This document shows, piece after piece, positions 1 through 28,432 of a stretch of DNA of 28,432 nt. The stretch covers positions 1-28,432 of the IMG/VR virus record IMGVR_UViG_3300005529_000083. One strand, written 5' to 3'. The notes beneath the pieces are model-generated. The model saw only the letters and a list, made by a program, of their open reading frames with translations. It was not told where the DNA came from and did no database searches. This DNA comes from a virus (lineage: Duplodnaviria; Caudoviricetes). Numbering within the stretch: the stretch's first letter is position 1; the number at the start of each line of letters is the position of its first letter. The position numbers and the translations under genes were made by a program.

Positions 1-245
1 AAGGGGGCTCCGACAACCACTTGCGGACGTACCGTCTCTTCAATCGGGATGAGCTTGAACCGGCCGCGAGCTTGGTAAGTGAGAAGGTTCCCGTTCAGGT
101 CGGACTTGATCCGTCCCAAGGGCGAGAGTTGGTACGCTTCCAAGATGCCTTGCTCGACATCAACCCAAATCACTTTCGGGATGATTTTGTTCGTGTCTTG
201 GTCAAGGACTTGGAGACGCAACCCTTGTTGTTTGTAGAGACGCAT
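1..245 (-). CDS. hypothetical protein, partial (runs off window); MRLYKQQGLRLQVLDQDTNKIIPKVIWVDVEQG...
   Basis: Hand-translated: ATG at 245, AGGAG about 10 nt upstream, open to position 1; not in the ORF track. Confidence 0.7.
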   Translation of the reverse strand, partial: MRLYKQQGLRLQVLDQDTNKIIPKVIWVDVEQGILEAYQLSPLGRIKSDLNGNLLTYQARGRFKLIPIEETVRPQVVVGAP

Positions 246-421
246 AGATGTCTTGCTCCTAGAACGATTCGTCTTAGTTCCGCTGGGGTCTTAATCGAGC
301 GGAGATGCTGCTTTTGCTTCCGTACTCGTTTCTTATGGGCATGATCCTTGTCGGCTCGTTCGCGGGTATGTATCCGCCAGCTGTCCCGCCGGCAGTAGGT
401 TTCCCAGAGAAGGAATCTCAT
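170..421 (-). CDS. small basic hypothetical protein (83 aa)
   Basis: ATG at 421 overlaps the TGA of the tail tube gene (ATGA); K/R-rich; overlaps the next ORF by 76 nt. Confidence 0.35.
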   Translation of the reverse strand: MRFLLWETYCRRDSWRIHTRERADKDHAHKKRVRKQKQHLRSIKTPAELRRIVLGARHLCVSTNNKGCVSKSLTKTRTKSSRK

Positions 422-855
422 ACGCTCCCTGTGGGGTATTGGAAGGGGCCTTGATTCTTGCCCGAGCAAGTAAAGGTTACTTTCCCATGTACTTCACCGC
501 CGTTGGTCGAGGAACGGAGGCGGATATAGGTGAAGGCCCACAGGATATTATCGAGTCGGCTCGTATAGAACTGGACGGGGCCTAGGTCATCACGCGGGAA
601 CAAGCCGGGAGGAGAGCCGAAGGGGTCTGTTCCCGCGTCCCAATCCCCACCAAATTTGATTTCGGCTCCGAGTACTCCCATGATGCCTTCATCGAAGCTC
701 TGTTGTAGAGCTTGGTTCCACGACTCGAAGTTGACGGTCGGTAGGTCTTCCCCGCTAAGCGTTACTTCCCACGAAGCAAAGGTAAGCGGGGTATTGGCAA
801 CGATAACGCGGCTCGTTTTCGCTGAGCGCTGCTTACCAGTCCCGATGAGTTGCAT
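418..855 (-). CDS. probable tail tube (major tail) protein
   Basis: 145 aa; WEVT..., terminal 'GKVTFTCSGK' beta pattern typical of tube proteins; GGAG RBS; lies downstream of the tail terminator. Confidence 0.65.
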   Translation of the reverse strand: MQLIGTGKQRSAKTSRVIVANTPLTFASWEVTLSGEDLPTVNFESWNQALQQSFDEGIMGVLGAEIKFGGDWDAGTDPFGSPPGLFPRDDLGPVQFYTSRLDNILWAFTYIRLRSSTNGGEVHGKVTFTCSGKNQGPFQYPTGSV

Positions 856-877
856 TTGAGACTCTCCAAGTAGCTTA

Positions 878-1690
878 TCAGCTGGTTGCCGCGAACACGT
901 CGATTTCCACTGTTACCGCGTTTGCCGCATCCATGTTGAGAATTTTGACATTTTGATTCGTTGCCGAACAGAGAGAAAAGCCATTAGCGTTCGGGTCGAG
1001 GTACATATGAGCCCCACCCGTATAGATGTTGTACTGTCCTACGGGGATGAGCGGAACGGTTGCATTCGTGTATCCCGCTCCACCTGTTCCGGCAATAAAC
1101 GTTGTCGCGGTAATAACTCCGCTACCGTTCGTGGTACAAAGGAAGACGTTGCCGCTACCGCCGGCTTGCTGGGGAGAAGCCAGGAAGAAAGTCGAGAGCG
1201 GATAGCCCGAGCCGCCGGCCCCTACGGCAACTGCGGTAACTGCCCCACCACCGGTTGTCAAAGCAACCGTACCGCCAGAGCCTCCATTACCAAAGTCGAG
1301 AGTGGAGGGAACAGCCGGGCCGATGTTGGTAACGGTAACGGTCGAGGTTGCCGTGGGAACCGGGCTCAAGGTGGAATCGTCGGTCCCCGAAAGGAGACGA
1401 ATTTGCCAACCCTTGATGCGAGCAAGAGCCACTCCTGCCGTTTGCAGGAGGTTCGTCATGTTGTTGAGGTTGAGCGTGAAAGACCCGCCCGCAACAATTC
1501 CCTGTTGGAAGGAGAAAACTTCATCGCAACCGCCGGTAACAGTGTTCCCAACGTTGTTCCCGAGTAGTTGTGTCTTGGTAATCGTGGAGGCGTTATTCGT
1601 CGGCGAATAGACAATCCCCGTGAGCGAATTGGAAGCGCTCCATCCGAAGGTCGTAACCATTCGTCCGGTAAGGGTCGAGATGCCAGTCAT
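878..1690 (-). CDS. virion structural protein (Thr/Gly-rich, beta-rich)
   Basis: 270 aa, GGAG RBS, within the tail module; contains a VTAVAVGAGGSGY / ITAT..GGAGY Gly-rich insert. Confidence 0.7.
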   Translation of the reverse strand: MTGISTLTGRMVTTFGWSASNSLTGIVYSPTNNASTITKTQLLGNNVGNTVTGGCDEVFSFQQGIVAGGSFTLNLNNMTNLLQTAGVALARIKGWQIRLLSGTDDSTLSPVPTATSTVTVTNIGPAVPSTLDFGNGGSGGTVALTTGGGAVTAVAVGAGGSGYPLSTFFLASPQQAGGSGNVFLCTTNGSGVITATTFIAGTGGAGYTNATVPLIPVGQYNIYTGGAHMYLDPNANGFSLCSATNQNVKILNMDAANAVTVEIDVFAATS

Positions 1691-1717
1691 TGTTTGTTAC
1701 TCCGGGGTTAGACTGGC

Positions 1718-2128
1718 TTAGACGTGGAAGGTATGGGGTTTCTTTTTGGAGGCATCGTAGGGGATGCTATCGTAGTTGAGCGTGACACCGCCCTTGGCCG
1801 CGTCGATGTCCAGGTTGTAGGTGCCATCGGGGTTAATCCCCCGGACAACCGCTCGCCACGGCTTGTAGGGGCGGAGGAGAACCAGTCGTTTTCTCTCTTC
1901 TTGGGGGTTGGGGTGTCGTCCCAATAGCTCGAAGAACTCCTTACAGGTCTTGCTGTCCATCTCCTCTACCTGTTCCTCATACTCGTGTCGGCCGCTGGCT
2001 CCTACGGTTGAGCGGAGCTTCTTGAGACCGAGTACCCACGCAAAGTTGCGGCTCCCGTCCTGTTCGAGCGCATGGTGGATATGCGGAACGTATTTCACTT
2101 CATCGCCGATTTCAATTTTCTTGGCCAT
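1718..2128 (-). CDS. hypothetical protein with SH3/KOW-like motifs
   Basis: Start chosen at MAKKIEIGDEVKY (GAGGGG RBS); IGDEVKY...WRAVVRGINPDGTYNL. Confidence 0.7.
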   Translation of the reverse strand: MAKKIEIGDEVKYVPHIHHALEQDGSRNFAWVLGLKKLRSTVGASGRHEYEEQVEEMDSKTCKEFFELLGRHPNPQEERKRLVLLRPYKPWRAVVRGINPDGTYNLDIDAAKGGVTLNYDSIPYDASKKKPHTFHV

Positions 2129-2138
2129 TGTTGCCCCC

Positions 2139-2627
2139 TCAAGCGGTGGAGATAACACCGTGAATCATGACATCGTAGTGTAGCTCGCCCCGATACAACA
2201 GCTGACTCTTGCCCGTCCGAACCCCTTCCTCCTGTCCGCTCCACCAGCGAATCAAAAGAGCTTGAATCACATAGAAAGGATTGACGAGGGGTCCGCCAAG
2301 ATTGATGAGAGACCAGTTACTCGCTTGGGCGAGAAGAGCTTCAATCTGATTCATCACTGGGTCCAAACTCGCTCGACTCGTGGCGTAGACCTGAATCAAA
2401 ATCTCCCCTCTATCGTCGTAAGGGTCTTCCGTCGTCCATGTCCGCTGAAAGCCCGGTTCAACCATGATTAACTTTATAGCAGGCCAAATCGGCGGGATTG
2501 TTACCGCTTCGGGATTCAACGGATTACCGCTCGTGTCATAACGGGGAATCTCACCATCCCAAACCGTAATGTTCGGTATTTGGGATGTGAGGAAATTGAC
2601 AAACCCGGTTATGACTGGAGCCGGCAT
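2139..2627 (-). CDS. probable tail terminator / tail completion protein
   Basis: 162 aa; WDGEIP, WPAI, ILIQVYATSR, YRGELHYDV pattern; follows the gp10-like gene with TAATG overlap. Confidence 0.7.
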   Translation of the reverse strand: MPAPVITGFVNFLTSQIPNITVWDGEIPRYDTSGNPLNPEAVTIPPIWPAIKLIMVEPGFQRTWTTEDPYDDRGEILIQVYATSRASLDPVMNQIEALLAQASNWSLINLGGPLVNPFYVIQALLIRWWSGQEEGVRTGKSQLLYRGELHYDVMIHGVISTA

Positions 2628-3100
2628 TAAACCCCCTTGGTTACAGCGGACTTCACTTCCACACCGAGAATTCGGAGCACTTCGTTCCGATATTTGTGGT
2701 ACGTTGACATCATGAACGGATGCTTGCCACTCCCTTTCCCATGTCCCGGTTCCTCATGGTAGAGCGGGTAGGGAAAACCTCGTGGGTACTTCTTACTTGG
2801 CATCCCTAGCGCGGAAGCTCCAATTATGGCAAGGGTTTCACTTTGCATCTTGCTTGTAATCGACGTTCGCAAGCGGCCACTGAGCTTACGCGGCGGAGCC
2901 CCTTTGATGGCCGGAGTGGTTGCCCGGTAGTAGATTTCCCCGGCATGTCCGACTACCTTCTCTCGTGGAGCCGGGACGCTTAGCTCTTCTTTAATACGAG
3001 ACGTAAGGAAAATTCGAGCAGCGTTGAGCCCCTTTCCGGCCGCTCGTTTCACCTGTTCGGCTATTTTGGCCGCGATTTCTGCGGCGGTTTTCTTTGGCAT
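2627..3100 (-). CDS. HK97 gp10-like neck/tail component
   Basis: Basic 157 aa; GAPPRKLSGRLRTSI and Y..YHE...HPFM motifs; AGGAG RBS. Confidence 0.75.
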   Translation of the reverse strand: MPKKTAAEIAAKIAEQVKRAAGKGLNAARIFLTSRIKEELSVPAPREKVVGHAGEIYYRATTPAIKGAPPRKLSGRLRTSITSKMQSETLAIIGASALGMPSKKYPRGFPYPLYHEEPGHGKGSGKHPFMMSTYHKYRNEVLRILGVEVKSAVTKGV

Positions 3101-3234
3101 GGTGCCTCTCCTGCCCCCATCCTAGGTTGCAAGAGGCATTGCGGACAACAACTGAAGCGAGGGACAAACCTCCAGTGTTTCCAGCAGATAACCGGCCAGA
3201 ACTTCCACCAAGGGCGGGGAGGAATGTAGGTCAT
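3061..3234 (-). CDS. possible small Trp/Cys-rich protein (57 aa, MTYIPPRPWWKFW...)
   Basis: Hand-translated; fills the gap between flanking genes; weak RBS; overlaps next start by 40 nt. Confidence 0.3.
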   Translation of the reverse strand: MTYIPPRPWWKFWPVICWKHWRFVPRFSCCPQCLLQPRMGAGEAPCQRKPPQKSRPK

Positions 3235-3246
3235 TACATCTCGGGT

Positions 3247-3420
3247 TTAGACTTTGGGAGTACCGTTGTGAACGACTTTGATAGATAGGTCCGTTGTCCC
3301 TGTTCTTTCTGCAAGCTCAACAGCCATCTCGGCACTTTCTCTCGAAGCAAAGATGTAGAGCAAAACAATCTCCGTGCTCTCTTTTTCTCTCCCCCACACT
3401 TCATATTGTGGATACTTCAT
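3247..3420 (-). CDS. small hypothetical protein (57 aa)
   Basis: AAGGAG RBS before MKYPQYEVWG. Confidence 0.6.
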   Translation of the reverse strand: MKYPQYEVWGREKESTEIVLLYIFASRESAEMAVELAERTGTTDLSIKVVHNGTPKV

Positions 3421-3431
3421 TGCTCGGCTCC

Positions 3432-3779
3432 TTAACTGGGTTCGGGTATCCATTCTGCCTCAATCTGCCAAACGCGACCCCTCCCTACGGCCTGCGCCTG
3501 TCCTTTGATGAGGTAATAGAGTGTGCTCCCTGTGCGGTCTGTGGCAAGCAACAAGTCGTTAACTTGGGCTCCGGGGTCTTGTGGAAAGTAGATGGTGGTA
3601 TTCACAACCGAGTTGCGCTGAGCGTATAGCTGAATGACGTTGAGCCCCGCTTGTTGGACAGAACAGGGTAAGTTGCTAATGATGGTGACAAAGGTTTGAG
3701 TCACCCCCTCCGAGCTATCCCGGCCTATCTGGGGGCGTTGAATCAGGCAGGTTGATTCCATCATCGTGTAGAGTGACAT
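3432..3779 (-). CDS. head closure / head-tail adaptor protein
   Basis: 115 aa; CLIQRP..RDSSEG, LPCSVQQ, IYF..DP...NDLL pattern; GGAGG RBS; position after connector. Confidence 0.75.
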   Translation of the reverse strand: MSLYTMMESTCLIQRPQIGRDSSEGVTQTFVTIISNLPCSVQQAGLNVIQLYAQRNSVVNTTIYFPQDPGAQVNDLLLATDRTGSTLYYLIKGQAQAVGRGRVWQIEAEWIPEPS

Positions 3780-3960
3780 GGCTTGCTTCCTCCTTCAGCT
3801 TGGCCAAGCGCTTCTCGGCTTTCTCGCGGGTCTTGAAGACCTTCCCGGTTGAGAGCCAGGCTCCCCCCTTATTCCAGAACTCCCAAGTGAGGGGAGAGGT
3901 AATGGTCTCTCGATGAGTTCGACCGATGGCGAAGCCTTTACCGCAATTAAATATCATCAT
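3715..3960 (-). CDS. hypothetical protein
   Basis: 81 aa ORF tightly packed between neighbours. Confidence 0.55.
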   Translation of the reverse strand: MMIFNCGKGFAIGRTHRETITSPLTWEFWNKGGAWLSTGKVFKTREKAEKRLAKLKEEASHVTLHDDGINLPDSTPPDRPG

Positions 3961-3961
3961 C

Positions 3962-4273
3962 TTAGGATACCCACATAGTACGCCAAAAGACCCTTTCCCC
4001 GTTCCGCATCAGGTAGATGCCACCGATGGCGTTGAGTGCGTGAACGATATGCGTATAGGAGTACCACTTATCCCCCGGTTCCGGTCGAGCTTCTTCGATA
4101 AGATTGTTTGCGGACTCATGTATCTGTTTTTCCCACAGAGCCGCGTATTCGGGGTCTGTTCCCTGTAGAGACTCGCGTACTGACTGGTGTTGCTCCAGCA
4201 AGTAAGCGAGAGGAGACTCAATCTCTTTTTCTTCGTGAAACGGGTAAAACGGAGAACTCACGGTGTCCCCCAC
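3962..4273 (-). CDS. hypothetical protein
   Basis: 103 aa ORF overlapping the connector stop codon. Confidence 0.6.
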   Translation of the reverse strand: MGDTVSSPFYPFHEEKEIESPLAYLLEQHQSVRESLQGTDPEYAALWEKQIHESANNLIEEARPEPGDKWYSYTHIVHALNAIGGIYLMRNGERVFWRTMWVS

Positions 4274-5208
4274 GAGGATTCTCGATAGGGAGCCAGGGTT
4301 CGAGCGATGGAACCAAGCTCGGGTACGTCAGTCTGATTGAGATTGAGAATGTGGTAGCTATAAGCCCCGAGCGTTTCGCTTTCGAGGGGTCCGCCAGAAG
4401 GCATGTTGCGAACCATGTAAGCTACCAGCATCGAACAGGCGTATTGAATATCGAAAGGAACGGGGTTGTAGCCCGCGCTATACGCCACTTTGATATTGCC
4501 GTCTCCGCGTGTCCAGCTGGGGAGCCGATGAGCCGAGAGCTTACCGGAGAATAGGTCTTGTGAGTAGAAGCCGACGAAAGCGGCTCCTTGTCCGCCAATG
4601 CGGCGGATTAGGCCCCGGTGGGAGACATTCGGTCCCTTGTCCACTACCACCATGTACTGGGTTCCCATTACCAGTTGGGTTCCCGTAGCGAAAGCATTTG
4701 GAGCTTGTCCCGATTGAGCTTGCGGGTCATACCAGACAACGGGAGTGAAGACCGCGTTGAGATTTGGTTGCATCGACATTGTACCGCTACCGCCGCTGCA
4801 ACCTAGGAAGCTTGTTGGGGTCGTACTGGTGTAAGTTACCGTTGTATAAGTGTTGATTCCTGTCTGAATGCTGATGGTGGGAGGTTGAGCGTTGGGATTG
4901 CCAAAAGTCCCTCCACAAAAGCCGGCTGTCGAGTTGACGTTGATAGTCGCTTGGGGGAGAGCCAGTCCATCCGAGCCGGCTGCAATCTGCGTTTGTGCCG
5001 CAAGGACCGGGAATTGCCGGCAAATGATGTCCCGTTGTGTGTTCCCGTTGTGGTATTCGATGTAAGAGGTTAGTTCAATATCTCGCTTGAGATAGGTTTT
5101 AATCGCTTGAGAGGCAGCGCCGATGAGGGTATTGAGCCAGGCGACGGGAGCCGCTGCTTGGTTACTCATCCCCACAATGGCTTGTACTTGCACTATGTCG
5201 GTAAGCAT
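4258..5208 (-). CDS. head-tail connector (HK97 gp6/SPP1 gp15-like) with internal insertion
   Basis: LI.AASQAIKTYL.R, NIKVAYSAGY..VPFDIQYAC, SETLGAYSY, LAPYR motifs; 316 aa, longer than the core family. Confidence 0.85.
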   Translation of the reverse strand: MLTDIVQVQAIVGMSNQAAAPVAWLNTLIGAASQAIKTYLKRDIELTSYIEYHNGNTQRDIICRQFPVLAAQTQIAAGSDGLALPQATINVNSTAGFCGGTFGNPNAQPPTISIQTGINTYTTVTYTSTTPTSFLGCSGGSGTMSMQPNLNAVFTPVVWYDPQAQSGQAPNAFATGTQLVMGTQYMVVVDKGPNVSHRGLIRRIGGQGAAFVGFYSQDLFSGKLSAHRLPSWTRGDGNIKVAYSAGYNPVPFDIQYACSMLVAYMVRNMPSGGPLESETLGAYSYHILNLNQTDVPELGSIARTLAPYRESSWGTP

Positions 5209-5229
5209 GGGCTTGTACCTGCAAGAGGG

Positions 5230-5262
5230 TAAAGTAAACCCTCCGTTTTTTAGGCGGAGGGT
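5230..5262 (-). terminator. possible intrinsic terminator
   Basis: ACCCTCCG/CGGAGGGT 8-bp inverted repeat followed by TTACTTT on the minus strand. Confidence 0.5.
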
Positions 5263-5294
5263 CGTCTTCCCAAACTAGGAAGTAGCAGTTACCC

Positions 5295-5906
5295 TCAACA
5301 CCCGCCACCGCCCCGCCGCATCCCACCACTAAAAACCGGAGCCGGGGCAAAAGCCGGACGGAAGGTTAAAGGTTGGGGGATGGAAGCAAAAGGGGTCGTC
5401 TTTATCTTTCGACTCCGCCACTCCTTCACAGCGGCGAGCGCTCGACTTTCGGTAATCGGGCCATAGAAGCTCGCAATCTGTTCGAGCCCCTCGACTCCTT
5501 CGGCTCGACAACCGAGAACCACTCCGGGCTCGGGATGGTCGGGGAGATTGTCAGTTGCACAAGTGATGAAGCCTTCGAGCGGAATAACCGACGTGTTGAC
5601 GAAGACGGCAAGAGGCTTACCCGTCTGCATCGCTTCCTTCCATCCCTGGCGGTAAGTGAGAGGAGGAACAGCCGTACAGGCCGAACAAGTACAGGTTCCT
5701 GGCGAGCAAATACAGTCCTGTGGCCCCGTACAGTTGCAAGCGACCTTGGGGCCGTTGTTGGGGGAGAACGGGTCTGTAGGAGCCATAGGGACGCTCGCAA
5801 GGGCTAAAGCGACCCGAGCCCTTACCGAAGGATCGGTAGCTTTGGCTCGAAGGAGAAAGGCCCCGAAGAGCCAGAGGGCGAGAGCGAAGAAGAGGAGCTT
5901 ACGCAT
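5295..5906 (-). CDS. secreted Cys-rich protein with a thioredoxin-like segment
   Basis: Start at MRKLLFFALALWLFG (signal peptide); CNCTGPQDCICSPGTCTCSAC; Y..GW.EA..TGKPLAVFV; ends GGGGC. Confidence 0.7.
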   Translation of the reverse strand: MRKLLFFALALWLFGAFLLRAKATDPSVRARVALALASVPMAPTDPFSPNNGPKVACNCTGPQDCICSPGTCTCSACTAVPPLTYRQGWKEAMQTGKPLAVFVNTSVIPLEGFITCATDNLPDHPEPGVVLGCRAEGVEGLEQIASFYGPITESRALAAVKEWRSRKIKTTPFASIPQPLTFRPAFAPAPVFSGGMRRGGGGC

Positions 5907-5938
5907 GGCCAACCTTTCGGTAAGGGACGGGGAGGAAA

Positions 5939-6115
5939 CTAGGCGACCGGGGGCGTTGGTGTCGGGAACAGGTTCGGAAACATCCGTTGCAGGATGGTCA
6001 AGAAGACCGGCCCGAACTCTTGCAACAGCTGAAGAAGCGTCGGTAGACCGATACCCGTTGCTTCTGCAACCTTCTTCACCTGTGAATGCTGGTCCTGTGA
6101 GACTTGAAATGGCAT
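5939..6115 (-). CDS. small amphipathic protein (58 aa, MPFQVSQDQHSQVKKVAEATGIGLPTLLQLLQEFGPVFLTILQRMFP...)
   Basis: Hand-translated; AAGGAG RBS; below ORF-track cutoff. Confidence 0.75.
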   Translation of the reverse strand: MPFQVSQDQHSQVKKVAEATGIGLPTLLQLLQEFGPVFLTILQRMFPNLFPTPTPPVA

Positions 6116-6145
6116 GGAAAAACTCCTTTAGGGTTTGAAAGAACC

Positions 6146-6322
6146 TTACGGCTTGGTGGAATGCGGCAGCTTGGACTTCGCCCACGAGAGGAAGTCGTTG
6201 ACGGCGGAAACGGTGTGAGCAACAACGAGCTTACCCAACGTCTCCATGTCCATACCGACTTGCTTGGCCGCGTCCACCACATCTTGAGGAACGCCACACT
6301 TCACGAGATGCTGTTCGTTCAT
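6146..6322 (-). CDS. small helical protein (58 aa, MNEQHLVKCGVPQDVVDAAKQVGMDMETLGKLVV...)
   Basis: Hand-translated; AAGGAG RBS; below ORF-track cutoff. Confidence 0.75.
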   Translation of the reverse strand: MNEQHLVKCGVPQDVVDAAKQVGMDMETLGKLVVAHTVSAVNDFLSWAKSKLPHSTKP

Positions 6323-6333
6323 TGCAAAACTCC

Positions 6334-6576
6334 TTACTTGGGATAGGCGAGCTTCAAATAGTCCATAAACTTAGCGAGTGTTTGTTGGTCGGCGAATTGC
6401 CAGAAGGCTTTTTCCGCCATGAGAATTTGTTTCCCTTGATCCGTTTGCCCTTCAGAAGATTGGTACTTACCGGATAACATTTCGTCGGAGCGCTTGAGCA
6501 AGTAAGCTCGAATCTCTTCCGGGCTCATTGACCGGGGAGGAACGTTCGTTGAAACGCTAGGTGTTATACTATCCAT
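6334..6576 (-). CDS. hypothetical protein (80 aa)
   Basis: Starts 1 nt after the peptidase stop; same strand. Confidence 0.65.
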   Translation of the reverse strand: MDSITPSVSTNVPPRSMSPEEIRAYLLKRSDEMLSGKYQSSEGQTDQGKQILMAEKAFWQFADQQTLAKFMDYLKLAYPK

Positions 6577-6577
6577 C

Positions 6578-7531
6578 TCAGACGTACCAGTCTAGGACTT
6601 TGGGTTGAGCGGGAAACCAAGATAAATGAGATAACGCATAAACTTCCGCATCAAGGCGGAAAGCGGCGGTTACTTTGGCTTCTGTTACCCAACAACCACA
6701 GACAGGACCACCCGCTGGATCACTCGGGTAGGTGTTACCCGGCCAGTTGTTTTGTACCCAGTAGAGCGGGCCAAGGGTCGGGTTCTGCCAATAGGCATGT
6801 ACAGACTGTTGATGTCCACCGCTACCGTCCCAGTAACCTACTACTGCCGCATCCGCACCACTTCCCTGAAGGGAAGCATGGCCGATATAGTTATCACAGG
6901 CAAAGGTACAGGGATAGCCGTTGAGGATGGCCGCTTTGATACCCGCCACATCCTGAATCGGAGCCGCTGCCCCTACAGGATGGAGCTTGGCCGTGGCATC
7001 ATAAGCAGTAACAAGCCGAGAGTTGCCATCGCTCCACGACATCTCTAGCTGATTCGTAAGGACCAACCCATCGTTATTCTGAAACGTGGGGAGTCCTTGT
7101 TCCGCTGACGAGAGAACGCCGTTCTTTACCACCGTATCGGCGAAGGAGCTACCCATTGCCCCCTCACCTTGTCCTCTATCTCCTTCATTCGCTCTACATT
7201 TGCCATAATCATACGGCCAGAAGGGGAGGAAAGCCACCGTGGGATTGTCGGCGAGCAAGCGCTGATTGGCAATGAGCGTGAAGAGAGCCTGTCCGCCCCC
7301 TGCACCGACACAAGAGCCCGTCAGCTGATGGAAACGAGGGAAGACAAAACCCACGTCTGCTACCACGTCGGGATGCTTCCATGCCTCATAGAGACAAACC
7401 TTGGTCCCGTTGCTTACGTTCTCGGGAGGTAGGGCGAAGCGAACCATCCGGGCTTCTGCTGCCGCATGGGCAGTCTGTTGTACCGGAGTCCGGTCCTGTT
7501 TGCGGATGAAACCGAGAGGAGGAGTCGCCAT
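6578..7531 (-). CDS. papain-like (C1 family) cysteine peptidase
   Basis: Q..GSCVG (Cys), GGHQQSV..Y (His), WVQNNWP (Asn), AAILNGYP; TAATG overlap with upstream gene. Confidence 0.85.
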   Translation of the reverse strand: MATPPLGFIRKQDRTPVQQTAHAAAEARMVRFALPPENVSNGTKVCLYEAWKHPDVVADVGFVFPRFHQLTGSCVGAGGGQALFTLIANQRLLADNPTVAFLPFWPYDYGKCRANEGDRGQGEGAMGSSFADTVVKNGVLSSAEQGLPTFQNNDGLVLTNQLEMSWSDGNSRLVTAYDATAKLHPVGAAAPIQDVAGIKAAILNGYPCTFACDNYIGHASLQGSGADAAVVGYWDGSGGHQQSVHAYWQNPTLGPLYWVQNNWPGNTYPSDPAGGPVCGCWVTEAKVTAAFRLDAEVYALSHLSWFPAQPKVLDWYV

Positions 7532-8418
7532 TACTTCACCTTGGCAAGGGCCTGTGAGATCTTGGTTAGTTCGGTTACTAACTTCGTTGCATCGACGGGA
7601 GCCGAAGGACTACTAGAGAAGGTGTTGGTAAGCTCCGTTGCCAGTAGCTTACGCACGCCGACAAGCTGCGTTGCCGTCAGACCAACACTTGGGGTATCAA
7701 TGGCCGCTTTCAAGGCGTTGAACAGGTCTTGATTGATCTTAATACCAAGCGTGGGAGCCTTCGTGGCAAGCCCCGCATAGATTAGCTGGAGGAAAGAGAG
7801 GGAAGCGGCTTTATCGGCCCCCGTATCGGCCGTGTACGCCGCTTGAAGGGCGATTGTAAGAGGGTCCGTTGGAGCCGGAGGGTTCGGCGGATTTGGAGGG
7901 GTACTCCCTCCGTTCACAACAAGGGTTCGACGAATAACATCCCCGTTCCCCTTGGCTCCCGAAGGAATAATAATCAAGTCCACGGTGCCGGAAGAGGTAG
8001 CGCTCGCCGCTTCGAGCAAGTAAAGGTACTTGCCGTTAAAAGTTCGTGTCTCACACTTGCCCCCTCCCTCGACAAACTTGCCGCGAATCTTCATCGGGCC
8101 GGTATCGGTCGTCATCTTCAACGTGGTCGAGGGGGAAGTGAGCACGATACAGGGCACATCGGCATCAATGACATAGATTTCCTCTCCATTCAGGGGGGTT
8201 GTTGCTGAAGGAAGAGGAGTTGGAGGAGGGGGAGGAGTCGGCTCCACGGGGATTCGCACGGGCGGTTGCGGCGGAGGGACGGGAGCGGGTGGAGTCGGGT
8301 CTTGACGGGGCTCCGCTGCATAAACAGTTGCCTCTTTAACCCCTCCGGTTGTTAGAGGAGCAAGAAGAAGAGGAATACCAAGGACAAAAGCTCCGAATAC
8401 GCCAGCAATTTTAGACAT
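7531..8418 (-). CDS. exported/membrane-anchored proline-rich protein
   Basis: Start at MSKIAGVFGAFVLGIPLLLAP (AGGAG RBS); PTPPAPVPP and PPNPPNPP linkers separate a beta domain and a helical domain. Confidence 0.75.
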   Translation of the reverse strand: MSKIAGVFGAFVLGIPLLLAPLTTGGVKEATVYAAEPRQDPTPPAPVPPPQPPVRIPVEPTPPPPPTPLPSATTPLNGEEIYVIDADVPCIVLTSPSTTLKMTTDTGPMKIRGKFVEGGGKCETRTFNGKYLYLLEAASATSSGTVDLIIIPSGAKGNGDVIRRTLVVNGGSTPPNPPNPPAPTDPLTIALQAAYTADTGADKAASLSFLQLIYAGLATKAPTLGIKINQDLFNALKAAIDTPSVGLTATQLVGVRKLLATELTNTFSSSPSAPVDATKLVTELTKISQALAKVK

Positions 8419-8998
8419 GGGGGGCTCCTGTGGACTGTTGGGAGTTGGTTGGCATGTTCGCCGGTAACTTGGCATCGAGAATCTTGAGCAGAGCCGCTTG
8501 GTTCGTGCTAATCGAGGTAATCGCCGCTGCTCGGTCAGTACGAACTTCACTCATGATGAGGTTAAGCTCTTTGTCGAAGAACTCTCGTTCTTGAGCCGTT
8601 CGCGTTTCAAACAACGTTCGCATCGCCTGACATTCTTTGGCGAAGCTATCAATAATCGTCTGCAAATCCTTGCGATATTCTGCTTGTGCTGCCTGATTAA
8701 GCTTGGAGAAATTATCTTGGGCCGTCTGGTAGACAACCTGTTGTCGGTCTTGAGCCGTTTGGAATCCTGTCTGTTGTCTATCCATCACCGTTTGGAAGGC
8801 TGTTTGCATCCCCGGTATGGTCGTATCGAGCAAGCGCTTGACAATCCATACCATAAGCCCTGTCATAGCCGTAAAGCCAGCTACTAACGCCCCGATTGCG
8901 GTTGTGGGTGTCCCCAAAAGGTCATTTTCCCCCACCAAAAGCCAAGACGAGAGAGCTAGAATCCCTACCATAAGAGAATTCCAAACGGCCCCAACCAT
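8411..8998 (-). CDS. membrane protein with two hydrophobic segments and a coiled coil (holin-like)
   Basis: Start at MVGAVWNSLMVGILAL (TAATG overlap); second segment AIGALVAGFTAMTGLMVWIV; 11-aa repeats FQT..DRQQ. Confidence 0.6.
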   Translation of the reverse strand: MVGAVWNSLMVGILALSSWLLVGENDLLGTPTTAIGALVAGFTAMTGLMVWIVKRLLDTTIPGMQTAFQTVMDRQQTGFQTAQDRQQVVYQTAQDNFSKLNQAAQAEYRKDLQTIIDSFAKECQAMRTLFETRTAQEREFFDKELNLIMSEVRTDRAAAITSISTNQAALLKILDAKLPANMPTNSQQSTGAPHV

Positions 8999-9543
8999 TA
9001 AGAAGCTCCTTCGGCTTGTTTCTTTTCGAGTTCGAGTTGTTCGAGACGCTCTTTCATCGCTTTGATTTCCACCAACGGGTCGAAATGGCTCCGCTGTTGC
9101 TTCTGTTCCATTTCGACCCGCCGTTGCTCCGCTGCCTGGCGTTGCTGGTCGGCTCGTAGTTGTTGGAAGATGTCCCGTTGTCGTCTTTTCTCGGCGTTTT
9201 CTTGCTCCTTCTGTTCGTGCTTCTTCTGCGGCGCTCGGAACTCTTTCGTTAACCGTATGCACTCTTCCAACGGGTAGCTCTCTTCGGGATAATACCTGCC
9301 GTCCGGCTTCATCCGCGCCTCTCCAAGTATCAAGCATAGTTGCCCCCCATCCCGGAACCAATCCTCTTCGGGGAGCAAGTCGAACACTTTCTCCCAGAGA
9401 GAATCCTTGAAAGCTGGGCGAGGGACTAAGACCATCAACGGAGAGTATAAATAGAACGAGCCGGGCGGAACGAGCTTCCGTTGGTAGGTATAGTCTGCTA
9501 ATGGTGTCGTAAAGATTGACAGTTCGTAGTCAACAACGTTCAT
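8998..9543 (-). CDS. hypothetical protein with C-terminal coiled coil
   Basis: 181 aa; ATGA overlap with upstream gene; E/Q/K/R-rich C-terminus. Confidence 0.7.
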   Translation of the reverse strand: MNVVDYELSIFTTPLADYTYQRKLVPPGSFYLYSPLMVLVPRPAFKDSLWEKVFDLLPEEDWFRDGGQLCLILGEARMKPDGRYYPEESYPLEECIRLTKEFRAPQKKHEQKEQENAEKRRQRDIFQQLRADQQRQAAEQRRVEMEQKQQRSHFDPLVEIKAMKERLEQLELEKKQAEGAS

Positions 9544-9959
9544 TTCTTGGCTTCTTTCGCGTATTCGAGCTTGAGGAACTCTTCCTCCAGGTCGGCAATC
9601 TCTTCCCTCTTGCGATTGATTTGTGCTTGAATCCCTTCAAGGCTTCCATCCCGGCCGCGTTGCAGAGAGAAAGCCTGTTCGAGCGTGTACGTCCACGGGC
9701 AAGGAGGGCCATGCCACTGGGAAAGGACTTCGGTTCCCCCTCCAGCTGCGGGTAGTGTTCCCTCATGGACGAGCTTACCCTTTGGCCGACTCACCCCCAT
9801 AGGGTCCGACCAGAGATTGCGATTGTTCATCACAATTTTTTTCCAACCCCGCTTGGTGAGGTAGTCTTCACACTGCTTGTGATAATCCTCCAAAGCGTTT
9901 TGCGGCGGGGAAGCAGCGGGAATATGAATGTTCTCTTTCTCTTTCGTTGCAGCTGGCAT
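9540..9959 (-). CDS. hypothetical protein
   Basis: 139 aa; GAGG RBS; C-terminal coiled coil. Confidence 0.7.
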   Translation of the reverse strand: MPAATKEKENIHIPAASPPQNALEDYHKQCEDYLTKRGWKKIVMNNRNLWSDPMGVSRPKGKLVHEGTLPAAGGGTEVLSQWHGPPCPWTYTLEQAFSLQRGRDGSLEGIQAQINRKREEIADLEEEFLKLEYAKEAKK

Positions 9960-9975
9960 GTGTTATACCTCTTGG

Positions 9976-11391
9976 TTAATTGACTGAACAGCAGGCAGGA
10001 GCGAGTAGGTCATCGGCCACAAGGGGAGCCGGATTTGTTTGCGAAGCGAGCGTGAGAACAATGATTGAATCGACTCGTTCCACTTCCCGGAATCCTTCCT
10101 GAAGGAGAGTAGCAACGTACTGTTTGACCCCTTGGTGTTCCTTGATGTTTGTCTCGTAATCATGGAAGACGAGCAAGCCATCGGGCTTGAGGGTCATAAG
10201 AGCAAGCCAGGTGTCTTCCTGTACGCTCTGAGAGTCGTGCGCTCCGTCGATGAACGCCATATCGAAAAGACGGGGGCAGTCTCGAAGAACGTTACTCGAC
10301 TTACCAACGTGAATGTCAACCTTGTCGCCAACTTTATAACGGTCGAGGTTCAACTTGAACTCTTCTAGTGTGTTACGCGGGTTGGGAGTCCCCGTCCCAT
10401 CGAAGGTATCCACAGCTTGAACGTCTTGAGCAGTACGGGCAATCCAAATCGTGGACTTGCCGCACCATGAGCCAATCTCCAAGACTCGTTTGCCCTTGGC
10501 AAGACGGGCCAAGAGCCGCCCCTCGTCAATAGTCAACCAACCTTCCACGTCCGGTTCAGCGTCTTCGGGGTCGAACTTACGTTTGAGGGACTCATCCTCT
10601 TGCCATGTTCCCCAACCGTGGTCTTGATTGTTGTAAGGAGCTTCGCCCATGTGGAAGAGCTTAATGGTACGGTCGAAAGCGAGGGTTGCTCCATGCTGAT
10701 TGAGGAGTCGAGAGAATTGCCAATCCTCTGACATCACTTGATTGATGAAAGCTCCCTTGGCTCCAGGGAGATACTGTTCCGTTGGCACTACGCGACCATC
10801 GGCACATTGAAAAGCAATGCGACTTGTGATGTTGAAGTGGACGTGAAGACGCCACGGCTTGGTAAAGTCACAGACCCAACAGCCCGTGTTAGCGAGCAAG
10901 TGGCGGGGTTGGGGCCACTTGAATAGCTTGGCAACGTCTTGTTCGTCGAAGACTTCAGGGAGCTTGCCAATCTCTTTCATCGTCAAGCGCTTGTAGACTT
11001 CCCACGGGTCGTTCGGGTCATCAACAGCGGTAGACGAGAGCGCTCGCCGGTCTTTGATAGGAACGACAGCGGAAACAAGATCCGCTCCGGTGCGGTCGAG
11101 GGTTGTTAAAAGCTTCGTTGCATAGTCGTCTTCGGGAACGACATCATCATGCAACATGAGGAAGCGAGTGATGGGGACACCCGACAGCTGGAGATTGAGA
11201 GCGGTTTTCCAGTGGGTGTTGAAGGCGTCGGCGAGTAGGGAAGACCCGTAATCGTCAAACTGCGATTGCATCCCTGCGTAGGGGCTATCAGGTTTGATGG
11301 ACTTGGACCAGAATTGACGATGGGAGCCTCTGTGTCCCCCACCATAACAGGGATGGCAGGCATATAGAACCCCATCGGTTTTAGCCGTCAT
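9976..11391 (-). CDS. glycosyltransferase (GT-A/GT2-like) fused to a class I SAM methyltransferase (Methyltransf_24-like)
   Basis: FLMLHDDVV (DxD-like), NTGCWV, SEDWQF, LFHMG in the N-half; VLEIGSWCGKST, AVDTF, FIDGAHD, LVFHDY in the C-half; AGGAG RBS. Confidence 0.85.
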   Translation of the reverse strand: MTAKTDGVLYACHPCYGGGHRGSHRQFWSKSIKPDSPYAGMQSQFDDYGSSLLADAFNTHWKTALNLQLSGVPITRFLMLHDDVVPEDDYATKLLTTLDRTGADLVSAVVPIKDRRALSSTAVDDPNDPWEVYKRLTMKEIGKLPEVFDEQDVAKLFKWPQPRHLLANTGCWVCDFTKPWRLHVHFNITSRIAFQCADGRVVPTEQYLPGAKGAFINQVMSEDWQFSRLLNQHGATLAFDRTIKLFHMGEAPYNNQDHGWGTWQEDESLKRKFDPEDAEPDVEGWLTIDEGRLLARLAKGKRVLEIGSWCGKSTIWIARTAQDVQAVDTFDGTGTPNPRNTLEEFKLNLDRYKVGDKVDIHVGKSSNVLRDCPRLFDMAFIDGAHDSQSVQEDTWLALMTLKPDGLLVFHDYETNIKEHQGVKQYVATLLQEGFREVERVDSIIVLTLASQTNPAPLVADDLLAPACCSVN

Positions 11392-11411
11392 GCACCTATG
11401 CTCCTAGGGCG

Positions 11412-11437
11412 AAAAAGTGGGGGGCATTTCACCCCCC
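11412..11437 (-). terminator. intrinsic terminator after the capsid accessory gene
   Basis: GGGGGG-TGAAATG-CCCCCC followed by ACTTTTT on the minus strand. Confidence 0.7.
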
Positions 11438-11476
11438 GGATGGTATTAGTCCCATCTGACGTTACCATAAAGACGG

Positions 11477-11917
11477 TTACATCACAATCCCTTGGTCAAG
11501 GACGTTGGCAACGTTGTACTGATTAGCAGGCTTGTAGCTCGACTCACCGCCTAGAACAATAAGACCGACATTCGTTGCCGCTGTGTTTACAATCATGACT
11601 GGCTGTACATAACGAGTACCGGCCGGCAGCTGGTCCGCACGAATTTCGAGCGACTCAACACGATTATTCGTGTTACAAGTCAACATCGTAGTTGTGCCAA
11701 GGTTGGTCGAGCCCGTCATGTTGGCGTTCGGACTCGCCTTGTAGAACAGCTGGATATTGGCGGAGGCTCCTACAACCCCCACGTCGAGGTAAGTGATGAG
11801 ACGGCGGAGAATGCTCATGTCAATACCGGCAATAGACGTATCGGTATTGGCCGCATGATTCGACGAGGGAATCTGACCCATCACGGCGAGAGCTTGAGTT
11901 AGTTGTTCAGTAAAGAT
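11477..11917 (-). CDS. probable capsid accessory/decoration protein; start may be non-canonical ATC (11917) or GTG (11884)
   Basis: Beta-rich ORF following the capsid genes; frame open upstream to ATC TTT ACT GAA CAA. Confidence 0.65.
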   Translation of the reverse strand: MFTEQLTQALAVMGQIPSSNHAANTDTSIAGIDMSILRRLITYLDVGVVGASANIQLFYKASPNANMTGSTNLGTTTMLTCNTNNRVESLEIRADQLPAGTRYVQPVMIVNTAATNVGLIVLGGESSYKPANQYNVANVLDQGIVM

Positions 11918-11932
11918 GGTACACCGAGCCTT

Positions 11933-12454
11933 TCAAATGTGTGACCAAGTTAACCCACGAATAGCTAAACTCAGCGGGCCGTGGGTAATACCATACCGCT
12001 GCGTTAAACTTTTGAGGGACCAACCTTCTGCATAGAGCTTTCTAGCTTCGAGCACCTTCTCATTAGTTAACTTGGCGCTTCGCTGCTTTTCCCCTCTGGT
12101 TGGAATCCCACCATTTCTGAACCTATCCTTACCGTTTTCTGAGTGATTACCCCACCGAAGGTTGGCTAGTGAGTTATCACTCCTATCGTCGTTCCAATGA
12201 AGGCAACTCAACCCTTCTGGTTTAGGTCCGACGGAAATTTCCAGAACCAAAACGGAGATATGAACTCTCCTTGTATCATTCTCTCGTATAAGAGATAGCC
12301 TTTTATCTCCGAACTTAGTTCCGATTTTTTGTGGTTTACCGTTGCTTCTACAAAACGGAGCAGTGATTCTAAATCTTCCTTTATCGGAGATTAAGTAACG
12401 TCCTTCATAGCCAGGAACTTCTAACCAAACTTCAGACTCCTTTCTAGTAAACAT
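11933..12454 (-). mobile_element. free-standing NUMOD4-HNH homing endonuclease gene
   Basis: W..VPGYEGRYLISDKGR (NUMOD4), H..V....GP, CLHWNDDRSDN.LANLRW.NHSEN (HNH), AKLT..V helix-turn-helix tail; visibly more AT-rich than flanks. Confidence 0.9.
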
Positions 12455-12471
12455 TCGAGACTCCTACGGGG

Positions 12472-13653
12472 TTACTTGAGAATCACATAGGGACTAACAA
12501 CAGTGGTCGTATCTTGGAGCGTAATCGACTTGGAAACCTGCGGCTTCCCGTCGATGCGAACCCAGATACGGAAGACGGTTTGGAAGTTGCGGAAGTTTAC
12601 ATGGGGTGAAACATCAATCAGGATTTGCATGCGCTCGCCGATGGTATAAAGCCACGGGTCGAAGAGGAGCAAATCCCCTTGGGCTCCAAGAGCCGCAAGC
12701 TTCTCGGACACGAAGAGGGGCCGCGTCATCAAGGTTCCGGCGTTTGCCTTTTCATGGGCATCCATGTTGATAAAGTACGACGGAATCTTGACGATTTGTG
12801 CAAGGCAAGTCGGCGAACAGGCCCAAATCGCTCCCTTCCATGAGTAGGGCAAAAGTGCCGCCCCCATTGCGGCAATGTCTGTAACGGAGATTTGATTGCC
12901 AACTTGTCGAGACACTGTAACCGCAGCGGGGGAGTTGATAATCCCTAGCGGCATGAGTTGGGCAGTTCCTGTCCCTTGCAGGAAAGCGTACTCGGTATAC
13001 CAAGCAGCGGCTTTACCAAAGAGTTTAACGAGGGCATCCTCTCCCGCTGGTCCCGTATCCATGAGGAACTGATTGGAGATAACCGCATAACCGAGTAAAT
13101 CCCATGCTCGGAGTGACATGGAGCGAAACTTGGGTTCGGTCTCTGCTGGCGTTTGTTCCGAGCCCCAAGTGAAAGTGATACCTCCGAAAAAGGGAGAGGT
13201 TCCAGCGGCAGAGGGAACCGTTTCCACGTCGATACGGGGAACCTGGATTTCCCCCGACATCATGGGGATACGATTCGCACGCGGATAGAGGAACGAATCC
13301 TCTGAAATCACTTCAAGAATACGGGTACTGTAGTCTTGGGGGACGAGATAGCCTCCCGCTGTCCCCGTATTTTCCCCCATTGCCGCTTTGACAACTCCAC
13401 TGGTTTTGCACGAGTTGTATTCGGACCCGTAGACCTTGGCGAGCTTGGCTCGGGCTTCATAGCGCTCGCTCTCCTTCGTGGAGCCCGTTCGTAGGACCGT
13501 TTGGAGGTAGTCCGTGAAGGATTCACCGCTCGTCTTCTTCGTGATGGTGTACCCTTCCCCCTCCAAATAGAGCCGCGCCAGGTCGATGAAACCCGGCTGG
13601 CTCTTCGTCGGAAGTTTAGTCGTTCGATCCTTCGGCATGGTAAACTGAGCCAT
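12472..13653 (-). CDS. HK97-fold major capsid protein, paralogue 2
   Basis: KAAMGENTGTAGGYLVP, ETEPKF, ISNQFLMD, AFLQGTG..MPLGI, FRIWVRIDGKP. Confidence 0.9.
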   Translation of the reverse strand: MAQFTMPKDRTTKLPTKSQPGFIDLARLYLEGEGYTITKKTSGESFTDYLQTVLRTGSTKESERYEARAKLAKVYGSEYNSCKTSGVVKAAMGENTGTAGGYLVPQDYSTRILEVISEDSFLYPRANRIPMMSGEIQVPRIDVETVPSAAGTSPFFGGITFTWGSEQTPAETEPKFRSMSLRAWDLLGYAVISNQFLMDTGPAGEDALVKLFGKAAAWYTEYAFLQGTGTAQLMPLGIINSPAAVTVSRQVGNQISVTDIAAMGAALLPYSWKGAIWACSPTCLAQIVKIPSYFINMDAHEKANAGTLMTRPLFVSEKLAALGAQGDLLLFDPWLYTIGERMQILIDVSPHVNFRNFQTVFRIWVRIDGKPQVSKSITLQDTTTVVSPYVILK

Positions 13654-13663
13654 CGCAAACCCC

Positions 13664-14047
13664 TTAGAACGGTCGTTCGCACTCGGGCAAGGTCAGATGC
13701 GGGAGAGTAACCCCTCGCTTCTCAAGCTCAGCAACAAGCAACTGCTCTGGCATATCATCCAGACGCTCCGAGAGTCGCTTCGAGAGCACCTTGCGTAACT
13801 GGTCGTCTGTTGCTTCTCTGAGACAGACTTGATCGAGGTAGTCGCAAACCTCTTCTTCATTGGAGCAGCAAGGTTCCTCCGGTACTTCCGGTTTTGGCTC
13901 CTCAATCTTGGGGTCAAACATCGGAGGATGTTCAACCGGGGACAAGTCTTCGGGTTTGCCGTGTTCCCCCGCGAAAGGCTCGAAGGGATGGTCAACCGGA
14001 GGCGTTTCCTTCAAGCCATACTCCGCATCATCTTTCTTCTTCGACAT
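13664..14047 (-). CDS. acidic hypothetical protein between the two capsid genes
   Basis: 127 aa, E/P-rich; AAGGAG RBS. Confidence 0.7.
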   Translation of the reverse strand: MSKKKDDAEYGLKETPPVDHPFEPFAGEHGKPEDLSPVEHPPMFDPKIEEPKPEVPEEPCCSNEEEVCDYLDQVCLREATDDQLRKVLSKRLSERLDDMPEQLLVAELEKRGVTLPHLTLPECERPF

Positions 14048-14072
14048 GGGAACTCTCCTTCTGGGAGGAAGA

Positions 14073-14095
14073 GGGGGAGTGGGCGAGGCTCCCCC
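14073..14095 (-). promoter_or_regulatory. GC-rich hairpin just after capsid gene 1
   Basis: GGGGGAG-N9-CTCCCCC; no clear U-tract, so a weak terminator or mRNA stabiliser. Confidence 0.45.
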
Positions 14096-14105
14096 AAGCT
14101 TCCGG

Positions 14106-15572
14106 TTACGAATGGGCCGTGAAGGTCACAAAGGGAGAAATCTGCCATCCGGTCTGATCAGTAATGACGTTGTTCAGCCACGGCTTGCCATCGCAACGGG
14201 CAATGACGCGCCAAGCGAGTTGGTTATTGCGGAAGAGGTAGTGAGGGCTTACGTCAATTTGCATATCGAGCCGAGTCCCGATGACGTAGCGGCTCCAATC
14301 CACGAGACAGACCGAGCCTTTGACGCTCGCACCGATAGAGGGTAGCTTTTCGGTAAAGAACACTGGCAGACCATTAAAGAAGGCATTCGGCATCTTCATT
14401 GCCGCTGGCCCCTTCTGCTGGTCCCCGTAAGGTGTCATCCACACGAGACGGGAGCCCGTATCGGCCACACCGGCAGCAGTCGTATGGTCAACCATCTGCA
14501 CGAGGTAAGGTAATACGCTCTGGTGCATAATCCAGCAGGCATCATCCCACGAGCGCACTTGCAAGTGAGACATCATGGCCGAAGCATCAGCCAGAGTGAA
14601 ACCGCCGGAGAGGGTTGTTTGGGCCGTCTGGACATAGGTAGCGGGGGCGTTGAGAATGCCCAGCGGCATTGTCGAGCCTGCGCCCTTACCCTGCAAGAAA
14701 GCGAATTCCTTGTACCAAGTGATCGCTTGGCCGAAGAGTTGGGTTAACAGAGCGTCCAGACCGATGCCGTTATCAGCCAGCAGCTGATTGCTCGACACCG
14801 TGTAGAGAACCAAGTCCCACGCGACCCATTCACTCTGACGGAAGGCCGGTTCCGTCTCATTGATGGTTGCCGCTTCCGGCTGCCACTGGGCGAGAATACC
14901 GCCGAAGTAGGGAGAAGTTCCAGCCGTCTGAGCCGTGGTAATGTCGAGCATCGGCCACTGAGCGGTACGGCTATTCATTGGAATAACCTTCGCCCGTTGC
15001 TCGATAAAACCATCTTCGGCTGCGATGGTCAGCAACTCATTCATGAACTGCGGCGGAATGATATAACCGCCCGTCTGGCCGCTCCCTTCGGCAAGAGCCG
15101 TCTTCCTGCGCTCGTTAAGGAGCACTTTACGACTCACACGGTCATAAGAGGGAACACCGTGCGTTGCTGCCTTAGCAATGGTGGAGAAACCGAATTCGGC
15201 TTCGAGCTTTTCATCATCGTAGCTCTCAGCCATACCCATTGACCGAGCCATCGACTTTGCATCAACGTTGCCGGACAGAGCAGCAAGCTTGACGAGCGCT
15301 GGCCCCATGCCGGAGAGGCGAGGGGAACGCCCACTCTTGGTGCGGAGGAGATGTTCTGCCGTCTGGGAGGAGTAAGAAGCACCAAGCTTCTTCAACTGCT
15401 CGACGGGCCATTCCCGAGCGTTATGCTGTGAGTAGGGAGAGACATTCTCCCCACCGAAGACGACACCGGGCGAAGGACCACTCTTGGCCGGTTTGGAAGC
15501 AAGGTCCGTCAGAGCCTTTTTCATCTGGCGGATTTCTTCAATCATCTGAGCCTGAGACAATTCCGCTGGCAT
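14106..15572 (-). CDS. HK97-fold major capsid protein, paralogue 1, with long N-terminal delta-like region
   Basis: KTALAEGSGQTGGYIIPP, ETEPAF, SSNQLLAD, AFLQGKG..MPLGI, WRVIARCDGKP; start set at MPAEL (GGGAG RBS). Confidence 0.92.
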   Translation of the reverse strand: MPAELSQAQMIEEIRQMKKALTDLASKPAKSGPSPGVVFGGENVSPYSQHNAREWPVEQLKKLGASYSSQTAEHLLRTKSGRSPRLSGMGPALVKLAALSGNVDAKSMARSMGMAESYDDEKLEAEFGFSTIAKAATHGVPSYDRVSRKVLLNERRKTALAEGSGQTGGYIIPPQFMNELLTIAAEDGFIEQRAKVIPMNSRTAQWPMLDITTAQTAGTSPYFGGILAQWQPEAATINETEPAFRQSEWVAWDLVLYTVSSNQLLADNGIGLDALLTQLFGQAITWYKEFAFLQGKGAGSTMPLGILNAPATYVQTAQTTLSGGFTLADASAMMSHLQVRSWDDACWIMHQSVLPYLVQMVDHTTAAGVADTGSRLVWMTPYGDQQKGPAAMKMPNAFFNGLPVFFTEKLPSIGASVKGSVCLVDWSRYVIGTRLDMQIDVSPHYLFRNNQLAWRVIARCDGKPWLNNVITDQTGWQISPFVTFTAHS

Positions 15573-15597
15573 TTGCAGACTCCCACTAGGGTACATG

Positions 15598-15640
15598 AAA
15601 AAACCCGCAGACTCTCCAACAAGGAGATGCCTACGGGTTC
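15598..15640 (-). terminator. terminator-like hairpin immediately upstream of capsid gene 1
   Basis: AACCCGUAGGC-A-UCUCC-UUGUU-GGAGA-GUCUGCGGGUU then U-run; two G.U pairs form only on the minus strand. Confidence 0.75.
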
Positions 15641-15701
15641 ATGCCTGCGAATCCCTGGCGGGTCGGGCCGAACTCCCGTAACGACGGGTCGATACGGTTA
15701 G

Positions 15702-15893
15702 CTAACTCTTTTCCTTAAAACGAGTGGTTGTAACCCATTTGTGAGTTACACAGCCGTCGTTTACCTCAAGCTCGAATATCAACTTACCCGTTGATCGAGC
15801 TTTTTTTGCTTCGGCAAGGTGCTTACGAATCATCGAAGTTACAATCCGGTCCTGTTCGGACTCTTCATAGATGATTGGTCGTACCGTTTCCAT
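15702..15893 (-). CDS. DUF2292 (YezD)-like small protein
   Basis: 63 aa; TGKLIFELEVNDGCV..KWVTTT.FK pattern. Confidence 0.55.
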   Translation of the reverse strand: METVRPIIYEESEQDRIVTSMIRKHLAEAKKARSTGKLIFELEVNDGCVTHKWVTTTRFKEKS

Positions 15894-15903
15894 CGTAGGC
15901 CCC

Positions 15904-18882
15904 TTAGTTCTTCCCGGTCAACTGAGCGAACATCCGCTTGAAGGAGGCAAATTCCTCGATGACTTCTTTCGCTACCGGCTTAACTTGGGGAGCTTTGCTG
16001 CTGTTGTACGGTGGGCGCTTATCGTTAACCCCTTGAGGAGTTCCACTCCCAACAACCTGTTGCCGACTGCGGCTATCACGTTGGGGTTTTCCTGCCTCCG
16101 ACAGTGTTTCCCCTTCCCCGGAGTTTGATTGCACCTTACCGGATTGGGAAAGAGCCCGACCACCGCCCCCGTTGCGTTGTACCTTGCCGGCATTGGTCAG
16201 TTGTTTTTGAACGGAGCCAAGCCGGGTTGAGTGTTGTTTGGCAACGTTGCGGTATGTCTTGGGAATTACGGTATCGGTAGACAAATCCGCGAGGAATTCC
16301 CCGGCCGCTCCCACGTCATCGACAAGAGACTTGTTGTAGGGAGCCGGCTTCTTGCCTTCATCAAGCTCCTGACTGTGACCGGAACCCTCGATATAAGCCC
16401 CGTCCCCTTCCTTCGGCTTCTTGTTCCCCGGCTTTAGCTCTGCCGGATTGCCCATATCGGTAAGGTCTTTGATGAGATACTTCTTACCATCTTTGGCGAT
16501 ACGGAGCTTGAGGAACTTGACGAAGTATTTCTTGATGAGATGCTTTCGCGTCATCCATTTCCCGTTTTTGGGATGGCGGTAGCGCTCTAGAATCTCTTCG
16601 GTGTCCGCGTCACTTTCGGGTATGCCGCTATCGCCCATATCTGGCCCCTTATCGTAGGGTTCTTGTCCCGGTTGGTCCTGTGGTTCTTCAGCGAAACCTT
16701 GTTCTTGAATCCCCGGTGTGGGGAACATCCCTTGCGCTTCCTCGTCTGGTGTCTGTTGTCCCGCGAAGGGGTCTTCGGGAACGTCGTTCGGCATGGCATC
16801 GGGAGCTTGTTGCGTTCCCATCTGGGGAGGAATGGCCCCACCTTCATTCATCGGAGGGACATCCCCCGCTGTCACCATCCCCGATTCGCCTTGAAGGTTC
16901 GGATCGTTCCCCGTGGTATTGTCCACTTCGAGAGCCTTCATCAGGCTATCCATATCGTGGTCGGGATGATGCTCCGCGAGACCAGCCGCGACATGCTCCA
17001 TTGCTTTCGAGAGGAACTCCTTATGCCCCTCCATATGCTGCCGCATGCCAGGGTTATCCATGTCCCGCAAGCCGTTTTCGATATAATCCATCGCTGCTTT
17101 GTAATGACCATAGAGCGCTGCGGCGAACTTGGCCGAAGGTTTCGGGTTGAAAGGCTCGCTCGCCGATGCCTTATCCACGGCCGGGTTTGCCGGGTCCGGC
17201 TCGAAGGGCTCATCTACCCCGTCCTTCGCTTCAATGGGCGGGTTGTCATCTTCGGGTAGGTCGGGAGTAGCCGGCTCTTCGGGAGTCTCCGCCGTTTCTT
17301 CCGGCGTATCCTCTTCTTCGGTTGCCCCGTCCGGCTTCTCTTCGTTTTCTTCGGCCATCGGAGGTTTCCCCTTCGATTTGATGGATTTTTGGATGAGTCC
17401 TACGCCGTCGCAGTTTGGACAGGAACCGGAACCGTGGCAGGTTGAACAGTCTTCGCCGTCGATTTCGCCCCCGCCTCCGCAAGCGTCACAATTGCCCGTA
17501 GAATTGCACGATTGGCAAGCTTGGTAGCCGTCCGCTTCAGTGTCCGAAAGTCGTCCCCCACCCTTCCCATTCGCTTCTACGGCCCCACTATCGACCAGAT
17601 AACCGCCTGCCTGCCCGGAGTCGGAGTTCATACCTTTTCGACTGGAGATACCCACGGGAGCTACCTGCTGTGTACGTCCGGTATTGATAAAGAACAGAAC
17701 TACTGTTCCGTCACTTTTAACTTCTTGGATAGCAGCGGGTTGACCGTTGTAAGTTACTTTGTCGCCAACTTGCCACTTACCTTTCGGCCGGACGCCAGGG
17801 GGCGGATTAATCGAGGGACGCTTACCGCCCGGCTCCATATCCGCTTGTGTGTTTTTTTTCTTGCCGTTGCAATCGCACATTTTCGCCCCCTTCGGACGGT
17901 TAACCATCGTAGCTCGCATATTAGCCCCGCGACGGTTCGTTATCTTCTCAGCAAGAAAGCTGGCCATACCTGATTGAGAAGAAGACGGCGGACGATAACC
18001 CATCTGGGATAGCGCCGCTTTCAAGTCCTCCTTGGAGGCGGAGCGTACTGTTGCCAGAGCAGAGGTAAGAGCAGAATCCGACATACCGGCAGAGGATTCA
18101 TAGAGAGAAACCAAGCTACTAGCTGACTTTTCCGGCAAAGGACACCAGCCGCCCCAACAACCTTTTGCGTTAGCAGCATAGGCCGAAAGACCCTTTTGCA
18201 GACGTGGCGAGATGAAGGATTTTTCAGAGTCGAGAGCATCGCGGATAGCTCCTGCATTACTCGGGATGCCAACGATACTCCACTCGGTTAGGTCATACGA
18301 CTTGAAGAACCATCCCATCGGCATTCCGTGGGGACGGTCGTTATGGGGTCGAGCCTTCTCTACTTCATCGCGGCGGTAAGCTTCGATGGGTACAAAAGCG
18401 ATGGAGGCAGCGCTAAGGATACCCCGTTTGACCTTGCCATAGACAAACATCGCATCTTCGTCTTCAGTATCGGCGTACCACTTGGCCAAGATGCGGTCTT
18501 CCATCGGCCAAATCGTTACTTCCCCTGCCTGTGAACGACTAACGCCGATGGGAATTTCCCACTGTTGATGTCCGAAGAAAACAACCGGATTGCGGGAATA
18601 GTTTGTTAATACACAACCAGGCGGATAGACAATATCCCCGTCGCGGTCTTCCGAGTAGAGCGAGATTGTGAAAGGGATAGACTTCTCGCTATCATCCGCT
18701 TCCCCGGTCTCCGCCGCACCACTGCGGCCCATACCGAGTGTATTGTCTTTGTACTGGTAGGCGTAATTTTCGCGGAGCGTTGCCCCCATCGCAGCGGGTA
18801 AGCTCCCCGACTTCAAACTTTTGAAGACGGCTTGTTGCCGTTTGGCAATCGCTTCAACTGCCGGATGGAGGCTCACGGGCAT
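15904..18882 (-). CDS. HK97-type prohead maturation protease with very long modular C-terminal extension
   Basis: DRDGDIV, NPVVFFGHQ, PIG, ASIAF, EWSIVGIPSN in aa ~70-210; then SH3-like, CxxCxGxG and acidic segments; AGGAG RBS. Confidence 0.9.
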   Translation of the reverse strand: MPVSLHPAVEAIAKRQQAVFKSLKSGSLPAAMGATLRENYAYQYKDNTLGMGRSGAAETGEADDSEKSIPFTISLYSEDRDGDIVYPPGCVLTNYSRNPVVFFGHQQWEIPIGVSRSQAGEVTIWPMEDRILAKWYADTEDEDAMFVYGKVKRGILSAASIAFVPIEAYRRDEVEKARPHNDRPHGMPMGWFFKSYDLTEWSIVGIPSNAGAIRDALDSEKSFISPRLQKGLSAYAANAKGCWGGWCPLPEKSASSLVSLYESSAGMSDSALTSALATVRSASKEDLKAALSQMGYRPPSSSQSGMASFLAEKITNRRGANMRATMVNRPKGAKMCDCNGKKKNTQADMEPGGKRPSINPPPGVRPKGKWQVGDKVTYNGQPAAIQEVKSDGTVVLFFINTGRTQQVAPVGISSRKGMNSDSGQAGGYLVDSGAVEANGKGGGRLSDTEADGYQACQSCNSTGNCDACGGGGEIDGEDCSTCHGSGSCPNCDGVGLIQKSIKSKGKPPMAEENEEKPDGATEEEDTPEETAETPEEPATPDLPEDDNPPIEAKDGVDEPFEPDPANPAVDKASASEPFNPKPSAKFAAALYGHYKAAMDYIENGLRDMDNPGMRQHMEGHKEFLSKAMEHVAAGLAEHHPDHDMDSLMKALEVDNTTGNDPNLQGESGMVTAGDVPPMNEGGAIPPQMGTQQAPDAMPNDVPEDPFAGQQTPDEEAQGMFPTPGIQEQGFAEEPQDQPGQEPYDKGPDMGDSGIPESDADTEEILERYRHPKNGKWMTRKHLIKKYFVKFLKLRIAKDGKKYLIKDLTDMGNPAELKPGNKKPKEGDGAYIEGSGHSQELDEGKKPAPYNKSLVDDVGAAGEFLADLSTDTVIPKTYRNVAKQHSTRLGSVQKQLTNAGKVQRNGGGGRALSQSGKVQSNSGEGETLSEAGKPQRDSRSRQQVVGSGTPQGVNDKRPPYNSSKAPQVKPVAKEVIEEFASFKRMFAQLTGKN
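16020..16210 (-). repeat. four degenerate 16-aa tandem repeats at the protease C-terminus
   Basis: KQLTNAGKVQRNGGGG / RALSQSGKVQSNSGEG / ETLSEAGKPQRDSRSR / QQVVGSGTPQGVNDKR. Confidence 0.65.
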
Positions 18883-18900
18883 TCTCCTGAGAGGAATAGC

Positions 18901-19356
18901 TTAGGGTTGCTCGGTTGCCGTGCCTGGCGTAACAACGATGGTTGTTGCTCCACCGCCTACAATCGTAATGTCGAGCGTGCCTGAAGCGAGGGTATTTTGG
19001 TTTCCGTCCACTACCTTGACGGAAACCGTCGCAGTTCCGAGCGGTCCCACTGCTGCGGCTACAGCGCTCATCCCGTCTGCGGCGGGGGTCAACGCAATGA
19101 GGGAAACTTGGTCTACTGCCCATACAACGGAACCCGTGGGGAGCGTTGCCTTATTCCCCTTCTTATCCGTTGCCGCAATGGTCAGTGTGGTTTGCTGACT
19201 GTCGGTCATCTGAAAAGCTGCCATGAGTCGCCCATCCTTTTTCCCGAAGTATTGAGGAGTCGGAGAAACTTTCTCTTTTTGCTCCGTGAAAAGTCCTAAA
19301 CACGGAACCAGACGGAGCCGTCTACGATGGCGAAAGCAACAGATATTTACTTGCAT
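18901..19356 (-). CDS. Ig-like domain protein (start possibly 19224, MAAFQMTD)
   Basis: TLTIAATDKKGN, VVWAVD, A.A.GPLGTATVSV pattern typical of phage Ig-like domains. Confidence 0.7.
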   Translation of the reverse strand: MQVNICCFRHRRRLRLVPCLGLFTEQKEKVSPTPQYFGKKDGRLMAAFQMTDSQQTTLTIAATDKKGNKATLPTGSVVWAVDQVSLIALTPAADGMSAVAAAVGPLGTATVSVKVVDGNQNTLASGTLDITIVGGGATTIVVTPGTATEQP

Positions 19357-19382
19357 GGAACAAGCCCTCTGTTGTGCCTAGC

Positions 19383-19610
19383 CTAGGTTGCAATCGGCTT
19401 GGTGGTCAAGTAAAGTCTCGCTCCACAGACGGGACATTCGGTATAGAGAAGATCGTTCCAGGTTCCCGGTTCTTTTCCTACGGGTCTATCGGCAGCAGGG
19501 GAGGTTGCCATGTAGCGCTTCACTTCGAGAACCCGTTTACAGGTGCCGCACAGGCCGTAGAGGATTTCTTCGGGGTCGCTAATCGGTGTTGATGGTCCCC
19601 GTCTAAGCAT
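19383..19610 (-). CDS. small zinc-ribbon protein
   Basis: CGTC...CPVC. Confidence 0.6.
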   Translation of the reverse strand: MLRRGPSTPISDPEEILYGLCGTCKRVLEVKRYMATSPAADRPVGKEPGTWNDLLYTECPVCGARLYLTTKPIAT

Positions 19611-19825
19611 ATGGCTATCTGCCTTTCATTCTCAGCAATTTCGGCGAGCATCTCCGCCTGAAGGAGAGCAAGTTTCGTGAGGCACTCTTGGAGACGAAGG
19701 ATATTGGCACGCATGCGCTCAATCGAATCCCGCCGCTTCCAGTAGTTGGTAGCGGACTTCTTCCCATTAGCACTTTGCTTTGCGGAAGTTTCTTTCTTCG
19801 GAGGTTTGAAGAAGCCTTTAGGCAT
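19520..19825 (-). CDS. basic/coiled-coil hypothetical protein
   Basis: ATG immediately after the upstream stop. Confidence 0.55.
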   Translation of the reverse strand: MPKGFFKPPKKETSAKQSANGKKSATNYWKRRDSIERMRANILRLQECLTKLALLQAEMLAEIAENERQIAICLDGDHQHRLATPKKSSTACAAPVNGFSK

Positions 19826-20026
19826 TTACTTACTCGATTTGTGCCCAAGAGGGAGTATAGGCTCAGTTCCTTGGTATGGTCCCCACCAAAGATAAGAACA
19901 TTTGCAACATTTATAAATGAGTCCCGGTTTATATGGTTGGATTTCTAAGTAAGCATGAGGGGAAACATCTATACCCCCATCGTGTTTACATTCAACTTCT
20001 ACTTCATCGACTAAACCTTTAGGCAC
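19826..20026 (-). CDS. small Cys/His protein
   Basis: GTG overlapping the MuF stop (TAGTG), GGAGG RBS; C.H...CCKC; AT-richer than flanks. Confidence 0.55.
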   Translation of the reverse strand: MPKGLVDEVEVECKHDGGIDVSPHAYLEIQPYKPGLIYKCCKCSYLWWGPYQGTEPILPLGHKSSK

Positions 20027-20745
20027 TATAAAACCTCCGTCATATCACAAAAACAGTGAGGATGAAGAGGAGGATACTGGATCACCGCGTAAGGGCCTGT
20101 ACCTTTTATCTTAAAGGGCTCGTCTAAGTCCCGTTGTTGGCCGTTCATCGCCAAGCAGCGGTCGCAGGCGTCAGAAGAAGCAAGCCACTCTTTTTTCTTC
20201 ACGATGTCTGCTTGTTCTTTCATCGAGTAGAGTTGCCCCCCGTGCATAAAGCGGCTCGTCTCTGTTGTGGCTATGCGGTGCGCTCGGAAGGGGTCCGCGA
20301 AGATGGTTTGAACCTGGCGGGTCATCAGCTGAAGGCAGTCACCGCGAGGTAATCCCTCGTGGAAGAGTTGTCGAATTTTCTTCATCGACTTTTCAAGGTC
20401 ATCCGTTGCGGTAGCGTTGGTCTCCTTACAAAACTGCATCGTCAACGTATTAACTGCATCGAGTACCCGTGGATTGAAGAGAAAGCCAGACATACGAAAG
20501 AGGCGAGAGGGATTTGGACCCCTCCGCCTCTTCTTTTGCCACAGCCGCGTTACCTGATGGATAATCCCCCGTTGCCAGAGGGCAAGCAGAGGACCACTCG
20601 ACATATCGGCGAGAATCTTAATCCACTTGTCAAGCGGTGGGAGGTTCCCCGCCATCGCCTCATCAAAGTTGATGCGACTAAGAACATCCCGTGTTTGTGC
20701 CTGAAAAACCCACTGAAGGACTTTATTCAGGTCAGAGGGATTCAT
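20026..20745 (-). CDS. MuF / SPP1 gp7-like minor head morphogenesis protein
   Basis: RAHRIATTETSR, KKEWLA..DAC.RC..MNG, PPLHPHCFC. Confidence 0.9.
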   Translation of the reverse strand: MNPSDLNKVLQWVFQAQTRDVLSRINFDEAMAGNLPPLDKWIKILADMSSGPLLALWQRGIIHQVTRLWQKKRRRGPNPSRLFRMSGFLFNPRVLDAVNTLTMQFCKETNATATDDLEKSMKKIRQLFHEGLPRGDCLQLMTRQVQTIFADPFRAHRIATTETSRFMHGGQLYSMKEQADIVKKKEWLASSDACDRCLAMNGQQRDLDEPFKIKGTGPYAVIQYPPLHPHCFCDMTEVL

Positions 20746-20905
20746 TCACACCTTTCACAACAACAGGAGAGCGCTCGCGGGTCCGTTGGGCAAGTTGCTG
20801 ATGATAGCACTTGGTACAATACCACAGCAGCTTGCCCCCGGTAAAGAGGGCAAAGCTGCTACCAATCCGCCCACAGGTCGAACACTTCTTGTGGATGGTT
20901 GCCAT
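20732..20905 (-). CDS. small zinc-finger protein (57 aa, MATIHKKCSTCG...WYCTKCY...)
   Basis: Hand-translated; TAATG overlap with upstream gene; two CxxC pairs. Confidence 0.6.
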   Translation of the reverse strand: MATIHKKCSTCGRIGSSFALFTGGKLLWYCTKCYHQQLAQRTRERSPVVVKGVNESL

Positions 20906-21354
20906 TAGAGGAACTCGTATCCTTGCCTCTTGGGTTGTACTTCCTGATGTGCCGCTTCAGGTTCCCAATGGGCCGTAGAACCTTGCCAGTGTGCTACCTT
21001 ATCTCCAAAGTAGGGAACTTCGGGCTCCTTCCGACACTTACCGTGGTAGCCGTTGTGCTCGATTACCTCGAAGACCGTTTGCGTCATCTGTAAACCAAGG
21101 TTTGGTATCTCTGCGGTTGGTTCGACAATCGGCCAAGAGGGATGGTAGAGACGGATATGAACCGCCATCCGCATCGGGTCAATAGCCATAGCTTGAATCT
21201 TGGTCCCTTCCGGCAAACCGTCGATTTTCAAGGAGTAGATTTTCCCATCTTTAACCCGATTGTTAAAAATGAACTCCCACATCAGATGGTAGGCAATCGT
21301 TACAGTCTTGTAGCGCTCTTCGACCGGCTTGAAGAAGGTGTGAATGTCGGACAT
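20905..21354 (-). CDS. hypothetical protein
   Basis: 149 aa; AAGGAG RBS. Confidence 0.7.
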   Translation of the reverse strand: MSDIHTFFKPVEERYKTVTIAYHLMWEFIFNNRVKDGKIYSLKIDGLPEGTKIQAMAIDPMRMAVHIRLYHPSWPIVEPTAEIPNLGLQMTQTVFEVIEHNGYHGKCRKEPEVPYFGDKVAHWQGSTAHWEPEAAHQEVQPKRQGYEFL

Positions 21355-21364
21355 GGTTGGCTCC

Positions 21365-22840
21365 TTAGTAGGTAATTTTCATATCGCCTGCGTCGTAAAC
21401 AACCGTAAAAGTGCTGTAATCTCCCGAGTAGGTATCACCACCATAGAATTGACCGGAGAGACTATAGCTCCCGTTAGTCACTGTAAAGAGAAGCTCACTA
21501 CTTCCGGTTGGTTTCCCGCCACTCGTTGTCAGGTCGAAAGAGCCGTTAAGCGAGATGTTATGGTCACAAGTCACTGTCCCCCAGTAGCTAGTACCGCTCA
21601 CTGTTTTCTGATTCAGGAAGATTAGGCTATTACTGGTGAATGCCAGGTCTCCGCCTGTAATGTTCAGAGTAACGTTGTGATTAACTGTAAAGTGATTTGT
21701 CAAAGAGGCTGTACCGGCAAATTCGACTTCATAGCTAGAGGTAGTTACTTCAATTGTATCGGTGGAATCTGCCGTCTGGCTGATATTATCGTATTGGCAC
21801 GTCCCACCGAAGAAAGTTACATTCCCCGATGCCTTGAGCTTACTATTCCCGTCCAGATAAAGATACTGTCCCCCTGAACCATACTGGTAATAGGCATAGG
21901 AAGAGGCTCCTAAACCAAAAGTCGAGGTACTTGTGATGTTGAATTGTATTCCGGCATTGATTTCCAATGACTTCTCATTCAGAAAAGCCATCGTACTGTG
22001 GACTAAATCCCCGGAAGCGGTTCCTCCTACTGTCACTGTTCCCTGATTATCAAAGTAAGCTCCGATAGAGTTACCGAGAATACCACCGATGAGACCATCG
22101 TTGCTTGTTGTATTGAAGGACCATGTTCCACCGCTCGCAACGGTGTAGACGGGAGCGTTCTGACCTGTCATTGCTGCAATTTCCAAACTCTCGCTTGTTG
22201 TAAATCCGCCGTAGTTCTCCGTGAAAGTTCCCGCATAGTTCGTTTCTGTGTTGGGACTTGAACCCACATTAACATTAGCGGCGAGGAATTGGTCTGAATT
22301 ATTCAGAATTGCCGCAAAGGTTGAGCCACCCGTAATGTAGACGTTCCCAGTCGCATAGCCGGTTAGTCCTGTGTAGAAACCGATGTTTCCTTCACTCCAG
22401 ACGAGAGAACCCGATTCTAGAACAAAGTTTGAGCTAGAGCCATCGAAAAGGATATTGCCGGAACTCCACGCGGAACCACCCGTAGAAGCATGGACATCTA
22501 ACTCATTGTCAATGTCTAGGTCTTGCCCATAGTTACTCGTATTGATGTTTCCAACAGAAACCGCAGTACCCGGAGTTACACAGTAGGTAGAAGAATTGTT
22601 ATCAAAAACAACGTCGATAGTAGACGAGTTGGGCGAAGCTCCGGGATGGGTCGCTCCCCCAGAAGTTGTTGCCCAATTATTTTTATCTGACCAAAGATGC
22701 TCCGAGCCCGTGTCTCCACCAACCCAATAGAGCGTTGTGTTTGGCGTTAACCGCGTTTCGAGAGCTTCGAGACCGAGCCGAGTTCTGTTCTTCCGCATCA
22801 CAGCACCTTCCCTAACTTGGATTTGAGACCACAAGGACAT
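21365..22840 (-). CDS. planctomycete-type exported beta-helix/adhesin-like protein (start 22840 or 22798)
   Basis: RLGLEALETRLTP N-terminal motif; YWVGG...WSD..NW...P...DVVFD; S/T/G/N-rich beta repeats; AT-richer than flanks. Confidence 0.8.
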   Translation of the reverse strand: MSLWSQIQVREGAVMRKNRTRLGLEALETRLTPNTTLYWVGGDTGSEHLWSDKNNWATTSGGATHPGASPNSSTIDVVFDNNSSTYCVTPGTAVSVGNINTSNYGQDLDIDNELDVHASTGGSAWSSGNILFDGSSSNFVLESGSLVWSEGNIGFYTGLTGYATGNVYITGGSTFAAILNNSDQFLAANVNVGSSPNTETNYAGTFTENYGGFTTSESLEIAAMTGQNAPVYTVASGGTWSFNTTSNDGLIGGILGNSIGAYFDNQGTVTVGGTASGDLVHSTMAFLNEKSLEINAGIQFNITSTSTFGLGASSYAYYQYGSGGQYLYLDGNSKLKASGNVTFFGGTCQYDNISQTADSTDTIEVTTSSYEVEFAGTASLTNHFTVNHNVTLNITGGDLAFTSNSLIFLNQKTVSGTSYWGTVTCDHNISLNGSFDLTTSGGKPTGSSELLFTVTNGSYSLSGQFYGGDTYSGDYSTFTVVYDAGDMKITY

Positions 22841-25635
22841 TTCGCCTCCGAGCGCTCGATAGTCAATCCTTCGAGCCCCGGTACACTATCATTCATCGAC
22901 AAGGGACGGAATGGGTTGATAAGGTAACGTTGCGTTGGCTTATCGAGACTCTCCGAAGGAACTCCCTGATTGCCAACGGTTCCGAGAACCGATTTCAACC
23001 CACGATAATTACCGCCCCATTCATTATCGTAATTGCTCCGCACATCGCCCACGTCTAAAAGGCGTCCTCCCAACCCCTCCCCGCTATCGTCATCCATTCT
23101 CTGGGAGAGAGGGAGGAGAATCCCGTTCGCTGGTCCCGGTTGTCCGCCTGTATGGGGGACGATACCGGCAAAGTCATTCTTCTTCTGACTCTTCCGTCTG
23201 TTTGTCGAGCCAATCGCTGATTGCTTGCGCTTCGTCGTCACCACCGGAGAACTTATCGTTTGGCTTCTCTTCTTCGCGGTCGTCTTTCCCTTCCATTCGA
23301 CTTCCTCTAAATAAATGGTTGTGATAGCCTTCGTCGGAAACGAAGGATGTTCGTAGTTCGTATCTTCTATTTTAACCGGGCGGTAGCGGGTCTTGCTCGA
23401 TTGAATGACTTCGTTCTCACCTGAAATAGAAGTAACACTTTCGACGTACACCCCGCTCTTGGCTTTGATTTTGAAAACAATCGGCTTTTGGTAACTTCCC
23501 GCTTGAGCAAAAGTACCGATGGCAACTCCGGGCTTAACAGTGGTTGAGGTAATGCTCGGCATGGTGTACTCTTTGCCGGAATCCATTGCCTTGCGCACGC
23601 TCTCCAAAACCCTTTCGGCTGATTCATGGGAGAGCTTCATCCCCCGGTAAACATCCACGGGTTCCTCGAAATCGGGAGCTTTTTCAAGGGCACTTTCTAA
23701 CTGGGTCATCAGGTTTTTATGGTAGGTATCCTCGACACACTCGAAGTTAGGAGGGCAACTCCGCATCTTCTTGTTTAGGTCTGCATAAGAGGAACCTGTA
23801 TAGTCTCTAATCGCTTTCATCTGGTAAGAGTTAAGTGTACTTAGATACTTTTTCGATTGTCTTTCTACATGCTTGGGAACCTGAACCCCTTGAGTGTTAA
23901 TCGTCTCTCCGCTAGATTGAACGGGTGGAGACATGCCAGGTTCATAGTTGATAACTTTTGGCTCATTACCCATCTCTTCGTCCGTACTTTCCTCTTGCTC
24001 GGGCTCCTCTTCTTCCTCCTTATCCATGTCTGCATCTTCGTCGGATAAGTAAGGTTGTTTATCGAGAACTTTACTCACGGCGTCTTGTAGCTGTTGTGAG
24101 AAGTCGGTTCCTGCTAGTATGTCTTTGAGAATCTGCCGACCTTCCTTCGTGTTAGGAAGGAGAGACTCTTTGACTCGCTTGGCATCGTTCGTTAGTCCGG
24201 CCGCTTCGAGCGCAGAAACGCCCGCAGCAAGGAACTTTTGTTGCTCTGCCTTCTTTGCTTCCGGGGTTGTAGGGTTGGGCGGTTTCTGCTTCGGCTCGGG
24301 TTGAGTAGCTGTCTCCGTCTTGTTCGAGACTCCCATCATCGCTTGTACGAACTCTGATTTCGTTTTGGCAAGCTCTTGAATAGCTGCCATAGCTTTAGGA
24401 TTCTTCGGTAGCATCCCCATCTTGAAGTTTTCGGCGTCTCCTTCTAGTCCCATGTTTTTGAGCTTGTCGTAAGCCTCTTCTACGAATTGGCCGTATTGCT
24501 GGCTTTCCTCTTCATGACTTGTTGGCTCTTTAGGACTCTCGGGCTCCTTCGGTTTGTCTTCTGTCTTGGGGAGCTTACTCAACGGCTTGTTCGTCATGCT
24601 CTCCGGGCCAGCAGTGATGACACCATTCTCTAGGAACACATGAGTACCGGATGGGTCTAACGTAATCCAGCCGCCTGTTTTAGGGGCGTCTTTGCGGTAG
24701 GTCTTTTGTCGACGTTGGAACGAGTTCACCCACTCGACTACGCGAGAGGGGGTAACAGTCTCCACGTCGGGAAGAGACTTCATGAAATCGACAGAAGGGC
24801 GAAGCTCGCGGTAGAGCGTCTCCGCCTTCTCACGTCTCGCGTTGTAACCGTCTTTCTGGAGCTTGCCCTCTTCGGCATCGCGTTGGAGACGTTGGCGGAC
24901 GACAGTAGACTCATCTGCGTCGAGAACGATGATTGTATGGCCCCGCAGCGTACCCGGAGCCACGAGGAATTGGCATCCTTCAAGGATAGAAGGGGTCTTT
25001 CGCTTGAGAGCCCGACGAACGAGCTTCTTCAAGAGCTTGCGATAACGATGATAGGCTTTTGTCCCCGGCTCGTAGCGCTCGGGATGGTCGATAATATCCT
25101 CCGAACCCATCCATAGCTCGTCTTTATCTACCTTCCATACCGGACGACCAGTTACTTTCGACAGGAGCTTGCTCGTGAAAGTCTTACCTACTCCTGAAGG
25201 CCCCGTGAGGATGATATGCTTCACTCGCGGAGCTTTTGTCTCTCGTCCTTTACCGATGCGCTCTTCAATCTGCTGCTCAATCTCTTCCCACGAGACGTTA
25301 GCATCCAAGCCCCGGTCATCAATGTACAGGTCTGCCGTAATCTTGCGAGAATCGGTCGGTTGATAGTCGTTGTGGTTGATTTCATCGTAAGGGATACGGT
25401 ACTCATCCAACCAATCCGCCACATCGGCCAAGTCATCCCGTGCGGTCCAAATGACGAGACGATAGCCCCGGTCCCAAAGGCGTTCCAGAGCTTCCCTCGC
25501 TCCCTCGCGGGGCTCAGTCTCTTCGAGAACGTACTCATGATGGTATTGAGCAATTGTTCCGTCGAAGTCGATAGCCAACGTCAACGGATGGTCTTCCTTC
25601 TTCTTCAATACCGGGAGACGGCTTTTAAGAATCAT
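22798..25635 (-). CDS. multidomain protein: HAD hydrolase + P-loop kinase + R-S-E ADP-ribosyltransferase
   Basis: LAIDFDGTI / IWTAR / K..ADLYIDDR (HAD); IILTGPSGVGKT, ILEG (kinase); AIRDYT..Y..LN..MR, VYRG, SITSTT, GENEVI (ART). Confidence 0.9.
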   Translation of the reverse strand: MILKSRLPVLKKKEDHPLTLAIDFDGTIAQYHHEYVLEETEPREGAREALERLWDRGYRLVIWTARDDLADVADWLDEYRIPYDEINHNDYQPTDSRKITADLYIDDRGLDANVSWEEIEQQIEERIGKGRETKAPRVKHIILTGPSGVGKTFTSKLLSKVTGRPVWKVDKDELWMGSEDIIDHPERYEPGTKAYHRYRKLLKKLVRRALKRKTPSILEGCQFLVAPGTLRGHTIIVLDADESTVVRQRLQRDAEEGKLQKDGYNARREKAETLYRELRPSVDFMKSLPDVETVTPSRVVEWVNSFQRRQKTYRKDAPKTGGWITLDPSGTHVFLENGVITAGPESMTNKPLSKLPKTEDKPKEPESPKEPTSHEEESQQYGQFVEEAYDKLKNMGLEGDAENFKMGMLPKNPKAMAAIQELAKTKSEFVQAMMGVSNKTETATQPEPKQKPPNPTTPEAKKAEQQKFLAAGVSALEAAGLTNDAKRVKESLLPNTKEGRQILKDILAGTDFSQQLQDAVSKVLDKQPYLSDEDADMDKEEEEEPEQEESTDEEMGNEPKVINYEPGMSPPVQSSGETINTQGVQVPKHVERQSKKYLSTLNSYQMKAIRDYTGSSYADLNKKMRSCPPNFECVEDTYHKNLMTQLESALEKAPDFEEPVDVYRGMKLSHESAERVLESVRKAMDSGKEYTMPSITSTTVKPGVAIGTFAQAGSYQKPIVFKIKAKSGVYVESVTSISGENEVIQSSKTRYRPVKIEDTNYEHPSFPTKAITTIYLEEVEWKGKTTAKKRSQTISSPVVTTKRKQSAIGSTNRRKSQKKNDFAGIVPHTGGQPGPANGILLPLSQRMDDDSGEGLGGRLLDVGDVRSNYDNEWGGNYRGLKSVLGTVGNQGVPSESLDKPTQRYLINPFRPLSMNDSVPGLEGLTIERSEAKCPCGLKSKLGKVL
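23174..23296 (-). CDS. nested out-of-frame acidic 40-aa ORF, candidate ART immunity/partner
   Basis: GAGG RBS inside the LEEV codons; MEGKDDREEEKPNDKFSGGDDEAQAISDWLDKQTEESEEE. Confidence 0.6.
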   Translation of the reverse strand: MEGKDDREEEKPNDKFSGGDDEAQAISDWLDKQTEESEEE

Positions 25636-25641
25636 GGGCGA

Positions 25642-26268
25642 TTACCAACGGTTAGTGACAGAAGCAGAAGAAGCGAGACGATACGCGGATACCAATTGTG
25701 AAACTTTCTCAACGCGGTAGTCATAAAGAGCCAGGATAGCGAGAGCCTTCTCAATCCGGTTAATTATAACTTGGGAAACGCGAATCTGTTGCTCGGCAAT
25801 GGCAATCCTCGACTCGGTAAGAATACTCAAAATGTCCTCTGCCCCGCTCTTGGGGAGGAAGCGTCCTTTGTGTTTGTGCAACTGTTTGAGGAGCTTCGTC
25901 GTCCGGGTAATGATTTTGTTGTGTTCGGCTTTCGCATGGAGAATTCCTTTCTTCATCAGGTCCACAATGTCACACTGTTCTACGGAGCTACCCTGTTCGT
26001 CCACCTGGACGGTAATCGCGTAGATTGCATCCGAGAGAATTTGCAGTACCGCCCCTTGCTCGGGGTCTCCATTCGCATTCGCCTTGCCCGTTATTTCGTC
26101 ATACGCCTCTTGTACTTCCTTGAACTTCTCCTCCGCTTCGAGATTGCCGGCGTTGCGGTCGGGATGGTGGAGACGGGCAAGGGCTCGATACTGCTTCTTT
26201 ACCCTCTCGGGAGGAGTGGTTGCTTCGACGCCGAGAACTTCATATGCGGGCCGCTTCTTACGTGGCAT
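25642..26268 (-). CDS. J-domain (DnaJ-like) protein
   Basis: YEVLGV...[17 protein letters not shown]...[14 protein letters not shown] with intact HPD; helical C-terminus. Confidence 0.9.
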
Positions 26269-26270
26269 GG

Positions 26271-26462
26271 CTAACCTTCACGTTGGGGAGGAAGATGAAC
26301 GAGAATCTTATCCAAGATTGTACCATCGTCCTCTTGAATCACCGCATATTGAGCGTGCAATATATCCTTGTCTTGCTGAGAGAGGAGCCGAGCCGAGAGA
26401 AAGCCCGTCAGAATCGAATTAATGTGGTCCAAAAGGTACTTGCGGAGAGATTCACGGGTCAT
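26271..26462 (-). CDS. small hypothetical protein
   Basis: 63 aa; AGGAG RBS. Confidence 0.6.
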
Positions 26463-26473
26463 GAGGGATTCTC

Positions 26474-26761
26474 CTAAAAGTTCCAGTCCGCTTTGAGTGG
26501 TTTCGCCGTCGTCTTGGCTCCTACCGGGATGTCCAACCGAGCCGATTCAAAGCGATACTTTCCTTGCTCGAAGCGCTTGTAATAGTTATTTACATGGGCT
26601 CTATGCCAACCTTCCCCGCTACCGGGGATACAGTAGACCATCCCTGATACAGAGGGGACTACAAACCCGTCCGGTTCAACCGTACAAGTGATAGGTAGGT
26701 GGTAGCCGTCATGCGGACCACCAAAAAGCTCAACCGTTGTTTCCGCTGGTTTGTCCTGCAT
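26474..26761 (-). CDS. hypothetical protein
   Basis: Start at MQDKPAE (AAGGAG RBS); ELFGGPHDG motif. Confidence 0.6.
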   Translation of the reverse strand: MQDKPAETTVELFGGPHDGYHLPITCTVEPDGFVVPSVSGMVYCIPGSGEGWHRAHVNNYYKRFEQGKYRFESARLDIPVGAKTTAKPLKADWNF

Positions 26762-26960
26762 CGGTCGTTGGCTCCTTCGGGCGGAATGATTCGAGCTTGC
26801 GAGCTTCTTCCTCAGAACGGATAACATCGTCCACAACACAATGACGGTTGTTATCTTCCGCATTGACATAAGTAAACTTCTTTCGGTTACGCCAGTTCCC
26901 ATCTGGCTCTTTGGTCCAGCCGGCAGCTTTGAGTATATCTTCCCACTTCGTCTTGGCCAT
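26730..26960 (-). CDS. small hypothetical protein
   Basis: 76 aa; AGGTG RBS; fits gene packing. Confidence 0.6.
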   Translation of the reverse strand: MAKTKWEDILKAAGWTKEPDGNWRNRKKFTYVNAEDNNRHCVVDDVIRSEEEARKLESFRPKEPTTDAGQTSGNNG

Positions 26961-26967
26961 GCTACAC

Positions 26968-27279
26968 CTAGAGGGTTGCGAGGAACTCTTCTTCGTCTTC
27001 TTCTTGCTGCAAACGAACTTGTTCCGTCTGCCATTCTAACACATCTTGTGGAGTTTGGAGATTTCCACGAGGGAAAAGGAATTCAGGAGGGAGATTCTGT
27101 CCCGGTTTGACATAACCCGGTGGAACAATGTAACCCCCTCGTTTCCCGTCTACCGTAGTCATTCCCTGAGAAAGAATGACAGGAGCGATTACAACGGGCG
27201 GGGGCGGAATGACTCCGATACCGCGTGCGAAGAGACGAGGGGCAAACATTCGCGGAGCGAAGAGCCGATTCGGGAACAT
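26968..27279 (-). CDS. small protein with N-terminal FAPR pentapeptide repeats and acidic tail
   Basis: MFPNRLFAPRMFAPRLFARG; GGYIVPP; QQEEDEEEF. Confidence 0.7.
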   Translation of the reverse strand: MFPNRLFAPRMFAPRLFARGIGVIPPPPVVIAPVILSQGMTTVDGKRGGYIVPPGYVKPGQNLPPEFLFPRGNLQTPQDVLEWQTEQVRLQQEEDEEEFLATL

Positions 27280-27300
27280 ACTCTCGGTTCCGTGGTTTGC

Positions 27301-28395
27301 TTAGGGGAGATTGAAAGCAACAGCCGTGCGGTTGTCGTTTGTATCTACCGTGACTGTGAGACGATTGGTAGCAACTCCGGCTCCAGCCGTGGTAATGGTG
27401 GTTGTTTGGGCTCCGGCTAGAACTCCTGCTACAGCGCTAGCAATGACTGAGAGAGATTGACGGGCATTCAATCCGACTTCAACCACTACCGCATCGAGAC
27501 CCGAAGCAACAAGGGCTGCATTTACCGTAGTTGCCACACTGTTGACAGAACCAAGTACATTTCCGCCCACATTGCCGGTAACACTCGCTACCGCTCCCCC
27601 GGCATAGGTACTGCGGGAAGAGATTGCCGCATCAATGTCGAGCTTGAGCAAAGCTCCGATACTCCCAGCTGTACCAAAATCCACACTAGCGAGTAAATCT
27701 TGCCAAATGGCGGTTGCAATTGCTCCCGTAGAAGGAGGAGACGTATAAGACGAAGCGAGTAACCAATCACCCTTGCCGTTGAGCGCTCCCGCATTGATTC
27801 CCGCTGCGGTAAGCCAGTTAGCCGGAATACTTGGAAGGTTCGTCAACGTTGTAACAGTGCTAACGGTCCCCGTGATATTCACTGTAGTAGCTGCATTCGT
27901 TCCCGCGATGAACAAACCTCCGGCCGCACCGGGAACAACACCCGAAGTATAGAGACTTTTACCAATACTATTGGCAACGGTAAAATCGCCCGCCGTGGTA
28001 TCCGTCCAAAGAGTTGTGGCGATAACTGCTGCGGTGGGAACGGCGGCGGTAATGCTTGCCTTTTGTGTTGTGGTAAAATCGCCAGAGGTTGTGAGGATGA
28101 CGAGAACCAAATCGGCCCACGGCTTCGGCGAAGTCTGCGAGATAAAAGCAATCGTTACAATGTCCGCCGTCATCTCTGTAGCGGATAGAGAGACACTAAC
28201 CCGGACTCCCGCTGCGGGAACAACGGTTGGCAAGGTCGCCAGGTTAACGAAACCGCCCCCGTCTTTGTCAACCTTGACATCCCCCGCGTTGATTGTTGGA
28301 TTCGCCAGGAACGAGCCAGGGTTGGCATTATCTTGGAGCACCACAGCGGTTTGGAACGCTTGGGCCTTAACTGCCGGGTCATAAGGACCAGCCAT
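27301..28395 (-). CDS. Ala/Thr/Gly-rich probable virion appendage protein with internal repeats
   Basis: 364 aa; two IAT..W.D....DF..A.SIG..L repeats; AAGG RBS. Confidence 0.7.
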   Translation of the reverse strand: MAGPYDPAVKAQAFQTAVVLQDNANPGSFLANPTINAGDVKVDKDGGGFVNLATLPTVVPAAGVRVSVSLSATEMTADIVTIAFISQTSPKPWADLVLVILTTSGDFTTTQKASITAAVPTAAVIATTLWTDTTAGDFTVANSIGKSLYTSGVVPGAAGGLFIAGTNAATTVNITGTVSTVTTLTNLPSIPANWLTAAGINAGALNGKGDWLLASSYTSPPSTGAIATAIWQDLLASVDFGTAGSIGALLKLDIDAAISSRSTYAGGAVASVTGNVGGNVLGSVNSVATTVNAALVASGLDAVVVEVGLNARQSLSVIASAVAGVLAGAQTTTITTAGAGVATNRLTVTVDTNDNRTAVAFNLP

Positions 28396-28432
28396 TGAAA
28401 GACCTTTCCTAGAAGCTCAAGATTGCACAAAA

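Follow-up and report, generated by a model that had tools for sequence, protein, structure and literature searches.

The window (the whole stretch of 28,432 nucleotides analysed, a viral record of the Caudoviricetes, IMGVR_UViG_3300005529_000083) contains a 40-residue reading frame hidden in a long phage gene, and this frame likely constitutes a genuine gene whose product is a tiny protein. It runs from ATG to TGA at 23174..23296 on the minus strand, in the -1 frame of a 945-aa multidomain ORF (22798..25635, minus strand), and is a candidate immunity gene for the ADP-ribosyltransferase (ART) domain that ends where it begins. The favoured explanation, which is considered moderately probable, is that the 40 codons are translated into an immunity peptide with a predicted binding site in the NAD cleft of the ART, and that a likely loss of the stop codon from the ART gene left the peptide gene nested. 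The best reading of its mode of action, judged from the modelled complex, is that it would block the active site much as Bsi does with Bxa; relatedness to Bsi is not claimed.

The 945-aa protein is encoded in the phage head module. It starts with a HAD-type phosphatase-like domain (aa 13-130, 25246..25599, minus strand; phrog_1238, E 2.9e-30, with NF046079 below cut-off) and continues with a P-loop kinase-like domain (aa 141-267, 24835..25215, minus strand; PF13238, E 1.3e-07), a low-complexity middle, the ART (23299..23898, minus strand; PF03496, E 8.9e-15), which ends ...IYLEEV, and a 166-aa C-terminal extension that is absent from relatives. A small ORF sits at the usual post-toxin place, yet the main frame continues 166 aa beyond the ART. 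The profile PF03496, for R-S-E, CTX-like arginine ARTs, gives 55 bits against a curated cut-off of 23.4. The catalytic residues are R664, S697-T-T and E740-x-E742 (R85, S118, E161 and E163 in P0002 numbering); R85, S118-T119 and the ExE (E161, E163) are invariant in 10 of 10 aligned rows. A catalytic R, an STS-like motif and an ExE make up the motif definition of R-S-E ARTs in the relevant passages of PMC8120803. Downstream of the ART gene and on the same strand, MuF, prohead protease and capsid genes form a head morphogenesis module. The MuF domain (PF04233) matches only a separate gene (20026-20745) and does not figure in the best 5 of 8 family matches of the 945-aa protein, which has the HAD domain at its N end. 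Since the ART protein lacks a MuF domain, the term polymorphic toxin used in the original prediction applies to it by its head-module context only. No hydrolase gene was found in the window.

GAGG-N7-ATG within the codons for L-E-E-V-E-W opens the 40-residue frame, and both the exact translation and its 17 D/E residues agree with what had been predicted. The SD-like GAGG (23304..23307, minus strand) precedes the ATG by 7 nt and a slippery heptamer by 13 nt. Its duplex has an energy of -8.1 kcal/mol, compared to -5.9 to -11.7 at nine ordinary gene starts of the window, all computed against an anti-SD sequence. The codon score of the peptide frame is 0.451 bits/codon, a value that is equalled by 0 of 2700 off-frame 40-codon windows, and the ORF ranks first among the 60 nested off-frame ATG ORFs of at least 30 aa in the window's genes (runner-up 0.17). 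The main frame over the same bases (23176..23298, minus strand) is a K/R/S/T-rich linker with a codon score of 0.079 bits/codon. An open main frame is expected here: when the peptide was recoded synonymously, the main frame was free of stops in 8389 of 10000 trials; the linker is thus a shadow reading, as had been suggested. A third-frame ORF at the peptide's stop was rejected as non-coding by score (-0.187). No promoter or terminator consensus was found, Rfam gave no match of weight, and no holder of the sequence is listed among RNA data sets. Shorter proteins and exact look-ups hold no identical or close protein to the peptide.

The arrangement in relatives indicates where the ART would normally stop. 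The distance from the ExE to the stop is 27-54 aa in all 24 relatives found via the ART and 30-38 aa in all 8 found via the peptide motif; in the window 206 aa separate the ExE from the protein end, and the ART is C-terminal in all 32 relatives measured. The three closest ARTs end in VVYLEEV, VIYLEEV and LIKLEQLV, each directly followed by the stop, which bears out the expectation that homologues end at LEEV or an equivalent. At the place where relatives have this stop, the window has the codons GAA TGG (23293..23298, minus strand), each of which is a single base from a stop codon overlapping the peptide's ATG. Neither these near-stop codons nor the in-phase heptamer described below featured in the original prediction. 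The small ORFs of relatives begin -17 to +18 nt from the ART stop, and the window peptide likewise starts where the ART domain ends, its ATG sharing bases with the codon next to LEEV. A small same-strand ORF lies behind the ART at 19 of 21 loci and is missing at 2, and the ORF encodes a DKF-type peptide at 9 of 21, so coupled small ORFs, similar peptides included, do follow these ARTs as anticipated. The 12 loci (of 21) that lack a DKF peptide and the 2 that lack any small ORF weigh against the immunity-peptide reading.

The nine post-ART peptides are short and carry D[KR]F-x-[YW]-x-[ED]GD. Judged by sequence, similar tiny genes are found behind the ART in many other phages: DKF peptides of 30-60 aa occur in phages of Streptomyces, Gordonia, Bacillus, Paenibacillus and uncultured hosts, with gp80/gp81 of Gordonia phage Forza and gp9/gp10 of Streptomyces phage Araceli among the core pairs. 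No Pfam, PHROG or NCBIfam model was found among the post-ART members scanned, and the group is first defined in this analysis. In a reverse motif scan, 8 matches fall in ORFs of fewer than 120 codons, and 7 of these 8 are directly behind an ART (two of the 7 are an identical peptide). The first motif scan, with the Tyr form, placed 2 of 20 matches near an ART, and the second, with the Trp form, 8 of 36, with 27 matches inside long unrelated proteins. No description of this peptide family or of a nested ART antitoxin was found in open-licence titles and abstract starts, where the motif was not a search term.

The window peptide shares D-[KR]-[FY] (D14-K15-F16) and the acid at K+5 (D20) with this family, and departs from it at K+3 (G18, not [YW]) and at K+6 to K+8 (D21-E22-A23, not G-D-[ILV]). 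Three loose DKF members likewise depart from the K+3/K+6-K+8 pattern. Its motif score against the nine ART-found peptides is reached by 1430 of 20000 shuffles (p 0.07), and against 18 peptides, half of them pattern-selected, by 284 of 20000 (p 0.014). The peptide is classed as a divergent look-alike of the DKF family, outside its core members. The partial match, with the aromatic K+3 and the GD-hydrophobic strand missing, weighs against the immunity-peptide reading. Acidity, which the original prediction named, is not borne out as a family trait since D/E content ranges from 10% to 32% across ART-linked members; the DKF motif is the trait.

Co-folding of the peptide with the ART, a check proposed with the original prediction, places it in the ART active site with an ipSAE of 0.84, compared to 0.02 for the best of three controls. 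Of 157 solved complexes, 116 attain the 0.84 mark, as do 2 of 215 mismatched pairs, which serves as a rough guide here, where own alignments were used. The runs share at least 85% of contacts, with a partner pLDDT of at least 67. The predicted interface joins ART residues 84-90, 118-120, 161 and 163 to peptide residues 13-31 and 33-34; the putative ART-binding part, residues 13-31 (23204..23260, minus strand; from the co-fold and the motif alignment), consists of N-DKF-SGG-DDE followed by a helix with I26, W29 and L30. The peptide is thus predicted to sit in the NAD cleft over the catalytic R, STT and ExE. The co-fold input included an alignment of related peptides and the model may echo solved ART-inhibitor complexes of like fold; solved structures gave no sequence match to the ART at E 0.001.

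In the favoured explanation, residues 13-34 would cover the catalytic R, STT and ExE. By analogy with Bsi, the Lys of DKF may mimic the acceptor Arg, and the peptide's acids the NAD phosphates. The peptide would silence the ART inside the producing cell as long as the ART-bearing protein is being made for the head, and the ART would be active without its inhibitor once delivered to a new cell. A single base change at the old stop would have sent the ART frame through the stop-poor peptide shadow into a downstream orphan frame, after which the peptide would depend on its own GAGG-N7-ATG.

Beyond the peptide, the main frame meets no stop for 125 codons, for which the chance is ~0.007 at the off-frame stop rate. 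This long open stretch looks weakly coding and lacks a good start of its own; a plain accident explains it less well, which weighs against the favoured explanation. It includes an orphan 99-codon tail (22798..23097, minus strand), which has 0 stops in the main frame compared to 8 and 5 in the other two, no good SD, and a stop that overlaps the next ATG (TGATG). Among 1.84 billion representatives no tail homologue was found besides the tail itself and one repeat protein, and the Atlas gave no usable match. A predicted C/T- and G-rich hairpin (23065..23117, minus strand) holds the ATG at 23097; it resembles REP-like palindromes, but is no stronger than shuffles (z -0.31 for 23060-23180) and has no repeats in the window. 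There is no re-pairing codon for a +1 shift at the stop of the peptide frame, and that reading was rejected.

Close relatives were not found among viral contigs (searched with the ART or the tail alone), junction patterns, genome contigs, cultured phages, shorter proteins or exact look-ups. Of the junction-pattern matches, L001 (in an unrelated gene cluster) is due to chance and L002 is the window's own contig; L045 is also a chance match. In favour of the immunity-peptide reading, a run of another study contains a relative in which 23141-23292 is retained gap-free with 6 differences (depth 3.4). The stretch 23293-23309 is uncovered among the 26 pieces listed (of 34) for run X2. Since nesting is seen in 0 of 32 relatives measured and none is readable at the junction, a recent stop loss fits as well as the maintained nested design that the original prediction implies in calling the overlap retained. 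The predicted toxin-immunity cassette is partly supported, namely by the ART end, the coupled small ORFs, the shadow frame and the predicted active-site co-fold.

It is also possible, though unlikely, that the peptide is a real ART partner other than an antitoxin, serving for example as chaperone, as packaging adaptor or as preferred substrate, or that the ART is non-toxic to bacteria. In two loci (L039 and L053) a large downstream protein begins with the motif, and in another (L037) the motif precedes the ART gene; the family is present in phages grown in culture on Streptomyces, Gordonia and Bacillus, and Arg, a possible acceptor, occupies the K/R position in many members. Lys is nevertheless more frequent there (12 K, 6 R, n=18), the predicted site covers the catalytic residues, and active-site blocking is the mode reported for Bsi and for the Tri1 extension.

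A programmed -1 frameshift on the in-phase heptamer G_GGA_AAG (23284..23290, minus strand), which lies two codons past the ART end, aided by the GAGG, would join the ART to the peptide as an inhibitor in cis and make the read-through a selected design; this is distinctly unlikely. Its products would be a fusion ...LEEVEWKGK then DDREEE...EEE, a zero-frame form with linker and tail, and a free ATG-started peptide. The heptamer is in the right phase and is the sole one of that sequence among 5 in-phase heptamers in 5704 codons. According to passages of PMC5009743, this heptamer ranks as highly shift-prone in E. coli, the SD of -1 shifts is spaced at 9-14 nt, and in an IS element a single SD serves both initiation and shifting. 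The 13-nt spacing found here lies in that range, but it is also a consequence of SD-N7-ATG plus two codons. The stop-free tail without a good SD and the fusion of the motif to large proteins in L039 and L053 are in keeping with a shift. Against it, no 3' stimulatory structure was found (z -0.16 to 1.17), such heptamers arise by chance in K-rich peptides (4 of 420 codon pairs in nine related peptides), one of the nine has the heptamer early in its ORF, and none of 32 relatives reads through. Among the listed differences of the relative, 7 of 13 are at main-frame third positions, with 6 synonymous in the main frame and 0 in -1; this excess is not significant and comes from a single low-depth contig, for which 13 of its 30 differences are listed. 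A three-way switch has an equally slim chance: one SD would start a free micro-antitoxin and drive a -1 ART-plug fusion, the zero frame would give an unplugged ART with basic linker and orphan tail, and the peptide would be one of many 30-60-aa pseudo-substrate inhibitors that form a widespread, unannotated class directed at phage ARTs.

It is very unlikely that the nesting is a base error shared by same-read assemblies, or a transient mutant in a population with an ordinary toxin-immunity tandem. The junction is one base away from the arrangement of all relatives, the sole run covering it may be the window's source (depth 9), and contigs hide rare variants. Against this, a run X1 contig equals 21000-27000 with 0 differences and 0 gaps, the 945-aa protein is recorded in three collections (possibly all from one data set), and the frame continues 125 more codons to the TGATG junction. 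An assembly indel is ruled out by the lack of gaps in X1 or X2 records. The acidic frame can hardly have arisen by chance alongside a real basic linker: both frames of A/G-rich DNA are poor in stops, no close peptide is on record and the motif shuffle p is 0.07, but the codon score, the start at the usual stop site, the SD, the DKF motif and the co-fold favour the peptide frame.

Phage head-associated ARTs are common, and Bsi is the only binding-type immunity protein found described in the literature searched. The recurring 30-60-aa DKF peptides bear on the standing proposal that small ORFs behind MuF-type toxins are immunity genes. If the immunity-peptide reading is true, the DKF peptide would represent a minimal type of inhibitor for the active site of arginine ARTs, and such peptides could help in cloning these ARTs. 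The window copy would show a coupled toxin-immunity pair becoming a fully nested overlap in one step and being lost from gene calls.

The closest known system is Bxa-Bsi of a Bacteroides stercoris prophage, in which a head-module R-S-ExE ART also adjoins a small non-enzymatic protein (PMC11699363). Bsi binds and blocks Bxa and is modelled in its active site; K89 (then Y90 and E92) is needed for protection and pairs with the catalytic E820 in the authors' model. K89-Y90/E92 resembles K15-F16 and the nearby acids of the window peptide, a likeness by description and not by sequence comparison. Bsi is encoded by a separate gene and folds as a globular helical protein, at least 94 aa long, that carries the motif close to its C end, whereas the window peptide is nested, 40 aa long and mostly low-complexity. 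Bxa is MuF-fused and accompanied by a hydrolase (BAH), unlike the window ART protein. One of two small neighbouring ORFs in that study was not protective, which weighs against the immunity-peptide reading.

In MuF polymorphic toxins the toxin domain likewise ends a head-module protein and a small ORF comes next; 89.4% of 191 MuF toxin genes precede an ORF of <150 aa, proposed as immunity gene, and 14% are ARTs (PMC5576092). The passages concerned define no peptide family. The window differs in that its MuF gene is separate and its ART, behind HAD and kinase domains, is no longer C-terminal. Phage polyvalent proteins also combine several enzymatic domains, including ART, beside head genes, and their packaging and injection have been proposed; unlike the arrangement predicted for the window, no nested inhibitor gene appears in the passages concerned (PMC5512222, PMC9503650). 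The lambda g-t and IS-element -1 frameshifts share G_GGA_AAG, an SD 9-14 nt upstream and a dual-use SD (PMC5009743), but yield a chaperone or a transposase, whereas the window would yield a toxin-inhibitor fusion without a 3' stimulator. In Tre1-Tri1, the active site of an R-S-E antibacterial ART is occluded by a short extension of the immunity protein (PMC8120803); that extension belongs to an ADP-ribosylhydrolase and Tre1 is a secreted effector, whereas the window would encode a free-standing phage micro-peptide.

The 40-aa ORF at 23296..23174 (minus strand), nested in the -1 frame of a 945-aa ORF, is a real feature and likely encodes an immunity micro-peptide for the ADP-ribosyltransferase (ART) domain that precedes it. 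As originally described, the ORF opens with GAGG-N7-ATG and the main frame translates into a basic stretch over the same bases. The peptide frame has a codon score of 0.451 bits per codon (model trained on 25 other genes of the window), which is reached by 0 of 2700 off-frame windows and ranks first among 60 nested off-frame ATG ORFs of at least 30 aa. The D/E-rich make-up accounts for part of this score. The main frame scores 0.079 over the peptide bases and is open in 8389 of 10000 synonymous recodings; therefore, the linker requires no selection, in agreement with its description as a shadow reading. A contig of run X1 is identical to the window across 21000-27000. Run X2, from another study, holds a relative at depth 3-5 whose pieces cover 23310-23460, 23141-23292 and 22765-23107 without gaps, with the junction codons outside all listed pieces. 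At 23933-24236 the window is matched without a difference by a 304-base contig of run X3, also from another study.

Related ARTs stop at LEEV or its equivalent, as had been expected: the three closest proteins (36-38% identity) terminate in VVYLEEV, VIYLEEV and LIKLEQLV. The 21 ART loci read for comparison comprise five of five viral contigs, one locus from genomes, 11 distinct groups chosen from 40 phage matches, three of 28 further phage matches and one of 23 plasmid matches. The distance from the catalytic ExE to the stop is 27-54 aa in these loci and the three closest proteins (the pattern matched twice in L019 and L047 and the value agreeing with the others was used; the L047 alternative is 70), 30-38 aa in 8 additional loci, and 206 aa in the 945-aa ORF. 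Both codons after LEEV are one base from a stop, and such a stop would overlap the peptide ATG. Stop/ATG overlap coupling is present in L003, L005, L015, L039, L053 and L070, and the ART reads briefly into the small ORF in L006, L007, L013 and L016.

The simplest origin of the nesting would be loss of the ART stop. Two features agree less well with this history: the long open tail, and an in-phase heptamer behind the peptide's SD. The main frame stays open for 125 codons past the peptide (chance about 0.007), is weakly coding-like (0 stops vs 8 and 5 in the other two frames) and ends in a TGATG junction. Seven of the 13 listed differences of a relative (13 of 30 are listed) fall at third positions of this frame, which is not significant. 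The tail lacks a good SD, and homologue searches found none for it. An independent orphan gene that happened to lie in the ART frame would account for it. A programmed -1 frameshift at G_GGA_AAG is an improbable alternative. The heptamer sits two codons past the end of the ART, in phase and 13 nt from the peptide's SD; according to sections of PMC5009743, such an arrangement promotes -1 shifting. Against it, no 3' structure was found, one of 9 related peptides has such a heptamer near its start, and read-through occurs in 0 of 32 relatives.

A same-strand ORF of 31-136 aa, starting about -17 to +70 nt from the stop, lies behind the ART in 19 of the 21 loci; phages Orisa03 and TurboVicky (L046, L047) have no small same-strand ORF there. 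Nine of the 19 are short peptides with the motif D-[KR]-[FY]-x-[YW]-x-[ED]-G-D-hydrophobic (DKF peptides): six of them (L004, L005, L006, L015, L016, L017) are near consensus, and L003, L007 and L013 match it loosely; the other ten are unrelated larger proteins. The check for similar peptides after related ARTs was positive in 9 of 21 loci and negative in 12 (10 unrelated ORFs, 2 with none). Small ORFs of 62-136 aa in several unrelated groups follow the phage ARTs of L014, L018-L024, L048 and L049 and are candidate further immunity families; that of L019 is unannotated and that of L049 is followed by an ADP-ribosylglycohydrolase. Two DKF peptides are annotated hypothetical genes in cultured phages (Araceli gp10, Forza gp81). 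Members had no match in PHROGs or NCBIfam (6 scanned against each) and none above the Pfam cut-off (10 scanned; two weak below it). When the motif was scanned first, an ART lay within 1.2 kb for 2 of 20 Tyr-form and 8 of 36 Trp-form matches; seven of the eight Trp-form matches in ORFs of <120 codons are directly behind an ART (two with the same peptide). In L039 (at 1201) and L053 (at 806), the motif is N-terminal in a large protein (413 and 246 aa) encoded after an ART and coupled to it via ATGA; the L053 protein is itself a second ART. In L037, a 57-aa DKF peptide (1099-1269) lies upstream of the ART gene, after a terminase-like gene.

Judged by sequence, the window peptide is a divergent look-alike of the DKF peptides. 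It holds D14-K15-F16 and D20 of the motif and is without the aromatic and the GD strand. Its motif score of 7.4 bits ranks 5 of 37991 six-frame 13-mers and is equalled by 1430 of 20000 shuffles; with a larger, pattern-biased motif set, 284 of 20000 reach it.

Co-folding, proposed as a check, predicts the pairing. ART residues 8-201 (numbering of P0002, the ART domain) and the peptide, with our own alignments, scored 0.84 (runs 0.85, 0.82, 0.84) vs 0.02 for the best of three controls. Of 157 solved complexes, 116 attain this mark, as do 2 of 215 mismatched pairs; these rates apply roughly, since the alignments were our own. The runs share at least 85% of contacts, with a partner pLDDT of at least 67. 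On the ART side, the predicted interface includes catalytic R85, S118-T120, E161 and E163, and on the peptide side residues 13-31 and 33-34; the surest contacts join peptide helix 23-34 to ART 93-114, and the output gives no peptide residue opposite ExE. A sequence search of solved structures gave no match for the window ART. ART-immunity complexes of like fold have been solved (Tre1-Tri1, in part of PMC8120803), and the result may owe something to them.

Profile searches show that the window, which makes up its entire record, is the head and neck region of a phage, with the genes below on the minus strand. The run that holds it best comes from a soil metagenome, possibly its source. It has a MuF match (20026-20745) and, in the same region, matches to a prohead protease, two capsid genes and adaptors. 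The 945-aa ORF (25635..22798) carries HAD-like, P-loop kinase-like and ART domains (PF03496, E 8.9e-15), with R, ST and ExE kept in the alignment; a DnaJ-domain gene (25642-26268) is directly upstream. Between the ART gene and MuF is a low-GC gene (21365-22798) whose 477-aa, G/S/T/N-rich product had no Pfam match or other family hit. Its start resembles a planctomycete export motif, from which a planctomycete host might be guessed. Its true start is likely the ATG overlapping the stop of the 945-aa ORF. An inverted repeat, GATAAG-N15-CTTATC (22890-22920), inside the orphan tail ~100 nt upstream of this gene, could be an operator. The head module has two complete HK97-type capsid genes (12472-13653 and 14106-15596), which flank an acidic ORF of 127 aa, and the 992-aa protease (15904-18882) has a long extension with CxxCxGxG repeats and acidic low-complexity stretches. 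Two long ORFs (8411-9361 and 8998-9543) overlap by ~360 nt, and the first likely starts further down.

The head-module position, together with proposals in parts of PMC5576092 and PMC9503650, suggests that the ART protein may be packaged and delivered. A phage ART with a small binding immunity protein is a known kind of system; searches of an open-licence literature library gave no description of the DKF peptide class or of a fully nested copy. By analogy, the window peptide can be read as a Bsi-like plug of the ART. In sections of the report on Bxa-Bsi of a Bacteroides stercoris prophage (PMC11699363), Bsi co-purified with the toxin and moderately protected E. coli, protection required K89 and E92, and the authors' model paired K89 with catalytic E820. 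K15-F16 and the following acids of the window peptide are likened to K89/E92 of the Bxa system and could take their part.
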